This document shows, piece after piece, positions 1-64,000 of a stretch of 64,000 bases of DNA. Where the stretch lies: IMG/VR virus record IMGVR_UViG_3300047375_000738. One strand, written 5' to 3'. Numbering within the stretch: position 1 is the first letter of the stretch; the number at the start of each line of letters is the position of its first letter. The position numbers and the translations under genes were made by a program. The DNA is from a virus (Duplodnaviria; Caudoviricetes). The notes beneath the pieces were generated by a model. It was not told the DNA's origin. It was given only the letters and a program-made list of their open reading frames with translations, and did no database searches.

Positions 1-2
1 TT

Positions 3-836
3 GCGCTAAACAAGATCGTTCCCAACATTATGTTTTTGAGTGATAGTAAAAATCACGCAAGCCTCATACAGGGTATCCGACATAGTGGTGCTGACAAATC
101 TATATGGCAGCACAACGATATGAAGCAATTAGAGCAACAATTGGAGCAGGCACGAGCCTCCGGACACACCCCTTGCATAGTGTTTGAGTCTGTGTATAGC
201 ATGGACGGCGATGTATCTCCAATTGAAGCAATTTGTGACTTAGCAGAAAAATACAATGCCATCACATATATCGATGAAGTTCATGCAGTAGGTTTGTATG
301 GTAAGCGTGGAGCAGGGCAGTTAGAAAAACTAGGTGTTCAAGATCGTGTTGACATTGTAAATGGCACACTAGGTAAAGCCATAGGTGTTACTGGTGGATA
401 TATAGCAGGTGAAGCAAGTGTTATTGATGCAATACGCTTGATCGCATCAGGCTTTATATTCACTACTTCTTTATCGCCTGTTCTATGTGCAGGTGCTTTA
501 GCAAGTATTAAATGGTTACAGGATCATCCTGAGTTAAGAGAACAGCATCAACGGCAAGCACAGCGTTTGAAGTGTGGCTTTGAAGCAAAAGGCATCGAAG
601 TAGCAAAGACAACCACTACCCACATTGTGCCTGTGATGATTAGAGATGCTGTTAAATGTAAACGTATCAGTGATGTATTGCTGGATGACTATGGACTGTA
701 TGTACAGCCTATTAACTATCCAACAGTACCAGTAGGCGAGGAAAGGTTACGTTTTGCTCCTACACCATTGCACACTGATGCTATGATAAGTGACTGTGTA
801 ATGGCAGTAAGAAAGGTTATAGATGAATATACGTAA
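3..836 (+). CDS. hemA: 5-aminolevulinate synthase (PLP-dependent), 5' truncated by window edge
   Basis: Motifs [40 protein letters not shown] (PLP lysine), FIFTTSL, INYPTVP; frame open back to nt 3. Confidence 0.9.
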
Positions 837-1239
837 AACGTTATGGCTAATCGCAGGCTTCTTTTGCTTGGGTATGGCTTATGTAGGTGTAGTAGTACCT
901 GGAATACCATTTAGTATTTTCCTAGTAATGGCTGCATACTGCTTTAGTAAAAGTAGTCAGCGGATGCATGACTGGTTATACAATCACAAATACTTTGGAC
1001 CGTTCCTAACTAATTGGGTACAAAAGAAAGTGTTTCCGACCAAAGGCAAATACCTAATGGTAATAGTAATGGCAAGTTCTCTTGCATTCCTTTGGTTTAC
1101 AACAGAGAATATTAAAGCTGTTGCGTGGAGCGGAGGATTTATGGCACTAGTTGCTATATGGGCATGGCGCTACCCAGGTACTGTTGCAGAACAGGAACGC
1201 AGAGTCAAAGCAGGCGAAAAGGTTGCTTGGTTCAAATAA
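823..1239 (+). CDS. ybaN: YbaN/DUF454 family membrane protein
   Basis: [39 protein letters not shown] matches the DUF454 pattern; hydrophobic helices. Confidence 0.8.
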
Positions 1240-1312
1240 ATTAGACCTACACGGAGTTAGGCACTACGAAGTTGACTACAAGGTAGAAAACTTTATACTA
1301 ATGAATCAAAAG

Positions 1313-1344
1313 CTGTTACCGCTTACAATTATTTGCGGTAACAG
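1313..1344. terminator. Intrinsic terminator between convergent ybaN and HNH genes
   Basis: Perfect 10-bp stem CTGTTACCGC/GCGGTAACAG; followed by CTTTTG on the minus strand. Confidence 0.6.
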
Positions 1345-1440
1345 TCCTGCTATGATTAGTTTAGTTGAAACTGTAATTAAAAGAATAGACTGTGAAGAAG
1401 TAGCAATGGATCGCTACGGAGTAATAGTTGTTAGACGTAT

Positions 1441-1953
1441 CTAAACAAGCCACTGTTCCCAACTTGGATGTTTTACTTGAATATCCATTAACTTTCGTTT
1501 CCTAGCAAGTTCGTAGTATCCTGGCTTGTAAGGCTTGTTGATAGGACTAATGTTTAGCTTATTGCTCTTTCTACTATTACAAGGACCACATGCACAAACA
1601 CAATTAGTCCAACTTGTTTTACCACCATGACTGATAGGAAGTACATGGTCTACAGTTAGTTGAGCTTTGGGAAATGGGTTGTTACAATATTGGCAAGTGT
1701 ATTGGTCACGTAAGTAAAGGTTGTTTTTGCTAAATCTAGGGTTCCTGGTGCGCCGGAGGAAATCTTTTAGCATTATAACCGCCGGCACTCTCGTTTCCCA
1801 CCGGGGGCTCCGTACGATCCAATCGTCGTACCAATCTAATACTGTACACTTGTCGTGATACATGTAAAGAATAGCTTCTCGCCATTGTACTGCACTAAGT
1901 GGTAGATAACTTACAGGCTGTCCGTCTGCATTAATAACTAAGGTGTCGCTCAT
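1441..1953 (-). CDS. HNH endonuclease (McrA-like, Zn-binding)
   Basis: RDQYTCQYC...LTVDHVLPISHGGKTSWTNCVCACGPCNSRK. Confidence 0.9.
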   Translation of the reverse strand: MSDTLVINADGQPVSYLPLSAVQWREAILYMYHDKCTVLDWYDDWIVRSPRWETRVPAVIMLKDFLRRTRNPRFSKNNLYLRDQYTCQYCNNPFPKAQLTVDHVLPISHGGKTSWTNCVCACGPCNSRKSNKLNISPINKPYKPGYYELARKRKLMDIQVKHPSWEQWLV

Positions 1954-1961
1954 AAAGATAT

Positions 1962-2153
1962 TTATGTACTGGTATCTTCGTTGAGGTTAATACAGAGTGC
2001 TTGCTGTCCTGCTTTGAAATAACCGGCGCCTTTACCTACTTCGTCACTAAGTGCTTCACGTGCATGGAAACATTCTACCATACTAGTATGTACTGTCACT
2101 GCTTCAATATAAGGAGTTGTATCATAAAAGTATATAAAAACCAATGCCCACAT
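1962..2153 (-). CDS. Small hypothetical protein
   Basis: Abuts neighbours; hydrophobic N-terminus, two Cys. Confidence 0.55.
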   Translation of the reverse strand: MWALVFIYFYDTTPYIEAVTVHTSMVECFHAREALSDEVGKGAGYFKAGQQALCINLNEDTST

Positions 2154-2518
2154 TACAATCCGTCCTTCTCTGTATTTTTAAAGTCTGGTTGCCCGCCTAC
2201 ATAAGGTGCAAAGTCTCTACCGTTTGCTACCATACAAGCATAGCCATCGCCGTATACTTGTAACATTGTCCAAGTGCCTGTGTCTTGATTTGTAAAGAAG
2301 AACATACCTCCTGTAAACGGTTGGTTGCCTTGCATACCAAATTGTAGTCCGGTACCTGTGAACAGCATCGACTCTCCGTACTTGGCAGGTGTCTTCAACA
2401 TCTCTGCAAACGGAGCGCAAGGTTGTTTTGTATAAAATGTTTTGGCTTGTTGGTCTTGGGCACTTACAATTGGAGCGGTTAGGCACAATATAAATGCCAA
2501 GGCGATTAATCTTAGCAT
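2153..2518 (-). CDS. Secreted/periplasmic hypothetical protein
   Basis: Signal peptide MLRLIALAFILCLTAPIVSA; AAGG SD and upstream TAAATA. Confidence 0.65.
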   Translation of the reverse strand: MLRLIALAFILCLTAPIVSAQDQQAKTFYTKQPCAPFAEMLKTPAKYGESMLFTGTGLQFGMQGNQPFTGGMFFFTNQDTGTWTMLQVYGDGYACMVANGRDFAPYVGGQPDFKNTEKDGL

Positions 2519-2580
2519 CTTTCTATCCTTTATGTAGTATTTATTAAGACTACTATACTATTTAGGTATTGTCAACCTTT

Positions 2581-3141
2581 TTATACAAAATTAAGTAATA
2601 GTTTTGGTGTGCGTCCGCCATTGAAGCCTGCATGCCAAATGAATGGGTCACGCCATTTGTATACTGTACCAACTGGTTGATTGATATAGTAATCATCTTC
2701 TATCATAAAGACGTGACCCATCTCTGGGGGGTTGATGTGGACATGATAGCGTCCTAAACCAAAGCTGCGAAGCTCATGCTGATCTATATGCCACGGACAA
2801 CAGAAGCCTGGCTTGATCATACTTACCCAACAGGCGTTAGCATCTTGTACGCCCATAAAATCCATAAGACGTTCCTGCACACTTTGATCAAAGTTTATTC
2901 CTGGATAGAACATATACCATTCTGCACTACCACCTTCGCTTACTTTTTTATAGCCAGCTGCGTCCCAAGTTGATAGAGTAGCTTCTAGATCTTCGGGCTT
3001 GGTTACTGTTTCTAGCTCGCCGTCTACATACCCTAGTCCTGTGTGCGGAGCAATTGTAGCAGGCACTTGTTCAAGCAGGCTTGAACAGAACTCCTGCCAA
3101 TCTACTGTGTCCATTACACCAATATTAGTTGCTGATTTCAT
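2581..3141 (-). CDS. 2OG-Fe(II) oxygenase / Asp-Asn beta-hydroxylase-like cupin
   Basis: PWHID (HxD) ... WHAGFNGG (distal His) facial triad. Confidence 0.75.
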   Translation of the reverse strand: MKSATNIGVMDTVDWQEFCSSLLEQVPATIAPHTGLGYVDGELETVTKPEDLEATLSTWDAAGYKKVSEGGSAEWYMFYPGINFDQSVQERLMDFMGVQDANACWVSMIKPGFCCPWHIDQHELRSFGLGRYHVHINPPEMGHVFMIEDDYYINQPVGTVYKWRDPFIWHAGFNGGRTPKLLLNFV

Positions 3142-3665
3142 ATATACTGATCAAACATTGACTTGCTAATGTGATCCATTGATGCTTGCCATACACTACC
3201 TGCTTTTGTATCCCATATTAGTCTAGGAGGCAGGTCAGTTACTAGCCATGCTTTGTCTACTTTAATTTCTTTCTCAAGCTGCCCAGGTGACCATTGTGTT
3301 AATCCTGCACAAATTTTAAAGGCATCTGGACGTTGTTGACTTACAAGTTTTTCAAACATCAAATCATCACTAGAGATATTTACACCCTTGTCAAGAAACA
3401 GTGTATTAGAACTGACAAAGTCTTCTGTGTGCATCATCATTATACTCATAGGATTTACAGGTCCACCTATGTGTATTGGATCAATGTTGTTTGGATAGTT
3501 GATGCCGTGTTGTTGAAGTAAATCGCTAAGATACTTTCCACTCATTCGATTGATCACTAGACCTGTTGCACCTGCAGGTGTTTCTTCAAATATAAAAACT
3601 ACTGTGTTGTTAAAGAATCCTTTGAGAGTAGGTGATGATACTAGGAACTTTCCTGTGCGTTTCAA
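3138..3665 (-). CDS. YqgE/AlgH (DUF179) family protein
   Basis: FLVSSP..FNNTVVFI..GATGLVINR..IGGPV..AGLTQWSPGQLEKEI..AWL. Confidence 0.85.
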   Translation of the reverse strand: MKRTGKFLVSSPTLKGFFNNTVVFIFEETPAGATGLVINRMSGKYLSDLLQQHGINYPNNIDPIHIGGPVNPMSIMMMHTEDFVSSNTLFLDKGVNISSDDLMFEKLVSQQRPDAFKICAGLTQWSPGQLEKEIKVDKAWLVTDLPPRLIWDTKAGSVWQASMDHISKSMFDQYI

Positions 3666-3674
3666 TGTAGACTC

Positions 3675-3920
3675 CTATGAATAGTCTGGTAATGGACCGC
3701 CGTGTGCTGCACCTTTAACCTTGCCTTTGATTTTCCTGCGTTTCTTACTGCCGCCGTAACGTGCTTTTACTTTACTATCTCGACCACGCAAACCTTGACT
3801 CTTGCAACTGCTCAACGCACTAGCACCAATAGCACTATCAGGTTTTGAGCTTTTGCATAGTTCTTTGCTGGCTTTCCATTCAGCAAGTTCTTCGTCTTCT
3901 AATAGGTGTTCAATCTTCAT
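3675..3920 (-). CDS. Small basic hypothetical protein
   Basis: TAAATA-N4-ATG start; K/R-rich C-terminus. Confidence 0.6.
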   Translation of the reverse strand: MKIEHLLEDEELAEWKASKELCKSSKPDSAIGASALSSCKSQGLRGRDSKVKARYGGSKKRRKIKGKVKGAAHGGPLPDYS

Positions 3921-3927
3921 ACTGTAT

Positions 3928-4113
3928 TTATATTTCTTTGGTAGGTATACTAAAGGTCAAGGCTTTTCGTTTTCCTTTGGTAGTTCCTAAACTAATCTCA
4001 CCTGTTCTTTCAAAATATTCTATCTTTGTAATTTGTGCCGGTTCTCTGTTTTTACCGACTAATATGGTTTGACCTACTTCTAAGTCAACTGTAAGTTTTG
4101 TAAGATTACTCAT
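3928..4113 (-). CDS. Small SH3-like hypothetical protein
   Basis: AAGGAG SD; LEVGQTILVGK beta-rich pattern. Confidence 0.6.
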   Translation of the reverse strand: MSNLTKLTVDLEVGQTILVGKNREPAQITKIEYFERTGEISLGTTKGKRKALTFSIPTKEI

Positions 4114-4137
4114 TGGAAACTCCTTATTGAATAATAT

Positions 4138-5190
4138 TTACCAGCCTATATTTGGGTAGTCTTCCAAAAGCTGTTGTGCTTGCCCACGTGCTTTAAAAAC
4201 TGTTTGTCTCATAAGTTCTGCTGCTGGCATCCATTGATATCCATCTTTGTGCAGTAGATCAGGTAGCGGAGTTAGTGCTATCTTTTTGAGTAATTCTAGT
4301 CTGTTTCTTTCTACTGTGGGTTTAAAACTATTGTACACTTCTACAGGGTCATTGTCAAGCAGGTTTTTAACATTATCTACAACACCACGTACTCTATCCA
4401 TTGTAAATGGCAGTGCATCAAATGCATAGTCTATATGCGGCAATAGTTCATAGCCCTGTGAACTATACAATTCATGCAGTCCTGCGCCTCCAACACCTAT
4501 CCACGGCCTAGCCCAAATAGTATTACTCCAGGTCTTTTCTGTTAGGTTAGCATACTTTATAATAGTTTCTGTGGTTATGTTAAAGGCTGCGTTTGCCCAA
4601 TAGTCTAGTGGCGGCGGCGGGTTGTTGCACATCTCTGGTACTAGATCCATGTCCAAGTCTGCACTGGGTAGCCATCCTAGTACATTCTCTTGCCAAGTAT
4701 CTCCGCCTGGTGGTTGAGGATCCGCATAGTCTTTCCATTCTGCTGTTCTATCCTGTGTGTAGCTAACAGTGCCGTGAGCAAACCTGTCCATGCTCCACAA
4801 TGCTTTTACCAACTGTGTTCTATGTGGCTTTGCTATTCTATTCTGACTGTGATAGTGTATTTTAGGCTCGCTCAACGGATGAGGAGTTTGATATCCTATA
4901 TACCAGTCGTATGCACTCCAACTGTGTCTGTAAAACTCTTCAGAGGACATACTAGGATTTGAGCTGTTGTGCCAGTATTCAAATGTTCTGCTGCGTATTT
5001 TGTTGCGCAACTGATCAAGCAAGAATCGTGGCCTATGACGATCTTTACCCACTGCCAGTTCATATCTCACAAGGTCTTGTGGAGTAGTTGCTTCTTCACC
5101 TACATCAAAGTATACAAGTGCTTGACTTGAGTGCAACAAATGTGGATTGGTTGCTAGATCTTCTCTAGCGGCGACTGTTGCGAATTGCAT
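4138..5190 (-). CDS. Hypothetical protein, TEK-motif family (putative glycosyltransferase-like), paralog 1
   Basis: AFNITTET..LTEKTW..RPWIGVG..GYELLPHIDYAFD shared with 5165-6166 and 16340-17473. Confidence 0.6.
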   Translation of the reverse strand: MQFATVAAREDLATNPHLLHSSQALVYFDVGEEATTPQDLVRYELAVGKDRHRPRFLLDQLRNKIRSRTFEYWHNSSNPSMSSEEFYRHSWSAYDWYIGYQTPHPLSEPKIHYHSQNRIAKPHRTQLVKALWSMDRFAHGTVSYTQDRTAEWKDYADPQPPGGDTWQENVLGWLPSADLDMDLVPEMCNNPPPPLDYWANAAFNITTETIIKYANLTEKTWSNTIWARPWIGVGGAGLHELYSSQGYELLPHIDYAFDALPFTMDRVRGVVDNVKNLLDNDPVEVYNSFKPTVERNRLELLKKIALTPLPDLLHKDGYQWMPAAELMRQTVFKARGQAQQLLEDYPNIGW

Positions 5191-6166
5191 ACCAAACTCC
5201 TATAAGATGTTCTCGCATGCCTGCTGCTCCAGGCGAACAGTGTCCAGGTGCTGTCACAACCCAAGGCATTCCTTCTTCTAGTACTTGTTCTTGTATTCTA
5301 CGTTGATTGTGTAGTGCAACTTCTCTGTTGCGTAGTACTAGCTCCTCGGGTGTAAATCGTTTGCAGAGTTCGGCTACCTGTTGTGCTAGTCTTTCTACTC
5401 TGGCTCGTTCATCACGGATACTGTCAAAGCTGTAGTCTATGTCCTCCATAAGACGATATCCGTTGTCTATAAGATGTTGATGCACTCCTACAGGTCCGTT
5501 GCACAGCACAGGTCTAGCATGCCACATGGGCTGCCATATCTTTTCTGTTACTATGCTGCCTTCTTTGTTGTGATGTGTTTCTGTTACTAGATTAAAAGCA
5601 GTGTCTGCCCACACTCTCACAGGCGGTGAAGGCATGTCCCATACTGCAGGCAACTGCCACTGTTCAACTTGATCTAGTTCTATCCAGGGCTTTTCGGTAC
5701 GATACTGTTTGTGTGTTTTTCGCTGTAGTTGATTTAGAATACCTGGATCCATTGGAGGTTCTCTATCTCCCCAACTGATCCTGCCACACTCAAACGCTCC
5801 GTTGCTTGCCAATGCTTGTATTAGATATGCTCTGTGTGGACGCATAGTAAGATTCATACACACATAGTGATGTGTAGGTGTTGCCTCAGGTACAGTTTTA
5901 CTGGTATAGGCCAACATTTTATCAAATCCCTGCCAAATCTGCACTTGAGGTATTGGACTATAACAACTGTGTATCTTCAGCCTTCCATCTTGCCAAAGCT
6001 GTCTAGCATCTCTAGCAACACTTGGATAAAATCCCTTGCTCCACTCCATCCAGTTGTTGCAGTTCTCTTGCCAGCCAAACACATGCAGCTCTTCACAGTC
6101 GGTGCTGTACCAAAGTTTGGCACTGTTTGAATAGAGTTCTTGGTACTTGATGAAGTAGGTGTGCAT
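5165..6166 (-). CDS. Hypothetical protein, TEK-motif family, paralog 2
   Basis: AFNLVTET..VTEKIW..RPVLCNG..GYRLMEDIDYSFD; start moved to ATG 5 nt after TAAATA. Confidence 0.6.
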   Translation of the reverse strand: MHTYFIKYQELYSNSAKLWYSTDCEELHVFGWQENCNNWMEWSKGFYPSVARDARQLWQDGRLKIHSCYSPIPQVQIWQGFDKMLAYTSKTVPEATPTHHYVCMNLTMRPHRAYLIQALASNGAFECGRISWGDREPPMDPGILNQLQRKTHKQYRTEKPWIELDQVEQWQLPAVWDMPSPPVRVWADTAFNLVTETHHNKEGSIVTEKIWQPMWHARPVLCNGPVGVHQHLIDNGYRLMEDIDYSFDSIRDERARVERLAQQVAELCKRFTPEELVLRNREVALHNQRRIQEQVLEEGMPWVVTAPGHCSPGAAGMREHLIGVWYAIRNSRR

Positions 6167-6204
6167 ACACATATTTATATGCGTAGTTAACGATAAATAG
6201 TGTT

Positions 6205-6603
6205 ATGAGCAACATCTACACCAAACAGCTAGAACTCTCAGAAGGTCCTTGGCGTATACAAAATCAACACAGACTAACCATAGTAGATCCACTGGACAGA
6301 ACTATTGCTGTGGTCAAAGACAATAGAGCAATTCCTGTAGAACAAAGACTGGCCAATGCACACTGTATAGCAGCCGCTCCTGAACTACTGGCTGCACTCA
6401 AAGAAGCCACATTCTTACTGCACAACACTGGAGTAAACACCAACGGTGCTATAGTTGATCTTCTCTTGAGAGCCGCTCCAGACGATACTCAAATTCGTGA
6501 GTGGGCAAACCAAGTACCCTCTGGCAAAGACGCACGACTTCAAAAACTTCGCGACGGTTCTCTCCTAGCACACGAGTCGAATCCAACTCCGCCCAAGCCC
6601 TAA
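6205..6603 (+). CDS. Hypothetical phage protein
   Basis: TAAATA-N5-ATG; GPW...ANAHCIAAAPELLAAL, a motif common in small phage proteins. Confidence 0.65.
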   Translation: MSNIYTKQLELSEGPWRIQNQHRLTIVDPLDRTIAVVKDNRAIPVEQRLANAHCIAAAPELLAALKEATFLLHNTGVNTNGAIVDLLLRAAPDDTQIREWANQVPSGKDARLQKLRDGSLLAHESNPTPPKP

Positions 6604-7096
6604 GTCTTTCTAGTATGCTCGCACTATCCCTTCTCCGCCACTGAGGAGCTATAGTCAATCCACTTATAGGATCTACACTAGGATCAATCAACCAAGCTAC
6701 ACAAGTTTCTACACTACGTGAAGGCCATACCCAACTACTCGATCCAATCACAGTACGTGAAGTGTCCGATCTAGCAACAGGCCACCAAGTGGTTTCGCGC
6801 AAAAATTTTGGTGTATCTCCTGTATAACCTATATAGTCTGCGCCCATAGTGGTACAGGTTTTAGTATAGAGTTCGTATACAGCTTCACTAAAGTCTGAGT
6901 TTATCCACACACTGATAGTATCCGTACTAGGTTCCAAGTCCAACATTGCCCTACACAATAGTCTAGGAGATAGTATATTGTGGTTGGTGCTAAACTTAGG
7001 CTTATCCACTACTATAGTCACAGGTACACCTAGTCGTAAACTTCTATCTTTGTGGTGTATGATGTGTCCACGAGGTTCTGGTGTTTCAAACTGCAT
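6449..7096 (-). CDS. Hypothetical protein
   Basis: TAAATA-N4-ATG; 215-codon ORF, 3' end overlaps the convergent gene. Confidence 0.5.
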   Translation of the reverse strand: MQFETPEPRGHIIHHKDRSLRLGVPVTIVVDKPKFSTNHNILSPRLLCRAMLDLEPSTDTISVWINSDFSEAVYELYTKTCTTMGADYIGYTGDTPKFLRETTWWPVARSDTSRTVIGSSSWVWPSRSVETCVAWLIDPSVDPISGLTIAPQWRRRDSASILERLRAWAELDSTRVLGENRREVFEVVRLCQRVLGLPTHEFEYRLERLSREDQL

Positions 7097-7121
7097 ATAC
7101 TATTTAATATACTATACGTAT

Positions 7122-7172
7122 AGGCCCCGCTGTTAGTGAAGCACATATTAGTATAAAAGGCCCCGCTGTTAG
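7122..7172. repeat. Two exact 15-bp direct repeats AGGCCCCGCTGTTAG
   Basis: Copies at 7122 and 7158 (36 bp apart). Confidence 0.9.
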
Positions 7173-7550
7173 CATCTAAGATATTTGTGAAGAGTGCCGT
7201 TGACTATTGTGATGGACTTGGACAATTTTATTTCACCAATTCTCTACTCTCCAACAGCCAACGACAAACATATTTATCCTAGTATAGACTATAGTATAGT
7301 CGAGAACAATAGTCAAGAAGATAGTCGAGTAGAGTTCTCACACTGTGTGTATAGTATAGTATAGAGTTTGAACTGTAGTGTATACGCATCGAGTATAGTT
7401 GAGAGAGACTATAGTAGTAGGTTAGAGTCACAGTGTACACTCGTGGATTTATTGGCAAAAGTATTTGAACTATGCCTCCTTCTACCTTGGTCAATGGTTT
7501 AAAATACTCTAGTAAATCGTTGAAAAACTTAGAGAATATCACTGTGACCG

Positions 7551-7636
7551 TGTCATACGACCCCGTATGACTTGTCGTTAACCACCGTATGACACGTCGA
7601 TAGCCACCGTATGACGTGTCGATAAGCACCGTATGA
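7551..7636. repeat. Iteron-like array: CCGTATGA core x4 at 22-bp period plus one inverted copy
   Basis: Cores at 7563, 7585, 7607, 7629; inverted TGTCATACGA at 7551. Confidence 0.9.
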
Positions 7637-8052
7637 AGGTTAACTTGACGATGTAAGCTATTGATCTTTAAGCGAATATTCACTTTTGAGAACTTGACTT
7701 GCTTGACAAAGGCTCAGCACTAAGTGTATAGTATAAGCAGTTGATTTTATTATCCTTTTTCCTCCACTATAGTCTACTACTATACTATACACACTTATAG
7801 TATATACTTCAACCTCTTAGTATACTATACTATATACTATAGCAACTTCGTCTGCTAAGTCTTTGTTTTTGTTGACAAAATCAAATCCTCTTTTAAATCA
7901 ATAGGTTAGCTAGTGTTGTTCCGAGGGGCCATGTGCTGTGTGTAAGTGTTTGAGGCCATTAGAGAAATACTACACTGTAAGTCATTGAGATCATTGGATA
8001 ATGTGAGGGGCGCCGCTAGGAGTGTGTGCAGCTTAGAGACCCCGCGAGAGAA

Positions 8053-8192
8053 TGGTTTAATATTAAACTATATTTTCTAACTAGTTTAGTATTAAACTAT
8101 CTCGAGGCAGGTAGTTTAACATTAAACCATTTTGGCGAGAAGGTTTAGTATTAAACCATTTTGAGACCAGGAGATAGTTTAACGTTAAACCA
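8053..8192. repeat. Five tandem 18-bp palindromes WRGTTTAR-NN-TTAAACYA
   Basis: GTTTA(A/G)NNTTAAAC cores at 8055, 8084, 8114, 8143, 8177. Confidence 0.9.
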
Positions 8193-8248
8193 TAGGTTCA
8201 GAGCTCCGTGCCCTCCCGTACGGTACATTCTTTCCCGGCCTCACATAT

Positions 8249-8277
8249 AATATAACATGACTCCTAGAGGTTTGCAA
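8249..8277 (-). promoter_or_regulatory. Leftward sigma70-type early promoter P0
   Basis: Minus strand TTGCAA-17 bp-TATATT followed by ATATGT as in P1/P4/P5/P7. Confidence 0.7.
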
Positions 8278-8335
8278 CCAGAAAGAATCTAATAAAATCA
8301 ATAGGTTATAAAATAAATTTATTTTATTTTTTTGG

Positions 8336-8364
8336 TTGACAACGTTGTATACATGTGCTATATT
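8336..8364 (+). promoter_or_regulatory. Early promoter P1
   Basis: TTGACA-17-TATATT, TGn extension, upstream T-tract. Confidence 0.85.
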
Positions 8365-8399
8365 ATATGTATAAGTTAACAAGCATAGAGGGAAATATT

Positions 8400-8687
8400 A
8401 TGCTACACTATACACAAAATGACAAATTTGTATTTTTTAACGCTGTTGACGCACAAGTGCAGCTAACAGTAGAAGACGCTGTTGTTGGCGCTGCTGACAG
8501 TGTAGACGCACTTGTTGAGCTGCTGCTACGTGCAGACGTTCGTGCAACAGACAGAATTATGTTTAGCAGCGACATGGACTTTGCTAGTGAAGAAGGCTTT
8601 GCTACAGATTCCGCTGCACATGAGCTGCTAGAAGCTGCACTTGAAACAAGTGGCTTGACTGCACAAGCAGACGACTTGCTAGTATAG
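8400..8687 (+). CDS. Acidic early protein
   Basis: ATG after GAGGG leader; upstream MLYYMY of the ORF track is promoter sequence. Confidence 0.7.
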   Translation: MLHYTQNDKFVFFNAVDAQVQLTVEDAVVGAADSVDALVELLLRADVRATDRIMFSSDMDFASEEGFATDSAAHELLEAALETSGLTAQADDLLV

Positions 8688-8699
8688 CAAAAAAAAGAC

Positions 8700-8728
8700 T
8701 TGACACTATAGCGCACTTGTGCTATAGT
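8700..8728 (+). promoter_or_regulatory. Early promoter P2 (contains 10-bp inverted repeat)
   Basis: TTGACA-17-TATAGT. Confidence 0.85.
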
Positions 8729-8758
8729 GTTAGTATAAACAAACATAGAGGGCAATCA

Positions 8759-9103
8759 ATGTTTTACATTTACGAAAAATCAAGTACTTATATTATGGGA
8801 TACAAAAACGGCAAAGTTCGTCCGGATCACCGCAAGAGCTATAAGACTATGGCTAGTGCTAGAGCAGCATTAACCAAGTGGAGCCATCAGTGGTGGCGTG
8901 AAGAAGGTATCAACGGCGACAGTGCAAACAACAATCCTCACTTCCGTTATGGCATCGCAAGGGCCAACTACTTCCACGACACTATTGAGAAGAAGCGTAC
9001 AGTGTACAGCATCTTTGATGAGGCTAAGGAAAACCCAATCACTGAGACTGTGAACACTCCAGGTTACATGTCGCCCAGCAGAGAATCTTATTGGAGCATG
9101 TAA
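8759..9103 (+). CDS. Early hypothetical protein
   Basis: ATG after GAGGGC; ends NTPGYMSPSRESYWSM. Confidence 0.7.
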   Translation: MFYIYEKSSTYIMGYKNGKVRPDHRKSYKTMASARAALTKWSHQWWREEGINGDSANNNPHFRYGIARANYFHDTIEKKRTVYSIFDEAKENPITETVNTPGYMSPSRESYWSM

Positions 9104-9111
9104 AAAAGAGG

Positions 9112-9140
9112 TTGACACAGCCGCAAGGCTGTGTTATATT
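9112..9140 (+). promoter_or_regulatory. Early promoter P3 (GCAA-loop hairpin in spacer)
   Basis: TTGACA-17-TATATT; ACACAGCC-GCAA-GGCTGTGT. Confidence 0.85.
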
Positions 9141-9175
9141 AATTGTATAGAAACGCTAAACGGAGGGCATCCACA

Positions 9176-9652
9176 ATGGCAACTAGAGCTCGTATCGGAA
9201 TCGAAAACGCAGACGGTTCAATCTTAACTTCATATCATCACTGGGACGGTTACCCAGCAGGCTTGGGTTTCAACCTAGTCAACAACTGGGCAGACGAAGA
9301 TTTGCTTGGTGCCGCTATTCAGTTAGGTGACGCATCGCATTGGGCAGACACTATTGGTAGCAAGACAGACTTTGACTGCCGTGACGATAACTATTACGCA
9401 CAGAATGTCTACTACGGACGTGACCGTGGCGAAACAGATGTAGGTCCTAAGGCTTATGCTTCCTATGAAGTGTTTGAAAAGTGCTTCCAGCGCAACACAC
9501 CCTGTGGTGAAGAGTATGCTTATGTCTTGCGCTTAGACGGTACATGGACACAGATTGCAGTGTATACCAAAGAAGTCTTGCATGATGCGGAGGATTCAAT
9601 CCGCACTGCCAAGGCTCGTATGCAACGCATGATTGATCAGGAGGTAGTGTAA
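9176..9652 (+). CDS. Conserved phage early protein (HWDGYP motif)
   Basis: MATRARIGI...YHHWDGYP...EEYAYVL. Confidence 0.7.
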   Translation: MATRARIGIENADGSILTSYHHWDGYPAGLGFNLVNNWADEDLLGAAIQLGDASHWADTIGSKTDFDCRDDNYYAQNVYYGRDRGETDVGPKAYASYEVFEKCFQRNTPCGEEYAYVLRLDGTWTQIAVYTKEVLHDAEDSIRTAKARMQRMIDQEVV

Positions 9653-10176
9653 TGCCTAACTGGTGCAACAACACAATCACAATCACTGGCGATTACGATA
9701 CACTCGTCCAACTGAAACCTGTAGTAGAAGCAGGCGAAGGCTTGCTTCAAGCAATCGCACCTATGCCTAAGGAACTAGAAGGCACTGTGGCTCCTAGTGA
9801 TGAACCCAACTGGTATGACTGGTGTCACGAGAACTGGGGCACCAAGTGGGATCCAGAGCTGAACCTAGAGTTCATCGACAATGGTGATGGCACTGCTACT
9901 ATCACAGGATTCTTTGAAACTGCATGGGCTCCACCTATTGCGGCAATGCACACCTTGTCACAAGACTGGGACTCGTGCTACATTGAACTCTTCTATGAAG
10001 AAGGCGGTATGTGCTTCGTAGGCTGTTGGGATAGTGAAGGTGGCGATGACTACTACGACTATTCAGAAGCTGACAGCAAGACCATCACCGACATCGTTCC
10101 CAAGTACCTAGTAGAGGAGTTCGCACTAGACGAACGGTTAGCTGAGTATGAAGAAGAGGAGTTGCAGGATGCTTGA
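9652..10176 (+). CDS. YubB/Api92-like ferredoxin-fold protein (DUF1281-like)
   Basis: MPNWCNNTITI...NWYDWCHENWGTKWD...FETAWAPP..YEEGG. Confidence 0.75.
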   Translation: MPNWCNNTITITGDYDTLVQLKPVVEAGEGLLQAIAPMPKELEGTVAPSDEPNWYDWCHENWGTKWDPELNLEFIDNGDGTATITGFFETAWAPPIAAMHTLSQDWDSCYIELFYEEGGMCFVGCWDSEGGDDYYDYSEADSKTITDIVPKYLVEEFALDERLAEYEEEELQDA

Positions 10177-10312
10177 TGCTCTACTAGACGATATCGAAGC
10201 TGTGCTCAAGAAGTATAGCGGAAGCGATTGGGAGATTATGGATGTTGACTTCAGCGATGGCGGAGCAGTGTTCACAGTGAGTGCAGGCCTTAAGGAGGAA
10301 GAGGATGTATAA
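10169..10312 (+). CDS. 47-aa acidic protein (absent from ORF track)
   Basis: MLDALLDDIEAVLKKYSGSDWEIMDVDFSDGGAVFTVSAGLKEEEDV; overlaps neighbours. Confidence 0.6.
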   Translation: MLDALLDDIEAVLKKYSGSDWEIMDVDFSDGGAVFTVSAGLKEEEDV

Positions 10313-10427
10313 GGTAAAGGATGCCTCAGGCGAAATAGTTGCTATCTGTAGTCGACTAGAAGATGCAGAAGCTATGTGCCAAACTGTTGGAAAACAAATT
10401 CGTAGATTTATTGAAAAAGTAGGTTGA
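10305..10427 (+). CDS. 40-aa protein (absent from ORF track)
   Basis: AAGGAGG SD; MYKVKDASGEIVAICSRLEDAEAMC..; stop inside P4 -35. Confidence 0.6.
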   Translation: MYKVKDASGEIVAICSRLEDAEAMCQTVGKQIRRFIEKVG

Positions 10428-10452
10428 CAACTAGTGTGCCCTATGCTATATT
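10424..10452 (+). promoter_or_regulatory. Early promoter P4
   Basis: TTGACA-17-TATATT. Confidence 0.85.
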
Positions 10453-10490
10453 ATATGTATAGGGCAACACAGTAAGAGGGAACTTACAAA

Positions 10491-10688
10491 ATGGCAGACA
10501 TTTGCATTTTTAACTCAGCATACCGTGACAGCGAAAAGCGTTGGATCTCAGTAGACGATGTGCGTGTAGTAACAATGAAAATGGACTACGACAACCGTCC
10601 TTACATGCTGTTTGAGCACACAGACTTTCCACTAGGCGGATTACGTGCAGACTTCAAAGACGGCAACTGGTACTGTGATTTAGATTAA
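10491..10688 (+). CDS. Early hypothetical protein
   Basis: Leader hairpin GTAAG-AGGGAA-CTTAC before ATG. Confidence 0.7.
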   Translation: MADICIFNSAYRDSEKRWISVDDVRVVTMKMDYDNRPYMLFEHTDFPLGGLRADFKDGNWYCDLD

Positions 10689-10701
10689 TAGGAGATAGAA
10701 T

Positions 10702-10947
10702 ATGAAACTTAATGCAAGAGAACTTCAGAAGCTAATGGGTCTTCTACGCAATGTAGCAGAAGTTGATCCAGAAGATGTGATCTCCAACTGTGCATCGCAG
10801 CTGGCGTATGAACTTGAAACTGTTAAGGTGCCATTCGACACCAACACAATGAACGAGAAGCGCCAAGAGCTTGTTCGTTATGCTATCGGAAAAAGAAACA
10901 AATATCGGTTGACACCCGGCGCTCGTCATGCTATAGTAGTAGAGTAA
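10702..10947 (+). CDS. Early hypothetical protein
   Basis: AGGAG SD. Confidence 0.65.
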   Translation: MKLNARELQKLMGLLRNVAEVDPEDVISNCASQLAYELETVKVPFDTNTMNEKRQELVRYAIGKRNKYRLTPGARHAIVVE

Positions 10948-10966
10948 TAAGGGCAAAGAGGGTAAT

Positions 10967-11095
10967 ATGGAAATCGATTATTTTGAAGACGATGTAGAAG
11001 AGCGCAGCTGGATCGCTGCAATGCTTATCAATGCAACCAGCTTCGCAATGAACTTGACACTCGTTGTAGGCTTAACATATTGGATGGTAGGATGA
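10967..11095 (+). CDS. 42-aa single-pass membrane peptide (absent from ORF track)
   Basis: MEIDYFEDDVEERSWIAAMLINATSFAMNLTLVVGLTYWMVG; GAGGG SD. Confidence 0.6.
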   Translation: MEIDYFEDDVEERSWIAAMLINATSFAMNLTLVVGLTYWMVG

Positions 11096-11301
11096 ACGAC
11101 TTATTTGAAATCGTAGAAGACCTTAAGGACATTGACACCTTTGGTAGCGATACCACAGCGTTCGAAGACATCCTTGTGAAGTGGCAAGCTCGTTTGGTAG
11201 AAGCTGAACATGAAGCGGATCGTCAATATGAAATGTTTGCAGGAGTCGCTAAGATACTTGACAAACGTTATGAAACATTTGAAATGGATGACGGAGCATA
11301 G
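11092..11301 (+). CDS. Acidic coiled-coil early protein
   Basis: ATGA overlap with previous stop. Confidence 0.6.
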   Translation: MNDLFEIVEDLKDIDTFGSDTTAFEDILVKWQARLVEAEHEADRQYEMFAGVAKILDKRYETFEMDDGA

Positions 11302-11309
11302 ATAGAACT

Positions 11310-11393
11310 GCTCGCATGGTGGAATGGTAGACACTACAGACTTAAAATCTGTTGCCGCAAGGCGTCCCGGTTCGAATCCGGGTGCGAGTACCA
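11310..11393 (+). tRNA. tRNA-Leu (anticodon TAA)
   Basis: Acceptor GCTCGCA/TGCGAGT, anticodon arm ACAGA-CTTAAAA-TCTGT, long variable arm, GGTTCGAATCC, encoded CCA. Confidence 0.95.
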
Positions 11394-11405
11394 AATACTT
11401 CTGCT

Positions 11406-11482
11406 GGTCTCTTAGCTCAGCTGGATAGAGCAAGTGCCTTCTAAGCACTAGGTCGCAGGTTCGAATCCTGCAGAGATCGCCA
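11406..11482 (+). tRNA. tRNA-Arg (anticodon TCT)
   Basis: Acceptor GGTCTCT/AGAGATC, arm AGTGC-CTTCTAA-GCACT, GGTTCGAATCC, encoded CCA. Confidence 0.95.
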
Positions 11483-11502
11483 AAAGTATTTGAACAAAGA
11501 GG

Positions 11503-11531
11503 TTGACAATGTGCTGCTCTCATGCTATATT
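11503..11531 (+). promoter_or_regulatory. Early promoter P5
   Basis: TTGACA-17-TATATT. Confidence 0.85.
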
Positions 11532-11566
11532 ATATGTATAGGGCAAACAGACAAGGGCTAAAGATT

Positions 11567-11884
11567 ATGAAATTTGTTATCTCAACACAGTACTTAGAAA
11601 ACTATGGCGCACACTGTGAGGACGGTAAGTTCTCCAGCGGTAATGCATACTGGAAGATGAAGGGCGGCACTGATTACATCGTGTCCGACTTAGAGCGTGT
11701 TCAGGATGCGATTGCATTCGTAATGGCCAAGTTCGGCACTAATGATATCTCCCAGAAGGAGTATCCAGTAGCGTTCCGCAGCTATGATGAGTGGGAGACA
11801 GAGTTGGACAAGGAGAGCGTTGAATATGCTGACTTCATTAGGTCAACAGCCAAAGATGTGTCACCACTAGAGGAGGCGATATAA
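11567..11884 (+). CDS. Conserved phage hypothetical protein
   Basis: MKFVISTQYLENYGAH..YWKMKGGTDYIV; AAGGGC leader. Confidence 0.7.
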   Translation: MKFVISTQYLENYGAHCEDGKFSSGNAYWKMKGGTDYIVSDLERVQDAIAFVMAKFGTNDISQKEYPVAFRSYDEWETELDKESVEYADFIRSTAKDVSPLEEAI

Positions 11885-12045
11885 TGTTTGAAGGTTCAGT
11901 TGAAATCCTAATTGCGTTCGTCGCTGTACTTGCTGCGGTAGGTGTAGTCACTATGATTATCCGTGCTATGAACGTTCCTGTAGTAGCAGCAGCAACCATT
12001 GGCGTTCTAGGTTGGATGCTTTTCTTTTATCAATTATCACAATAA
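11884..12045 (+). CDS. 53-aa two-helix membrane protein (absent from ORF track)
   Basis: GAGGAGG SD; MFEGSVEILIAFVAVLAAVGVVTMIIRAMNVPVVAAATIGVLGWMLFFYQLSQ. Confidence 0.65.
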   Translation: MFEGSVEILIAFVAVLAAVGVVTMIIRAMNVPVVAAATIGVLGWMLFFYQLSQ

Positions 12046-12049
12046 GGGG

Positions 12050-12078
12050 TTGACAAGCGAATGACTATGTCGTATAGT
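12050..12078 (+). promoter_or_regulatory. Early promoter P6
   Basis: TTGACA-17-TATAGT, preceded by TGTCG. Confidence 0.85.
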
Positions 12079-12108
12079 ATACGTAACAAAACAACTTATG
12101 AGGGTAAG

Positions 12109-13110
12109 ATGAACGTTAGATTCAACAGTGGCTATTTTAGCTTTAAGGGTAGAAACATCGAAGTGGCAGATAAAGTACTTCCATTATCACAAGGATTCAA
12201 GATAGGTGTTCGCGGCGGCTACGTAACAGTAGACGGTAGTGCAGTGTCTGGTTATCCAGATCGCAATATCAAAGTCTATGTAGACAGTGAGCAAGACTTC
12301 GTTGAAGTTGATGACTCCGTAGCCGTCGCTGCTCCTGAAGACGAGAGTGATGCTGCAATTGTAGAACGCTTGCGCAAACGTTTTAACATGCTAGGCGACA
12401 TGACTAAGGCAGTCAAGAAGGGTGATGTACGTGCAATGATCGTAAGTGGCCCTCCAGGTGTAGGCAAGTCGCATGGTGTTGAAGAAGTACTAGACCGCTA
12501 CAAGACTCTAGAAGCCTTAGGAGGTACACGCAAGTATGAAGTGATCAAAGGTGCTATGTCACCTATTGGATTGTACTGCAAGCTCTATGGCATGGCAGAC
12601 AAAGGTAACGTTGTGGTATTTGATGACTGTGACAGCATCTTCCAAGACGATCTAAGCCTTAACATTCTAAAAGCTGCACTAGACAGCAAGGGTCGTAGAA
12701 TGATCCATTGGAACACTGATTCATTCAAGCTGCGCAACGAAGGTGTGCCAGACTCGTTTGAGTTTAAAGCATCTGCTATCTTTATTACCAACATGAAGTT
12801 TGACAAAGTCAAAGGCAAGCTAAAGGAGCACCTAGAAGCACTAGAGTCACGTTGCCACTATATGGACCTTACAATTGACACAGACCGTGACAAGATGCTG
12901 CGTATCAAGCAGGTTGTGATGGACGGTATGCTCAATGCATACAAGCTAGATCAAGAGATCAAGGACGAGATCGTAGACTTCGTTGATATTAATAAGAACC
13001 GACTACGTGAGCTGTCATTGCGTACAGTGCTCAAGGTAGCGGATCTAGCAGTGGCATTCCCAGACGATTGGGAAGCCTTTGCAGAGAATACGGTGATGCG
13101 TCGAGCATAG
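12109..13110 (+). CDS. AAA+ ATPase with N-terminal extra domain
   Basis: Walker A GPPGVGKS, Walker B VVVFDDCD, sensor FITN, ALESRC arginine finger. Confidence 0.85.
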   Translation: MNVRFNSGYFSFKGRNIEVADKVLPLSQGFKIGVRGGYVTVDGSAVSGYPDRNIKVYVDSEQDFVEVDDSVAVAAPEDESDAAIVERLRKRFNMLGDMTKAVKKGDVRAMIVSGPPGVGKSHGVEEVLDRYKTLEALGGTRKYEVIKGAMSPIGLYCKLYGMADKGNVVVFDDCDSIFQDDLSLNILKAALDSKGRRMIHWNTDSFKLRNEGVPDSFEFKASAIFITNMKFDKVKGKLKEHLEALESRCHYMDLTIDTDRDKMLRIKQVVMDGMLNAYKLDQEIKDEIVDFVDINKNRLRELSLRTVLKVADLAVAFPDDWEAFAENTVMRRA

Positions 13111-13130
13111 AGCTCCGCACATCGTACAAA

Positions 13131-13237
13131 CGCTGCTAAAGGTGCCCTCCCTTAGCAGCACATAGGAAGCAATGCAATGCCCTCACGCTGCGCTTCCAAC
13201 CATGTAGCAGCAGGACCGCCCTCATCCTGCTGCTACA
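13131..13237. ncRNA. Putative structured RNA: three hairpins, each with a GCCCTC (+) / GAGGGC (-) loop
   Basis: H1 13131-13160, H2 13165-13197, H3 13203-13237 (perfect 13-bp stem). Confidence 0.7.
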
Positions 13238-13255
13238 ATTCTTTTAAAATAGTGG

Positions 13256-13284
13256 TTGACAACTGAGTATTCTCATGCTATATT
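13256..13284 (+). promoter_or_regulatory. Early promoter P7
   Basis: TTGACA-17-TATATT. Confidence 0.85.
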
Positions 13285-13316
13285 ATATGTATAGTTAGAC
13301 ACAACGGAGGGCTCCA

Positions 13317-13595
13317 ATGGCATACTACACTCACACAAAGGATCCAGTTGGTGCATTCCAAGAGAAGGACACTGGCAACTGGTTTGAATGGAGCATCAAC
13401 AACGATGTGCTCAATAACATCAACGAAGACTTTCCACACAAGGTTTGGACTGGTGGTGCAGGCGTGTGTGGCGATCAAGGATATCGTTATGCTCACGTGA
13501 TGAAGACTCGTGTGGTAGTGTGTGTAGACGAAGACGAGTTTGGTCTTCCTGTAGTAGAGAAATGGTATACCAAGAAACATAATATTTATGGTTGA
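13317..13595 (+). CDS. Conserved phage hypothetical protein
   Basis: GGA-GGGC-TCC leader; GYRYAHVMKTRVVVCVDEDEFGLPVVEKW. Confidence 0.7.
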   Translation: MAYYTHTKDPVGAFQEKDTGNWFEWSINNDVLNNINEDFPHKVWTGGAGVCGDQGYRYAHVMKTRVVVCVDEDEFGLPVVEKWYTKKHNIYG

Positions 13596-13620
13596 CAACT
13601 AGTACAACCTGTCGTATACT
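13592..13620 (+). promoter_or_regulatory. Early promoter P8
   Basis: TTGACA-17-TATACT. Confidence 0.85.
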
Positions 13621-13650
13621 ATTAATATAAACAGACATTAGGAGGGCTCC

Positions 13651-13869
13651 ATGTCAACAGAATTAAAAAGCAACACCAAAGATGTAAGCCTTACACGCTT
13701 CTGGGGAGGAGAACTTAAAGTTCAAGTCACTACACCTCGTGCTGCCAACTTAGGTCCGCTGACTACAGCAGACAAGTTCTTCCAAAGCATACAGCTCAGC
13801 AAAGACGAAGCTAGGTCATTAGCACTAGACTTGTTCCGCTTCGCAGAAGATCAATCGGAGGAATTGTAA
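13651..13869 (+). CDS. Early hypothetical protein
   Basis: GGA-GGGC-TCC leader; VSLTRFWGG. Confidence 0.7.
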   Translation: MSTELKSNTKDVSLTRFWGGELKVQVTTPRAANLGPLTTADKFFQSIQLSKDEARSLALDLFRFAEDQSEEL

Positions 13870-13997
13870 TGACTCGCAAGGAATGGGTAGGCGAACTGTT
13901 TGGTTACGCTGTTATCGCAATATTCGCATTTGGATGGATTGACTTTGGACAAGGACCTAGTCTTACTTGGTGGAATTTAATTCAATTTTTTGGTTGA
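13869..13997 (+). CDS. 42-aa membrane peptide (absent from ORF track)
   Basis: GGAGG SD; MTRKEWVGELFGYAVIAIFAFGWIDFGQGPSLTWWNLIQFFG. Confidence 0.6.
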   Translation: MTRKEWVGELFGYAVIAIFAFGWIDFGQGPSLTWWNLIQFFG

Positions 13998-14022
13998 CAG
14001 CATACCAATCCTGTCGTATAAT
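13994..14022 (+). promoter_or_regulatory. Early promoter P9
   Basis: Perfect TTGACA-17-TATAAT. Confidence 0.9.
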
Positions 14023-14057
14023 ATTAGTATAAACAAAACAATGTAGAGGGCATTTAC

Positions 14058-14327
14058 ATGAAACGCAATTTAAGAACAGCATACAATCAATTGAACAAGA
14101 TTGGTTGTCCAACTATTGAAGGTGGATACTACGGCGAAGACAGCTTTCGCATCAGTGCAGAGAGTGGTGATGAGCACCACACATGGGCTGACTACTATAT
14201 GATGACAGACGGTGATTGCACTGGCTACATCATGGGCGTAAGCAACCGTATCAATGATATACTGGATCCACTGGGCTTGTATGCCGAATGGATCAATCCA
14301 GGTGTCCTAGCAGTGTGTGAGGCCTAA
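14058..14327 (+). CDS. Early hypothetical protein
   Basis: ATGTAG-AGGGCAT-TTACAT leader hairpin. Confidence 0.7.
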   Translation: MKRNLRTAYNQLNKIGCPTIEGGYYGEDSFRISAESGDEHHTWADYYMMTDGDCTGYIMGVSNRINDILDPLGLYAEWINPGVLAVCEA

Positions 14328-14328
14328 T

Positions 14329-14601
14329 ATGAAAAACCTCAACAACTATATAAACGAAAACTTGATGTTCGGTGGCTTTTATGGCACCAACATCACCTTT
14401 CCACTTAGCCAGAAGAGTGTGGACACTATTGCACGTAGACTGGACAGAGATTTGTCACCTGAGAACCTACACTGTGATGGAGAGATAAGCCACGCTGAAG
14501 CAGAGCGCAAGTATCAGTTCTATGGTCGGGTGATCCGCGAGCTTGAGAACTATTGTCTCAACAACTGGTTGAACTCTCCTGTGGTAGAAGAATATTATTA
14601 A
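14329..14601 (+). CDS. Early hypothetical protein
   Basis: LSPENLHCDGEIS motif; follows previous stop directly. Confidence 0.7.
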   Translation: MKNLNNYINENLMFGGFYGTNITFPLSQKSVDTIARRLDRDLSPENLHCDGEISHAEAERKYQFYGRVIRELENYCLNNWLNSPVVEEYY

Positions 14602-14609
14602 TTAAATGG

Positions 14610-14638
14610 TTGACAGTATACGGTAGATGTCGTATACT
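14610..14638 (+). promoter_or_regulatory. Early promoter P10 (10-bp inverted repeat)
   Basis: TTGACA-17-TATACT; ACAGTATACG-N8-CGTATACTGT. Confidence 0.85.
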
Positions 14639-14676
14639 GTTACTATAAGTTAAACATTGTAAGAGGGCAAAACACA

Positions 14677-15099
14677 ATGGCATATGTATCACAAGCAGAC
14701 AAAAAATCATTAGCACCAGCTATCAAGGCAGTGCTCAACAAGTATGGTATGAAAGGTTCAATCCGTGTGCGCAATCATTCAACACTGTGTGTAACAGTTA
14801 AGAGTGGTGGCATTGACTTCTCAGACTACATGCGTGGAGAAGCCTACATTGATGTCAACGAGTATTGGATCGATCAACACTATTCAGGCATTGCTCGCAA
14901 CTTCCTAAACGAACTATTGGACGCAATGAAAGGTCCTAACTACTTCAACAATGATGATGCGATGACAGACTACTTCCACCGCAGCCACTACACTGATATC
15001 ACTATTGGTACAGCGTGGAACAAGCCTTACACCTACATGCCCAACAGCATTCCAAACGAACTAAAGGTGGATGCAACTAAGGCAGCCTACATAGTATAA
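14677..15099 (+). CDS. Conserved phage hypothetical protein
   Basis: MAYVSQADKKSLAPAIKAVLNKYGMKGSIRVRNHS; GAGGGC leader. Confidence 0.75.
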   Translation: MAYVSQADKKSLAPAIKAVLNKYGMKGSIRVRNHSTLCVTVKSGGIDFSDYMRGEAYIDVNEYWIDQHYSGIARNFLNELLDAMKGPNYFNNDDAMTDYFHRSHYTDITIGTAWNKPYTYMPNSIPNELKVDATKAAYIV

Positions 15100-15103
15100 G
15101 AGG

Positions 15104-15132
15104 TTGACAGTATACGGCATGTGTCGTATACT
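15104..15132 (+). promoter_or_regulatory. Early promoter P11 (same inverted repeat as P10)
   Basis: TTGACA-17-TATACT; ACAGTATACG-N8-CGTATACTGT. Confidence 0.85.
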
Positions 15133-15169
15133 GTATGTATATTAACAAACAAGATATGAGGGTATCACA

Positions 15170-15454
15170 ATGACTATGATTAATACAGTACTAGATCAAA
15201 TCCAACGCATGGACAACGACGAACTCAATAGAGTTATTGCAGCAGTCAAGAGTCAGCGAACATACATTGCTCGCAACATGACACGCAAGCTGAGGGTAGG
15301 TGATGTAGTCACCTTTGAAGGCAGAGGTGGTGCGACTGTTACTGGTAGTGTGCGCAAGATCAATCCTAAGACTGTGCTAGTAAAGGACAGGGCTAGTGCT
15401 ACTACATGGAAGGTTACAGCTACGCTTCTAACACCATTGCACGTAGGAGAATAG
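15170..15454 (+). CDS. Hypothetical protein with C-terminal SH3/KOW-like domain
   Basis: LRVGDVVTF..VTGSVRKINPKTVLV..WKV; GATA-TGAGGG-TATC leader. Confidence 0.7.
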   Translation: MTMINTVLDQIQRMDNDELNRVIAAVKSQRTYIARNMTRKLRVGDVVTFEGRGGATVTGSVRKINPKTVLVKDRASATTWKVTATLLTPLHVGE

Positions 15455-15514
15455 GCAGCTAGGAGCCTGTTGAGACTCGTAGGGAGTTAGACTATCCTAG
15501 ACTACACTAGACGG

Positions 15515-15548
15515 AGAGGCAATCAGAAATGGTTGTCTCTTTTTCTTT
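15515..15548 (+). terminator. Intrinsic terminator closing the early module
   Basis: Stem AGAGGCAATC/GGTTGTCTCT (two G-U pairs) plus T-tract. Confidence 0.75.
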
Positions 15549-15735
15549 GGTCGGTCACTAACGAAAAAAAAAAAATTTTGAGAGGTCGGTCGCTTAGTAT
15601 ATTATACAATTAATACAAGCACTTAGCTAGTAGTGGGGTTGCAAAATCACCACCGTGAAAGCATAAGTACTTCTCTATAAAAAACTGCGCAGCAAAATTT
15701 TTACCCTGCAGGACCCATTTCGGATATATAACTGT

Positions 15736-15843
15736 ATGCACGGTGATAGAGGAAATCCTAAGATAGTTGTACTAATGATTGGTCTATGTGTGTTTCTACA
15801 CTTTATACTAATACCCGTATGGATGTATCTTTTAGGACTATAA
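15736..15843 (+). CDS. 35-aa membrane peptide (absent from ORF track)
   Basis: MHGDRGNPKIVVLMIGLCVFLHFILIPVWMYLLGL; preceded by GATATATA-N5. Confidence 0.5.
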   Translation: MHGDRGNPKIVVLMIGLCVFLHFILIPVWMYLLGL

Positions 15844-15940
15844 CGTTCTCGACTATATCGAGCAACACGAAGTGAGTCAATAGACGACACGTAGTGCAGC
15901 GAAGTTATCGAGTATACGAGATATTCACTATAAATACTGT

Positions 15941-16195
15941 ATGGCTCAATGGTTTGTTACTGTACATAGGTCAAGTGAAGATCCGTTCAATTATCCTTAT
16001 TTGGGTAAAGTACAATACTTCAAGGTAGAGCTAATGCATCATCGTTTTAGTATACTAGAGCATCCTGACTATCCCGGTAGTCATCGTGCTAGGTTTATTG
16101 CACTACATGAATGTGATAGTCGCATAACATATGTAGCTATGAAATATCACGATTGCATACCGTTCTCTTATGATAAAATGACTTCTTTTGTATAA
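15941..16195 (+). CDS. Hypothetical protein
   Basis: TATAAATA-N4-ATG. Confidence 0.6.
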   Translation: MAQWFVTVHRSSEDPFNYPYLGKVQYFKVELMHHRFSILEHPDYPGSHRARFIALHECDSRITYVAMKYHDCIPFSYDKMTSFV

Positions 16196-16198
16196 CCT

Positions 16199-16240
16199 TG
16201 TCGTACGGTAGCTAACGGCATGTCGTACGGGGCCGTATGA
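16199..16240. repeat. Second CCGTAYGA cluster
   Basis: TGTCGTACGG at 16199 and 16221 (22 bp apart) plus CCGTATGA at 16233. Confidence 0.8.
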
Positions 16241-16339
16241 GTATGGTGTGTATGTTTTTTATAGTGTATATGGTCCACTAGTATGGTACTAGAATTTTTT
16301 GCTGCAAGCTGCTTCGCAGCTATTTGCGGCGCTAAACCA

Positions 16340-17473
16340 CTACGTGGCTTGTTGGCGAAGTGCAGTTTTTTTAGCCATGTGCCACAACCAATTGCTTGTT
16401 TCTGGTCTTTCTACACTAGGGTCGGTTCTAGTACATTCAAACTCTGGTGGCAGTGGGTTGTGCTGTGTTCTAGTGTGCAGTACACTTCTATTGTGTATAC
16501 TATCTTGGCGTGGTGGGTCACTGTGTAGATACTGTGCGAGTCTAGCGGCACCGTCTGCTATAGTGTCGTATTCAGGTATTTCAAAGTCATAGCCAAGCTC
16601 TACTAGATCTCTGATATAGTGTTGAGCTCCAAATGGATGCACACTTCTACCAACTGCAAACACTTTGAATAGTTTTTCAGTGTGTATAATTCCTTCAGTG
16701 GGATTTAGTGCATGGCTATCACCAACCCAAACAGTGTGTGCATTAGCTATAGCAATTCCAATTCCTCCTTTGCCCATTATATCATGTTCTCGCATGTTCC
16801 ACGGACCTTGGCGGTGTGTGAAAGCTCTAGGAAGAAGCTGTATTTCTCGATGGTTGCCCACTCTACGGTAGAATCTAAGAGCGTGATCAGGGTCTGCATA
16901 CAGCTCAGGTACAAAATGATTTCTCCAGGTTTCGTTTGCGACAGTGGCCCAGTAGTTGGTGTTGCCCATACTAGCGTACACACTGTGCTGTGTTTGGTGT
17001 GTCAAGTGATGATATATCACCATTCGTTCAGGTGCAATTCGTCTGCTCATCCACAGTATATCTCTAGTGGGTTTGAGTTCTTGATAGCGCCACCATGTAC
17101 TGCAGGATTTTACAGTTTGATGTTCCCAGCTGTTGTACACAAACCCGCCTTCACCAGGTAAATCACAACTGCGCACTTGAGCAGGGCTAATCAGTGCATA
17201 GTACACTCGAGTGGCTTTGCTAAGTTTTACTAGCATTTTGCGTAGACCTGCGGGTACACTGGGCCAGCCAATAGCTTCTGTGCCACAGTATACTATTACA
17301 GCTTCACTAGCGTACACACTTGAAGGCAGTGGACGTGCATTGTCTGCTAGTGTTTCGTAGTCAATTACACACAGATGGTTTTCAGTGTTGTCCACTAGAG
17401 GCAGTAGGTTTACACACATTAGTTCTCTTGCAAGTTCTTCGTAGTGAGGAGTAAATGCATACTGTTTATTCAT
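16340..17473 (-). CDS. Hypothetical protein, TEK-motif family, paralog 3
   Basis: HTEKLFKVFAVGRSVHPFGAQHYIRDLVELGYDF. Confidence 0.6.
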   Translation of the reverse strand: MNKQYAFTPHYEELARELMCVNLLPLVDNTENHLCVIDYETLADNARPLPSSVYASEAVIVYCGTEAIGWPSVPAGLRKMLVKLSKATRVYYALISPAQVRSCDLPGEGGFVYNSWEHQTVKSCSTWWRYQELKPTRDILWMSRRIAPERMVIYHHLTHQTQHSVYASMGNTNYWATVANETWRNHFVPELYADPDHALRFYRRVGNHREIQLLPRAFTHRQGPWNMREHDIMGKGGIGIAIANAHTVWVGDSHALNPTEGIIHTEKLFKVFAVGRSVHPFGAQHYIRDLVELGYDFEIPEYDTIADGAARLAQYLHSDPPRQDSIHNRSVLHTRTQHNPLPPEFECTRTDPSVERPETSNWLWHMAKKTALRQQAT

Positions 17474-17825
17474 GACTGCACCATTCCTCTAGAACACTGC
17501 TACTCTTACCCCAAACTATTACTTGTGTCATAGGAATATTGTCCTGCAGATTGGTGTATAGTTCCAGTGTTTGTCTGTTACTCCAGCTGGGCAATTCTAG
17601 TAACACCAGTGCAGTACTCCATTGTCTAACGATGCTCATGTGCTTGTCCCATATGTAGTGTGCAGTGGGTATTCCAGTGCTTATTTCATTGGCATCATAC
17701 ACAAACAAACTGCCGCTGGCATAAGGTCGACTGTGATGTCTTGGTAGATAATGATGCCACTTTAGTCTATACAGCCATAGCTTTGGATTTGCATAAGCAG
17801 TGTTTAGATGCAGTTGCTTACGCAT
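17466..17825 (-). CDS. Hypothetical protein
   Basis: Overlaps both neighbours in the operon. Confidence 0.5.
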   Translation of the reverse strand: MRKQLHLNTAYANPKLWLYRLKWHHYLPRHHSRPYASGSLFVYDANEISTGIPTAHYIWDKHMSIVRQWSTALVLLELPSWSNRQTLELYTNLQDNIPMTQVIVWGKSSSVLEEWCSHE

Positions 17826-18885
17826 ATCTAGCTCCAATGTTTTCGAAGTCTGCTACACTGCCTGTGTATTGTTCTATATGGTCGTGTAGTATTGGATTGT
17901 TGTGCCGAGTGTCCATACTATACAGTTGTTCACAAGCACGATGTACTGCAACAAATGCATCAAAATGGTCTGTTCCTGGTATCTCCAACCACGTGAGTAT
18001 TTGCGGTTCTGTGATAGCCTGTGCATATATATCTTTAAGCTCTTTGGGCATATTGCGCAAGTCCAAGTACGCTGGAGACTGTATCATTTCCATAGTACAG
18101 TTCCACTGTGGGTAGTGTTTGGCAAACCAATTACGCATACTGGTTTGATCCATTGCATTGTATATGCCAACAGCACTGTGTATAGTAACGTCAGTGGTGT
18201 ATTTTTTCCATGCATCAAATCTGGCTATTTCTTTTGCCAACGGCTCTGCGCCTTGTCTCACCATTTGATTAACACCGTCTAGTCCGTCCCTGCTGATTAT
18301 AACTCTTAGACTTTTTGCTGTACTCAACATCTCGTGATACAACTCAGGTATGCTTACGCTGTTGTTGGTTATAATTTCTAAGTCAATTGTACTCCAGTTG
18401 ATACGTTCCTTGCTCCACTCTACAAACTGTTTGAAGCCGCTGCTGACCAAAGGCTCACCTCCAAACATCTTTACTCTAGTAATAGTTTCCCATGGCAACT
18501 GTTTGTATTTTGTATTGTGTAGGTATTTGGCTTCAGCAACAGTATTGCCTAGGAACTTGCTTTCACGTTTTGCTGCTAGATGAGAGTATTCACTGCTGCA
18601 CATCACACATTCAAAGTTGCATATATTATCTACACTGAGATCAACACTGGTTATATTGTCGCTGTAGGGTAGATATTGATTGAAGCGATCACGTAGATTA
18701 GGCTGTTTGTGTTTAGAAAAATTATCACAGCCACTACAGCCTTCAATAGATTTTCCTTGCATCATTTGTTTTTTTGTATCTTCTCGATCAAACTCTAGAC
18801 TAGATGGCCAGAAGCAACAGGGTGTTTGATTTCCCTGTGGGGTAATGTGTACGTTACTCCATACTGCTGAACAAGAAGTTTTCAT
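17818..18885 (-). CDS. Radical SAM protein with N-terminal Cys cluster
   Basis: CNFECVMC (CxxxCxxC), FGGEP, IITN; N-terminal C..PCC..CSGC. Confidence 0.85.
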   Translation of the reverse strand: MKTSCSAVWSNVHITPQGNQTPCCFWPSSLEFDREDTKKQMMQGKSIEGCSGCDNFSKHKQPNLRDRFNQYLPYSDNITSVDLSVDNICNFECVMCSSEYSHLAAKRESKFLGNTVAEAKYLHNTKYKQLPWETITRVKMFGGEPLVSSGFKQFVEWSKERINWSTIDLEIITNNSVSIPELYHEMLSTAKSLRVIISRDGLDGVNQMVRQGAEPLAKEIARFDAWKKYTTDVTIHSAVGIYNAMDQTSMRNWFAKHYPQWNCTMEMIQSPAYLDLRNMPKELKDIYAQAITEPQILTWLEIPGTDHFDAFVAVHRACEQLYSMDTRHNNPILHDHIEQYTGSVADFENIGARYA

Positions 18886-18890
18886 TATAA

Positions 18891-19577
18891 CTACTTATTA
18901 TCAAGTACAGCTAGTACTTTCTCTTTTAGTCTTTGATTTGTTTGTATACCAGGATGTGCTAAGTCTCTAGCAGTATCCACATGATTGTCCATAAACCAAT
19001 CTCTGTCATTGTCAATAATAAACATGTTGTTGTGAAATGTTTTCAATGCAGTAACATTTTTTTGTTTGTTTAATTTGTAGTTTTGTTTATGCTGAAAAAG
19101 ATTTCCCCAAGGTGTGTTTTCAAATACATGATGTTCATGTATGCTCACGTTGCCATAAGGAATAACTTCATATCGAATACTAGGCGGCTCCAGTATAAAA
19201 ACAAATTTAGGATTTAATTTTTCAATCCAATACGAACTAATCCTGTATATGCTATCCCACGAACCGCCACCTAGTCCTAAGTTATAACAGGCTAAATCTA
19301 GCTCTTGTGCTACCAATGTTGCCCAGGTGTTTTGTATAGGCAACCCTATGCCTATGGTGTAACTGCAACCTAAGAATACCGCATTATCTTCTACATCAAA
19401 CTCTTTGCATCTAAACCCTTTGCTGTTGAACTTGTATGTAAAAGAATTGTTGATCCATGGAGAAAGTTCTTGTGCATTTTGTTTGAGATTGTATTTGTAC
19501 AGTTGCTTGGTATCCCCAGGCAACCAATTGATTTCTTGATTTATTAATTCAGGATATGCTGAATTATCCATCTCCAT
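18891..19577 (-). CDS. SGNH/GDSL-like hydrolase or acyltransferase
   Basis: FLGCSYT, NLGLGGGS, DLAHPG blocks. Confidence 0.6.
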   Translation of the reverse strand: MEMDNSAYPELINQEINWLPGDTKQLYKYNLKQNAQELSPWINNSFTYKFNSKGFRCKEFDVEDNAVFLGCSYTIGIGLPIQNTWATLVAQELDLACYNLGLGGGSWDSIYRISSYWIEKLNPKFVFILEPPSIRYEVIPYGNVSIHEHHVFENTPWGNLFQHKQNYKLNKQKNVTALKTFHNNMFIIDNDRDWFMDNHVDTARDLAHPGIQTNQRLKEKVLAVLDNK

Positions 19578-19811
19578 TTATTTCTCTCCAACAAAATCTA
19601 GCTCTGAATGTTTAAGTTTTAAAAACGTAAAATGCTTTTGTGATAGTTCAGCATAATAATACATCTTGTCAGGTGTATACTCGACCCACATACGACTGCT
19701 GTATTTTTTAATTTCATCTGCAACCGTTTCACCAACTTGATGTGCAAACGGATCCCACGGACTAAGCTCAAGAAAGTCTGGCGTGTTTGAACTAGCAATA
19801 CATACCTTCAT
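19578..19811 (-). CDS. Hypothetical protein
   Basis: Coupled to helicase stop. Confidence 0.5.
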   Translation of the reverse strand: MKVCIASSNTPDFLELSPWDPFAHQVGETVADEIKKYSSRMWVEYTPDKMYYYAELSQKHFTFLKLKHSELDFVGEK

Positions 19812-21220
19812 TCAGTACCCAAGTTATTAATAAAGTTACGTAGTTGCGTACTATCAGCATCTGCTTTGAGCTTTGGCGCACTTGATCCACTAACTGGATC
19901 TTGTACTGGTGCATTGCTACGTTTAATATTGTCTAAGATGTTGCTGCCTGTAGTTGTACTAGTTGCACCATCGTCATCATCATCGCCCAAGTCTTCAATG
20001 CGCAGTGTGTCTAAGTTAAAGCCTAGATCAATCTTTTGTCCTACTCCACTTGAGTTACGTGTTTTCATCAACTGTAGCTGATAGCGTCCACGTTCACGCA
20101 TAGCTCTACTTGTAAAGATACCAAACACGTTGTCCGCAGTCTGGATCTTACTAAGTCCACCACTGATGTGCGAGTGATCAAATTCAATCTCTTCCACAGC
20201 ACCTCTGTTTAACTGTGCTGCTGTTACAAACACTGTGTTCAATTCCATTGCTAGGTTACGTAGTTCTTCACTTACGTACTTGTCTTTGATAAACAAGTTC
20301 TCTGCACTTACCTTTGTGCTTGCTGGCATCAACAAGTCCAAGTAGTCAATCAGCAGTACGTCTACCTTCTTGCCTGTTTTAATCTCATACTCTTTAATGT
20401 AGCTACGTACATCGTTTGCTGTCTTGCCACTTGGCATATACTTGACTTGGAATGCACCCGACTTCTTGCCAATAATCTTAACCTTCATTTCAACATCGTC
20501 AATGCTCTTAAACACATCACGACTTGGAATGCCTGTGGTCATACTATCAAGTCTCATACTAACTAGACTCTCTGCAAGCTCTAGTGTCAAGTAGATTACA
20601 TTCAAGCCTTTCTCAGCCATGTTAACGCCAATGTTAGCAAGGAACAAACTCTTACCTGCACCCGAACCACCTGCAAAGATATTCAGCTCGCCTCTGTTGA
20701 AGCCGCCAAACAGTTTCTTATCCATAGCTGGCCAGCCTGTGCTTACCTGTCCGTTAGTACTCTTGATGCCTTCTAGTCTAGCTCTTGGATCAGCATAGTA
20801 GTCTGTACCCAAGTCTTTTTGCAAACCAATCTGTACAGCCTTCTTAACTAGATCCTCGCACTGCCCATAGTCACCGTTCTCTAACAAGTCGGCACTCTTT
20901 AGGATTGCTGCTTCTAGTGCCTTGTGTTTACTAAACGTTTCAAACTCTTGCATCAGCCAGTCATAGTGATTTTCTTGTAGCTGCCCTGGATCTTTTAAAT
21001 TAATATCAGTTGCTGCATTAATCATATCAAACGTAGGCAATGCATTGTGTTCACTAACATAATTGTTTAAAAACTCTGCTGGTGCCTTTAGTCTTCTATC
21101 AAAACTATCTGGATCAAACACAGCCTGACAACGTACAAAGCTCTCGGCATCGCTCATCATCATTTCAAGATATACTTTCTGTATATCATATCCATAGTCT
21201 GTGTTTTGTCTAGTTGCCAT
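19808..21220 (-). CDS. DnaB-like replicative helicase (T4 gp41-like)
   Basis: Walker A GGSGAGKS, LIDYLDL, TAAQLNR, KTRNS. Confidence 0.92.
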   Translation of the reverse strand: MATRQNTDYGYDIQKVYLEMMMSDAESFVRCQAVFDPDSFDRRLKAPAEFLNNYVSEHNALPTFDMINAATDINLKDPGQLQENHYDWLMQEFETFSKHKALEAAILKSADLLENGDYGQCEDLVKKAVQIGLQKDLGTDYYADPRARLEGIKSTNGQVSTGWPAMDKKLFGGFNRGELNIFAGGSGAGKSLFLANIGVNMAEKGLNVIYLTLELAESLVSMRLDSMTTGIPSRDVFKSIDDVEMKVKIIGKKSGAFQVKYMPSGKTANDVRSYIKEYEIKTGKKVDVLLIDYLDLLMPASTKVSAENLFIKDKYVSEELRNLAMELNTVFVTAAQLNRGAVEEIEFDHSHISGGLSKIQTADNVFGIFTSRAMRERGRYQLQLMKTRNSSGVGQKIDLGFNLDTLRIEDLGDDDDDGATSTTTGSNILDNIKRSNAPVQDPVSGSSAPKLKADADSTQLRNFINNLGTE

Positions 21221-21337
21221 TCTTTGCTTCCGTTATATGTGATTGCGATTTTACTTGTCCGCACGTTTTACAATATCTTATTATAACACAAAACTTGTGG
21301 TTGTCAACTTCAATTACTTCTGAATGCTGAGATTGTA

Positions 21338-22807
21338 TTACGTTGTTGCAGCAGCCGTGCATACCTTTACTCCATAATGCTTTTCAAATGCTAGTGCATC
21401 TTCTGTAGTATTTACAATAGGTTTGCCTTTGATATTAAGCGAGGTATTTAGTAACATCGGACAACCTGTTTTTGCATACCATGCTTCTAACAGTTTTCTA
21501 ATTCCGCTATTGTTGTTTGGTACTGTTTGTACTCTGCTTGTTCCGTCTGCGTGACAGATTGCAGGGTACAATTCTGGATGTTTACAGGTTGAGGTATACT
21601 GCATATAATTGTTGTAGTATCCTTCAAAGTTATCACTTGCATGTTCTTCAAGCACTACTGGTGCAAATGGTCTAAACTGTTGCCTTTGTTTGATGACATT
21701 GACTCTGTCTTTGATGTCATTGCCACGAGGATCAGCAAGCAAAGACCGATTACCAAAAGCCCTCGGGCCAAATTCTGCCCTACCCGACGCGACTCCGCAG
21801 ATGCCAGTTTGGGCAAGTTCTTTGATTGTTTCTTCAACTGGATATTCTCCTTCTATATCATATCCTAAGAACGCATGATCCATAAGCATAGTTTTATTTT
21901 TGTGTGCCAACACACACCCTATAGCACTTCCTGCATCACCCGGATTAGGCATAATCCATACGTCATCAAAATACTTATAGGCTAGGTGATTAGCCGAACA
22001 ATTTAATGCGCACCCTCCCATGAGTACCAGATTAGAACTCCAACCTTGACTTGCTGCCCATGCTAAAATTTGGTTAAGTAGTTCTACGTATACCTTCTGT
22101 GTAGCTGCCGCTATGTCAAAGTAGTCTTGTTCTGACTGTAACTCGGGCATCCAGTCCATACACCCTCGATGTAAGTTGTTGTTAAATGTTACAGGCTTGC
22201 CTATAGCGTCAATAAAATCATTGTAAATTGTTTGATATAATCTATCCGGGTCGCCATAAGCTGCCATACCCATAAGAATATACTCGTCTTCTTGTGGCTT
22301 TAAACCGATACGCTGTGTCATAGCACTATACCATAGTCCTACACTATGCGGATAACTTTGTACATATTTCTTTTCGAGTGTATCTCCTTTGCCGTGCCAT
22401 ACAGTTAACGTTTCAAATTCTCCAATACTGTCAATACAAACAACAGTGGCATCTGTAAAAGACGTAGTATAATAACCGGCAGCAGCATGGGAACGGTGAT
22501 GAGAAATATAACTAACAGGAGCAGATATCCCATAAGATCGAAGATAACGATTGATATTGTTTTCCCTAAAGTTGAATCCTTGTCCTGCTCGAAGTTGTCT
22601 AATAGTTTTTCTAAAGGGTCTTTCGTACCAAATAATTTCATCAGGTTCTCCCCACTTTCTTGCATAATTGATTAGTTCTTTATTTAAGTGAGCATCGTTT
22701 TTTACACCGCTGAAACGTTCACTATGACTAGCAAATTCTAGTCCGTCATTTGAAAATACTGCTAGAGCAGCATCATGACTGTTTGCACTTATCCCCCAAG
22801 TAATCAT
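21338..22807 (-). CDS. Carbamoyltransferase (NodU/CmcH family)
   Basis: HDAALAV, SERFSGVK, HHRSHAA, GGCALNC, GRAEFGPRAFGNRS, FRPFAP, LNTSLN. Confidence 0.92.
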   Translation of the reverse strand: MITWGISANSHDAALAVFSNDGLEFASHSERFSGVKNDAHLNKELINYARKWGEPDEIIWYERPFRKTIRQLRAGQGFNFRENNINRYLRSYGISAPVSYISHHRSHAAAGYYTTSFTDATVVCIDSIGEFETLTVWHGKGDTLEKKYVQSYPHSVGLWYSAMTQRIGLKPQEDEYILMGMAAYGDPDRLYQTIYNDFIDAIGKPVTFNNNLHRGCMDWMPELQSEQDYFDIAAATQKVYVELLNQILAWAASQGWSSNLVLMGGCALNCSANHLAYKYFDDVWIMPNPGDAGSAIGCVLAHKNKTMLMDHAFLGYDIEGEYPVEETIKELAQTGICGVASGRAEFGPRAFGNRSLLADPRGNDIKDRVNVIKQRQQFRPFAPVVLEEHASDNFEGYYNNYMQYTSTCKHPELYPAICHADGTSRVQTVPNNNSGIRKLLEAWYAKTGCPMLLNTSLNIKGKPIVNTTEDALAFEKHYGVKVCTAAATT

Positions 22808-23370
22808 AGTAACTGTAATACCTCTTGTACGCCGTTGGCTACATTTGTTTGCCACGTGTCTGCTTGATGCGGTGTGCCTACATAATCAGTTATATACTTG
22901 TAGCAGGTGAATTGCACATTCATACGTTTGCATACACTGGCAATAGCATACGCTTCCATATCAACTATGTCAATTTTGTTTTCTATTAACCATGTTTCAA
23001 GTTCGTGTACAAACTGATCTCCTGTGCCTAGTGTAAGACTAGATGTCATATCAGGAGAGAAGTCTAAGTAAGGCAGTCCTGCTTCAAAAGGTGTAACGCC
23101 TCTTGGTGCTTGTGGCTCTGCGTTCATGTCACGCTGTACAAACTTTGTAATACGATGTATACCATTTAGCTCTGCTTGACAACTTCCGACTGTACCGTAG
23201 TTGTATACTTCAGGATGAAAGCCTAGACTGTGTGCTTCTGCAATAGCTTGTGTTGCTGCAAATGCTGCATTAACTTTGCCTACACCAGTGTATACTACTT
23301 TGTAATCATTGGGTGCCTGCTTGTATGGTAGTTCTGCTTCAAGAGCAACTAATAATATTCTATACTTCAA
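22804..23370 (-). CDS. MTA/SAH nucleosidase-like (PNP/UDP family)
   Basis: TGVGKVNAA, TGDQFV, VDMEAYAIA, KYITD. Confidence 0.85.
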   Translation of the reverse strand: MKYRILLVALEAELPYKQAPNDYKVVYTGVGKVNAAFAATQAIAEAHSLGFHPEVYNYGTVGSCQAELNGIHRITKFVQRDMNAEPQAPRGVTPFEAGLPYLDFSPDMTSSLTLGTGDQFVHELETWLIENKIDIVDMEAYAIASVCKRMNVQFTCYKYITDYVGTPHQADTWQTNVANGVQEVLQLL

Positions 23371-23638
23371 TGTCGATATATTGTCCTTGTGTTTCGCCTG
23401 GGCTTACTGTTTTGCCATGTTGATCATATCTAGTAGCAGCTTGATCTCTTAGTGCTTGTATTTCTTTCATACGCTCTTCTACTTGTCTAGTTTGATCTAA
23501 TTTAAGATCTGATCGTGTAGCTGCTTCTACAACTCGAATACGTTCTTTTTCCATCGGCGGTTTAATATGTTCACTGTTAGGATACACATTAGGATGCCCG
23601 TACTGGCTTGCTTGTAATGCTTGTTTAATTTCACTCAT
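23360..23638 (-). CDS. Hypothetical protein
   Basis: Coupled ORF ending GQYIDIEV. Confidence 0.55.
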   Translation of the reverse strand: MSEIKQALQASQYGHPNVYPNSEHIKPPMEKERIRVVEAATRSDLKLDQTRQVEERMKEIQALRDQAATRYDQHGKTVSPGETQGQYIDIEV

Positions 23639-23757
23639 TTGTAAATAAACGGATCACGTTTTCTAAGTTCTTTTAGTCGCTTGCGCCAAGTAATTTCTTC
23701 CTTGATACGTGTGTATGGCCAAATAATAATTCGCCAAACTTTCTTAATTAAAACCAT
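23635..23757 (-). CDS. 40-aa basic protein (absent from ORF track)
   Basis: MVLIKKVWRIIIWPYTRIKEEITWRKRLKELRKRDPFIYK; fills the gap with overlaps. Confidence 0.6.
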   Translation of the reverse strand: MVLIKKVWRIIIWPYTRIKEEITWRKRLKELRKRDPFIYK

Positions 23758-24725
23758 TTCTTTGCTCTCAATCTAATTTTAAGTGGGCTGCTTTCGGCAG
23801 CATTTGCAATACTATACAATGTATATAGTCTACCGTATTTACTCACAGCATCTCCTACATCGTTAATGTCTGAATCCCAAAGTGGTAGACTAACACTCCA
23901 TCCTAGTTCAATAGCTTGCTCAACTAACTTACTACCTGCACTATCTCTGTCAGGCACAACTATAACATCTTTTGCAAGTCTATTTAATAGCATTGCTTGT
24001 TGGTCATTGATTTCACTACCGCCTAGCGCACATCCATCTATGTGAATAGCATCTACCTGTCCTTCACATACAATAGCAAACACTTTGTTGTAGCCTTGTT
24101 CGTCAAGTCCATATACAAAGCCTGGCTGTGTTTCTGTAAGATACTTGGGCTTTTTATCTTCTGTAATAGTTCTAGCAGTCCATCCTACAATACGTTTCTC
24201 ATAATAAAATGGAATAATAAGCCTGTCACGATACCCTAAGCTAGGGCTCCAGTAGTAATCTGTATCATCTAAGTTTAAGTTACGAGCAGCTATATATTCT
24301 AGTATAGCTATACTAAACTTGTTGAAGTCTTTTATATCTGCAATTTTTACAGCATCTGGTGGTAGTGGTACAGTTTCAAACGTAGGCAGTTCTATCTTGC
24401 GCTCTGCTACTTCAACACCTTCGTTTATACGCATTACATCTAGTGCAAGTTTATTAATTTCGCTATCGGGTGTATTGCACCATTCTAGTAACTTTTTAAA
24501 CTTGTAACTAAGACTACGTCCTGGTTGCCAACTAGCTTTGTATCCACAGTTGAAACAGTGATAGCTTATAACATCGCCTTCACTGATAAGTCCACCGCGA
24601 CCTCTGGTATCAGTAGTGTTGCCATTGTTATGACAGCAAGGTGCATTGAAGCTAGTCCAACCACTAGGTGTAGTTTTACGCTTCGAAGGCAGATAGGCTG
24701 TCAATAGATCAGATACAATGCTCAT
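23748..24725 (-). CDS. DNA primase (Zn finger + TOPRIM; gp61-like)
   Basis: CCH..CFNC Zn finger, CEGQVDA, DRD..DVGDA. Confidence 0.9.
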   Translation of the reverse strand: MSIVSDLLTAYLPSKRKTTPSGWTSFNAPCCHNNGNTTDTRGRGGLISEGDVISYHCFNCGYKASWQPGRSLSYKFKKLLEWCNTPDSEINKLALDVMRINEGVEVAERKIELPTFETVPLPPDAVKIADIKDFNKFSIAILEYIAARNLNLDDTDYYWSPSLGYRDRLIIPFYYEKRIVGWTARTITEDKKPKYLTETQPGFVYGLDEQGYNKVFAIVCEGQVDAIHIDGCALGGSEINDQQAMLLNRLAKDVIVVPDRDSAGSKLVEQAIELGWSVSLPLWDSDINDVGDAVSKYGRLYTLYSIANAAESSPLKIRLRAKKWF

Positions 24726-24731
24726 AATATT

Positions 24732-24760
24732 ATTATAGCATTGTATTAATTAGTTGTCAA
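24732..24760 (-). promoter_or_regulatory. sigma70-type promoter for primase operon
   Basis: TTGACA-17-TATAAT on minus strand with TGn. Confidence 0.8.
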
Positions 24761-25107
24761 TGATTTAATGTAATTGAATTAATTGTTCCAGCAGTCCATG
24801 TATCAACATATGCTCTTACCCATACATAGTTGCCTGTAAAGTTATACATAAACGATCCAGTACTTCCGGTGTATGTATTTTCTGTATCAGCTACATCAAA
24901 CCAATCTGCTTCTACAGGGGTTGTTGCTAGTGTAGCTTGTATAACTACTCTGCCACGGAATTCATTTGCTAGATTATATTGTACAGTATGAAATCCGTCT
25001 GCACGACTATAGTAACCGTCACCTTTGTATTTGTCTCCAGTTGCAGTTTGAGTAGAGCTATCTCCTACATGAGACGATGCTGATAAAATTGTTTCACTAT
25101 TTGTCAT
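24757..25107 (-). CDS. Beta-rich hypothetical (likely virion) protein
   Basis: TAAATA-N4-ATG; IQATL...W..VRA pattern shared with next ORF. Confidence 0.6.
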   Translation of the reverse strand: MTNSETILSASSHVGDSSTQTATGDKYKGDGYYSRADGFHTVQYNLANEFRGRVVIQATLATTPVEADWFDVADTENTYTGSTGSFMYNFTGNYVWVRAYVDTWTAGTINSITLNH

Positions 25108-25119
25108 GCTGTATTTACC

Positions 25120-25908
25120 TTAATTTCTAATTAGAACCTTTGTTACTTTGTCTGTTGGATCAGCAGTTGCTTTTAATCTTAGATAACTAAACACACCGTT
25201 TATATTAGTTGGTACAGGCTGAGACTCATTGCCAGTAAATGTGATAGTTGACAATGTCGTCCAGTTGTTTAGTCCTGTAATTTGATTATCAAGTGTCCCT
25301 TGTATCTCAATATCGCCAACATATGAATCTGTGTATATTGCAAGTGTATGTAATGCTTCGTTGCCATTAAGCCCAGGCTCGGCTGTAATCTTAGTTGAGT
25401 CATCGCTGCCTGCATACCATTGCGAATTTTCTTCTTTAAAATTAATTATTTCTTTACTTAATTTTGGACCTGGGTATGCAACACTGTCTAGCATAATTAC
25501 GCCAGCACTTTCAAAATCTCTATTTGCATATGTAACAGTATTTGTGGAGCCGTTTGACATATAGATATTATATTTTAAATATTGCTGTTTTACATTTAAT
25601 AAATCGTTTTCAGTAAGCGATACATTAAACATGCCTTTGGTTGAAGTTGTACTACCGTCGTCTGTAACCGTACAAGCTCTTTCGATTATCTTTGAATTGT
25701 TTTCATCAAATATTACTATGTACGGAGTATCTGTTATCCATACTGGCTTTTGATCCGCATTGATAAATCTAAATTGAATAGCGTTATCGATGCCTCTATA
25801 AATTTTTAATTGTCTACTATACACTGGTCTATACTCCACAACAAATCCAGTATCGTTTGATACAACGTCTATTTTGTTTTCGACTAAATATCTAGGTATT
25901 AGTTGCAT
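25120..25908 (-). CDS. Putative structural protein (BppU N-terminal-like, tentative)
   Basis: LKIYRGIDNAIQFRFINADQKP; C-terminus resembles 24757-25107. Confidence 0.5.
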   Translation of the reverse strand: MQLIPRYLVENKIDVVSNDTGFVVEYRPVYSRQLKIYRGIDNAIQFRFINADQKPVWITDTPYIVIFDENNSKIIERACTVTDDGSTTSTKGMFNVSLTENDLLNVKQQYLKYNIYMSNGSTNTVTYANRDFESAGVIMLDSVAYPGPKLSKEIINFKEENSQWYAGSDDSTKITAEPGLNGNEALHTLAIYTDSYVGDIEIQGTLDNQITGLNNWTTLSTITFTGNESQPVPTNINGVFSYLRLKATADPTDKVTKVLIRN

Positions 25909-25941
25909 TAAAGGATCCTTCTTGTATAAGTATTTATCGGC

Positions 25942-26316
25942 ATGTTATTAAAAGAAATAGAGAATCAGTATCCATATATTAGTGTTGTCGCTTACGGCGG
26001 CAACGAATACGTGGGCATCATATCAAATCAAGATGCATTTGTAACAAGTATGTTTATATACACCTCATTAAAAACTATTGATGAAAAGGAATTATTATTA
26101 GACCTTGGAGATATTTGGTGGTGGGAATCAAACAGAATGATACCAATTAATATTTTCCTTAAAAGAGAAATGGAAAGATTTAATTATAGTTTGCTTACAA
26201 TGAATAGTAAAAACGTTAAAGTAGTAATTGGTCCGTGTGTTAATATCAACAACTTGTCAATCAAACGTGTTAAACGCAAAAGTGTTCAACTTATAAAACG
26301 ATCTGCTAGTACGTAA
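25942..26316 (+). CDS. Hypothetical protein
   Basis: YGGNEYVGII..WWWESNRMIPINIFL. Confidence 0.65.
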   Translation: MLLKEIENQYPYISVVAYGGNEYVGIISNQDAFVTSMFIYTSLKTIDEKELLLDLGDIWWWESNRMIPINIFLKREMERFNYSLLTMNSKNVKVVIGPCVNINNLSIKRVKRKSVQLIKRSAST

Positions 26317-26866
26317 GACTTTCACAGATTAAATTTACATGTACAACACAAGATAATGCATATGCTACAGCATGTGCTTTCTTAAAATAGTAACTGCCGT
26401 CTTCAGGCTTCTTCCAAACTTCTTTGAATATCGTTTGCCATGTTTCGTTGGCAAGATGCCTCTTGGCAGGCCGAATTATCGCTAGTGTCGCTGCTAACTG
26501 TTCTACCGAAGTAGGTTTCAATTGCTGCAATAGTTCGCTGTGCCCGTTTAGATGAAAGACTTGATCTGAAAAGTCTTTGTGTTCCAATAGTTGCCATAAC
26601 GGTTCCTTCTCCATTAGTGTGTTTAAGTGTGCTTCGTTCTTAACGTCTTTGTATATGCTTACGTTAAGAAAGTCTAGTTTAAAGTATCCACGTTCTTCTG
26701 CGGTCTTGTGTTCAATAGTAGATAGATTGTCTATAGGATTATGAGGACACTCTGTAACATATACACCAGTGTTGTGTTTTTTACCTGTATCTAATTTTGC
26801 CACACGATGTTCTATCTTATCTAGTATAAGATTACGATCGGCAAAGTCAATATCAATATCTGGCAT
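26306..26866 (-). CDS. Miniature DnaE-like (family C polymerase palm) protein
   Basis: PDIDIDF, KHNTGVY, GYFKLDFL, IIRP, FKKAHAVAY in DnaE order within 186 aa. Confidence 0.8.
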   Translation of the reverse strand: MPDIDIDFADRNLILDKIEHRVAKLDTGKKHNTGVYVTECPHNPIDNLSTIEHKTAEERGYFKLDFLNVSIYKDVKNEAHLNTLMEKEPLWQLLEHKDFSDQVFHLNGHSELLQQLKPTSVEQLAATLAIIRPAKRHLANETWQTIFKEVWKKPEDGSYYFKKAHAVAYALSCVVHVNLICESLTY

Positions 26867-26868
26867 TT

Positions 26869-27573
26869 TTATACTTTCGTGCTATCAAAACTAAACCAAC
26901 CCGATGGCACTCTTATATGCCATCTATTGTCTATGATTTTGTAAATGCATTTGTTATCTAAGAATATATTATTTTTTGTTATTTCACATTCATAATTATT
27001 AGAAAAAAATCCTGAATGAGAAACATTACTTTTTCTACGTGGAAGCCATTGTAAATTGTTTACATAACCTTTGTGTATATGTTGGTACATTTTTTGATGC
27101 AGCAATTCAAACGGCCGGTTGTCAAAGACATAATCAATTGTATATTTGTCTAGTTCACATTCGTCTCCCCAAAGCATAACATTTATTTCTTTGTCTGGAA
27201 AAAATTGAAAAAAAGAAAGTCTAGTTGTTCCTGGATGACAAAAATATTTATTGTTAAGATAATTAATACTAATTGGATCTTTCCATTTAGAATTTGCTAG
27301 TTCATAAGTTATAAGTAGAGATCTAAATAATGCTTCATTACGAACAAAATGTATGTCATACAATTTTTGTTCTAACACATTTAATCTTTCACATGTTCTT
27401 CTATGTGTATCAAGTCCTATAAGATTTGTAATCTTTACAAGATTTCCAAGTGTAACTTTACAAATACGAAAATTATATTTTTCTTTTGCTAGTAAAAAAT
27501 GTTCTTTTGTTTTGATAATGTTGCTAGTTTGATCACATACATTTCCGTTTACTTTTTTTTCGAGATTAGGCAT
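26869..27573 (-). CDS. Hypothetical protein, possible ParB-like nuclease fold
   Basis: KDPISI..HPGTTRL, paralogous to 28678-29316. Confidence 0.45.
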   Translation of the reverse strand: MPNLEKKVNGNVCDQTSNIIKTKEHFLLAKEKYNFRICKVTLGNLVKITNLIGLDTHRRTCERLNVLEQKLYDIHFVRNEALFRSLLITYELANSKWKDPISINYLNNKYFCHPGTTRLSFFQFFPDKEINVMLWGDECELDKYTIDYVFDNRPFELLHQKMYQHIHKGYVNNLQWLPRRKSNVSHSGFFSNNYECEITKNNIFLDNKCIYKIIDNRWHIRVPSGWFSFDSTKV

Positions 27574-27581
27574 GTTCTATC

Positions 27582-27872
27582 CTATAGTATAAACAGTTGC
27601 ACCATAGCAATGCTGTTCATTACAACAAACCATGCACACAAGACTATTGCAAATGCTGCTTTACGTATTACTGTACTTATAACTCCGAGTATACTGCCTA
27701 GCAAATACAAAGGAATAAAAATCTTTGTTGCTGGGTCTAATACTGTAAATGTTAGAATAGCACTTGCAACAATCAATAATGTTGTTTCGACCATTTCGCA
27801 ATAAAATGCAATAGGTGACAGCCTATAACTTTCTTTGCAAAAGTCTACAATATATTTAATCAAGTTTGCCAT
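27582..27872 (-). CDS. Small membrane protein
   Basis: Three hydrophobic segments. Confidence 0.65.
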   Translation of the reverse strand: MANLIKYIVDFCKESYRLSPIAFYCEMVETTLLIVASAILTFTVLDPATKIFIPLYLLGSILGVISTVIRKAAFAIVLCAWFVVMNSIAMVQLFIL

Positions 27873-28263
27873 TACGTCTCATTTCTGCACGAATTTTTGT
27901 TGCACTTATGTTATGTATTGTAGCACCCAAATCGTGTTCTGTCAAGGTATATCCTACACCTCTGCCATAACTAATATCTACAATATTAGGAACAATCATA
28001 ATAACATATTCTTTGTCATATGTAAAACCTTCTTTTGCTAGTTCTTTTTTAATATTTCCCATAACATCTGTAACAATAAATGGATTATCATCTTGTGTTG
28101 CTGTACGTCCACCTGATGCATCAGTGTCTTGTGGCACAGTTCTAATCTGTATACATACTTGTCCTGTTTCAGCAAGAGCCCGCTTAAATAGTTCAGTATG
28201 ACCAGCATGCCAAGGTTGCCAGCGTCCTAGCATTTGCGTTGTAGGTTTAAATCTATCAAACAC
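27856..28263 (-). CDS. Cytidylyltransferase-like (HIGH superfamily)
   Basis: GRWQPWHAGH; ISATKIR. Confidence 0.8.
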   Translation of the reverse strand: MFDRFKPTTQMLGRWQPWHAGHTELFKRALAETGQVCIQIRTVPQDTDASGGRTATQDDNPFIVTDVMGNIKKELAKEGFTYDKEYVIMIVPNIVDISYGRGVGYTLTEHDLGATIHNISATKIRAEMRRNGKLD

Positions 28264-28681
28264 GATTAATACCCATCCAACGTTGTACTACTGGCATTAG
28301 TTGTTCGTGTGCATTGTCAAACCATTTCTCTACATGGTAGTCTACAAGCTCTGGCGTTTCAAACATATCATTTGTGTCTTCAAAACGGCCACGAGAAATA
28401 GTATCCATCCACACTGTATAATCTGGATTAAATTCTAACCGTGCTTCTGGAGTTGGGCAAACAAAGTCAGCAACAGCAATCTTGCCTGCCATTACAACAC
28501 CGTCTGCTAGATGTTTCATACGTTGTGCTTGGCGCATACGTCCTTCTGGTGTAAAGTCCCAATCATCGTAACTTGTGCGTACTACGTCTGCGTTTAGATG
28601 GACGCCGCCAATTAGTTCTGCAAAAGGTTTTGCTAATGTAGTCTTGCCGCTACCAGGCAACCCAAAAATTAATATCTTCAT
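28256..28681 (-). CDS. Adenylylsulfate kinase-like P-loop kinase
   Basis: GLPGSGKTT, LNADVVR, FTPEGRMRQ, FVCP, FETP. Confidence 0.8.
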   Translation of the reverse strand: MKILIFGLPGSGKTTLAKPFAELIGGVHLNADVVRTSYDDWDFTPEGRMRQAQRMKHLADGVVMAGKIAVADFVCPTPEARLEFNPDYTVWMDTISRGRFEDTNDMFETPELVDYHVEKWFDNAHEQLMPVVQRWMGINRV

Positions 28682-29316
28682 TTTTCCTCCATTAAATTAG
28701 GTAAACAAATTTTCCAGTCGTGGTCTTTTTTAAAGACTTCGATATCATTAAAATATACAGTATCGTCTTTTAAATAAATCTCAATATCTTCTTGGGTTAC
28801 TAAATTTTTATAGCTTTGTTGTCTATCATACGGACGTACTTGTGTAGTAATATTTTCGCCCCATAATGTTTCTATTACTATATTATCACTAAGAAATCGA
28901 ATACTGTCGTCAGTACGCCCAAATTTTCTAAATTTAAAATATATTATTTCTTGGTTAGGCAAATAAGGAATGAATAAAGAACGTTTTAATCCAGGTTGTA
29001 TTTCAATTCGTTGTCCATCGTCGTGTATGGTAATTGGATCTCTAATGAATCTATCTTTTATTAAAATAAAATATACATCAAGAAGTGAATTATAATTATC
29101 TATTGGGTTATGTATAAAGTCTCGATTTGTATATGATTGTTTACTTTTATTTTTAAAATATCTTATAACTAATTGATTCCATCGATTGTATTGTGGCGAT
29201 GCGTGTTTAACAATATTTTTATAGAACTCAAAAGAAGATGTTTTGTGTACAACAAAATTTAAATCTCTTTTTGCGTATTCTAAATCGTCGATTGTTTTTA
29301 AAGAATACACAGTCAT
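28678..29316 (-). CDS. Hypothetical protein, paralog of 26869-27573
   Basis: RDPITI..QPGLKRSL. Confidence 0.45.
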   Translation of the reverse strand: MTVYSLKTIDDLEYAKRDLNFVVHKTSSFEFYKNIVKHASPQYNRWNQLVIRYFKNKSKQSYTNRDFIHNPIDNYNSLLDVYFILIKDRFIRDPITIHDDGQRIEIQPGLKRSLFIPYLPNQEIIYFKFRKFGRTDDSIRFLSDNIVIETLWGENITTQVRPYDRQQSYKNLVTQEDIEIYLKDDTVYFNDIEVFKKDHDWKICLPNLMEEK

Positions 29317-30011
29317 TAGAGCATCGCCTTTTTTGCAATATTTTTAATAAGTTCAATATCCTTTGGTTGTCTTTTAAATCGCATTGCCCAGTGACTTGGA
29401 TCTAAAACATTGCTTAACATTCCTAACTGTTCCCCAGATAAACTACTTAATGCTTGTTTGCCTGAACTACAATTTAGTACTAGCCACGGAGATACTTTAC
29501 CGTCTTTGATATCCCATGTGAGTCTGTTTTCATTTACATATCTAAAGTAATCGTTGAATCGACTATTTTTCTCTTCAGCCCATTTTGTCATTGTTGCAAT
29601 ACTACGTTCAAGTGCAGTTTCAACGCCTTCTTTACGTATAAGCTCTACAGCATATGCTTCGTACATTTCTTCTCGGCACCAATGGTCGAGTTTTACATTA
29701 CTAGTAACAACATAATCGATATACTTGTCAGGATAAAGAGGACGCACATTAGATACAAAACTTCCAAACTTAACAAAGGCATTATAAAAACTACTCTTTG
29801 AAAACTCTTCATACGTTTTTTCTTTTTTGTGTCCTGCACTTAAAGTATAGAATCGTTGGAATGCATAAAAGCCCAACGTAACACGTTTTTCATCTTTTTG
29901 TAGCCAGCGTCTTTTGGGCTCACACATATGCGCTAAGAGTGTGCTTTCTTTAACATAACTCTTATTACAATATTCGCATGTGTGTTTAGATGTCAACTTT
30001 GTCGTAACCAT
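29316..30011 (-). CDS. C2H2 Zn-finger-containing hypothetical protein (start uncertain)
   Basis: CEYCNKSYVKESTLLAHMC. Confidence 0.65.
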   Translation of the reverse strand: MVTTKLTSKHTCEYCNKSYVKESTLLAHMCEPKRRWLQKDEKRVTLGFYAFQRFYTLSAGHKKEKTYEEFSKSSFYNAFVKFGSFVSNVRPLYPDKYIDYVVTSNVKLDHWCREEMYEAYAVELIRKEGVETALERSIATMTKWAEEKNSRFNDYFRYVNENRLTWDIKDGKVSPWLVLNCSSGKQALSSLSGEQLGMLSNVLDPSHWAMRFKRQPKDIELIKNIAKKAML

Positions 30012-30456
30012 GCTCTTTGGCAAACTGCTTGATTTCTTTTTTTGTAGATATTCTAGCAAGTAATTCAACCTCGTCTAATTTCATTTCAGGATATATTTGT
30101 GATAGCAATTTTGCTGCTTTACTGCTTTCATCTTTTTTCTTTTTAAGACCAATCCACGGATGAAACATTTTCTTTCCAGTTTTGCCAGCAACACACAATA
30201 ACTGCCATTGTAGTTTGATGTGATTTGTTCCACCAATATCATTCCAGTTTTTATTGTAGTATTCATTTACTTTGAATACTGCTAATGCTTGGTCTTCGAA
30301 CTTGCCTTTAACACTACTGATGTAACGATTGAGATTCCATAAGTCACCTTTGATATCTTTCTTACCAACATCACTTGCTGCATCATACAGCTCTTTGATG
30401 CCCATATCAATACTTGGAATAAGTTCTTTAAATAAGTCTAGTTCTTTATTTGGCAT
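29986..30456 (-). CDS. Possible clamp-loader small subunit (gp62-like)
   Basis: LNRYISS..NEYYNK..LQWQLL..HPWIGLKKK pattern recalls the gp62 family. Confidence 0.45.
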   Translation of the reverse strand: MPNKELDLFKELIPSIDMGIKELYDAASDVGKKDIKGDLWNLNRYISSVKGKFEDQALAVFKVNEYYNKNWNDIGGTNHIKLQWQLLCVAGKTGKKMFHPWIGLKKKKDESSKAAKLLSQIYPEMKLDEVELLARISTKKEIKQFAKEHGYDKVDI

Positions 30457-31120
30457 GCCATTCCTCTACATCACTTGGCGAATTAATCTCTACTCCATTG
30501 TATTGTACACTCAAACAACCAATTTGCCAACCACTTTTTAGCCAGCGTAGTTGTTCTAATTTTTCAACTTCTTCTTCACGTTCTACAGGCAAAGTAGTAT
30601 ACATTTCTAACGCATTACGCTTATATCCGTATACTCCTAAGTGCCAGTCACCGTAGCCGGTCATACCTCTTCCAAACCATAGGGCTTGGTCGCCAGCACG
30701 TACCATCTTAACTGAGTTAGGGTCGTTCTGTTTGTCTTCTTGCATTTGAGTAAACACTGTGGTAACAGGATAGTGTTGTAAGTGCCATTGTGCCTTTTCA
30801 ATCATCTCTAGTGTTACATCAGGCATATCACCTTGTACGTTTATAAAGTTTTTGTATTGATCTAATATATCAAACTTAGCAACAGCACCTGCACATCTTT
30901 CAGTTCCGTTTTCGTAATCGCGGTGATCTAATAGGCAATTTGCACCTATTACATTGTATATGTTTTGGTCATCAGTAAGCACATATGTTGGTATCTTAGA
31001 CGCTGTACAAGCGTCATACACACGCTTTATCATAGGAACACCATCTAACAGTGCCAAAGGTTTTCCAGGGAAGCGTGTGCTACCGTACCTAGCGGGAATA
31101 AGAATAACTGATGATGTCAC
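30446..31120 (-). CDS. kdsB: CMP-Kdo synthetase
   Basis: IPARYGSTRFPGKPL, GTER, NVQGDMP, HLGVYGY, EKLEQLRWL. Confidence 0.92.
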   Translation of the reverse strand: MTSSVILIPARYGSTRFPGKPLALLDGVPMIKRVYDACTASKIPTYVLTDDQNIYNVIGANCLLDHRDYENGTERCAGAVAKFDILDQYKNFINVQGDMPDVTLEMIEKAQWHLQHYPVTTVFTQMQEDKQNDPNSVKMVRAGDQALWFGRGMTGYGDWHLGVYGYKRNALEMYTTLPVEREEEVEKLEQLRWLKSGWQIGCLSVQYNGVEINSPSDVEEWHAK

Positions 31121-31862
31121 GTACTACCTCCTCGAAGTTATCTAAGCGTAGCATGTTAGGCCCATCGCTTGGTGCATTATCAGGATCAGGATGAACTTCT
31201 ATGAAAAAATCTGTAATCCCAAGAGCACTGCTTGCCCTAGCCAAACCAGGAATATAATCCCTGTTGCCGCCACTAGATTCCCCATTGCCTCCGGGCTTTT
31301 GGCACGAGTGGCTAATATCGTACACAATTGGAGTGTTATAAGTGTCAAGCATATACTGCAAACCAGTAAAGTCAACGACAAGATTATTGTAACCAAAACT
31401 TGTTCCCCTTTCAGTTATCCAGACGTCTTTAGCGCCTTCTGTTTTACTTAGTACACCTTTCATATCCCAGGGTGCCATAAACTGTCCTTTTTTAATATTA
31501 ACAATTTTATCTGTAGCACAAGCTGCTTGGATCAAGTCAGTCTGTCTACACAAGAATGCAGGTATCTGATAGACATCAACTGCATCTTTAAATTCTCTTT
31601 CAATACGTGCGACCTGTACATAGTCGTGTACATCAGTAAGTGTCTTTACACCTAGTTCTACTTTTAGTGCTAGGAAGTCAGTTAGTGTTGCTTCCATACC
31701 CATACCACGTTTGCCTTTAATACTCGAACGATTGGCTTTGTCGTAACTTGCTTTGAAGTAATACTCAATACCATACTTATCGCATACACGTTTACACTCG
31801 CGAGCAATCTCTAAACTTTGCGGCAATGATTCGTGTTGACACGGGCCTGCTATAATTCTCAT
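31089..31862 (-). CDS. kdsA: Kdo-8-phosphate synthase
   Basis: IAGPCQHES, KASYDKANRSS, QIPAFLCRQTDL, NIKKGQF, ERGTSFGY, EVHPDP..SDG. Confidence 0.95.
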   Translation of the reverse strand: MRIIAGPCQHESLPQSLEIARECKRVCDKYGIEYYFKASYDKANRSSIKGKRGMGMEATLTDFLALKVELGVKTLTDVHDYVQVARIEREFKDAVDVYQIPAFLCRQTDLIQAACATDKIVNIKKGQFMAPWDMKGVLSKTEGAKDVWITERGTSFGYNNLVVDFTGLQYMLDTYNTPIVYDISHSCQKPGGNGESSGGNRDYIPGLARASSALGITDFFIEVHPDPDNAPSDGPNMLRLDNFEEVVRDIISYSYSR

Positions 31863-31863
31863 T

Positions 31864-32148
31864 TTATTCCTTATCCTTTACAATATAATACACATCTAAA
31901 GTTTTGTCAAGTTGTTTTCTTAGTGTAGGATACTTGTCGGCTAATGCAAATAAATTTTTCCATTGGTCGTAACTTACTATTCCCATAGCTTCGTTAACAG
32001 CTTCTAATTCTCCGCCAATTATCCAACGTCCTTCAAATTTTGATTTCTTTGGCTCATCTCTAAATCTAGCATATATTACACCATTAGCATTTTCATATAT
32101 CAATGCTTCATGTGCTAGTTCAGTTTTTTCAGGTGTATCAATTATCAT
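31864..32148 (-). CDS. Hypothetical protein
   Basis: ALIYENANGVIYAR. Confidence 0.6.
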   Translation of the reverse strand: MIIDTPEKTELAHEALIYENANGVIYARFRDEPKKSKFEGRWIIGGELEAVNEAMGIVSYDQWKNLFALADKYPTLRKQLDKTLDVYYIVKDKE

Positions 32149-32936
32149 TTACGCATACCACTAAAAGTTGTTGTTTTAAACTTTTCATTATCATTTTTAA
32201 GACTCTCGATAAGATCAAAGTTTAATTCATTTTCCTGTAGTGTATGGGCAAGTGCTGCAACATCTTTAGGCAAGCACATGCCACCGTATCCACGCAATCT
32301 ATTATTTACATCAAGATAGAAGTTCTTTGTTTTACCAGTTTGTACATATGCATCTTTAACTTGCGAATAATCGCACTCAAACTTTTCACAGAGTTCATAG
32401 AATACGTTTGCAAATACAATACGCAATGCTGCATACGAATTATTAAAGTACTTGAGTATTTCTGCTTCAGTAGGTGCTAATTGCTTTACAGCCTTAGGTA
32501 AATGTCCGTGTGCTTCTACAATTTTTTTGTATACGTAAGGATCATCAGTACCAATTGCAAGTAGCTCATGATTATTAATAAAGTCATCTGCTGCTGCACG
32601 TTCACGCAAAAACTCTGGAGCACAACAAATCGTTAATGTTTCATGTTTGTCTATCATACGTTCGGTAAAGCCTGGTTCGACTGTGCTACGTATACATGCT
32701 ACACCTTGATAGTTAATATCAACAAGTTCTTGTAATACATTTTCAATAACCGATGTATCGCAAGCACCGTTTGTTTCAGGTGTTGGTAAGCACATGAATA
32801 CAACTTCGGTATCTGTTAAATCTGTTATTTCAGTATCAAACTTGATATCGTGTTCTGCAACTTCGTGTTCTAGTAATCTAAATCCTGTTGCATTTGCGTT
32901 TCCAACAACGCCCATTCCGATAATTCCTAGTTTCAT
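32145..32936 (-). CDS. UDP-glucose/GDP-mannose dehydrogenase family
   Basis: GMGVVG, CLPTP, RSTVEPG, PEFLRE, KYFNN, GYGGMCLPKD. Confidence 0.9.
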   Translation of the reverse strand: MKLGIIGMGVVGNANATGFRLLEHEVAEHDIKFDTEITDLTDTEVVFMCLPTPETNGACDTSVIENVLQELVDINYQGVACIRSTVEPGFTERMIDKHETLTICCAPEFLRERAAADDFINNHELLAIGTDDPYVYKKIVEAHGHLPKAVKQLAPTEAEILKYFNNSYAALRIVFANVFYELCEKFECDYSQVKDAYVQTGKTKNFYLDVNNRLRGYGGMCLPKDVAALAHTLQENELNFDLIESLKNDNEKFKTTTFSGMRK

Positions 32937-33796
32937 AATAAACTCTCTACTGTTTTTCTTAACCCTATTTCTAAAGGTGTATAATCTGTAAATCCTGTAA
33001 GTGTTTGTACTAGCGTAGTATCAGGACATCTACGTGTAGCACTTCCAACTGGACCAGGACGTATTTCTAATCTATCAGGATTGATACCCATGTATCCCAT
33101 AATTAATTTTGCTACAACACTTATACGTGTCTCAACGTCCTGTCCTACATTTACTGTTTGGTTACTAGCAGTTTGTATTAGTATGTCTGTCATACGCACA
33201 GCATCGTCAACATAACAAAAACTACGTGTGTCGTTGCCTTTGATATAGTACTCGCCTTGTTTACAACGTTCTACAAACTCATTTATAAAGTGGTCAATTT
33301 GTCCAGGACCGTATACATTAAAGTAGCGTATGATAAGATACTCAAGTCCGCTATTAGCAACTAGGTTTTCGCCTAATGCTTTTGGTATACTATAACTCCA
33401 ACGTGGATTAGTAATGTCGTTGTACATAACTGGTACTGCTTCGTCAGTAGGTACATGGTAGTAACCGTTGTCTATTGTGCTGTTGAATATTTCGCATGTA
33501 CTAGCAAATACAAACTTTGTATCAGTGTTTCTATAACGTTCGATCAAGTTAATAGTAGGCAGTGTGTTGTTGATACAAACATCTGTAGGATTTTGATAAA
33601 AAAGTCTTGTACCATTAGTTGCTGCTAAGTGTACTACAACATCTGTATCGGGCATTGAACTAGTTACATCCGAGTATCTTAGATTTTTACTATTATTATC
33701 TTTTTGATCATAGCCCGTTACGTTGTACGTATCTTTTATATAATTATAAAAGTGATTACCTATGAATCCTTTATGTCCAGTTACTATTACTTCCAA
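32933..33796 (-). CDS. NAD-dependent epimerase/dehydratase
   Basis: TGHKGFIG, YSIPK (YxxxK), RYFNVYGP, RSFCYVDD. Confidence 0.9.
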   Translation of the reverse strand: MEVIVTGHKGFIGNHFYNYIKDTYNVTGYDQKDNNSKNLRYSDVTSSMPDTDVVVHLAATNGTRLFYQNPTDVCINNTLPTINLIERYRNTDTKFVFASTCEIFNSTIDNGYYHVPTDEAVPVMYNDITNPRWSYSIPKALGENLVANSGLEYLIIRYFNVYGPGQIDHFINEFVERCKQGEYYIKGNDTRSFCYVDDAVRMTDILIQTASNQTVNVGQDVETRISVVAKLIMGYMGINPDRLEIRPGPVGSATRRCPDTTLVQTLTGFTDYTPLEIGLRKTVESLL

Positions 33797-34452
33797 CCTG
33801 CTTCTTCCTTACTATTGCTAGTTGTATAATACTCTTGTGGCAATGCCATTGTAGTGTGAATATCAATTTCGCCATTTATATGGTGTTGCATGTAATTAGC
33901 AAATTCTTTATTCTGTTGAGGGCTCATGTGGCAATAACGATGATCATCGTCTTCTTTTAATCCCAATGCTTGCCAGTCAAGTTTGCTTATATTAATCATA
34001 CTACCATTAGTACGATCAAGAAAATCAAATGCAAAAATAATATGTGTATCAGGGCGCTGATATTTAATACTATCTAAGTATGCTGTATGATAAATGATAT
34101 TGCTATCGTAATGCATATTTTTTTGTACTTCGTTTTTTATTGTTTTTGTTAAACGAGAATCGAATAAACAGTTTGCATCTTTATTCATATCTTTTAGATC
34201 TGGATAATTAGTATTTTGATAAAATGCCAAATGCTTTGGGGTATTATTTTTAGTAGTAAAAATACTACCTCGTGTAGTACTAGTAACTACAAATATAATA
34301 GTATCATGCTTATGATGATTGTTTAAAAATTGAAAATAAGAATAATCAAAACTACTACCACCAATACTATAATTAGTTACATCACCTATCAGAGATGGCC
34401 AGCCATTGCCGTATCCAAGTCCATAACTATCTCCAAATATTGCTATTGTCAT
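33787..34452 (-). CDS. SGNH-like protein
   Basis: FGDSYG, NYSIGGSS, YCHMS. Confidence 0.6.
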   Translation of the reverse strand: MTIAIFGDSYGLGYGNGWPSLIGDVTNYSIGGSSFDYSYFQFLNNHHKHDTIIFVVTSTTRGSIFTTKNNTPKHLAFYQNTNYPDLKDMNKDANCLFDSRLTKTIKNEVQKNMHYDSNIIYHTAYLDSIKYQRPDTHIIFAFDFLDRTNGSMINISKLDWQALGLKEDDDHRYCHMSPQQNKEFANYMQHHINGEIDIHTTMALPQEYYTTSNSKEEAGWK

Positions 34453-35159
34453 TTAAAACTTTCAAAGTATGCAGGCGGTAAACGTTTTTTAGTTGGACCT
34501 TTTTCGTGTAACATATATTCACTTAAAAAACATTTATTCAGCGGTGTATGTGTATTTTTGTCTATGCTTAGTTCAGATAAGTCTTTGTATTTTAATTTAC
34601 TTGCTGCAAACATGCAAACCTGCCCGTCATACCATTTTGTAATTTCTTTAGGCTTATTAACATATGCTTTCTTGTATGTTTCTAAAAATTGAAAAAAGTG
34701 TTTGTGATTTTTATTTACAATTACAAATCCTGATTCTGCACTATATTTTTCACCTAGATAATCATGACTGAATAATGCAACACAATATTTTTTAGGACAT
34801 AGTTCTGTAATTAATTTTGTTGCAAATTCTTTACGATACATTATATCAGCATCAGACCAAATTAAATAATCAGTATCTATATTTTCTAATGCGTGTATAA
34901 ATGTTAAACCTTTCTTTGCAAATTTTATTTCTTTTTGCACAGATGATTTAAATTGTTTCCACTGTGGATATACTACATGATTCCAGTCGTATACTTTAAG
35001 TTTATCTGTTTCTGTAAACTTTGAGTTTACATTTTCAGCATAAAGATTTATCCTACAATTACTTGGCGAATATTTTAAAAAACTGTTCAGCATATATCGA
35101 CCAACATTATCATAATAATGCTGGTCCATAGTTGTTACATATTCAAACTTCAGTGCCAC
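34449..35159 (-). CDS. GT-A fold glycosyltransferase
   Basis: KFAKK, WSDAD (DxD), ESGFV, WYDG, HEKG. Confidence 0.7.
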   Translation of the reverse strand: MALKFEYVTTMDQHYYDNVGRYMLNSFLKYSPSNCRINLYAENVNSKFTETDKLKVYDWNHVVYPQWKQFKSSVQKEIKFAKKGLTFIHALENIDTDYLIWSDADIMYRKEFATKLITELCPKKYCVALFSHDYLGEKYSAESGFVIVNKNHKHFFQFLETYKKAYVNKPKEITKWYDGQVCMFAASKLKYKDLSELSIDKNTHTPLNKCFLSEYMLHEKGPTKKRLPPAYFESFK

Positions 35160-35493
35160 TTGTGCGTCTTACAATATCATCGTGATTGAACTCTGCCCAA
35201 TACAATTCAAATGCAACGCCGTCTTCAAGGCCTTCGAACTGGTGTATCTTGCCTGGCTTAACTTGTGTAAAGTCGCCTGCGTTAAGAATAGTTTCGTCAA
35301 CTAGTCCTTGATCATCTTGCCATACACGTACAAGCATTTGTCCTGACTCAACAAAGAAGCCGTTCCATTTAAACTGATGTTCGTGTTCACTGCATTTGTA
35401 ACCTTTATTGAATTCAATACGATGGAACTCAAGTGCTCCATTTGCATGAATTAACTCTGTGTTACCCCAAATTTTTCCTGCTTTAATTCCCAT
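35143..35493 (-). CDS. Cupin-domain protein (sugar isomerase-like)
   Basis: CSEHEHQFKWNGF..PGKIHQF. Confidence 0.75.
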   Translation of the reverse strand: MGIKAGKIWGNTELIHANGALEFHRIEFNKGYKCSEHEHQFKWNGFFVESGQMLVRVWQDDQGLVDETILNAGDFTQVKPGKIHQFEGLEDGVAFELYWAEFNHDDIVRRTSGTEV

Positions 35494-35502
35494 TTTATTC
35501 TC

Positions 35503-36009
35503 CTATAATAATTTTCCGTAATCAACAATTTCACTTTGTCGATTAATATCTTTTACAAAATATGCACAATCAGGATTTTCTCCATCAAAGATAGGAACGC
35601 TTAGTAAATGTCCGTTACGCATCTTTGGAAAAAACCATTTTACATCATTGTAAAAATTTGTAATTTCGATCTTAGCAAAGCGTGGATGTGTACCAGTTAA
35701 CGGATTAAACAAAAATGCTTCAAAGCCTCTTTCGTTTAAACTTGTTAATGGTAGTACTTCTAAGTCACTGCCGCTTTGGCTGCATCCTACAGCAAGGCAC
35801 CAATCTAATGGCATAGTAATTTCATTACCGCCAATTTCCATTACTATGGCTGGCGAATTAAAACTTTCTAAAAAGATCAACGGATTAAAGAAAAAATCCG
35901 GATCTTGTGGGTTACTGTTATCAAGCACTGCAAATCGTAAATCATCTTCGATTACTTCAGGCAAGGAATTTAATAGAAAACTTTCGTTTTCAAGTGTCAT
36001 TATTCGCAT
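35503..36009 (-). CDS. Hypothetical protein downstream of UvsW
   Basis: MRIMTLEN start next to helicase stop. Confidence 0.65.
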   Translation of the reverse strand: MRIMTLENESFLLNSLPEVIEDDLRFAVLDNSNPQDPDFFFNPLIFLESFNSPAIVMEIGGNEITMPLDWCLAVGCSQSGSDLEVLPLTSLNERGFEAFLFNPLTGTHPRFAKIEITNFYNDVKWFFPKMRNGHLLSVPIFDGENPDCAYFVKDINRQSEIVDYGKLL

Positions 36010-36010
36010 G

Positions 36011-37474
36011 TTAATTCCAATCAACTTTTTCGATAGTGAATGGGTACTGCGCCTCTTTGTAAAACTTTTTACGTTGGGTAAGGTGCCGCTTCGCAAACTT
36101 GCATGTAGATGTCAAGTCCCATATTTGCACGAAGTCTTTGTCCTTTGCCTTTCTTACACCTCTACCAATAGATTGAATTACTCTTACAAAGGACTTGCCA
36201 GGCTCCAAAAGAACCAAGTTAAAAATACGAGGAATGTTAAGACCCACGGCAGCAACTCCATAGGTCGCGATAATAACCTCATTAGTTCCTTCACGGATTG
36301 TATCATATGTTTCTTTCCTGTCTTTGTTTTTAACAGCACCGCTTACAAATGTGCTGCCTGGTATAAGTTCAGCAAGCATTTCGCCTGCGCTAATTCTATC
36401 TACTAGTATTAATGTATTGCCTGATTCTTTTACTGTGTTTAATAATTTGCCTATATATTCTATTCTTGCTGGATTGTTAACAAGATATTTTAATTCTTCT
36501 TGGTAACCGCTGTGTGCTACTGTGTCAATCAATTGTACTACATTAACATGACATTCTGACAGTACACCTTTGTCTTGTAATTCTTTTGCCGAGATGTTGC
36601 CAATTACAGGACCAAGACTAGCATGAATACTTTCAAACTCAAACTTTTCTTTAGGTACTGTACCAGTTAGTCCCCAACGTATAGGTGCATTACGTAGGTT
36701 GCGAGTGAGCAGGTTTTTAAGAACTTCTGCTTTGGCTTGGTGTACTTCGTCGACAATAATAGTGCTTACACCTTCTAGAAACTCTGCAAGTGATAACACT
36801 GCTGAGCCGTCTTTTTGCTTCTTGTCTAGAATATTTAAACTCTGCCAAGTGCAAATAGTGTGAGTCTTACCTAACATCTTCCTGTCTCCGAAGTACACCC
36901 CTACATCGAGACCGCAGTTAATATAGTCCTCTTCTGTTTGTTCTACTAACGACTTGTTAGGAACAATCACAAGACTTCTACCATACGGCTCAGTTATGTG
37001 TGACAGCGTTGCTGTGGTAATAGTTTTACCTGCGCCAGTAGCAATCTGTTGCAAGCTCTGTGGGTTATTCAAAAAGTTATTAATTGCTTCTACTTGATAG
37101 TCACGTAGAATAATATCTTCGCCTTCTGCTGGATGACCTTCTGGCCATACTACGCCTTGATCCTTCCAGTAGTTTTCTGTTACTGGTGTAAAGTCTAATT
37201 GTATAGGATGTCTATTGTCTTGAATATCAACTATTTCAACATTATTTTTTTGTAGCACTTGACTAACAGTGTCAAGATGATTAACATAGCCAGTACCGCC
37301 AATACCAAAAAAAGCAACTTTTCCATCCCAGCGACCAAGTTTATACTGTGGCATATATCGTGCGTAAGGCACTTCAAACTTGAGAGCATTCGATAACTTT
37401 CTCCGTACATCAACGTCTAGTCCTTCTAGTTTAATGTTTACTTCGTCTTCAATTATCAATCTACACGTAGCCAT
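36011..37474 (-). CDS. uvsW: SF2 helicase (UvsW-like)
   Basis: LRDYQ, ATGAGKT, DEVH, GLTGT, GLNIP, QSIGRGVR. Confidence 0.88.
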   Translation of the reverse strand: MATCRLIIEDEVNIKLEGLDVDVRRKLSNALKFEVPYARYMPQYKLGRWDGKVAFFGIGGTGYVNHLDTVSQVLQKNNVEIVDIQDNRHPIQLDFTPVTENYWKDQGVVWPEGHPAEGEDIILRDYQVEAINNFLNNPQSLQQIATGAGKTITTATLSHITEPYGRSLVIVPNKSLVEQTEEDYINCGLDVGVYFGDRKMLGKTHTICTWQSLNILDKKQKDGSAVLSLAEFLEGVSTIIVDEVHQAKAEVLKNLLTRNLRNAPIRWGLTGTVPKEKFEFESIHASLGPVIGNISAKELQDKGVLSECHVNVVQLIDTVAHSGYQEELKYLVNNPARIEYIGKLLNTVKESGNTLILVDRISAGEMLAELIPGSTFVSGAVKNKDRKETYDTIREGTNEVIIATYGVAAVGLNIPRIFNLVLLEPGKSFVRVIQSIGRGVRKAKDKDFVQIWDLTSTCKFAKRHLTQRKKFYKEAQYPFTIEKVDWN

Positions 37475-38639
37475 TTAGTCTCCATTTGTTTTTAAAAATA
37501 CTTGGGCTATCGTCGTTATATATAATAAGATCGCATAATGAATCAATATAATTTTGAACTTTATGATTGTTTCTTATACTGCTTATTGATATAGTTGCTT
37601 GAGGCTGCCAGTTATTTTTAAATAATAATTTAGGTAGTTTATCTTTACTAATATATACAACTTCTGTACTATTGTCAAGCCAATTATTTAATTTTTTATC
37701 TTTAATATAATTGTTTACATTATATTCGTCGGATGATTTAGATCTAAATAATACTGTTTGTTTTTGAGTATTAAAATTGTGTTGTTCAAATGATTCAACA
37801 AAAGCAGCAAGTTCAGTTAACGGATTGTCAGGTGAAATTATTACTAGCAACGGAAACCGTTCTAGTTTTTTTAATCCTAAAATTATTTCGTCTAAATAAA
37901 ATTCTTTTGGAGTAAGACATATTTCTGGATGCGAACGTTGTGCAATTAAATTTTCTATTGTATTATCTTTATCGCAAGTAATGTATTCAATGCCTAGTTG
38001 ACGCTTACGATCTAACAATTGCAAACGACTAAAATTTTTAGTATACATATTAGCTTTTTCAGGTAAGTTTGATAATGCATCGTTCCACAACCCTGGTACA
38101 TATTTTGAAGGGTTAGATTTGATAACTTTTATTTCTTCATACCAATCTACTAATTTTTTATCTATCTCAAATTGAGTATTAATAAATTGAGAGCAAATAT
38201 TGTCAATTGACTTTTCAGTTAACTGAAAGTAATGTTCGTGCGAACCTTTATCATGCTGATAACTAAATTTAGGAATAGCATTAATTTTCATAATATCTTT
38301 TTTACTAAACGGAAATCTAATTTTAATCCATTCAACATTTTCAATTTTAACTATCTTGATGTACTTTCTACGATCAATTTTTCTTAATGGCAATCGTAAT
38401 GATTCTAATGCTATATCAAAATTATCAAACTTATTTTCTAAAAATTGATTTTTGTATGTAGCAAGTTTTATTTTCATAAGTGCATACTGTTTATCAGTTA
38501 ACGCACTTCCTTTATAAACTTGTCTAGCAATACTATACATGATAGTCTTATCGCTTTTATCAATTTCAATGCTGGAATCGCGAGACAGCCCTGCTATAGT
38601 TTCAAGACAATCTTCAATAGTATGTAAATAATTGCTCAT
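37461..38639 (-). CDS. Hypothetical protein coupled to UvsW
   Basis: 392-aa ORF behind a TTGACA-17-TATTAT promoter. Confidence 0.65.
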   Translation of the reverse strand: MSNYLHTIEDCLETIAGLSRDSSIEIDKSDKTIMYSIARQVYKGSALTDKQYALMKIKLATYKNQFLENKFDNFDIALESLRLPLRKIDRRKYIKIVKIENVEWIKIRFPFSKKDIMKINAIPKFSYQHDKGSHEHYFQLTEKSIDNICSQFINTQFEIDKKLVDWYEEIKVIKSNPSKYVPGLWNDALSNLPEKANMYTKNFSRLQLLDRKRQLGIEYITCDKDNTIENLIAQRSHPEICLTPKEFYLDEIILGLKKLERFPLLVIISPDNPLTELAAFVESFEQHNFNTQKQTVLFRSKSSDEYNVNNYIKDKKLNNWLDNSTEVVYISKDKLPKLLFKNNWQPQATISISSIRNNHKVQNYIDSLCDLIIYNDDSPSIFKNKWRLNGYV

Positions 38640-38645
38640 AATATT

Positions 38646-38674
38646 ATAATAACAGATTATAGATAATCTGTCAA
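38646..38674 (-). promoter_or_regulatory. sigma70-type promoter with a palindromic spacer
   Basis: TTGACA-17-TATTAT; ACAGATTAT-N2-ATAATCTGT. Confidence 0.65.
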
Positions 38675-39514
38675 TCTTTTTAGTGGAATACCTTGTGATA
38701 TTTCATCTACAGTATATTCAGTATGGGCATAGTCGTTAAGCCATTGTGTTCTATCTGTCATTAATGGTTGTTCAATATCGTGTAAAAAGTCTATATCGTT
38801 GGCCACATCATAAGCAAGACTATGAGTACTAACAAAAGCAGGAACGCCTTCGATGATAGAATGTATCCCAGGATTGCTACTGTAACTGATAGTGCAATGT
38901 ATATCATTAAAGCCCATATCAAAAGAATCATAAGTGCCGTTAACATGTCGAGGCTCCTGTCTTGTTACGTGTGTAAGTCCGCGTTCTATATGTTCTAGTC
39001 TACAGCGTGGATGAGGTCGAAATATTATAGGACGGTCTGTGTGTTTACGTATTTCTTCGTATGTATTTAAGAACCAATTACTCATACGTGGCATGTCTTG
39101 CCATTGTAAACTTTTATCATGCTGCCCACATAACAAAATATATTTGCTGCTAGTACGCCATGGTTTTACTTCGAGTCCCAGTAAACGCTTACGGCTATCA
39201 TCGTTATTACTATCCCCAAAATAAGCATCTCGATTAATTCCATTTAGCCCCACCTTCCACGTCGTACCTCTTTTGATGCCGCCAACTTCGAGGACGATAA
39301 CTGGTTTACGAAGTTCACGACAACGGGTCCAAATATCTTTGTTACGAGCCATTCTACCGTGAAAAAGCACACTCCAAATAACATGGCAATCGGCATCATT
39401 AATATTATCACTATTACTAATGTTATGCCCATTAGTAATACAACTCCGCTCAAAAGCAGAAAAAACATCTTTGGAATTAAGGGCACCGTATTCTTTCCAT
39501 AATTTAAATTTCAT
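38657..39514 (-). CDS. Capsule-synthesis (KpsS/KpsC-like) protein 1
   Basis: GQHDKS, FRPHPR, TISYSSNPGIHSIIEGVPAF. Confidence 0.6.
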   Translation of the reverse strand: MKFKLWKEYGALNSKDVFSAFERSCITNGHNISNSDNINDADCHVIWSVLFHGRMARNKDIWTRCRELRKPVIVLEVGGIKRGTTWKVGLNGINRDAYFGDSNNDDSRKRLLGLEVKPWRTSSKYILLCGQHDKSLQWQDMPRMSNWFLNTYEEIRKHTDRPIIFRPHPRCRLEHIERGLTHVTRQEPRHVNGTYDSFDMGFNDIHCTISYSSNPGIHSIIEGVPAFVSTHSLAYDVANDIDFLHDIEQPLMTDRTQWLNDYAHTEYTVDEISQGIPLKRLTDYL

Positions 39515-39548
39515 AGTTAAATAGTAACATATTTATAAGGAAAAGTCA

Positions 39549-40373
39549 ATGACAATTACAGTAGTATCTACATTTCACGCACCAGTTTTGAGTTTATATG
39601 GGCAACGTTTTGTAAACAGTTTTAGTGAAAACATTGACTCTGATATTAAATTAAGATTATATGCCGAAGACTGCAATCCAGTAACCAAAGATCCACGTAT
39701 ACAAATTTTAGATGCAAAACAAAAACTTCCAAAATTAAATGCATTTAAATCAACTTGGGGAAATGTACCTAAAGCAAATGGCAAATGTCCGCCAGAGATA
39801 AAAGCTCGTCGTCCAAAAGATTGGCATAAAGAATTTAAATGGGACGCTGTACGCTTTGCTAATAAAGTATATGCTGTATTTGATGCAGCACAGCATTGTA
39901 ACACTGATTGGATTGTATGGATGGATGCTGATACATTTGTACATAGTAAATTTGACTATGCAGCATTTAAAAGTTTTTTACCTGAACGTTCTTGGCTTGC
40001 TTATATGGGCAGAGGACGCAAATGGCCAGAGTGCGGATTTTACGGAATTAATTTAAAAAATCCAGTTGGCTTAGAATTCTTAAAAGAATTTGAGCATGTG
40101 TACGAACATGCAGAGTATGGAATATTCCGTATGGAAGAATGGCACGATAGTTATGTATTTGACGAAGTACTAAAAAAGATTAAACGTAAATATCCTAACG
40201 AACCTATTAATAACATTAGTGGCAACTTGGTTAATGGTGAAGGGCACCCGATTATTAATAGTGGGCTAGGTGCTTATATTGATCATCTAAAAGGCGATCG
40301 AAAGTCAGTAGGTAAAAGTAACAAACCTAAAGATTTAATCAAGCCACGTAACGAAAGTTATTGGACAAACTGA
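39549..40373 (+). CDS. GT-A fold glycosyltransferase, paralog of 34449-35159
   Basis: RFANKV, WMDAD, ECGFY, WHDS, HLKG. Confidence 0.7.
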   Translation: MTITVVSTFHAPVLSLYGQRFVNSFSENIDSDIKLRLYAEDCNPVTKDPRIQILDAKQKLPKLNAFKSTWGNVPKANGKCPPEIKARRPKDWHKEFKWDAVRFANKVYAVFDAAQHCNTDWIVWMDADTFVHSKFDYAAFKSFLPERSWLAYMGRGRKWPECGFYGINLKNPVGLEFLKEFEHVYEHAEYGIFRMEEWHDSYVFDEVLKKIKRKYPNEPINNISGNLVNGEGHPIINSGLGAYIDHLKGDRKSVGKSNKPKDLIKPRNESYWTN

Positions 40374-41284
40374 CGCATATGTCTCCAACAAGTGCCGTCA
40401 TTTAATTCACTTAATTTCCAATGAAACATACTAATACGTTGTAGCCATGCTTCTCTGTCAAACTCTTTTGGCTTTTCTAATCTTTTAAATCCGTGGTGTG
40501 CAACTTCGGCACACTGACTTTTACTAGGATCAGTAATGAATGCAGGATACCCTTTAATAATAGGACCTACAATACTACTACTGTTATGGTTAACAACACA
40601 CCATGCGTTTTGTAAATCTGTTTCTAACGGAGTGCCTAATGGACTAATTGTTAAGTTTGGTATGTTACGTACAGGACTGCGTCTTGGGTCAAGATATACT
40701 CTTGCTTTTTTATCGCCTGGGTGTGCTCTAACTACAATATGTCTTGGGCTAAATTTACGTATTTCTTTTACAGTGTTGTGTATCCAATTTACAACATCGT
40801 AACCTCCCATACTCCAGCCTTTGTTACGTTGACAACATAATACAATATGATTGCCCCTGCGAGCATTTTCAATCCTAGCACCTGTATCTCGTTGTATTTG
40901 AGTCCATCTGTTTGGATCGATAATAGTATCACAGTAGTTTCCAGTGTTTGGAAAGATTCCATTAAAACTATATCTTAGATAACAATGTGGCTGGTTTGTT
41001 TTTGTTTGGTATAAAAACAAATTACTATCAGCAGTAACAACATGTTTGTTCTGTGTTCTATCAATTACACTTTGTCTTAGTTTTAAGTGAGGAGCATTTT
41101 TTCCAACTTCGTGTTGCCAGCCTTGTATAAGTCCTACATCGCAATCTAGTAGATTATATCCTTTATGTAATATACCAGTATCTCCCGCAGCGTTTACTCC
41201 ATTAACAAAATTTTGTAATAGTAGATACTTTTCTTTGTTATTGTTTACTGTTGGAACAACATTATAGTAACTAACGACTTTCAT
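40358..41284 (-). CDS. Capsule-synthesis (KpsS/KpsC-like) protein 2
   Basis: VRAHPGD, CVVNHNSSSIVGPIIKGYPAF. Confidence 0.6.
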   Translation of the reverse strand: MKVVSYYNVVPTVNNNKEKYLLLQNFVNGVNAAGDTGILHKGYNLLDCDVGLIQGWQHEVGKNAPHLKLRQSVIDRTQNKHVVTADSNLFLYQTKTNQPHCYLRYSFNGIFPNTGNYCDTIIDPNRWTQIQRDTGARIENARRGNHIVLCCQRNKGWSMGGYDVVNWIHNTVKEIRKFSPRHIVVRAHPGDKKARVYLDPRRSPVRNIPNLTISPLGTPLETDLQNAWCVVNHNSSSIVGPIIKGYPAFITDPSKSQCAEVAHHGFKRLEKPKEFDREAWLQRISMFHWKLSELNDGTCWRHMRQFVQ

Positions 41285-42974
41285 TTAAAATTTGCCACGC
41301 TTTTCCATTACGCATTTCTTGTGCAGTAAATTGGCAATATGAAAGGTGTGCTGCAAATGCATATGTTTCGTCTTCGCCATAGCGATTTAAATTACCTTCA
41401 ATATCAGATATTTGTGTATTACATAATGCTGTTGCTGCATTAGGTGCAAGTGCTATTGCTGGACGACGATGTAGTAGAGCTTCAGTTGCTGCAATACTAT
41501 TATATGTAACTAGACAATATGCATTATCAAGGGCTTTCCAAATTGTATCATTAGTAACTCTGTCTCTACGTATTGGTTTTTGCCTAACTATAATTCTTCT
41601 ATCAGTGTATTTTCTAATTTCGGTTGTTGTACGAGCAATCCATTTGTCGAGATCTTCGCCATAAAATTTCATAACTTTTAAACTTGGAGGACATAGTAAT
41701 ATATGCTCGCCTTCTCTATATTTTGGTAATTTATATTTTAATCTTTCAAGCCTATCAAACGGGCGTTCAATAATCGGGCCTTGTTGTTGTAGATTGTTGT
41801 ACGTAATTCGATGATATTCTTTTTTTGTTCCTGGTTGTAAGTAGCCAGTGTCGATAGCATAATAATTACGATCGTTTTCAATACAATGTTTTAGAGCTTT
41901 CTGTCCGCCGCCGCCCAGGCCGCGAATTATTAGTGTGTTGTCTGATTTTTTCTCTCTGTCAAACTCACTAATAGTTCCGTTACATCCGATAATAAAATCT
42001 TCTAAGTACGGATCGTATAATGCGTTTTTCTTACGAAGATTAAATCCATCGTCTTCGGCCGGTGCAATTGCTGCAACTTTAATACCCACGTTTCTCTCCT
42101 CAAACTTTTTTATACTTTCTTTAGATTTATAAACATGCTCGTTAGGGTCTATCCAGCTGTTTAATAAATTATGAAAATAGGTTTTAGTTTTGGCGGGCAA
42201 ATCTAAATCCATTGTAAGTTTCATCTTGTCTTTACTGCGTTCTAATTTTTTTTTTGAATTCTCTACTTGAGTTTCTAGATATCTAATTTTTCCTCTATAC
42301 CAGTCAAGTGCATATTCGCAATCTTGATATTGTTTAAACCAAGGACCGCCTTCTGTATAGTGTAATGCTTTTGGTTTACCGTCTTCTGGTTCCTTATACC
42401 ATCCAACTAACCAATTCCATTTGTGACTAATTTCGCCTACTTCGTCATCACTTAACCAACTAAATCGATGTAAAAATGCACCTGTAGTTGATTCTTTGTT
42501 TACTAACTCAGCAGTTAATCTTTCATTGCTTGGGTGTCCACAGTTGATTAGCATACAACTAGACCAGTTTTTTCTTGGATAATTATGCTGTTGCTTACCA
42601 TCCATTTTTAGTCCTTCTTTAGGTGTATAGTCGTGGTGAGCACACATTACCGCATACTTGTCGTCACACTGATCAAACAACTTAGCAATGTCTTCTAGAA
42701 ATACAAAATCACAATCTACAAATAATGCCCATCCTTTGTAATTCATCAAGTGAGGAATTAAAAATCTTGTAAAAGTAAATTCAGTTGATGCTAGTGCATC
42801 TGTTTCTCTTGTATAGATCTGTGCTTTTCTTAGGTCTCGTTGTTTTAGCGGCTCGACATGTACTGGCACAGTAGCTTTATCTAAAATAGTTTGTTTGCAT
42901 ACTTGAAACGCAATGTCTTCACGACTGTCCCATCCTACAAAAACTCTTAACTTATCTTCAATCTCTTCTTTCAA
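41271..42974 (-). CDS. Fusion: GT8-like glycosyltransferase + KpsS/KpsC-like domain
   Basis: N-term FVDCD..YPRKNWSS..WNWLVG..HYTEGGPW; C-term LVTYNSIAATEALLHRRPAIAL. Confidence 0.7.
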   Translation of the reverse strand: MKEEIEDKLRVFVGWDSREDIAFQVCKQTILDKATVPVHVEPLKQRDLRKAQIYTRETDALASTEFTFTRFLIPHLMNYKGWALFVDCDFVFLEDIAKLFDQCDDKYAVMCAHHDYTPKEGLKMDGKQQHNYPRKNWSSCMLINCGHPSNERLTAELVNKESTTGAFLHRFSWLSDDEVGEISHKWNWLVGWYKEPEDGKPKALHYTEGGPWFKQYQDCEYALDWYRGKIRYLETQVENSKKKLERSKDKMKLTMDLDLPAKTKTYFHNLLNSWIDPNEHVYKSKESIKKFEERNVGIKVAAIAPAEDDGFNLRKKNALYDPYLEDFIIGCNGTISEFDREKKSDNTLIIRGLGGGGQKALKHCIENDRNYYAIDTGYLQPGTKKEYHRITYNNLQQQGPIIERPFDRLERLKYKLPKYREGEHILLCPPSLKVMKFYGEDLDKWIARTTTEIRKYTDRRIIVRQKPIRRDRVTNDTIWKALDNAYCLVTYNSIAATEALLHRRPAIALAPNAATALCNTQISDIEGNLNRYGEDETYAFAAHLSYCQFTAQEMRNGKAWQILNESR

Positions 42975-43722
42975 TGTCGTTCTCCGTTAATTCTTTTCCA
43001 AGCCAAACTTCAATTACTTTAGCTGTATTGTTTCCAATATTAATAGCTTTGTGCCAATACGCAGTTGGTATATCTATACTATCGCCAGGTATTAGTGTAC
43101 GAGTTGTCTTTCGTCCTTCGCGGTCTTCTAGCATCATAACAATTACACCGTCAACAACATGCCAGTGTTCACTACGACTAAAATGTCGTTGATCACTAAG
43201 CGCACGACCTTCTTCAAACGACAATTCTTTTACTTGCCATTCGCCGTTGCGATCTAATATTTTATATGATCCCCATGCACGTTCAGTAACTGGCTTTTCC
43301 CAGTTACTAAGTATCCAGCTACTTGAATTCTTTTTGTCTTCGCCGCCAATACCAAAAACAAATTCTACATCTCTATTGTTGCCATACATTATTTGTTCAG
43401 GAATTTCACCTTCAACTCTATCGCCGCCGTTTGCAACAATAAGTTTACCAGTTGTTGTTTGTAAAAGATACCCAATTGCTTTTGTTGTGCCGCCGGTGTC
43501 ATCGTCTTCAACTAATATAACATCGTCAACCATTTCAAGATGTCTAACAATATTTGCACGTTCTTCAAACGGCATAAAGGCTTTGCCTTTTTTATTCTCT
43601 AACCATGTATCGCTGTTAAGTCCAACAACTAGTCTATTGCCTAATTGCTTTGCTGATTTAAAATATTCAATATGTCCAGAGTGTAGTGGATCAAATCCAC
43701 CAGTTACTAATACTGTATTCAT
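42958..43722 (-). CDS. Cytidylyltransferase + mannose-6-P isomerase-type cupin fusion
   Basis: TGGFDPLHSGH, ANGGDR, NSSS; RAWGSY, LSDQRH..SEHW. Confidence 0.85.
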   Translation of the reverse strand: MNTVLVTGGFDPLHSGHIEYFKSAKQLGNRLVVGLNSDTWLENKKGKAFMPFEERANIVRHLEMVDDVILVEDDDTGGTTKAIGYLLQTTTGKLIVANGGDRVEGEIPEQIMYGNNRDVEFVFGIGGEDKKNSSSWILSNWEKPVTERAWGSYKILDRNGEWQVKELSFEEGRALSDQRHFSRSEHWHVVDGVIVMMLEDREGRKTTRTLIPGDSIDIPTAYWHKAINIGNNTAKVIEVWLGKELTENDIERRD

Positions 43723-43737
43723 GTAGGTATTTACTTA

Positions 43738-44358
43738 CTACCAGCCGAAGATATAGTCTTTTCTGACATTAGTAATTTCTCTTGCACCGTAAGACTTTAA
43801 AAATAACCCTGCGCATTCGTCTGTATCGGCTTGTTGTTCACAAACAATAATTGGTTTATATTTTAGTATCGTTTCAATTGCACCTTTAAGAACTTCAAGT
43901 TCGTGACGTTCGCAATCAATTTTTAACAAGCCAAACTTTGGAAGATTTAAATCGTCCATTCTTTTTATATCAATTGATCCTGTGCCAACTTCGCTTACAT
44001 AGCTACCGCCTGTGTTTATATGATCGTATACCATGTTTACTTTATTGTTTGTACTACCAAGTGCAAATTTATTAATATAAACTTTTGATGGATTAACATT
44101 TCTTTCTAAACAAATATATACTTGTTCAAGTGGTTCGTATGCAAATACACGATTAAACTTTTTAGAAAGAGGTTTTGCCCACAAGCCTACATTTGCACCT
44201 ACATCAATTGCTATGTTAAAATCAGTTACATATTTGTATGCTTCGTCTCTAACATCATCTTGATATTCAGGCGGCCCGCCTTTTTTTATTCTTTTATTAA
44301 TTAGACGTTCAAAATGATCGTCTGATGTTGGCATCCAATAATTATGTACTAGTTTCAT
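43738..44358 (-). CDS. FkbM-family methyltransferase
   Basis: IDVGANVG, YEP, LKIDCERHE. Confidence 0.85.
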   Translation of the reverse strand: MKLVHNYWMPTSDDHFERLINKRIKKGGPPEYQDDVRDEAYKYVTDFNIAIDVGANVGLWAKPLSKKFNRVFAYEPLEQVYICLERNVNPSKVYINKFALGSTNNKVNMVYDHINTGGSYVSEVGTGSIDIKRMDDLNLPKFGLLKIDCERHELEVLKGAIETILKYKPIIVCEQQADTDECAGLFLKSYGAREITNVRKDYIFGW

Positions 44359-44894
44359 TTTTTGAGCACCGTAATATATTTAATAACATTTATATTAAAT
44401 TTTTGTACATAACGTTCAGTGATATTCTTGTATGTAATTGTCCAGTTGTATCTATCGAGTTGTCTTTTCCACCATTTTGGATCTTCAATAATTAAATGTG
44501 CATTGCGTCCGTCGCTTAGTTTTTTCTTTGCTGGATGACAGGCAATTAAATGATATTGATACTTTGTTGTTCTATTAAATAAATCGTCTAGTGTTTTTTC
44601 TAACATATCTATTTCAACATGTTCAAGAACATCACTACTATAAGTCATGTCAACTTGCTCAGGCAAGTCAATTGGGCTTGTCACTGGATCATATGTGTAC
44701 AACTTAATATCGGGATACTCTTTGGAAATTGCTTGTGAAAGATATCCTTTGCCACTTCCAAAATCTAAAAAGCTATTTACTTCGCCGCTATCAAGAATTT
44801 CTTTAACTATTTTAGGAATGTCAGCGCCGCTTCCAAACGCTGACTTACTGTGTAAAGTTTTTAATTGTTTTAAATATTCTGCGCTATGTGCCAT
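44355..44894 (-). CDS. Class I SAM-dependent methyltransferase
   Basis: LDFGSGKG, YDP, SDVLEHV. Confidence 0.85.
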   Translation of the reverse strand: MAHSAEYLKQLKTLHSKSAFGSGADIPKIVKEILDSGEVNSFLDFGSGKGYLSQAISKEYPDIKLYTYDPVTSPIDLPEQVDMTYSSDVLEHVEIDMLEKTLDDLFNRTTKYQYHLIACHPAKKKLSDGRNAHLIIEDPKWWKRQLDRYNWTITYKNITERYVQKFNINVIKYITVLKK

Positions 44895-45349
44895 TATAGT
44901 GATGCATCCTCCATGCCAGCAACTCTAAGTTTTACAACATTAGTAATTTGCCATTGCTTTTGATCAAGTGCTTTAAGTACGCCTAACCATTTGTTACGCA
45001 TTAGTGCAAACTCGTTGATAATCTTTTCGTAGTCAACAACGTCTGCCTCACCGTCTACGTATTTTTCAACGTCACGGCTTGACAGAGCTCGTTGATAGTT
45101 CTCAAGATATTTCTTAAAAAATGAACTACGCAATCTACGTAGTTCAATATTTAAATAGTTTAGAATTGCTTCTATTTCTTGAAGTTGGTTAAACCGCTGT
45201 TCAACAATTCCTGGCATCTCAGCTGCTGCTTTTTCAACATTACCTTTGAGTCTAACTTCACGTTTTGCTTCTACAAGTTCAGTTTCAAAATATTGTATAG
45301 CACTTGGAATTTTAGAGATATCACGTGATACATCTGAATACCATCCCAT
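44894..45349 (-). CDS. uvsY: UvsY-like recombination mediator
   Basis: Helical protein, KYVDGEADV..ALDQKQWQI; position downstream of UvsX. Confidence 0.7.
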   Translation of the reverse strand: MGWYSDVSRDISKIPSAIQYFETELVEAKREVRLKGNVEKAAAEMPGIVEQRFNQLQEIEAILNYLNIELRRLRSSFFKKYLENYQRALSSRDVEKYVDGEADVVDYEKIINEFALMRNKWLGVLKALDQKQWQITNVVKLRVAGMEDASL

Positions 45350-45573
45350 TACTCATCCCACTCTTGTTCGTCTTCGTCGTCTTCATCTTCTAAGTAGTAT
45401 TGAATTGCAGCATCTAAAAGTTTATCATTGCCAAGTGAAGATTTTAATGTCAAGTCGTCAACACCATAATCAACTAGTAAATCAACAAATTTTTCAGCTA
45501 CAAGTTCTGGCTGTTTCTTATCTAGATAGTTTTTAAATAAGTTCCAGATGTCAGCAATTTGGTCTTCATCCAT
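45349..45573 (-). CDS. Small acidic protein
   Basis: Coupled between UvsX and UvsY. Confidence 0.6.
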   Translation of the reverse strand: MDEDQIADIWNLFKNYLDKKQPELVAEKFVDLLVDYGVDDLTLKSSLGNDKLLDAAIQYYLEDEDDEDEQEWDE

Positions 45574-46705
45574 TTTCAGCAGTTTCCTCGATTAAGTTAT
45601 CATCGGTATTTACCAATTCGGCTTCTAATTCAGCTAGTTCTGCTTCTCTTGCCAACCGTTCAGCTTCTGCTTCATCGGCTGCAACTTGTGCTTCTTTAGC
45701 TGGCAAATCTGCCATAACCTTATCGAGTAATTCGCCTGTCCAACGCTTGCGGAATTCTAGAATAGGTTCGCCGTTACTCATAACATACTCGTAACGATTA
45801 CCTTTCTTTTCTAGTAGTCCTTTTGCATCCATCAAGTCAAACATACCTGAATATGGATCCATACCTGTTTCATATGGAATCTCAACTTGTACACTTTCAA
45901 ACGGTTTGTTGTAACGTGTTTTCATTACTTTACACGCTGCTCTAATACCATGTACTTGTGATGTTTTGTTGCCGTCTGCATCCACTTTAAGTTTAAGTTT
46001 CTTCATAGCAACAACCATACTACTTGCATACACAAAACCCGAACCACCTGAGATCTTGTCATCTGGATCAAACATATCTTGCGATGCATACGTGTGGTTA
46101 GTTACACACATGCCTACATTGTAACTACCAAACATGTTAACACAGTTAGTTACAAGTGCTTTAAGTGCTTTTGCCTTACGACCAAAGTCGCCCTTCATAT
46201 CACCTTTTTGGAACTGGTCCATTTCAGTAGGCGACATAAGCATACCAAGTGAGTCAACTACAAACAATACTTTTGGACGATCTTCTTCGTTCATTGCTTT
46301 GTAGTCTTCCATAAATGTACTAACTGTTTTAGCAACATCATCAATCATTGCCATATTAAGTTTAAGTAATTTACTTTCGTCTGTGTCTACCTTTAGTGCT
46401 TGTAGCCAAGTTTCGTCAAGTGCATTTTCACTGTCAATAAGGACAACAAAGATACCTTGGTCTTGTGCGTATTTTACAATATTACCTGACACAATATAAG
46501 ATTTGCCTGCACCTGATTCGCCTGCAAATACCGACACCTTGCCTAGCGGAATACCTTTTTGAAAGTCACCACTTAGCAAATAGTTAAGTGCAAAGTTACC
46601 TGTACTAATCCAATCAGTTGGATCGTTGAAACCTGCACTCATACCCGTAATAGATTTTGTCAACGAATTACGGAATTTCGTTGGATCGAATGTTTTACTG
46701 ACCAT
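45566..46705 (-). CDS. uvsX: RecA/UvsX recombinase
   Basis: AGESGAGKS, DSENA, VVDSLGM, NHTY, SGGSG. Confidence 0.92.
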   Translation of the reverse strand: MVSKTFDPTKFRNSLTKSITGMSAGFNDPTDWISTGNFALNYLLSGDFQKGIPLGKVSVFAGESGAGKSYIVSGNIVKYAQDQGIFVVLIDSENALDETWLQALKVDTDESKLLKLNMAMIDDVAKTVSTFMEDYKAMNEEDRPKVLFVVDSLGMLMSPTEMDQFQKGDMKGDFGRKAKALKALVTNCVNMFGSYNVGMCVTNHTYASQDMFDPDDKISGGSGFVYASSMVVAMKKLKLKVDADGNKTSQVHGIRAACKVMKTRYNKPFESVQVEIPYETGMDPYSGMFDLMDAKGLLEKKGNRYEYVMSNGEPILEFRKRWTGELLDKVMADLPAKEAQVAADEAEAERLAREAELAELEAELVNTDDNLIEETAENG

Positions 46706-46730
46706 TGTTTCTCCTATCTAAAAAGCGTAA

Positions 46731-46748
46731 TGGGGGATTGCTCCCCCA
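46731..46748 (-). terminator. Hairpin terminator after gp32
   Basis: TGGGGGA-GCAA-TCCCCCA on minus strand. Confidence 0.6.
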
Positions 46749-46758
46749 CTATAGTTTA

Positions 46759-47754
46759 TCAACCTTGACGTGAACGAATCATTGCAAGGATATCTTGTGC
46801 TCCACCTTCAGCTGGCGCTGGTGCTGCTTCTGCTGCAACTTCTTCATTAGACTTAAACGGAATATCATCATTACGTGTGTCTACTGCTGGAGCAGGAGCT
46901 GGAGCACTTTGACTAACAGCCGTTGCTTGTGGTGATGCTGGCTTTGACGGATCGCCTGTACGTGCTTGCATGCCTGCTGGGCGGAAATATTGACTCCAAC
47001 GATCTGGATCGTAGGCTTCGCCATCTACACTTGCTTCAAACATTTCTGCAAGAACTTTAACAGCCACTTCGTCTGGCTTTTTAGGAAGGAAGTCGTTGAG
47101 ATTAAACAGTCCGTGTGTATTAACTGCATTCATCTCACTGTCACTTAGTGGACGCTCTCTACGTGCCCAATTACTTGCGCCGTAATCTGCATATCCACCT
47201 TTGGAACCTTTTGCAAGACGGAAGTCTACACCAGCAGTATAATCTGTTGGTAATTCTTCCATATCTGGATCCATAAGAGCTGCCTTAATTAACTGAAAGA
47301 TTTGTGGACCAATAATAAAACGTCTAACAGGATTTTCTGGTGTAGAGTCCTCTGCTAGTGGATTATCTGTAACAAATCCTTGGAAGATATATGAACGTTT
47401 CTTCCAATATTTACGACCCATATCTTCTAATGCTGGATCTTTAAACCAACCACGTACTTCCTGTAGAATGCCACAGGATTCGCCGTACATTTCCATGCAT
47501 GGAACTTGTACTTGTACTGGGCGTGAACTTGTGTCGCCCTTAATACCGCTAAATGGAAGTTTAATCATCAAACGTTCTTTCCAGAAGAAAGTGTTTGAAT
47601 CGTCCCCATCAGGTAAGAAGCGAAGAGTAGTTTGTTCGCCTTCTTTCATATTCCAAAATGGGTAAATTGCGTTGTCGCCACCGCCTGTGCGTTGACCGCC
47701 TGCGCCGGCTTCTTGTTCTTTAAGTTTTGCTCTAATTTCTGCTAATGATGCCAT
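46759..47754 (-). CDS. ssDNA-binding protein (gp32-like)
   Basis: LRFLP..FFWKER..PCMEM..C..KYWKKRSY; low-complexity tail ending DILAMIRSRQ. Confidence 0.85.
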   Translation of the reverse strand: MASLAEIRAKLKEQEAGAGGQRTGGGDNAIYPFWNMKEGEQTTLRFLPDGDDSNTFFWKERLMIKLPFSGIKGDTSSRPVQVQVPCMEMYGESCGILQEVRGWFKDPALEDMGRKYWKKRSYIFQGFVTDNPLAEDSTPENPVRRFIIGPQIFQLIKAALMDPDMEELPTDYTAGVDFRLAKGSKGGYADYGASNWARRERPLSDSEMNAVNTHGLFNLNDFLPKKPDEVAVKVLAEMFEASVDGEAYDPDRWSQYFRPAGMQARTGDPSKPASPQATAVSQSAPAPAPAVDTRNDDIPFKSNEEVAAEAAPAPAEGGAQDILAMIRSRQG

Positions 47755-47821
47755 AGTTATGCCTCCTATAATGTTGCCTATGTCTTGTGTTGTTGTATGC
47801 CTTAATGTGCAGTACTATTAC

Positions 47822-47850
47822 ATACTACACTGTTTTATTTACCTTGTCAA
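47822..47850 (-). promoter_or_regulatory. gp32 promoter
   Basis: TTGACA-17-TAGTAT; TAAATA inside spacer. Confidence 0.7.
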
Positions 47851-47857
47851 GTCTTTT

Positions 47858-48601
47858 CTAGTCTATTTCTTTAAAATCAAATGTGTTTCCAGTATGCAAC
47901 CAATTTTCTATTTTTGTAAGTAAATTTTTATGTGCGTGTTTAGGAAGATGATTGTTACGCGGATCATTGCCGAAACCGTACGTTGGTGGAAAAACGTTAT
48001 ATACTGTATCTTTAGAGCAATAAAAATTTTTAGTATTTTCAATAGAGAGCCTGAAACCCTTGCGAAATTCCAAATCAACTGGGCATCCTGCAGAAACTAC
48101 ATACATTTTTTTAAAATATTTGCTCATTTCTTTAAGGATTGTAATAATTTTTAACATTTCGGTTTGAGTATATGTACTGTGTAAAACATATTCATGTAAA
48201 AACAAATCAAGAAATGAACAACGTTCACCGAATGATTCGCCTACAAGATTTAGCATTTCTTCTCTTGTTTCTAGATCCCAGTTGTTATTAAGATGAACAG
48301 CATAAACTTCTGAGTAAGACTGGTGTCTTGGGGTTTGATTATTTATAAATTTTAAATTAAATCTGTATATACTAGGTATAACAAAAAATACACTAATATT
48401 TTTAAGTTTTTCTTTTTTTGATTTTTTAACTGCGTCTATAAATCTTTGCAGTTGGTAATCTGGGCCTGAACCGGCTACCGAGTAATTTATTACTTTTATT
48501 GTTTTCTTAATAGCTACAGGCCATGCTACATAGGTTAAGTCATTTCTATATGTAGGATCGCAATGACTATCTCCAAATATCCACAACTTTTCTTTTTTCA
48601 T
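47858..48601 (-). CDS. SGNH-like protein
   Basis: FGDSH, NYSVAGSG, NNHL. Confidence 0.6.
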   Translation of the reverse strand: MKKEKLWIFGDSHCDPTYRNDLTYVAWPVAIKKTIKVINYSVAGSGPDYQLQRFIDAVKKSKKEKLKNISVFFVIPSIYRFNLKFINNQTPRHQSYSEVYAVHLNNNWDLETREEMLNLVGESFGERCSFLDLFLHEYVLHSTYTQTEMLKIITILKEMSKYFKKMYVVSAGCPVDLEFRKGFRLSIENTKNFYCSKDTVYNVFPPTYGFGNDPRNNHLPKHAHKNLLTKIENWLHTGNTFDFKEID

Positions 48602-48607
48602 TAGTGA

Positions 48608-50365
48608 TTATTTTAAACCTGCTAAATTCTTAATTCTGTTTATTGCTGCTTCTTTTCGATTTTTAATTGATCTTTCATCTCTAGACTTTTGAAGTTCTGC
48701 TTGACGATCGTCTCTACCTTTTTGAATAGCATTCAAACGATCGGTTCTATCTTTTCGAATAGTTGCTAAACGAGCATCTCTATATTCGCCTTCGCCTTGC
48801 TGTTTAGCCACTTCTGTTTCTGGATATCTGCTATACTCTGCTTTTTGTGCGTTACGCTCTGCAACCATAGCTTCTACTTTTTCAATAAATTGAGCAGCTG
48901 GTTCTACATATTGAGGACCATAATCTTTTTCTACCATAGTAAGTACTGCTGTTTCGCCTTTAGGAAAAGTTCCGTTTTCTCTATCAAAATAAGATAGAAT
49001 AAACTCTCCAATTGGTGTCTTTTGCTCTTCTTCTGGTTCTGGTGTGCCTGCTTTTGCTAGTTGCCCTTTTTGGTTAATTTTGACATCCATTGTATCGTCT
49101 GCTTCAGCATGACAATCTTCTTCGCAATCGCATCCTGATTTAGGATTGCCTACTTCGCAACCACAATGCTTACAAGTATCTGTACTTTCAGCAAACTGTC
49201 CCATTAGTTTATCAATTGCTTTTTCAATAAGAGAATCAATACTGCTTACTGTTGTTTCGTTTGTTGCCTTGTTCTTTTCGTGACAGTCGCAATGCTTGCA
49301 ATCTGGTCCACATGCACATTCTGTTACAGGTTTGCCGCAACATGCATCTGGGCACATTTCAACTGCTTCTGCGACTAAATCTTCTGGACCTAATTCTGTT
49401 GGTTTTACAGCTTCGCCTACTAAGTTATAAATGTATGGAAATACATCTTTTAATTCTTCATTGAACTGTTTAATAGTTAATTGATCTACCCAGCTATCAG
49501 CAATATCAGTTGGTACATCTTCAATTACTGGTACTACAAAGTTTTCAGCAGCTTCTTTGTAATATGCAGGTTTTTGTAAATTTGCAATTGTTTGTTTTAC
49601 TTCTTTAATACGGCCTTTAACAACATCGCCATAACCTTCGAGTGTTTCTGCCATTACAGTACTACGTCCAACATATTGATTGAACTTGCGTAGTTTTGAC
49701 ATCTCTTCTGACAAGCCGGAAATATACTTGCCAAAATCGTCATACGCATGACCGCCTTCACTAACATGCAATGCCATAGCTCTTGCACCACTTAGATGCT
49801 TGTATGGGTATTTAAATTTTTCACCACTTGGCGATTCAATAAAAATACTACCAATCTTTGTTCTTCTACTTGATGCACTTTCTACATTAATTGGAGCCGA
49901 ATGCTTAATTGCTATTCTTGCACTTCCAATTTTTTGGTAACTAATTCTATTGCTACCATACATTGCTGATTCTGCCATATTATCTCCGGTACGATTTACT
50001 GCTAAAAATTCGTAATCTCTTTTATCTAAGTTTGTTTTATTGATATCTCTAACATCAAACTTTAACATGCGTTTTTTTGCAAACACCCTAAGCTCTTTTA
50101 AAAAGTTATACCAATCGTCTTGAATTGATTCTACTTGTCCATTTACAAAGTCTTTTGCAACAATTACAGTAACACCATTTTCTTCATCAAGAGATACACT
50201 TACTTTTCCTAGTTCCATGCCTTTTGTTTTGTAGGCAAATTCAAAAAAGCGAGCTTCTTCGGGTACATTTGTTACAGTACCGTTTTCGTTACCAATTTCT
50301 ACGTCGGTAAAACGTCCACGTATCTTATTAAACATATCTGATGCAAAATTATTAAACTTATTCAT
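48608..50365 (-). CDS. Large hypothetical (probably virion) protein with Cys-rich inserts
   Basis: TAAATA-N5-ATG; late-gene context. Confidence 0.65.
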   Translation of the reverse strand: MNKFNNFASDMFNKIRGRFTDVEIGNENGTVTNVPEEARFFEFAYKTKGMELGKVSVSLDEENGVTVIVAKDFVNGQVESIQDDWYNFLKELRVFAKKRMLKFDVRDINKTNLDKRDYEFLAVNRTGDNMAESAMYGSNRISYQKIGSARIAIKHSAPINVESASSRRTKIGSIFIESPSGEKFKYPYKHLSGARAMALHVSEGGHAYDDFGKYISGLSEEMSKLRKFNQYVGRSTVMAETLEGYGDVVKGRIKEVKQTIANLQKPAYYKEAAENFVVPVIEDVPTDIADSWVDQLTIKQFNEELKDVFPYIYNLVGEAVKPTELGPEDLVAEAVEMCPDACCGKPVTECACGPDCKHCDCHEKNKATNETTVSSIDSLIEKAIDKLMGQFAESTDTCKHCGCEVGNPKSGCDCEEDCHAEADDTMDVKINQKGQLAKAGTPEPEEEQKTPIGEFILSYFDRENGTFPKGETAVLTMVEKDYGPQYVEPAAQFIEKVEAMVAERNAQKAEYSRYPETEVAKQQGEGEYRDARLATIRKDRTDRLNAIQKGRDDRQAELQKSRDERSIKNRKEAAINRIKNLAGLK

Positions 50366-50376
50366 ACTTATATTTA

Positions 50377-51963
50377 TCAATAACTGCCACTAACAAAGAT
50401 AGGCATGGGCATTTCGTAGTCTTCTTCTGCGCCCGATTCCATCTGTGTAAATGAATTATAGATATTAATATCCCAATCTTTCATTACTGTAATCATTCTA
50501 AGTACGAGCAACATTGAACTAATTAAGTCATCAGTACCGCCTGGCTTTGCCTGATAACTACTGCCTGTTGCAACAAATGCTTTTAGTTCACTTATAAAAG
50601 GTTTACTATGAATAATTAATTTTTTATTTTCAACCATTGTCTTTAATCTACTACATGCAGTTACTTTTGCACTATGTGTAGTATTAAAGCCTTTTCTAAA
50701 TTTACGTACATGGCCTTTACGCATTGGCTCACTAATAAACATACCAGGTATATTTTCTTCGCCGTGATCGTTGATTACAATTAGGCATGCTTCGCCAATA
50801 CCATTATTTTCAACACTCCAATATATACCGTTATCATCGCCACGTTCTTTTGCTATGTAATCGCATATGTCTTTTAGTACTCGTATCTGTCCTGGAATAC
50901 TAGTTGTGTTATGTTGCCATTCAGCAACTTGTATGTATGTAGGAAGTTCGACTACCTGTATTGCACTATAGTCTCCACCTGTACCCATACTAGGATCAAG
51001 TGCTATTGCGTAATTCTTATCAGGTGAAATTTTTGTATAAAAACGAGTTTGTCCCATTTGTAAGGAAGGTGCAACACCTTCCATTTCAGTTAGGTGTAAT
51101 GAATTGATTAGTGTTTCGTCAAAGACTAAGAATTCACATCCGTATTCACGTCTAAAACGTTCTTCACCAATACGTCCAATTTCTTCATCTTTCCATGCTT
51201 CGTCTCTATCAGGATGTTCGCTCCAATGTGCAATAAAACTATGAAAGCCATTTGTGCCAACTTCTTGTTCATTGCCATGTACATCAAACTTTTCTTCTGC
51301 TTGTTTCCATATCATAGCAAACGTATCTTCGTCACTATTCGGAGTGCTAGTAATAATAGCTCTACCACCAGTTGCTAGTGTTGGCGAAATTGAAGTCCAA
51401 AATTCTTCAGCAATGTTTGGAGGCACAAATGCAAACTCGTCACAGTATAATAATGAAATACTCAAACCACGTCCTGTGTTACCAGTTGTTGTTTGACTAA
51501 TAATACGTGAACCATTTTCAAACTCAATACTACCTTTGTTGTAACTTGTAACACCTGCTCTAATATGATTAGGACAAAGTTCATATACGTAACGTATACG
51601 TTGCATAATTTCTTGAGCACCTGTGTATTTGTGTGCTGCAATAAGAATAGTTTGATCTGGATTAAACATTGCATACCACGCTAGGTATATACTAGCACAC
51701 GTAGTTTTGCCTGTTTGTCTAGGCATCATGTTAATATTAAAACGGTAGCTGTGATAACTGTGCAGTAAGCCTAACTGATATTCAAACGGATCAAACAAGA
51801 GTTTGCCTTTTACAGGATGTTGAATATGTGCAAATTTACGTGCAAAATGCAAGTATCCAGTATCAGGATCCATGCATGCCATCAAGTCTTCGACTTGGTC
51901 GTTTGTATATGTTTCTTGTTTATTGGCTTTTTTAATTAAAACGCCATCTAGTGAAGTTGCCAT
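50377..51963 (-). CDS. Terminase large subunit (gp17-like)
   Basis: PRQTGKTT, LLYCDEFAF, ITSTPN, ALDPSMGTGGDYS, TDDL; no intein. Confidence 0.95.
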   Translation of the reverse strand: MATSLDGVLIKKANKQETYTNDQVEDLMACMDPDTGYLHFARKFAHIQHPVKGKLLFDPFEYQLGLLHSYHSYRFNINMMPRQTGKTTCASIYLAWYAMFNPDQTILIAAHKYTGAQEIMQRIRYVYELCPNHIRAGVTSYNKGSIEFENGSRIISQTTTGNTGRGLSISLLYCDEFAFVPPNIAEEFWTSISPTLATGGRAIITSTPNSDEDTFAMIWKQAEEKFDVHGNEQEVGTNGFHSFIAHWSEHPDRDEAWKDEEIGRIGEERFRREYGCEFLVFDETLINSLHLTEMEGVAPSLQMGQTRFYTKISPDKNYAIALDPSMGTGGDYSAIQVVELPTYIQVAEWQHNTTSIPGQIRVLKDICDYIAKERGDDNGIYWSVENNGIGEACLIVINDHGEENIPGMFISEPMRKGHVRKFRKGFNTTHSAKVTACSRLKTMVENKKLIIHSKPFISELKAFVATGSSYQAKPGGTDDLISSMLLVLRMITVMKDWDINIYNSFTQMESGAEEDYEMPMPIFVSGSY

Positions 51964-51982
51964 GTTAATATTTAGTCAAGAA

Positions 51983-52004
51983 AATAGCGCCGTTTGGCGC
52001 TATT
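51983..52004 (-). terminator. Hairpin terminator
   Basis: AATAGCGCC/GGCGCTATT. Confidence 0.65.
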
Positions 52005-52018
52005 GACTTATTGTATTT

Positions 52019-52516
52019 TTATTTCTTTTTAAACTGTGGAGGCACTTCGCCTTTTTTAGGCTTGCTACCTTTTTTCTTACCTTCGTTATCGTCTTTGCCA
52101 GGCTTCTTGTCTGCCCAGTCTGGAACACCGTCGCCGTCAGCATCTGGCTTTTTCTTTTCGTTAAGTGCTGCCCATAAACGATCCTTAATACTTTCAACAT
52201 TCATTGGGTTATCGCCGCCTGCTGTTGCTGGATATGATTTCTTACTTTTGTGTAAATCGTCACCACTTGGAAGTACTGCGTCTACACCCATGTATTCCTC
52301 TTCTGGTTCGTTATCGTATTCTTCAACTTCTTCTTCTTGTGCTTCGCCTTGCTGTACTGATTGCAACGCTTGCAATAATTGTGCCATTTGGCCTGCATCG
52401 TTCATTTGAATATTGATTGATCCGCCTTGATCCATTTCACCCATTTCAGGTGGACATTCTGCAACTGGCTTATCAGCTGCATCCATTGCTCTTAATATAT
52501 CTGCCATGCTACTCAT
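52019..52516 (-). CDS. Low-complexity acidic/basic protein (possible internal head protein)
   Basis: E-rich then K-rich; DADGDGVPD motif. Confidence 0.55.
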   Translation of the reverse strand: MSSMADILRAMDAADKPVAECPPEMGEMDQGGSINIQMNDAGQMAQLLQALQSVQQGEAQEEEVEEYDNEPEEEYMGVDAVLPSGDDLHKSKKSYPATAGGDNPMNVESIKDRLWAALNEKKKPDADGDGVPDWADKKPGKDDNEGKKKGSKPKKGEVPPQFKKK

Positions 52517-52519
52517 TGT

Positions 52520-53068
52520 TTAACTCCCTATTGCGCTTTTATCATTAGTAGGCTCTTCTAGAGGCTGTTCCATTTTGTAGCCACTATCAGCATCGTCTCT
52601 TTCTTTACGTGCTGTTTCTAATTCTTTTAACAAGTTCATTACACGGTTACCGCCAGCATCTTCTTGTGCAGACTCACCTCCCATGTCTTCTTGTGTTAGT
52701 TTTGCTTCGTAAGGACCATCGTCCTTTTCTTCTTGATATAGCTCTTGTTGTTCTAACGGATTTCTAACAATAATATGACTTGCATCAATTCCGCAGCACT
52801 GTCCGATATACTCTTGTAGTGTATCGCCTGTTGTTGGATACTGTAGTTCTACTTCGTAATAATGAACATCAATATTTTCTAATTGTGGAAAATCTAACGG
52901 ACGTTTTTGAATTGGTGTTTTCTTACCTGCTGACATGCTTTTTATAGCATACTTTTGTAAGCAAGATTTTACACTTTCTTCACAACCGTCTGGAAGATCG
53001 CCTGCAATACCGATCTTGAAAGGATATACTTTGTGTGTTTCTAGTAAAATATTTTTAAATGTGTTCAT
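52520..53068 (-). CDS. Hypothetical late protein
   Basis: TAAATA upstream; YPFKIGIAG..QKRPLDFP. Confidence 0.65.
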   Translation of the reverse strand: MNTFKNILLETHKVYPFKIGIAGDLPDGCEESVKSCLQKYAIKSMSAGKKTPIQKRPLDFPQLENIDVHYYEVELQYPTTGDTLQEYIGQCCGIDASHIIVRNPLEQQELYQEEKDDGPYEAKLTQEDMGGESAQEDAGGNRVMNLLKELETARKERDDADSGYKMEQPLEEPTNDKSAIGS

Positions 53069-53089
53069 CGTTGTTTTCCTGGCTATATG

Positions 53090-53581
53090 TTATTTATCGT
53101 CTTTCATACCTTTTAACTTCTCTAAAAGGCTATTACGATCAGTAACAACATATCCGTCTCCTTCTGACATTCCTGCTGGAGAAGAAAATGTATCAGCATC
53201 TGCTTTTTGCTTCTTTAACTGCAATTCGATCATCTTTAATTTTTTGTCCATCTTTGCAACTTTTGCATCAAGGTTAGTTTTTAACATTGTACCTGCAACT
53301 TCAAAAACTCTACCACTATAGCGTGATTCTACATTCATGCCAAGGTCCATTAAATCGTCGTATGCTTGCATTGCTTTGTCAGCTACTTCATTTAATTCTG
53401 CATCTGCTGCATCGCCCAATCCTTTTACACTAGGTAATGCGGCTGCAATTTTATCTAAGTCTTCAATGTCTCTAAACGATGCTTCTTGTGCTGCAACAGC
53501 TTGGGACTTTTTATCCTCAGCTTCTTGAATGAATTCTTTTGCATCTGGTAAGTTTAGTAAATCTTCTAATTTTTTAGTCAT
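53090..53581 (-). CDS. Probable terminase small subunit (gp16-like)
   Basis: Helical protein with RVFEVAGTMLK; near the large terminase. Confidence 0.55.
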   Translation of the reverse strand: MTKKLEDLLNLPDAKEFIQEAEDKKSQAVAAQEASFRDIEDLDKIAAALPSVKGLGDAADAELNEVADKAMQAYDDLMDLGMNVESRYSGRVFEVAGTMLKTNLDAKVAKMDKKLKMIELQLKKQKADADTFSSPAGMSEGDGYVVTDRNSLLEKLKGMKDDK

Positions 53582-53622
53582 GTTATTATCCGTAATATGC
53601 TAGTATTATTTATGCAATAATA

Positions 53623-54060
53623 TTAACCTCTGCGGCCTGTATGAAAAATATCGTTTTCTGTTACAATTCTAAATGTAATACCTTGTTGTTTACAGTACGC
53701 ATATGCTGCTGCCCATTTTGCTTGATTTAATACAACATGTGCTTGATCACGTTTATTACGTTTTGCTTCTTTCATACTTGTTTGACTAAAAGGTTTAACC
53801 TCGATTAATTCTACATGTTTTTTACCTTTTGCATCAGTGTACACCATAAAAAAGTCTGGTACATATATTGTTTGTTTTCCTGTGAATGGATTTCTGTAAG
53901 GTATTTTTACAGCTTCGCTTGCCCATTTTTCTACACTAGGATGTTCATCACAGAAGCGCATAAAAGCAAACTCCCAACTACTACGATAAGTCGGTTGTCT
54001 ATTTGCCATATATTTTTCTGGATTTTTTAGCGTATATTTGCCTTGTGCATACTTGGCCAT
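53623..54060 (-). CDS. Head completion nuclease (gp4, TnsA-like)
   Basis: YRSSWE..WASE..IPY..YVPDF..IEVKP..NQAKW. Confidence 0.88.
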   Translation of the reverse strand: MAKYAQGKYTLKNPEKYMANRQPTYRSSWEFAFMRFCDEHPSVEKWASEAVKIPYRNPFTGKQTIYVPDFFMVYTDAKGKKHVELIEVKPFSQTSMKEAKRNKRDQAHVVLNQAKWAAAYAYCKQQGITFRIVTENDIFHTGRRG

Positions 54061-54437
54061 TATACCATGATATTTCTACTTACTAAGTTATCAGTGTTTT
54101 CTGCTTCAATTGCCTTATATCCTAATTTGCTTATATTACTTCTATTAGCATTTAAGATAGCAACTATTAAACTTGTTAACTTAACTTTGTCATATCCCTT
54201 TAATTGTTCAAGTAATTCCATTACGTTTGCATTGTCAACTTTTGCTTGCGTTAGTAGCACACTAGCTACACTAGTTGAAGCTAGTGTATCAAAACCTCTG
54301 TTTTCAAAAAATCCAACTACTGCATCAACTTGATTGCTTGGAAAACTTAAACTTTCTTTTTTTGTATTGAGAAATTTTTCTTTTGATAATGATATTGAAT
54401 CTTGTAAATTTATGTCTGTGGTTGAAAAGTCACTCAT
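54060..54437 (-). CDS. Hypothetical protein
   Basis: Coupled in late operon. Confidence 0.6.
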   Translation of the reverse strand: MSDFSTTDINLQDSISLSKEKFLNTKKESLSFPSNQVDAVVGFFENRGFDTLASTSVASVLLTQAKVDNANVMELLEQLKGYDKVKLTSLIVAILNANRSNISKLGYKAIEAENTDNLVSRNIMV

Positions 54438-55520
54438 TTAAAATTCCTTTGGATTTGCATTAGTTACATTTTTATTTCCATTTGACGGAAATTGATTATT
54501 ACCAATTGCATCAACTATGATATCTTCTCCAGCGCCTATCAATTCACTAGCTAAATTATTAAACGATAAATTCTTTGCATTTCTAAAAGTATTTGCGCCA
54601 GTAATTAATGCACCTAGCACATTACCATTTTGTAAGTTTTGCACAGTAGCACTTGTTCCGGCTAATACACCACCGGTGCCAAAAAAGCTACTAGCTCCGC
54701 CACCTGCTATACTGTTAGGACTCGGAGCAGTATCGTAGCGCCCTTCTCCAAATGTGTTAGGTGTAACGCCAACTTTTGTAAAGTTACGATCCATAATAAC
54801 TGATTCGTAACTAAAACGCATTCTATTTTCGCTAAAGCTAGTAGCAGACCTTTCTACACTGTTGTGATCCCAGCTATCAATCAAAGGATTAATATAGGTA
54901 AAACTTGTGTTTGTAGGTTTGCCATCTTGCGGATGCAATTGAAATACTTGTATACTTGTAAAAAAGTTTGCAGTTTTGCCTGGTCTGTCTAATCCAAACC
55001 TATTATTAAATACTGCTCCTGTGCCGTATCCTGTATTTTTGTTGCCTTCACGATCGTAAGCTGGGTCTTTGATATTAGGTGCTGTGCCATTGCTTGACAC
55101 ATGCGATGCATCACTATAATAATAGTTAAAATAACTTTGCCATAAAAAGTTACTAATGCCTGCGTTATCGTCAATCCACGTCATATTTGCAGGTTGATAA
55201 TCAACACTAGTTTGTGTAACTTTTTTTCTATTATATTGATTTATAGTAGCAGTATTAACATTATAGGACGGTAAATCAACTGCGGAACACAATAAATTTA
55301 TTTCACGTTTTATAAGATTATTAAATGCACCAAAATTAACTAAATCAATTTCTGGATTAACATTAAGCACAACATGATAAAGATGGTCAAATTTTGGAGC
55401 AAGTCTAAAATTTCCATCTACAAAGGTTTTTGAAGCGTGTTGGTAGTCGCCAAGATTGCCTTTCGGGCTAAGTGCGCCGCTAAACAAATTATCAAAGAAA
55501 CCATTAAAAGGATTAGCCAT
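54438..55520 (-). CDS. Tail-tube-fold baseplate junction protein (gp48/gp54-like)
   Basis: VDLPSY..QYNRKK..Y.P..TW.DD; next to tail tube. Confidence 0.55.
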   Translation of the reverse strand: MANPFNGFFDNLFSGALSPKGNLGDYQHASKTFVDGNFRLAPKFDHLYHVVLNVNPEIDLVNFGAFNNLIKREINLLCSAVDLPSYNVNTATINQYNRKKVTQTSVDYQPANMTWIDDNAGISNFLWQSYFNYYYSDASHVSSNGTAPNIKDPAYDREGNKNTGYGTGAVFNNRFGLDRPGKTANFFTSIQVFQLHPQDGKPTNTSFTYINPLIDSWDHNSVERSATSFSENRMRFSYESVIMDRNFTKVGVTPNTFGEGRYDTAPSPNSIAGGGASSFFGTGGVLAGTSATVQNLQNGNVLGALITGANTFRNAKNLSFNNLASELIGAGEDIIVDAIGNNQFPSNGNKNVTNANPKEF

Positions 55521-55559
55521 ATTGTATTTATCCTATTCGTAAACTACGCATAAAATAAA

Positions 55560-55582
55560 AGGGAGTATAAAATATACTCCCT
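55560..55582 (-). terminator. Terminator after tail tube gene
   Basis: AGGGAGTATA/TATACTCCCT stem plus T-tract. Confidence 0.7.
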
Positions 55583-55612
55583 CTATTCTAATAGCAATCT
55601 GTGTTTTAAATA

Positions 55613-56236
55613 TTAACCGCCACCAGTTACGTTTGTTCCTAGTGTTCTGCCAACTGCTGTTCCTACACCAGTATTTTCTGGAGTTTGGATAGCATTGTCG
55701 TATTGCATACTTAGTGTAATATTTACTGGCTCATTGTTTGCGTATGCAAGTGAGTTGTAGTTTGCTTCTGTTATAAAGCAACCGTAACATTCCCAAGTTT
55801 CTAAAACATTTACACCTGTTGCGCCGTTGCCGCCGTCTAAGATTTCAATGCGTGTAACAAACTTATAGTCTTGTCCAGAGTTAGCACTTGCTTGCTCCAT
55901 AAAGTCGAATTGCTTCTGTAGTTGTTCACCTACTAATTTTTGTACGTTATTGTTAACATCTTCACGTAAGTTTAACGTAATTGGTGCCCATGTATGCTTA
56001 CCTGCAAGGTAAACTTTACTGTTATAAATTGGTATTTCCATTGGATCAAAAGAAACTGTTGGACGAGTGATGTCCATAACTTGTTTTGTAAGTTCTGTTG
56101 TCGGAGTCGAGACGCCGAAGTTTTCTAATGTTACACGGAAACGGTATTGCAGCTTCGGCATCAGCAAACCTTGACTGCTTGCGCTGTCGTTTGTTGCTAA
56201 CGGAACTGTTAATTTTGATAATGATGAGATTGCCAT
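55613..56236 (-). CDS. Tail tube protein (gp19-like)
   Basis: MPKLQYRFRV..RP..YLAGKHTW.PI; follows the sheath. Confidence 0.85.
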   Translation of the reverse strand: MAISSLSKLTVPLATNDSASSQGLLMPKLQYRFRVTLENFGVSTPTTELTKQVMDITRPTVSFDPMEIPIYNSKVYLAGKHTWAPITLNLREDVNNNVQKLVGEQLQKQFDFMEQASANSGQDYKFVTRIEILDGGNGATGVNVLETWECYGCFITEANYNSLAYANNEPVNITLSMQYDNAIQTPENTGVGTAVGRTLGTNVTGGG

Positions 56237-56268
56237 TTATTACTCCTATTCACAAGTATTTATCATTT

Positions 56269-56294
56269 GTAGGGGATTATTATTAACCCCCTAC
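56269..56294 (-). terminator. Hairpin between sheath and tube genes
   Basis: GTAGGGG/CCCCCTAC. Confidence 0.55.
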
Positions 56295-56303
56295 TTTATG
56301 ATA

Positions 56304-59300
56304 TTATAACCCGGAAATTTCTCCTGTATTTTTAAGACGTAGCGGGATGTAAATAAATTCTACTGCTTTTACTGGTTCAATAGCAATATCTACATACAGT
56401 TCGTTTCTATCAATTCTTGCTGGTGTGTTGTTAGTTTCATCACACACAACCAAGTAGTCAAAGATTGCTCTAAGTCCAATTAGTTCTACCATTAAACTTT
56501 CAACCTGCTGTTTGATTTCATCACGGGTGATTTTATCATTTGGTTCAAAGATATATGGTTTTGCAAGTTTCTTAAGCTGACTACGTAAGTATACAGTTAA
56601 ACGTGCTACGTTTACTCTATCCAATGCACTTGCGTTTGCTGCTCTAGTTTTTTGACCAAATACAACAAGTCCTGCACCGTTAATGAATGTAATTGGATTT
56701 ACATTGTTTGAATACAACGTATCACGCTGTCCTTCGTTAAGTGCAATACTCTGGAATTCACCTTCTGCATTAACAAATCCACTTGCTGTTGCGTTAGTTA
56801 CGCTACCACGTCTTGTACCTGCTGGTGCAAACCATGGATAAGCAACTTGGTCATTTAATGCAATAGTGCGTAGTGCCATGTGCGAACTTGGAACAACAAC
56901 ATTGTTACCTGCATTGTCACTTGTAAATCCACTTGGATAATAAACACCTAAGTATTCATCTCTACTTACTAGACCGTTATCGTTGTCTTCAACTGCTAGG
57001 TTAGCATTGCTTGCCCAGTTTTGTAAATCAGTTGTTTTAGACGCTAATCTAAATGGTGAGTCTCCAACAACAAATGCAGTTAAACCTCTGTCATTGTTTA
57101 GAGTATTCATTTCTCCAATTAGTTCTGGATAACCAGGTGATGCAATTAAGTTAAACACTCTTGATTCGTCATCACGTATATCGTCATTATTGTTAACTGC
57201 TGCTTGTAGAGCTTGAATAATAACTTTACGTTGTGCTTTACGTCCAAATGCGCCACTGCCGTCTACGTTGTTTGCAGACTCAGTTACCCAACGATTGGCA
57301 TAGTAACCGCTCATTGAAGCGTCACTTTGTCTACCGTTAAGTGCTGTAGTATCAATCCAGTCACGCTCGTAACGTTTAACATTAAAGCCGCTTCTACGTG
57401 TGTTCCATAAAATCATACCTTTTGGATATAATGCTGGATCTGGAGCGTCTGGATCTAAGAAGTCGCTAGTAACCATTTCTGAAATGGCTCCTGCTGTAGC
57501 ACTATTTGCACCAGTTGTGTTATAACGAGCATCAGCAAATAGTACACCTGCTTCAGTTGTTTGATCAGTGTTGTCTAGCAGTACCCATTTAGAAGTATCA
57601 CCGTTGTATTTGTATACTTGTGGATAATTTTCTAAATCTGCTGTACTAATCCAAATGTCTCCATTTTGAATTAATGTTGCATTATCGCTCTGTTTTGTTG
57701 GAGCTGCTGCTGATACAATTGGACCGTTTTCGTCTAGTACACTACTTGCGCCAACGTTTCCGTCACCTTGGTGATCAAAGTTATTATAGCCAACCCATGT
57801 TGTACCATTGTGAATCATAATGTCAACTTCGTCAACTACACTACTATACCATAGCGCACCAGTTGCTGGTGTTGCAGTTGGAGCAGTTGCTTTTGCTGTG
57901 TATGTTAGTACGTTCCAATTCGATGCCATAAACTCTTTTGGACTTGTACTTACATCAGTACCTGGTCTAAAATAGAAATTTGCAGTCGAAGCTGGATTAG
58001 TTGATACAAACGGTGTAAAGATATTATCTAGTGGAGTATTTGTACCTTCAACTAAACGGATCTCACCGCCATTTGCGTGTGACATAACTAATTGATTTTT
58101 ACTATTTACTGTAGCACTTACATTTGTTAATCCAGCGCCGTTAATTGCGCCTGCCATTACATCAGCATCTGTAGTTGCTGCTGTTGCAGTAAATGTAATA
58201 GTTACTGGTGTTGACATAGTTGCACTACCAGTAATCGATTCACTAATTGTAAAATCATGCGATGCTGCTGTATATGTACTTGCTGTAATTGCAGCACTTG
58301 TAATACTAGTTGCGCCTGTTGCTTGTCTTACCATAAGTTGTACTGAACCACGCGGACGAGTATCTTCGGCTACGTTTGTTCTTGCATATACTGCACCAGC
58401 AGCAATATTTGCTCCGCCGCCAGTTGTATCAATTGATGCAATTGCTGCGTGATTAGTTGCGTGTAATGGTGCTGAAACTGTTGTCCAACTATCTGATGAT
58501 GCACTATACTGTTTTACACTGTACGCTGCGCCTAGGTTTGGATTAGTTGATTTTAGCCAGACACTTCCTGTTGGACGTGGTGTTGTATCTCTACTTTTCC
58601 ATTCTGGTACGCTTGTGTGTGCAGCAATAGTATGTTCTGGTGCTCTAAATGTGCCTGGTGTAATTCCAAAATCGGTTAGCACACTAGCTGTTTCACTTAG
58701 TACAACACTTTGTGAGCCTGCTGAACCGTTATAAAACAAGTTTAGTTTGTTACCTGTTGCGGTAGCACTAATGCCTTCGCCTTGGGCACCAGCATCGCCA
58801 TTAATATCGCTTACTACTTGGTTTAATGTTGTACCTGTAGTTGTAACTGTTGTTGGTGTTCCGTCGATTGTAAATACAATGTTACCTGTTCCACTAGGTG
58901 TTGAACCTGCTGTACCTGAAACAAATGCCCAACTTGCAATCCAAGCATTAGAACCTACTTCTACCCATGCACCTGTTGAATTTTTATACCATAGGCGATT
59001 TGTATTTGTTACAGCAACAATAGCATAATCGCCTACTGCGCCTACGCTAGTTTTTGGAGTAAAATCTGATCCAGCATAATTAACAACTTTTGAAGTGTCA
59101 GTAATTACTGTTGGAACTTTGTTTACAAAACTTTGTCCGTTAGTAACACTAGCAGCTTCGCCGTTCCATTCAAAAATGCCGTAGCTTGTATCGTCTGTGT
59201 CAAACCACCAAGAACCATCAGCAGGATCTCCAGCAACTTCGGTTGCACTGCCTGTTAGTTCGCTAAGGTCTGCATCGGCTCTTACAACATATGCTCGATT

Positions 59301-59612
59301 AGCTACGCCAAGATAACTATATGCTGCTTGTAATCCGTATTCGTTTTGTTCACCTGCGTGAATCATATTATTACTTGCATCTGAATAAAACAATGCATCG
59401 CCAAAAGTTTCTGACAATTCACGTTGTGAACTCATCAAATATACTTTACCTGCGTTTGCTTTTGTTGTACCTGGTGCAATACCAGTGCCGCCTGGATTCT
59501 TTTTATTTTGCTTTGTAGCAATGAAAATTAAAGGTGTTGTGCCTGGTTCTGCCGGAGTGTAAAAACTCTCGTCAATAACGCTAACCTGTACACCTGGTGA
59601 TGTTAATGCCAT
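56304..59612 (-). CDS. Contractile tail sheath protein (gp18-like), about 1100 aa
   Basis: SPGVQVSVIDES; PWFAPAG..RG; NPI..FGQKT..DRVNVARL..FEPND; PVKAVEFI. Confidence 0.95.
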   Translation of the reverse strand: MALTSPGVQVSVIDESFYTPAEPGTTPLIFIATKQNKKNPGGTGIAPGTTKANAGKVYLMSSQRELSETFGDALFYSDASNNMIHAGEQNEYGLQAAYSYLGVANRAYVVRADADLSELTGSATEVAGDPADGSWWFDTDDTSYGIFEWNGEAASVTNGQSFVNKVPTVITDTSKVVNYAGSDFTPKTSVGAVGDYAIVAVTNTNRLWYKNSTGAWVEVGSNAWIASWAFVSGTAGSTPSGTGNIVFTIDGTPTTVTTTGTTLNQVVSDINGDAGAQGEGISATATGNKLNLFYNGSAGSQSVVLSETASVLTDFGITPGTFRAPEHTIAAHTSVPEWKSRDTTPRPTGSVWLKSTNPNLGAAYSVKQYSASSDSWTTVSAPLHATNHAAIASIDTTGGGANIAAGAVYARTNVAEDTRPRGSVQLMVRQATGATSITSAAITASTYTAASHDFTISESITGSATMSTPVTITFTATAATTDADVMAGAINGAGLTNVSATVNSKNQLVMSHANGGEIRLVEGTNTPLDNIFTPFVSTNPASTANFYFRPGTDVSTSPKEFMASNWNVLTYTAKATAPTATPATGALWYSSVVDEVDIMIHNGTTWVGYNNFDHQGDGNVGASSVLDENGPIVSAAAPTKQSDNATLIQNGDIWISTADLENYPQVYKYNGDTSKWVLLDNTDQTTEAGVLFADARYNTTGANSATAGAISEMVTSDFLDPDAPDPALYPKGMILWNTRRSGFNVKRYERDWIDTTALNGRQSDASMSGYYANRWVTESANNVDGSGAFGRKAQRKVIIQALQAAVNNNDDIRDDESRVFNLIASPGYPELIGEMNTLNNDRGLTAFVVGDSPFRLASKTTDLQNWASNANLAVEDNDNGLVSRDEYLGVYYPSGFTSDNAGNNVVVPSSHMALRTIALNDQVAYPWFAPAGTRRGSVTNATASGFVNAEGEFQSIALNEGQRDTLYSNNVNPITFINGAGLVVFGQKTRAANASALDRVNVARLTVYLRSQLKKLAKPYIFEPNDKITRDEIKQQVESLMVELIGLRAIFDYLVVCDETNNTPARIDRNELYVDIAIEPVKAVEFIYIPLRLKNTGEISGL

Positions 59613-59740
59613 TCTATGTCTCCTCATGGGTATTTTTGTTGCTAACAATATTTATCCATACCCTTGTAAAACACCGGTTTTTAGCCGTTATCTAGGAGTT
59701 TAATGGTTGACAAAATTGCTAATTGTGTTAATATAACACT

Positions 59741-60241
59741 ATGAAGAAAAAGTTATTAGTAATAGGTCACGGAAGACACGGCAAAGATACTGTGTGCGAA
59801 ATACTTCGTGATGAGTTTGGTTATACGTTTGAAAGTAGTAGTCAGTTTTGTTCAAAATTATTCATTTATGATGACCTAAAAAACAAGTACAATTACAATA
59901 ACGAAGAAGAGTGCTATGCAGATAGACACAACCATCGCAAAGAATGGTACGATGCTATTTGTGATTATAATGTAAAAGACGGTGCTGCACTAGGCAGAGA
60001 AATGTTTGCCGAATATGACATCTACTGCGGGCTACGAAATAAGCGTGAATTTTTTGCAATGAAAAATACAGGAGTATTTGATTATGCTATTTGGGTTGAT
60101 CGTAGCAAATTCTTAATGCCCGAATCAAAAGATAGTATGAGCCTCGAACAGTGGATGGCAGATTATACTATTGACAATAATGGTAATTTAGACGATCTTT
60201 GGTTTAATACTAGACAGCTAATGAAATACATTACCCAATAA
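59741..60241 (+). CDS. Deoxynucleotide monophosphate kinase-like
   Basis: GHGRHGKDTV P-loop; DYTIDNNGNL. Confidence 0.75.
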   Translation: MKKKLLVIGHGRHGKDTVCEILRDEFGYTFESSSQFCSKLFIYDDLKNKYNYNNEEECYADRHNHRKEWYDAICDYNVKDGAALGREMFAEYDIYCGLRNKREFFAMKNTGVFDYAIWVDRSKFLMPESKDSMSLEQWMADYTIDNNGNLDDLWFNTRQLMKYITQ

Positions 60242-60992
60242 CAAATCCGTATCCTGTGCCGCCTGCTACAGCCAATGCAGCTTCTGCTTCTAACTTTTCC
60301 ATTTCAGCTTGAGCTTCTGCTTTAAGACTTGCACCATTTAAACTAGTTCCACCTTGCGGTCCAGCAATAGTAGCAAACTTTTCTCTTGCTTCACCTAACA
60401 TATATTTGCAACTTGCAAGTGTATAATCTTTAATCCATTGCTTTGCTCTATAATCTTCAAGTAGTTGACTATCAGGTCTAAAGTTATAACAAAACATCAA
60501 AACTTCTTCAACACTTGTTCTTGGACGTTGTAAGATAGTTAATGCTTTTGTAGTAGAATTCCATGTAAATTCAATAAACGATCCAAACATTCTACCTACT
60601 AATTCTTGACGTTGAGCAAACAATTCATAAGATGCTAAACCGCCAACGCCACTAGCTGCTAGTAAGTATGTGTTTGTATATGCAAGATTGAACGGTTCAA
60701 ACAAACTTCCGCCATCTCCGCCACCTGTGCGTGATCCAACACTGCGTCTGTATATTTGACGAACTTCTTCAATTTCCTGCGGAAGTACATACTCATTTTG
60801 ATCTTGTACTAACTTAAGAGTTACATAGCTTTCTTCAACACTATGCTCAGTTCGTTGTCTGTATTTTGATAATGATTTTGTAAGTGCTGCTTCGTAATGA
60901 ATTGGGTCGAGTTCTACGTCTACCATGCCACCACCAAGGAATGCATTTACATAATCAAATACTTCTTGTTTTTGTGTTACTAAATCGGCCAT
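60231..60992 (-). CDS. Neck protein (gp13-like)
   Basis: LGG.MVDVEL..WIKDYTLA..LGEAREKF..GGTSLNG. Confidence 0.8.
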   Translation of the reverse strand: MADLVTQKQEVFDYVNAFLGGGMVDVELDPIHYEAALTKSLSKYRQRTEHSVEESYVTLKLVQDQNEYVLPQEIEEVRQIYRRSVGSRTGGGDGGSLFEPFNLAYTNTYLLAASGVGGLASYELFAQRQELVGRMFGSFIEFTWNSTTKALTILQRPRTSVEEVLMFCYNFRPDSQLLEDYRAKQWIKDYTLASCKYMLGEAREKFATIAGPQGGTSLNGASLKAEAQAEMEKLEAEAALAVAGGTGYGFVIG

Positions 60993-61034
60993 TGATAATC
61001 TCCACTAGTATTTATCAATGCCATAAATATACAT

Positions 61035-62192
61035 ATGCCACGTTTATCTTTATATAGACCAAATAAAACAAAAGATTATGAATTCTTAGATAAAGTTATC
61101 TATGAACAATTTTCAATTGGCGGAACAGATATAAATGTTCACAAATACATTGGTCCTGAAAATCCTAGTGATGCAAACGCAACTGCATCTGAGCCACAAT
61201 ACGATGTAGTAAAAGAAACTAACATACAAGACATGTTATTCTTAGAAAACAGAGATCGTAAATATGATCCTGATGTTTATAATATGAGAGCAATATATAA
61301 TGTATCAGATACCGATTTTAATCTAAGTCAATTTGGACTATTTTTACAAAACGATACACTGTTTATGACAATACATATTAATAGCAGTGTTAAAACGCTA
61401 GGTCGAAAAATACTATCAGGAGATGTTGTTGAATTTCCACATTTAATTGATGAATATGCATTAAATGATTATAGTGTAGCATTAAAAAGATATTATGTAG
61501 TTGAAGATGTAAACCGGGCTGCCGAAGGATTTAGTCAAACATGGTATCCGCATCTTTATAGAGTTAAATTAAAGCAAATATACGACGGACAAGAGTTCAG
61601 CGAAATATTAGATTTACCAGCAGGTGATGATGCAAATAATACACTGCGTGATGTATTGAGTACATTTGAAACCGAAATGCAAATTAACAATGCAGTGGTT
61701 GCACAAGCTGATGCAGATTCTGCAAAAAGTGGGTACGATACTAGTAATCTTTACACATTACAAGTTGACAATCAAGGTCGACCTGAATTGGTTACCACTG
61801 ATACTAATGAACTTGATGCATCGCAAGCTGACTTACTAGCTGATAGAGTTTCTCAAACTCCTGCTAGAGAAGGATATCAAGGATATTTACTAGGTGATAA
61901 TATTGCTCCAAATGGCGAATCGTTTGGAAGTGGAATTCAATTTCCTAATGCTGCGCAAACAGGCGATTATTTTTTACGAACTGATATGCTGCCAAACAGA
62001 CTATTTAGATATGATAACAGTCGATGGATTAAAGTTGAAGACGGTGTTAGAATGACACTAAGTAATACTGATACACGCTCAACACTTAAAACAGGGTTTG
62101 TTAACAATTCGACTACCTCGACAATTGGTGGCGATACTGTTGTAGAAAAACAAAGTTTATCTAAAGCACTTAAACCAAAGGCAGATAATTAA
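61035..62192 (+). CDS. Neck/head-closure protein (gp14-like)
   Basis: FGLFLQND..GDVVEFPH..YVVEDV; neck cluster synteny. Confidence 0.65.
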   Translation: MPRLSLYRPNKTKDYEFLDKVIYEQFSIGGTDINVHKYIGPENPSDANATASEPQYDVVKETNIQDMLFLENRDRKYDPDVYNMRAIYNVSDTDFNLSQFGLFLQNDTLFMTIHINSSVKTLGRKILSGDVVEFPHLIDEYALNDYSVALKRYYVVEDVNRAAEGFSQTWYPHLYRVKLKQIYDGQEFSEILDLPAGDDANNTLRDVLSTFETEMQINNAVVAQADADSAKSGYDTSNLYTLQVDNQGRPELVTTDTNELDASQADLLADRVSQTPAREGYQGYLLGDNIAPNGESFGSGIQFPNAAQTGDYFLRTDMLPNRLFRYDNSRWIKVEDGVRMTLSNTDTRSTLKTGFVNNSTTSTIGGDTVVEKQSLSKALKPKADN

Positions 62193-63682
62193 TGCAACAT
62201 TTTTATGATGGACAGATTAGACGTTACATAACACAACTAGTACGTTTGTGTAGCGGTTTTCAATGGCAAGATAGCAGCGGCGGATTACGAAGTATACCAG
62301 TAAGTTACGGCGATTTAACAAGACAAGTTGCTAATATAATCAAAGAAAACAGTGAAAATAAAATGCCAAGTGTGCCACGTATGGCTGTATATATTACTGG
62401 ATTGGAGCTAGATAGAGAGCGTCTAGCAGATGCTACATATGTTGAAAAAGTTAATATACGTGAAAGAGCTTATGACGAAGCAGGCAACGAATACCTTAAT
62501 ACACAGGGTAAAAATTATACAGTAGAACGCATAATGCCTACACCATATATGCTACGTGTTAATGTTGATATTTGGAGTAGCAATACAGATCAAAAACTCC
62601 AAATTATGGAACAGATATTATCATTGTTTAATCCTAGTCTTGAAATTCAAACTACCGACAATTACATTGATTGGACTAGTTTAACTAGCGTATATTTAGA
62701 ACAAATTAGCTTTTCAAATAGAACACAGCCAATTGGTGTTGATAGCGAAATTGATGTTGGTACATTAAGTTTTAGTACACCTATCTTTATATCACCGCCA
62801 GCCAAAGTTAAAAAACTTGGTGTTATTACACAAGTTGTTGCTAATATATTTGATGAAACACGAGGAACTGTTGACTTAGGCGATACAGTACCAGAACTTA
62901 GTGCATATGCTGATACGCCAGTTCCGTTAACTAAAACGACTACTGTAAATAGTGATCCAGAAACAAAAACTGATATCACAGCTAATATTAATTCAAGAGG
63001 AACATTGTCTGCCACTTATCAAAACTACGGAGTATACATTACAGGCAACATAGCAAGGCTTGTTGACAAACGAGAAGTTGGAACAACCAATTGGCAAACT
63101 ATTATCGAATCGTATCCAGGAACATATACTGCTGGATTAAGTCAAATACGTTTAAGAACCGAATTAGGAAGTTTTATTGTAGGACAAATTACATTAAATC
63201 CTATGGACGAAACACAATTAACAATAACGTGGGATAGCGACACACTACCAACTGGCGATGTTGTTGAAGGTCCTGCACGTAATAGTAATAGTTATACAAG
63301 TTTTGACAAAATTGTTGAGCCACAGAATTATAATCCAACAGACGATAAAGTAGCCGGATTTAGAATACTGTTATTAGAAGCAATTAACACTAGTGAAAAC
63401 GTTGGCGGTAGTGTTGGCGATACACCGTATAACTATACCTATGACGGTCCTGATGCTTGGAAAAACAACGATGGAACTGATTTTGTAGCAAACGCTAACG
63501 ATGTTATTGAGTGGGACGGCACTGCTTGGCAAACTGTAATTGATTCAACTGACAGTACAAACGGTATTAATCAGAAGAATTTAGCAACAGGTGTAATTTA
63601 TACATGGACTGGCACAGATTGGATTAAGGCCTACGAAGGCGAATATTCACATGGTACATGGCTAATACTACTTGACGCATAA
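62192..63682 (+). CDS. Tail terminator / sheath stabilizer (gp15-like)
   Basis: FYDGQIRRY..IPVSYGD..P.M....L..D..R..QKLQIMEQIL..FNPS. Confidence 0.7.
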   Translation: MQHFYDGQIRRYITQLVRLCSGFQWQDSSGGLRSIPVSYGDLTRQVANIIKENSENKMPSVPRMAVYITGLELDRERLADATYVEKVNIRERAYDEAGNEYLNTQGKNYTVERIMPTPYMLRVNVDIWSSNTDQKLQIMEQILSLFNPSLEIQTTDNYIDWTSLTSVYLEQISFSNRTQPIGVDSEIDVGTLSFSTPIFISPPAKVKKLGVITQVVANIFDETRGTVDLGDTVPELSAYADTPVPLTKTTTVNSDPETKTDITANINSRGTLSATYQNYGVYITGNIARLVDKREVGTTNWQTIIESYPGTYTAGLSQIRLRTELGSFIVGQITLNPMDETQLTITWDSDTLPTGDVVEGPARNSNSYTSFDKIVEPQNYNPTDDKVAGFRILLLEAINTSENVGGSVGDTPYNYTYDGPDAWKNNDGTDFVANANDVIEWDGTAWQTVIDSTDSTNGINQKNLATGVIYTWTGTDWIKAYEGEYSHGTWLILLDA

Positions 63683-63690
63683 TTATATGT

Positions 63691-63999
63691 ATGAGCAAGA
63701 TTATATGTAGCGGTGCGCTATTCTATACATTGGATACTAATCGATTTTTATTCTTACATAGAATACAAAGTAAGAATAAAAACGTTTGGGGGTTAGTTGG
63801 TGGCAAAAACGAAAAAGAAGAAACACCGTGGGAAGGCTTACAAAGAGAAATTTCTGAAGAAATTGGAGATGTACCTGATATTGTAAAACTTATTCCATTA
63901 GAAACATTTGTTAGTAACGACGATACTTTTAATTTTCATACATATTTGTGTGTAATTAAAGAAGAATTTATTCCAAAATTAAATGATGAGCACGACGGC
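63691..63999 (+). CDS. Nudix hydrolase, 3' truncated by window edge
   Basis: Nudix box GGKNEKEETPWEGLQREISEEIG. Confidence 0.85.
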   Translation, partial: MSKIICSGALFYTLDTNRFLFLHRIQSKNKNVWGLVGGKNEKEETPWEGLQREISEEIGDVPDIVKLIPLETFVSNDDTFNFHTYLCVIKEEFIPKLNDEHDG

Positions 64000-64000
64000 T

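Follow-up and report, generated by a model that had tools for sequence, protein, structure and literature searches.

The early region of the window, by which we mean the whole 64,000-nucleotide stretch of the marine phage record that was analysed, contains 12 near-identical sigma70-type promoters, all on the + strand between positions 8336 and 15132, with the consensus GGTTGACA-N17-TATAnT. All 12 cassettes share one order of elements: this promoter, an aTaTGTATA motif, an A-rich stretch and a (G/A)AGGG tag, which is located 19-27 nt from the promoter and 4-10 nt 5' of the ATG of the promoter-proximal gene. Cassette 1 (8336-8402) consists of promoter 8336-8364, tag GAGGGAA at 8388-8394 and ATG 8400, and its tag is enclosed by a 7-bp stem, AGCATAG/TTATGCT, that pairs the ATG. 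The ATG is likewise paired in cassette 2 (8700-8761; promoter 8700-8728, GAGGGCA 8748-8754, ATG 8759), by a 6-bp stem, AAACAT/ATGTTT (leader z = -3.2). Cassette 3 (9112-9178; promoter 9112-9140, GAGGGCA 9163-9169 within GGAGGGCA, ATG 9176) precedes the first gene of a four-gene operon. Cassettes 4, 5 and 6 each carry a second, upstream tag, at 10460, 10949 and 11539, respectively. Thus, cassette 4 (10424-10493; promoter 10424-10452, ATG 10491) has TAGGGCA at 10460-10466 and the SD tag GAGGGAA at 10476-10482, with a 5-bp stem, GTAAG/CTTAC, around AGGGAA; cassette 5 (10909-10969; ATG 10967), whose promoter (10909-10937) is located inside the preceding gene, has AAGGGCA at 10949-10955 and GAGGGTA at 10958-10964; and cassette 6 (11503-11569; promoter 11503-11531, ATG 11567) has TAGGGCA at 11539-11545 and AAGGGCT at 11553-11559. 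Cassette 7 (12050-12111; promoter 12050-12078, GAGGGTA 12100-12106, ATG 12109), with a 4-bp stem, CTTA/TAAG, drives an AAA ATPase gene (12109-13110). It is followed by cassette 8 (13256-13319; promoter 13256-13284, GAGGGCT 13307-13313 within GGAGGGCUCC, ATG 13317) and by cassette 9 (13592-13653; promoter 13592-13620, GAGGGCT 13642-13648, ATG 13651), in which a 5-bp stem, GACAT/ATGTC, pairs the ATG. The last three are cassette 10 (13994-14060; promoter 13994-14022, GAGGGCA 14046-14052, ATG 14058; 6-bp stem ATGTAG/TTACAT), cassette 11 (14610-14679; promoter 14610-14638, GAGGGCA 14663-14669, ATG 14677), whose 6-bp stem, CATTGT/ACAATG, pairs the ATG, and cassette 12 (15104-15172; promoter 15104-15132, GAGGGTA 15158-15164, ATG 15170; 4-bp stem GATA/TATC). 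The whole early array contains only two terminators, at 13203-13246 and 15513-15542.

The AGGG tag is a non-chance feature, far from random expectation. It precedes 12 of 12 promoter-proximal early genes, as GAGGG in 11 and as AAGGG only at 11553, and GGAG is absent from nine of these tags. The early-sense strand of the entire 98.5-kb record contains 17 GAGGG sites, 11 of which are these first-gene tags. None of the seven internal early genes (9652, 10169, 10305, 10702, 11884, 13869 and 14329) has (G/A)AGGG; all have GGAG/GAGG-type sites without AGGGC. Among minus-strand ORFs of at least 100 aa, neither GAGGG nor AGGGC occurs within 20 nt of the start (0/76). A previous sequence-only reading had counted 11 first genes, all with AGGG, and had assigned an ordinary GGAG-type SD to most internal genes; these observations are confirmed, and the count is now 12. 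The internal exception it listed, 10967, was misclassified, being promoter-proximal.

The 3'UTR of the ATPase gene contains three hairpins (13132-13237, + strand) whose apical loops, among them UGCCCU and GCCCUCA, complement the tag. RNA folding places H1 at 13132-13159, with the apical loop UGCCCU, the complement of AGGGCA, and H2 at 13165-13197, with the loop region AAUGCCCUCACGC. H3 with its U-rich tail (13203-13246) has a 13-bp stem and the loop CCGCCCUCA, and is the intrinsic terminator of the ATPase transcript. The RNA from 13128 to 13246 folds with -49.4 kcal/mol (z = -6.55), and no Rfam model, C4 included, matched the window RNA. The H2 loop class GCCCUCACGC recurs in the relatives L001, L003, L006, L083 and L159, and the H3 loop is found on a different stem in L006 and L083. 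A candidate fourth element, located 5' of the first early promoter (8188-8223, + strand), consists of AGAGCUCCG followed by a hairpin, CCGUGC-CCUCCC-GUACGG, and has the prefix AGAGCTCCG in common with the beginning of the ATPase 3'UTR (13108-13117). Three of the 11 CCCTC sites that the entire record contains in the early-sense orientation are the H1-H3 loops, and a further one is the hairpin at 8206-8223.

Calculated pairing energies differ between the two classes of early genes. Each of the 12 first-gene leaders binds a loop more strongly than the canonical 16S tail (medians -14.3 and -6.9, respectively), whereas the tail is preferred over the loop in six of the seven internal genes. The best loop for the cassette 3 leader is H1 (-19.8 kcal/mol versus -12.0 for the anti-SD); the corresponding values for cassette 8 are -19.1 and -10.0, and in the cassette 10 leader 9 nt, GAGGGCAUU, match loop H2. 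The tag-loop pairing is short (5-10 bp), and the GAGGGAA tags at 8388 and 10476 match a loop over 5 nt only. The earlier argument that ribosome binding alone does not explain GAGGG holds for the canonical 16S tail, with which GAGGGC forms a duplex of -6.3 kcal/mol and GAGGUG one of -11.7 kcal/mol.

The strongest evidence comes from about 160 related viral contigs, in which the loci were found through the ATPase gene. Three types of tag and loop correspond to three clades of the ATPase tree: in clade A, the leader has AGGGCA and the loop UGCCCU; in clade B, the leader has GGAGCGAA and the loop UUCGCUCC; and in clade C, the leader has GGAGCUA and UAGCUCC is single-stranded. The leader type equals the 3'UTR type in 98 of the 99 loci typed on both sides (39 AGGGC/GCCCT, 52 GAGCGA/TCGCTC and 7 GGAGCT/AGCTCC), and type A was never combined with type B among them, a co-variation that corresponds to about two independent switches among the three clades plus one micro-variant, not to dozens of events. 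In two loci with the loop CUCGCUCC, 4 of 11 leaders are GGAGCGAG, versus 12 of 296 elsewhere. As in the window, the tag favours promoter-proximal genes over other genes (74% versus 12% in type A, 49% versus 8% in type B; Fisher 3e-36); 285 of 297 GGAGCGA sites precede an ORF, and each genome has 12-26 target-bearing leaders. The complement is localized too: one to five loops or single-stranded sites lie behind the ATPase gene, and 28% of the anti-leader 7-mers fall within 250 nt 3' of the ATPase stop codon, which represents 1.7% of the sequence. The anti-tag core is in a hairpin loop at 82% (A) and 66% (B) of the 3'UTR sites, versus 8-12% elsewhere. The type-B terminator hairpin occurs in 42 distinct sequences, which all have the same loop, CCG-AUUCGCUCC-CGG, but each a different outer stem. 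In a subclade (L116-L158) and in L036/L037, the ATPase gene is not directly followed by such an RNA, and some of these loci retain AGGGC-like leaders.

Based on these results, we consider, with a probability of about 0.7, that AGGG(C) is a private extended Shine-Dalgarno tag with which the multi-loop RNA of the ATPase 3'UTR pairs to repress early translation. Base-pairing of the hairpin RNA with the tag is well supported and, because tag and loop changed together in the related phage groups, it is probably in this way that the RNA regulates early protein synthesis. The proposal of the sequence-only reading that the motif is the target of the RNA at 13131-13237 thus receives strong support, both from the three complementary loops and from the joint change across the three clades.

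Known regulatory RNAs offer partial parallels. The architecture is that of the cuckoo/CcsR sRNAs (RSs0680, alpha-r14) of Alphaproteobacteria, which consist of two to four adjacent hairpins that carry the same C-rich anti-SD-like motif in every loop on freely varying stems (PMC4615179). However, the motif in their loops is CCUCCUCCC instead of UGCCCU or UUCGCUCC, and these RNAs are encoded on the chromosome behind a DUF1127 gene rather than an AAA ATPase gene and are induced by stress. Descriptions of them mention neither a gene class set apart by its own tag nor tags and loops that change in step from one lineage to the next. The phage RNA also resembles RNAIII of S. aureus (hairpins 7, 13 and 14), the Rsa RNAs with a UCCC motif and the 6C sRNA of M. 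tuberculosis. Conserved C-rich apical loops of these RNAs, that of the terminator hairpin among them, base-pair with the G-rich SD of several functionally related mRNAs and thereby keep the 30S subunit from binding, in some cases through contacts between these loops and hairpin loops of the mRNA (PMC2837412; PMC6486639). These are, on the other hand, host regulators of virulence genes whose targets have an ordinary strong SD and whose specificity comes from further pairing, whereas that of the phage RNA resides in a short private SD extension common to a whole temporal gene class. Finally, c4 RNA of phages P1 and P7 is likewise phage-encoded. A phage mRNA is kept from being translated when sequences in the loops of c4 pair with complementary sites surrounding its ribosome-binding site, and P1 and P7 are heteroimmune because their specificities differ (reviewed in PMC12197685). 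But c4 acts on one operon (ant) in the immunity of temperate phages, unlike the many leaders per genome of the apparently virulent jumbo-type phages studied here.

Could the leader hairpins themselves, with the SD in the loop and the AUG in the stem, be the device, as a thermosensor, a translation damper or a kissing-loop platform? All stems listed in the sequence-only reading are present, and in the window they exceed expectation: stems of at least 5 bp around an unpaired AGGG occur in six of 12 leaders versus 1.4 in shuffles (P=0.0005), and stems of at least 6 bp in four versus 0.4. In five stems the partner of the ATG is an upstream CAT, the leader MFE z-scores average -0.9 (Stouffer -3.1), and RNAIII makes loop-loop contacts with hairpin loops of the rot and coa mRNAs (PMC2837412). 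However, the stems came to attention through visual inspection of this very window and are thus subject to selection bias, the hairpins are weak (-3 to -6.6 kcal/mol), and no excess exists in sets of 31 and 162 type-A and 189 type-B homologous leaders (P=0.3-0.95). Stems are at chance level in the nearest relatives, L112 and L006, and the orthologous ATPase-gene leaders of L001, L003 and L006 have none. The suggested evolutionary covariation of the stems, and with it their role in a device, is therefore not borne out: since about 380 homologous leaders of relatives lack them, the hairpins are local to the studied genome and not a conserved device part. We regard this explanation as doubtful, though the least improbable of the alternatives.

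It is unlikely that the tag is a protein site, read by a RegA/CsrA-like repressor, as had been suggested, or by a RegB-like endoribonuclease, the hairpin RNA being unrelated or a decoy. Phage T4 provides the precedent, in that a whole class of early messages is silenced post-transcriptionally by way of a signal in the SD or initiation region: RegB cleaves early mRNAs at the extended SD consensus GG*AGRAYARAA, its strong sites being extended after GGAG, and the initiation regions of about 30 mRNAs are targets of repression by RegA (PMC3014915). There, the reader is a protein (a nuclease or a repressor), not an RNA. Scans of ten early proteins yielded no match to a family of the RegA, RegB or CsrA kind, and no homologue of RegA, RegB, CsrA or Hfq was found in the record, which is only 27% complete and could thus lack the gene for such a protein. 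A protein reader leaves unexplained why the complement of the tag lies behind the ATPase gene and why both switched jointly in three clades; a CsrA/Rsm-type decoy would carry the motif of the mRNA itself, not its complement, and most of the window tags lack GGAG.

Equally improbable, in our opinion, is that the tag is the non-regulatory SD of a duplicated or recombined promoter-leader cassette, kept uniform by concerted evolution and matching the loops incidentally. The 12 cassettes are clearly homologous, concerted evolution may be part of the reason why the tag is uniform in a given genome, and leaders of the relatives have long common stretches such as atatgtataagttaataaagca. Moreover, the PeSL cassettes of T4-type phages are arrays of repeated strong sigma70-like promoters before small non-essential early genes, and their repeats probably drive gene shuffling (PMC2839356). 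Yet PeSL cassettes combine a promoter with a terminator stem-loop, of which the early array described here has so few, and neither a shared SD tag nor a complementary RNA has been described for them. Cassette spread would account only for sameness within a genome; it does not explain why structured loops at a conserved site hold the exact complement of the tag, why the loops are invariant on varying stems, or why both sides switched in step in three clades. The non-SD extension (CGAA or GCAA), in addition, is conserved though unable to pair with 16S rRNA, and 64% of the GGAGCG leaders continue with AA.

That a transcription factor of the phage or the host binds the tag as a double-stranded DNA operator regardless of orientation, with the inverted form behind the ATPase gene, is highly improbable. 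The DNA does contain the motif in both orientations, and the tag occupies roughly +13 to +30 of each transcript, where roadblock repressors act. However, sense copies are confined to leaders and antisense copies almost to the 3'UTR (about 104 of 116 TCGCTCC sites, 52 loci), the latter in apical loops of hairpins with co-varying stems, a single-strand feature. In relatives, the tags have the spacing of an SD, and their distance varies far less relative to the ATG (sd 1.3 nt) than relative to the -10 box, for which the sd is 4.5 nt.

Control of early translation by the ATPase 3'UTR RNA would operate as follows. The tag, which marks the first cistron of every early operon, would bind the ribosome only weakly. 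The hairpin RNA, itself made from an early promoter and likely stable, would accumulate and act either as part of the ATPase mRNA or after being cut from it. Its loops would pair in the cell with the tags, blocking 30S binding at the first cistron; the window's own leader hairpins may aid loop-loop contact, but the family does not need them. We favour repression over activation or stabilisation for the single reason that the Shine-Dalgarno site is covered. Downstream cistrons would be silenced along with the first, because most of them overlap the preceding stop codon or start no more than about 1 nt from it. The expected outcome for these phages would be negative feedback on, or shut-off of, early protein synthesis.

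The phage to which the window belongs is commonly found in seawater metagenomes of many studies, and its source record in IMG/VR has a size of 98.5 kb and a completeness of 27% as estimated by CheckV. A search for cultured relatives among 50,697 phage records gave no near DNA match. Its structural and ATPase genes are distant relatives of genes of the Pseudomonas jumbo phage PA5oct, which also encodes the closest ATPase homologue among cultured phages (45-48% identity). The early region is served by 12 near-identical sigma70-type promoters (GGTTGACA-N17-TATAnT), located on the plus strand between 8336 and 15132, and behind them lie some 20 small genes without a known function, together with two tRNA genes and the gene for an AAA ATPase (12109-13110). 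Contigs assembled from four metatranscriptome runs match parts of 8352-15735; this agrees with an expressed early block but proves little, and RNA ends, level and strand are not readable from such contigs. No contig matches 7500-8351 or 15736-16000, and a gap of this kind does not count as evidence.

Several other features of this region are worth recording. Some of the early promoters are long inverted repeats (8703-8730, 9113-9136, 14613-14640 and 15107-15134), in which the end of the -35 box plus the spacer is complementary to the -10 box and the nucleotides that follow it (e.g. ACAGTATACGG...CGTATACTGT). The promoters of relatives are likewise inverted repeats (e.g. GTATAGCA-N5-GTGCTATAC), and these repeats may be operators for a dimeric repressor or cruciforms. 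Just upstream of the first early promoter, at 8057-8200, the 14-bp palindrome GTTTA(A/G)nnTTAAAC is present in five copies about 30 bp apart, which look like sites for a dimeric DNA-binding protein (an origin, a partition site or an operator array). A 1.2-kb non-coding stretch is rich in short direct repeats (7270-7860 and 7545-7630), consisting of TATAGTATAG-type units and of ACCGTATGAC, which occurs four times together with small hairpins. Two GAGGGG sites (7923 and 8005) are also located in this stretch, and a strong promoter (7703-7732) is directed into it. The genes for tRNA-Leu(UAA) and tRNA-Arg(UCU), at 11310-11482, lie within the early array downstream of promoter 10909, and the much higher summed metatranscriptome depth in this bin comes from contigs of other organisms' tRNAs. 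Finally, the window and the genome record show seven single-base differences (11104, 11495-11496, 11593, 18672, 24717 and 54828), four of which cluster in 11104-11593, around the tRNA genes.

All 12 first genes behind the early promoters carry a tag, (G/A)AGGG, located 4-10 nt upstream of the ATG; it reads GAGGG in 11 of them and AAGGG at 11553, and three leaders contain a second, upstream copy (TAGGGCA or AAGGGCA). GAGGG is rare: the early-sense strand of the whole record contains 17 such sites, of which 11 are these first-gene sites. AGGGC is absent from all seven internal operon genes, whose sites are of the GGAGG, AGGAG or GAGG type, and the tag is absent from all 76 minus-strand ORFs of at least 100 amino acids, which use AGGAG, AAGGA or GGAGA instead. 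The sequence-only reading had counted 11 first genes with AGGG, one fewer than are present, and had seen ordinary Shine-Dalgarno sequences in most internal genes; the tag and the internal sites are both confirmed. It had also taken the gene at 10967 for an exception among the internal genes; AGGG is indeed present there, but this gene has its own promoter at 10909. We conclude that the AGGG tag is real, that it is specific to the first cistrons of early operons and that it is conserved.

The complement of the tag is found directly behind the ATPase gene. CCCTC occurs at 11 sites on the early-sense strand of the record. Three of the sites form the apical loops of a row of plus-strand hairpins, H1 to H3, that directly follow the ATPase stop codon. 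H1 (13132-13159) has the apical loop UGCCCU, the complement of AGGGCA; H2 (13165-13197) has the loop AAUGCCCUCAC, the complement of GUGAGGGCAUU; and H3 (13203-13237), which is followed by a U-rich tail, has the loop CCGCCCUCA, the complement of UGAGGGCGG. The 119-nt RNA stretch has a minimum free energy of -49.4 kcal/mol (z = -6.55). On the same strand, a fourth hairpin with a CCUCCC loop is present at 8206-8223.

The tag has the characteristics of a Shine-Dalgarno sequence: it is purine-rich, it can pair with 16S rRNA, and each of the 12 leaders has GGG and ATG 4-10 nt apart. All duplex energies for the 16S tail refer to the canonical sequence. With this canonical tail, the tagged leaders form duplexes of -4.2 to -12.0 kcal/mol, which are weaker than those of the internal genes (-5.6 to -15.4 kcal/mol), and GAGGGC pairs less well than GAGGUG (-6.3 vs -11.7 kcal/mol), so that, as had been argued from the sequence, 16S binding alone does not explain the extra G. 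In duplexes with loop-only strings, the best loop of the RNA beats the 16S tail in all 12 first-gene leaders (median -14.3 vs -6.9 kcal/mol), and the 16S tail beats the loops in six of the seven internal genes. Motif counts and these loop-only duplexes replaced a ranking of 3,456 genome-wide ATG contexts by RNAduplex against 14-21-nt loop segments, which was dropped for lack of discrimination: it placed long imperfect duplexes that involve stem nucleotides above the short loop matches.

The strongest argument for a relation between the tag and the loops comes from related phages. About 160 related loci were recruited from IMG/VR by means of the ATPase gene, and they form three clades on the ATPase tree. 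In clade A, which includes the window, the leaders contain AGGGCA, often as AAAGGGCAAA and sometimes twice, and the ATPase gene is followed by 2-5 hairpins with the loops GUGCCCUCG, UGCCCUCAC or CCGCCCUCA. In clade B, AAGGAGCGAA is the tag of 13-30 promoters per locus, and behind the ATPase gene there are two hairpins with the loop AUUCGCUCC and CCG/CGG closing. In clade C, leaders with GGAGCUA or GGAGUUA are found together with GGUAGCUCC behind the ATPase gene, where it is single-stranded between two hairpins. The leader type corresponds to the 3'UTR type in 98 of the 99 loci in which both could be typed (39 A, 52 B and 7 C), and A is never combined with B among these 99. On a smaller scale, GGAGCGAG leaders make up 4/11 in the two loci with the loop CUCGCUCC vs 12/296 elsewhere. 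Co-variation with the loops involves that portion of the tag (GCAA or CGAA) for which pairing with 16S rRNA is impossible. An earlier procedure, matching of the top 7-mers of leaders to 3'UTRs, failed on register (AGGAGCG vs GGAGCGA) and was replaced. One further locus, L005, with AGAGGA/AAGGAG leaders and the loops CCCUCUCCCUC and CUCCCU, was not counted as a fourth co-varying type because its contig has four promoters only and the match is 4-5 nt.

The position and structure of the anti-tags point in the same direction. The 250 nt behind the ATPase stop represent 1.7% of the sequence, yet they hold 28% of all anti-leader 7-mers, and single-sequence folds place the anti-tag in a hairpin loop at 82% (A) and 66% (B) of the 3'UTR sites vs 8-12% elsewhere. 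All 42 distinct type-B terminator hairpins share the same loop, and their outer stems are all different with pairing retained, as judged from single-sequence folds and not from an R-scape-grade statistic; RNAalifold on a MAFFT alignment of these hairpins saw the inner 3-bp stem only, because the outer stems are at variable offsets. Taken together, the complementarity of the loops to the tag and the co-variation across clades make the proposal that the tag is the target of the RNA at 13131-13237 a well-supported prediction.

The relatives also differ in a number of ways. Type-A phages have, immediately after the ATPase stop codon, a single-stranded element that reads (C)GCUCCGC or AGAGCUCCG (window 13108-13117; also L087, L095 and L159), and in the window it recurs at 8188-8197. 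Since the anti-tags of types B and C have GCUCC as their core, this element may be vestigial, or an extra seed against GGAGC. Locus L036 (IMGVR_UViG_3300026094_000847) has both AGGGCAA and GGAGCGA in its leaders (11422, 15782 and 17875), sometimes in the same one, and its ATPase gene is not directly followed by a hairpin RNA. A subclade of clade A (L116-L158; e.g. L141:9920-10000) also lacks an RNA at this position, and its ATPase leader retains the three repeats AAGGCAA, AAGGCAA and AGGGCAC. The hairpin RNA is absent behind the PA5oct ATPase gene as well, where the next gene begins 44 nt past the stop. Additional hairpins with anti-tag loops are found several kb from the ATPase gene (L052:4414-4470, L022:5769, L038:6080, and L007:1739 and 9033), showing that the RNA can exist in more than one copy per genome.

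Could the tag be read by a protein instead, similar to RegA, CsrA or RegB, as had also been suggested from the sequence? CsrA/RsmA operators have a GGA core (A(N)GGA) in the loop of a Shine-Dalgarno hairpin, and the decoy RNAs bear the same motif; the core in the window is AGGG(C), with GGGA in only 2 of 12 tags, and the multi-loop RNA bears the complement, not the same motif. RegA sites are A+U-rich and unstructured and include the AUG, and RegB sites consist of GGAG followed by an A-rich stretch, both proteins being phage-encoded; the window tag, on the other hand, is G-rich and contains GGAG in only 3 of 12 cases. Neither a CsrA homologue nor a RegA or RegB match (PF01818 or PF10715) was found in the record, which, being 27% complete, does not show their absence. 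T4 provides a precedent for a protein reader (PMC3014915), but this reading gained no support here and leaves the co-varying complement unexplained. If PeSL-like promoter-leader cassettes (PMC2839356) evolved in concert, this would account for the uniformity of the tag inside one genome, but not for the loops. PeSL cassettes consist of a terminator stem-loop with a strong sigma70-like early promoter right behind it, and they are repeated between small genes; the window has a promoter array, with a terminator directly before promoter 13256 and none in most cassettes. That the tag is a double-stranded DNA operator is contradicted by the strict strand partition, the hairpin context and a spacing that is tied to the ATG (sd 1.3 nt, vs 4.5 nt to the -10 box). 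In the relatives, 285 of 297 type-B GGAGCGA sites precede an ORF and the tag is found on 74% of promoter-proximal vs 12% of internal genes in type A and 49% vs 8% in type B (Fisher 3e-36).

The sequence-only reading had placed the tag in leader hairpins with covarying stems. All the stems it listed are present, and in five of the leader stems the start codon is paired with an upstream CAT. The leader stems of the window include those at 8382-8404, 8741-8764 and 14040-14058. With the AGGG core fixed as unpaired and the 16-nt flanks shuffled, stems of at least 5 bp were found in 6/12 window leaders vs 1.4 expected (P=0.0005), and stems of at least 6 bp in 4/12 vs 0.4 expected; the leader folding energies are slightly better than those of dinucleotide shuffles (mean z -0.9, Stouffer -3.1). 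These stems are weak (-3 to -6.6 kcal/mol). The covariation, however, was not confirmed: the stem excess is absent in relatives of type A (31 and 162 leaders) and type B (189 leaders) and also in the two nearest relatives, L112 and L006, and the orthologous ATPase leaders in relatives have no stem. The "covarying stems" are therefore differing paralogous leaders of one genome, and not an evolutionary co-variation. The leader hairpins are a real but local embellishment and are probably dispensable.

The simplest reading of the tag and its complement is that the loops of the 3'UTR hairpins pair directly, RNA to RNA, with the tagged Shine-Dalgarno regions. Such pairing would cover the ribosome-binding site and would therefore probably repress translation. 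Of the internal genes, most overlap the stop codon of the gene before them or begin within about 1 nt of it (TAATG at 9652, 11884 and 13869; 8-nt overlaps at 10169 and 10305), and they are thus probably translationally coupled; the tag would be needed on the first cistrons only. The RNA originates from the early promoter at 12050, its computed fold is very stable, and we infer that it exists as a stable species in the cell. Repression would then increase as early transcription proceeds and serve as feedback or shut-off. The analysis shows the tag and where it occurs, the structure of the RNA, the complementarity and the co-variation; pairing in vivo and the sign of its effect are predictions. 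In its full form, this reading is that of a temporal switch that needs no protein and has an address code of its own: the first cistrons of all early operons would bear a private Shine-Dalgarno extension that is read only by the phage's multi-loop RNA. We give this form a probability of roughly one in three.

Similar RNAs are known. Among them are the cuckoo/CcsR sRNAs of Alphaproteobacteria, in which 2-4 hairpins lie side by side, all bearing the anti-Shine-Dalgarno-like loop CCUCCUCCC on stems that vary; the CcsR RNAs arise by processing of a 3'UTR (PMC4615179, PMC8034643). The window RNA likewise has three adjacent hairpins with GCCCUC loops, and in its relatives the stems vary while the loops are kept; it immediately follows the ATPase stop and lacks a separate promoter, which would fit a 3'UTR origin. 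However, its loops are UGCCCU, AAUGCCCUCAC and CCGCCCUCA, not CCUCCUCCC, and CCUCCC is found only in the extra hairpin at 8206-8223. In Staphylococcus aureus, the C-rich loops of RNAIII act on the ribosome-binding sites of several mRNAs, including by loop-loop contacts (PMC2837412). The window RNA has the architecture of cuckoo/CcsR, and its predicted action is most like that of RNAIII. The nearest phage case is the c4 RNA of P1/P7 (PMC12197685), but there is no Rfam C4 match, and the context is the early array of a jumbo-type phage and not the ant leader of P1-like phages. Rfam gave no match at gathering score in the window, and at E-values up to 10 only spurious miRNA-hairpin matches on 13050-13300. 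As, in addition, the loop motifs differ, the window RNA is not a member of the cuckoo/CcsR, RNAIII or c4 families by sequence. We found no description in the literature of a private early-gene Shine-Dalgarno tag that co-evolves with a phage RNA, and the tag/loop system appears to be a new form of a known kind of regulator, with a predicted function.

The tag provides a simple marker of early first cistrons for the annotation of these phages, and the three tag/loop pairs found in nature would offer a ready set of orthogonal parts that could serve as translational-control tools. If the proposed mechanism is correct, one RNA could silence a whole early class by means of an mRNA address of 6-8 nt, and a private Shine-Dalgarno extension would, for the first time, be seen to evolve together with the RNA that reads it. 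Lineages that switch tag and loop together (AGGGCA/UGCCCU, GGAGCGAA/UUCGCUCC and GGAGCUA/UAGCUCC) would be mutually orthogonal, so that, in a co-infection, a relative of the same type would be silenced and a relative of a different type spared, as in c4-type heteroimmunity. Uncultured phages of sea and fresh water, a large and widespread group with contigs of up to 357 kb, would then control their early class by one small structured RNA, an RNA counterpart of the RegB/RegA early shut-off of T4.

Follow-up and report, generated by a model that had tools for sequence, protein, structure and literature searches.

What role is played by the three hairpins that separate the stop codon of an AAA ATPase gene from the next early promoter of this phage, and that all display the same six bases, GCCCTC, at their apices? 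A sequence-only reading of the locus had offered two models. In model A, the plus-strand RNA pairs loop-to-loop with the leaders of the early genes and occludes their ribosome-binding sites. In model B, the minus strand is functional and serves as a sponge for a repressor that binds the leader motif. Here we document the structure, conservation and strand of the element, its complementarity to the early leaders, and the co-variation of loops and leaders at the level of lineages, and we propose how such an RNA might act.

The window, by which we mean the whole 64,000-nucleotide stretch of DNA that was analysed, represents the minus strand of the 98.5-kb IMG/VR virus record IMGVR_UViG_3300047375_000738. 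The CheckV completeness of the record is 27%, and the record is therefore a fragment of the genome of a jumbo myovirus. Its terminase shares 53% identity with that of Pseudomonas phage PA5oct, which is the nearest cultured relative, and a nucleotide search of a phage collection gave zero matches. The region between 8.3 and 15.5 kb is an early island, plus-strand throughout, that is composed of repeated promoter-leader cassettes and contains twelve near-consensus promoters of the form TTGACA-N17-TATAnT, as identified by a promoter scan. One of these promoters drives the mRNA of the ATPase together with the hairpins. The true start of the ATPase is probably the ATG at 12109, as deduced from the promoter layout, because the ATG at 12061 falls within the promoter; the stop codon TAG occupies positions 13108-13110. 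The features of this transcription unit are:

12050-12078, plus strand: early sigma-70-type promoter TTGACA-N17-TATAGT (11/12 matches in the scan), which drives the ATPase mRNA and the hairpin element
12109-13110, plus strand: NrdC.10-like AAA ATPase gene (Pfam AAA_16; tblastn to T4-type nrdC.10 and PA5oct gp126)
About 13089-13127, plus strand: hairpin H0, which spans the ATPase stop codon (fold -21.8 kcal/mol)
13131-13160, plus strand: hairpin H1, loop UGCCCU, GCCCUC at 13144-13149 (sequence, RNAfold)
13165-13197, plus strand: hairpin H2, loop with GCCCUCAC at 13179-13184 (sequence, RNAfold)
13203-13237, plus strand: hairpin H3, perfect 13-bp stem, loop CCGCCCUCA at 13218-13223 (sequence, RNAfold)
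13238-13249, plus strand: U-rich tail AUUCUUUUAAAA after H3, a weak terminator tail
13256-13284, plus strand: next early promoter (P7 of the sequence-only reading; promoter scan)

The three hairpins described previously at 13131-13237 are present, each with GCCCTC at its apex. RNAfold of positions 13111-13260 recovered all three with an energy of -53.1 kcal/mol (z = -5.07), and none of 200 shuffled sequences folded as well. The full 98.5-kb record has six GCCCTC sites on its plus strand, and three of them, starting at 13144, 13179 and 13218, are within the element, so that 107 nucleotides contain three copies where about 0.01 would be expected by chance. Given this fold score and this concentration of sites, the hairpins are a real feature beyond chance. 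The stem of H1 has 12 pairs and two A-C mismatches. H2 has the outer stem GGAAGC/GCUUCC and a loop of the 'GCCCUCACGCU' flavour, which is kept in relatives. We add H0 to the three hairpins recognised before; its 3' arm contains AGCUCCGC, a GGAGC-complementary remnant common to all the clades described below, and relatives carry NGCUCCGC or GCCCUCACGCUCCGC at this position.

H3, the last of the series, is probably the stem of the terminator. A G+C-rich hairpin directly followed by a U-run, as in an intrinsic terminator, was found at the last hairpin only, and H0-H2 have no U-run. The earlier description of a terminator-like end thus holds for the last hairpin and its U-rich tail, with the qualification that the window has a weak tail (AUUCUUUU); in most relatives the last hairpin is followed by a clean run of 6-9 U.

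The fourth GCCCTC of the plus strand is in a solitary hairpin upstream of the first early promoter:

8206-8223, plus strand: solitary hairpin with loop GCCCUCCC, after AGAGCUCCG and before UACAUUCUUU (fold z = -0.67, not significant alone)

This hairpin looks like a condensed copy of the element at 13109-13249. The GCCCTC at 12449 was considered as a part of the element and rejected, since it belongs to the codons of the Walker-A GPPG of the ATPase, a coding sequence conserved in relatives.

The sequence displayed by the loops has a counterpart in the early leaders. Each of the twelve promoter-proximal early leaders has, 3-9 nt upstream of the ATG, either GAGGGC or a sequence that differs from it by one base. 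The exact motif follows six promoters (at 8748, 9163, 13307, 13642, 14046 and 14663), as had been proposed; the leaders behind the other six promoters contain GAGGGA, GAGGGT or AAGGGC, which corrects the previous count of five variants and eleven promoters. A second AGGGCA is close to the 5' end in three leaders. Genes internal to the early operons use GGAGG or AGGAG as their Shine-Dalgarno (SD) sequence, and the minus-strand (late) genes have an ordinary SD, (U)AGGAG. Therefore, GAGGGC is a tag of the primary early leaders rather than the general Shine-Dalgarno sequence of the host. The motifs are located as follows:

8388, 8748, 9163, 10476, 10958, 11553, 12100, 13307, 13642, 14046, 14663 and 15158, plus strand: motifs of the twelve early leaders (sequence)
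12100-12105, plus strand: motif GAGGGU in the own leader of the ATPase mRNA, 3 nt before the ATG at 12109 (sequence)
13307-13312, plus strand: motif GAGGGC in the leader of the gene downstream of the element, with its ATG at 13317 (sequence)

The predicted pairing of the element, calculated from compact helices and unpaired probabilities and thus corrected for accessibility, has a mean energy of -8.3 kcal/mol at the twelve early start regions and of -2.1 kcal/mol at 71 other start regions (Mann-Whitney p = 2e-8). At the early start regions it falls on the tag every time. H1 is the best predicted partner for the GAGGGCA and GGAGGGCAUC leaders, and the own leader of the ATPase is predicted to form eight base pairs with the loop of H3 (AUGAGGGU/GCCCUCAU). 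Most leaders are unstructured. The tag lies within a flanked leader hairpin (stems of at least 4 bp) in 10% of the leaders of clade A and 19% of those of clade B, compared with 4% and 6% of shuffled sequences, respectively. Kissing of two structured loops in the manner of CopA/CopT, which was part of model A, is therefore weakly supported.

Relatives of the locus were recruited by their ATPase: 80 loci came from IMG/VR, 80 from metagenomes, and another 80 by way of a divergent member. The element is conserved across well over a hundred distinct contigs of marine and freshwater jumbo phages. In clade A, which is marine and reaches down to about 62-70% ATPase identity, two to five hairpins with GCCCUC loops follow the ATPase stop codon. 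Clade B comprises freshwater jumbo phages with genomes of up to 356 kb and has two hairpins with the nine-nucleotide loop AUUCGCUCC, the second of which is the terminator. In clade C, the motif UAGCUCCU is single-stranded and immediately 5' of a hairpin and plus-strand terminator. Solitary terminators with GCCCUC loops also occur elsewhere, at L086:1739 and L086:9033.

The stems and the loops of these hairpins have evolved differently. In 65 distinct downstream regions of clade A, 182 of the 221 GCCCUC sites are held in apical loops, and one and the same loop is found on many stems: GUGCCCUC on 17 and CCGCCCUCA on 22 different ones. We aligned 23 distinct H3-type hairpins with the loop CCGCCCUCA. 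Both sides change in 11 of the 13 pairs, and the loop is invariant, as model A had anticipated; the covariation score is 0.545, compared with 0.171 for shuffled alignments (0/500 as high) and at most 0.133 when the alignment was slid. When the clade-B sequences were folded one by one, 57 of 94 sites were in apical loops on 49 different 5' arms. RNAalifold of an ungapped clade-B alignment found a 3-bp inner stem only, since the outer stems do not align in register. At 33 of 96 sites, the terminal hairpins of clade B have a conserved 5' bulge, RUAAR, beside the inner stem. A 'GUAAG bulge' scaffold shared by clades A and B was considered as a sign of homology and rejected, as the bulge is present at 33/96 sites in B and 18/294 in A.

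The mismatches within the stems identify the strand. Isolated 1x1 stem mismatches over 60 distinct hairpins are of the G·U type in 20 cases and of the A·C type in three, and selection therefore acts on the fold of the plus strand. The promoters and the U-runs after the last hairpin are also on the plus strand, and the single-stranded motif of clade C lies 5' of a plus-strand terminator. A promoter scan of the minus strand found none. These observations make it very improbable that the minus strand exposes GAGGGC loops as a decoy, similar to CsrB or RsmZ, for a factor that binds the tag, as model B has it. In its favour, the minus strand of the window also folds well (-63.5 kcal/mol, z = -4.21), and the two A-C mismatches of H1, an exception to the excess of G·U, become G-U pairs there. 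However, CsrB and RsmZ present many GGA loops on the transcribed strand, whereas the plus-strand loops are C-rich here.

The loops change together with the leaders. The leader tag is RAGGGC in clade A, GGAGCGA in clade B and AGGAGCUA in clade C. When loci were sorted by the type of their leaders, 333 of 456 class-A leaders had RAGGG[CT], and GCCCUY was present in all 77 distinct class-A downstream regions (3.16 per region), two of which contained anti-B motifs. Among class-B leaders, 152 of 228 had GGAGCG[AC], and 38 of the 40 distinct class-B regions contained (U/G)CGCUCC (1.85 per region), with no anti-A motif in any of them. Leader class and loop motif thus form a diagonal matrix, and the co-variation that model A required of relatives is borne out. 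It corresponds to about two to three independent evolutionary switches on the ATPase tree (B to A via a hybrid, and B to C) rather than to hundreds. The GAG/CUC portion of the complementarity is generic to any anti-SD-like loop, and the informative part is the three to four extension bases per clade. Fine-scale co-evolution within clade A is absent, since leaders match their own and foreign elements equally well (6.24 and 6.23 nt, respectively).

Several observations delimit the distribution of the element. It is absent from lineages L213-L257 and from PA5oct, in which a gap of 43 nt follows the homologous gene gp126. In the relative G006, whose 356-kb genome is 96% complete, anti-leader sites clearly displayed in loops occur only as the two copies after the ATPase gene; eight further TTCGCUCC sites were inspected there, and at least three of them serve as leaders for opposite-strand genes. 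A search for the loop variant UUCGCUCUC together with GAGAGCGA leaders in five clade-B genomes gave counts near those of the control. The lineage L005 was considered as a fourth motif state and rejected, because it is a divergent member of clade A with mixed, uninformative leaders.

Could the hairpins be ordinary 3'-end structures, that is, stabilisers, terminators or PeSL-type recombination cassettes, with loops that have no sequence-specific role? The last hairpin is indeed a terminator, the island consists of repeated promoter-leader cassettes, and the GCCCUC-loop terminators of L086 stand alone. Nevertheless, the stems turn over but the loop bases stay invariant even where ATPase identity has fallen to about 62-70%, the U-run is restricted to the last hairpin, and the loop sequence follows the leader tag, which leaves this explanation improbable. 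We give about as little weight to the possibility that the loops are protein-binding sites, recognised by an N-type antiterminator as in boxB, by a translational-operator binder or by an RNA chaperone, and that their complementarity to the leaders is incidental. Invariant loops on covarying stems are a signature of hairpins recognised by proteins, and pairing with leaders does not explain the RUAAR bulge of clade B. However, three motif pairs, as well as the RNA of the hybrid lineage described next, would each have had to acquire such complementarity by coincidence, and no candidate protein was found.

The hybrid lineage comprises G017 and its sister G018, which have no anti-leader sequence directly after the ATPase gene and contain a separate unit instead. 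In G017, the unit consists of a strong promoter, TTGACA-N17-TACAAT, and about 140 nt without a credible ORF that form three hairpins. The second hairpin has the clade-B loop AUUCGCUCC, and the third, which is the terminator, has the loop CCGCCCUC. The leaders of G017 are mixed as well: eleven have GGAGCGM, four have GAGGGC, and nine have UAGGGCAAA near the 5' end. G018 has GGAGCGA leaders only, and its unit, with a weak promoter match, a terminator and no ORF, has the loop AUUCGCUCC only. The ATPase tree places the two, with moderate support, between clade A and the basal grade formed by B, which, together with their motifs, suggests an evolutionary path from B through the hybrid to A. The lineage would provide a rare snapshot of a putative regulator and its many targets changing specificity without loss of control.

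G017 and G018 are also the strongest single argument that the RNA acts on leaders in trans and is not confined to the ATPase mRNA in cis. The 3'UTR loops could pair with the 5' leader of their own mRNA and autoregulate the ATPase alone, the matches to other leaders being a by-product of the shared cassette. The leader of the ATPase is tagged in all clades. Clade C has the tag AGGAGCUA on essentially this leader alone, where it is complementary to the UAGCUCCU of its own 3'UTR over 8-10 nt, with 10 nt in one sub-lineage. In PA5oct, the gp126 leader matches the 3' arm of the hairpin in its own 3'UTR over 8 nt. Against this, the hairpins of G017 and G018 are uncoupled from the ATPase in an ORF-less unit with its own terminator, and the second loop of the G017 unit matches the tag (GAGGGC/UAGGGC) of other leaders. 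Elements with two to five loops exceed the needs of one target in cis, and the GAGGGU of the ATPase leader in the window matches the element less well than most other leaders do. We regard regulation restricted to the ATPase mRNA as unlikely, although it is a stronger contender than incidental loops or protein-binding sites.

RNA libraries contain the locus. Contigs from four runs of four studies cover the element at low depth, and one of them spans from the ORF through all hairpins (12934-13294); these are assembled contigs, which are uninformative on ends, strand and level, and may include carried-over DNA. Four other RNA runs gave no contig over 13116-13300. In three RNA libraries, contigs start at 13298-13303, shortly after the start site predicted for the next promoter, which is consistent with initiation at that promoter. 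The promoter scan showed no internal promoter in the last 150 nt of the ATPase ORF.

The element resembles several known regulators. A cmscan against Rfam of the whole window at the gathering score, and of positions 13050-13320 at E-values of up to 10, yielded tRNAs and miRNA-like chance matches and nothing else, and a literature search found no publication describing the element. The statement in the sequence-only reading that no phage system of this form has been described was nevertheless too strong, because the cuckoo/CcsR RNAs and the c4 antisense RNA of phages P1 and P7 work alike. The cuckoo RNAs CcsR1-4 of Rhodobacter sphaeroides and other Alphaproteobacteria consist of tandem hairpins with the anti-SD loop CCUCCUCCC (PMC8034643; PMC4615179). 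RNase E cuts them out of the ccaF1 3'UTR, and they regulate multiple targets (PMC8034643). They are the closest mechanistic analogue of the element, which likewise has tandem hairpins with anti-SD loops in a 3'UTR, downstream of a protein-coding sequence. Both cuckoo hairpins have the loop CCUCCUCCC, whereas the loops here are GCCCUC, AUUCGCUCC or UAGCUCCU; the element is phage-encoded, matches no Rfam family, and has the phage's own tagged early leaders as its predicted targets, in contrast to the generic SDs of the host.

The c4 RNA of about 77 nt has a fold of its own and controls one operon, icd-ant, in the immunity region of temperate phages. Matched changes in the RNA and its target distinguish P1 from P7. 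c4 masks a ribosome-binding region by means of short segments (Citron & Schuster 1990, as cited in PMC2864571). The likeness, of mechanism and not of family, lies in a phage RNA with exposed segments complementary to a ribosome-binding site of the same region and in matched changes between related phages. The c4 family (RF01695) is not matched here, and the target class comprises twelve or more leaders in jumbo phages of virulent type. The UCCC-loop sRNAs of Staphylococcus aureus (the 3' domain of RNAIII, RsaE and others) direct C-rich loops against G-rich SDs (Geissmann et al. 2009, as cited in PMC2864571). These sRNAs likewise combine several C-rich-loop hairpins that address the SD regions of many mRNAs, but they are host-encoded, stand alone and use a generic motif, with neither a private tag nor a phage context. 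The loop motifs of the element differ from those of the cuckoo/CcsR, c4 and UCCC-loop families and it has no Rfam match; it belongs to none of the three.

Other systems share single traits with the element. The icaR 3'UTR of S. aureus reportedly contains an anti-SD motif that pairs with the SD of its own mRNA. Complementarity to the own leader is seen here in all clades; however, icaR has a single target in cis, whereas many leaders are tagged here and the element can be separated as a gene of its own, as in G017. In CopA/CopT and RNAI/RNAII, which are encoded in cis, the two partners are complementary over their full length and meet as structured loops. They too achieve recognition by G/C-rich hairpin loops of 6-9 nt, but here the complementarity of 5-10 nt is in trans to twelve dispersed leaders that are mostly unstructured. 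The RegB endoribonuclease of phage T4 cuts GGAG, and RegB and the repressor RegA are early proteins that inactivate early mRNAs at the SD. The element would similarly be an early product acting on the SD region of early mRNAs, its own included, but the T4 regulators are proteins and not RNA. PeSL cassettes of T4-type phages are said to be recombination modules; they resemble the element in being repeated modules of early promoter and stem-loop between small early genes, and we know of no report of loop-to-leader complementarity in them.

Based on these comparisons, a mechanism can be proposed, to which we give slightly better than an even chance: the element is a trans-acting anti-leader RNA in the 3'UTR of the ATPase mRNA that occludes the ribosome-binding sites of early genes. 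Its pairing in vivo, the sign of the regulation and its processing are inferred from the sequences compared here. The structured plus-strand RNA would constitute, in this phage, the 3'UTR of the early mRNA for the NrdC.10-like ATPase, extending from H0 via H1-H3 to the terminator. Its C-rich loops, GCCCUC with one to three flanking bases, would recognise as their Watson-Crick complement the extended SD tag GAGGGC/A/U, which is borne only by promoter-proximal early leaders, that of the ATPase among them. The active form may be the tail of the mRNA or a processed 3'UTR fragment, as in sRNAs of the CpxQ/SroC type, which arise by endonucleolytic cleavage and share the terminator of their mRNA. Each loop would pair with 6-10 nt of a leader, covering the ribosome-binding site, and may out-compete the 4-nt contact between the SD and 16S rRNA; several loops, and leaders with two sites, might provide avidity. 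Translation of the whole promoter-proximal early class, and perhaps its stability, would be lowered. The outcome would be a self-limiting early shut-off, with repression of early translation as the likely sign. A clean temporal switch would need differential stability, because the RNA shares the timing of the early promoter with its targets. Of model A, the conserved loops on covarying stems of a plus-strand RNA, the matched change of loops and leaders and the bias towards G·U mismatches are retained, and kissing of the CopA/CopT type, being weakly supported, is not relied on.

A broader interpretation, which we rate somewhat below an even chance, is that these phages use a private translation code. 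Promoter-proximal early mRNAs that bear the extended, non-canonical SD tag would be switched off or gated by an anti-leader RNA that has several loops, is dedicated to this task, and resides in a 3'UTR in some phages and in a unit of its own in others. If so, the joint drift of lock and key from GGAGCGA/UUCGCUCC through the hybrid to GAGGGC/GCCCUC would yield orthogonal regulons, and such an RNA could shut down early genes in a superinfecting relative that has the same tag.

The element is real and strongly conserved, with a well-supported predicted target, and appears to be a new phage variant of the anti-SD hairpin regulators. To our knowledge, hardly any virulent phage has been documented to control its early-to-middle transition through RNA, and the textbook cases, T4 RegB and RegA, are proteins. 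The RNA and its target form a simple, testable pair that is conserved across marine and freshwater jumbo phages. If the proposed mechanism is correct, it would explain why early leaders carry a private ribosome-binding tag, would provide natural orthogonal pairs of RNA and leader of use in synthetic biology, and would add a phage branch to the bacterial anti-SD hairpin regulators.

In the window, GAGGG(C/A/U) stands before each of the promoter-proximal early genes, whereas the genes internal to the early operons (at 9652, 10702, 11884 and 13869) have a canonical GGAGG or AGGAG in that place. Therefore, the private GAGGG(C/A/U) tag, to which the loops of the hairpin element after the ATPase gene are complementary, is part of the promoter-leader cassette. 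The first ATG of the longest ATPase open reading frame (12061) falls within the gene's own promoter, and translation probably starts instead from a second ATG, at 12109, located 3 nt past GAGGGU. The reading frame listed from 11522 likewise begins inside its own promoter, and its true start is probably 11567. Genes for tRNA-Leu(UAA) and tRNA-Arg(UCU) are positioned at 11310-11482, within the early island and directly 5' of the ATPase transcription unit.

Three of the early leaders contain, besides the Shine-Dalgarno site, a second AGGGCA site near the 5' end of the transcript:
Window 10455-10465, plus strand, second AGGGCA site of an early leader
Window 10940-10950, plus strand, second AGGGCA site of an early leader
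Window 11535-11545, plus strand, second AGGGCA site of an early leader
In G017, a hybrid between the freshwater clade B and the marine clade A, nine leaders have UAGGGCAAA 5' of the GGAGCGA Shine-Dalgarno sequence. Judged from the order of the two sites, antiparallel binding of both by a two-loop RNA would be feasible.

A solitary hairpin lies where a non-coding stretch ends:
Window 8199-8232, hairpin with loop GCCCUCCC, AGAGCUCCG on its 5' side and UACAUUCUUU on its 3' side
The AGAGCUCCG segment is identical to the nine bases directly past the ATPase stop codon, and the hairpin appears to be a copy, in condensed form, of the 13109-13249 element. The non-coding stretch could be transcribed from a TTGACA-N18-TATAGT promoter at 7703. 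A palindrome-like unit of about 18 bp, GTTTAAC-N-TTAAACCAT, occurs at least three times at 8100-8195, in the gene-free region 5' of the early island.

The surroundings of the terminator differ among the relatives. In many clade-B phages (loci L013-L029 and many others), the place otherwise taken by the TTGACA promoter, 20-90 nt past the terminator, is occupied by a conserved G-rich box with an AT-rich one 3' of it (GGGGTCGGGGCATATACA-like); this pair may be a promoter that a phage-specific polymerase or sigma factor recognises. In clade C (L030-L032 and L074), the gene 3' of the element begins directly past the terminator, 6-7 nt 3' of the -10 box, and its mRNA is thus apparently leaderless. 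PA5oct is a cultured Pseudomonas phage for which RNA-seq exists. Its ATPase homologue gp126 is followed by a short hairpin with the 3' arm AUGCUACU, complementary to 8 nt of the gp126 leader, AGUAGCAU (L082 2175-2200 and 3350-3385). This 8-nt match could be due to chance (about 0.04) or could be a remnant of own-leader pairing.

Both the element and tagged leaders are absent from the more distant ATPase lineages L213-L257 (59-61% identity to the divergent clade-A member L005), in which the next gene abuts that of the ATPase. The clade-A relative L086 contains GCCCUC in the loops of two further terminator-like hairpins of the early region (L086:1725-1775 and L086:9015-9060), which shows that anti-leader loops are not strictly limited to the 3' untranslated region of the ATPase gene.
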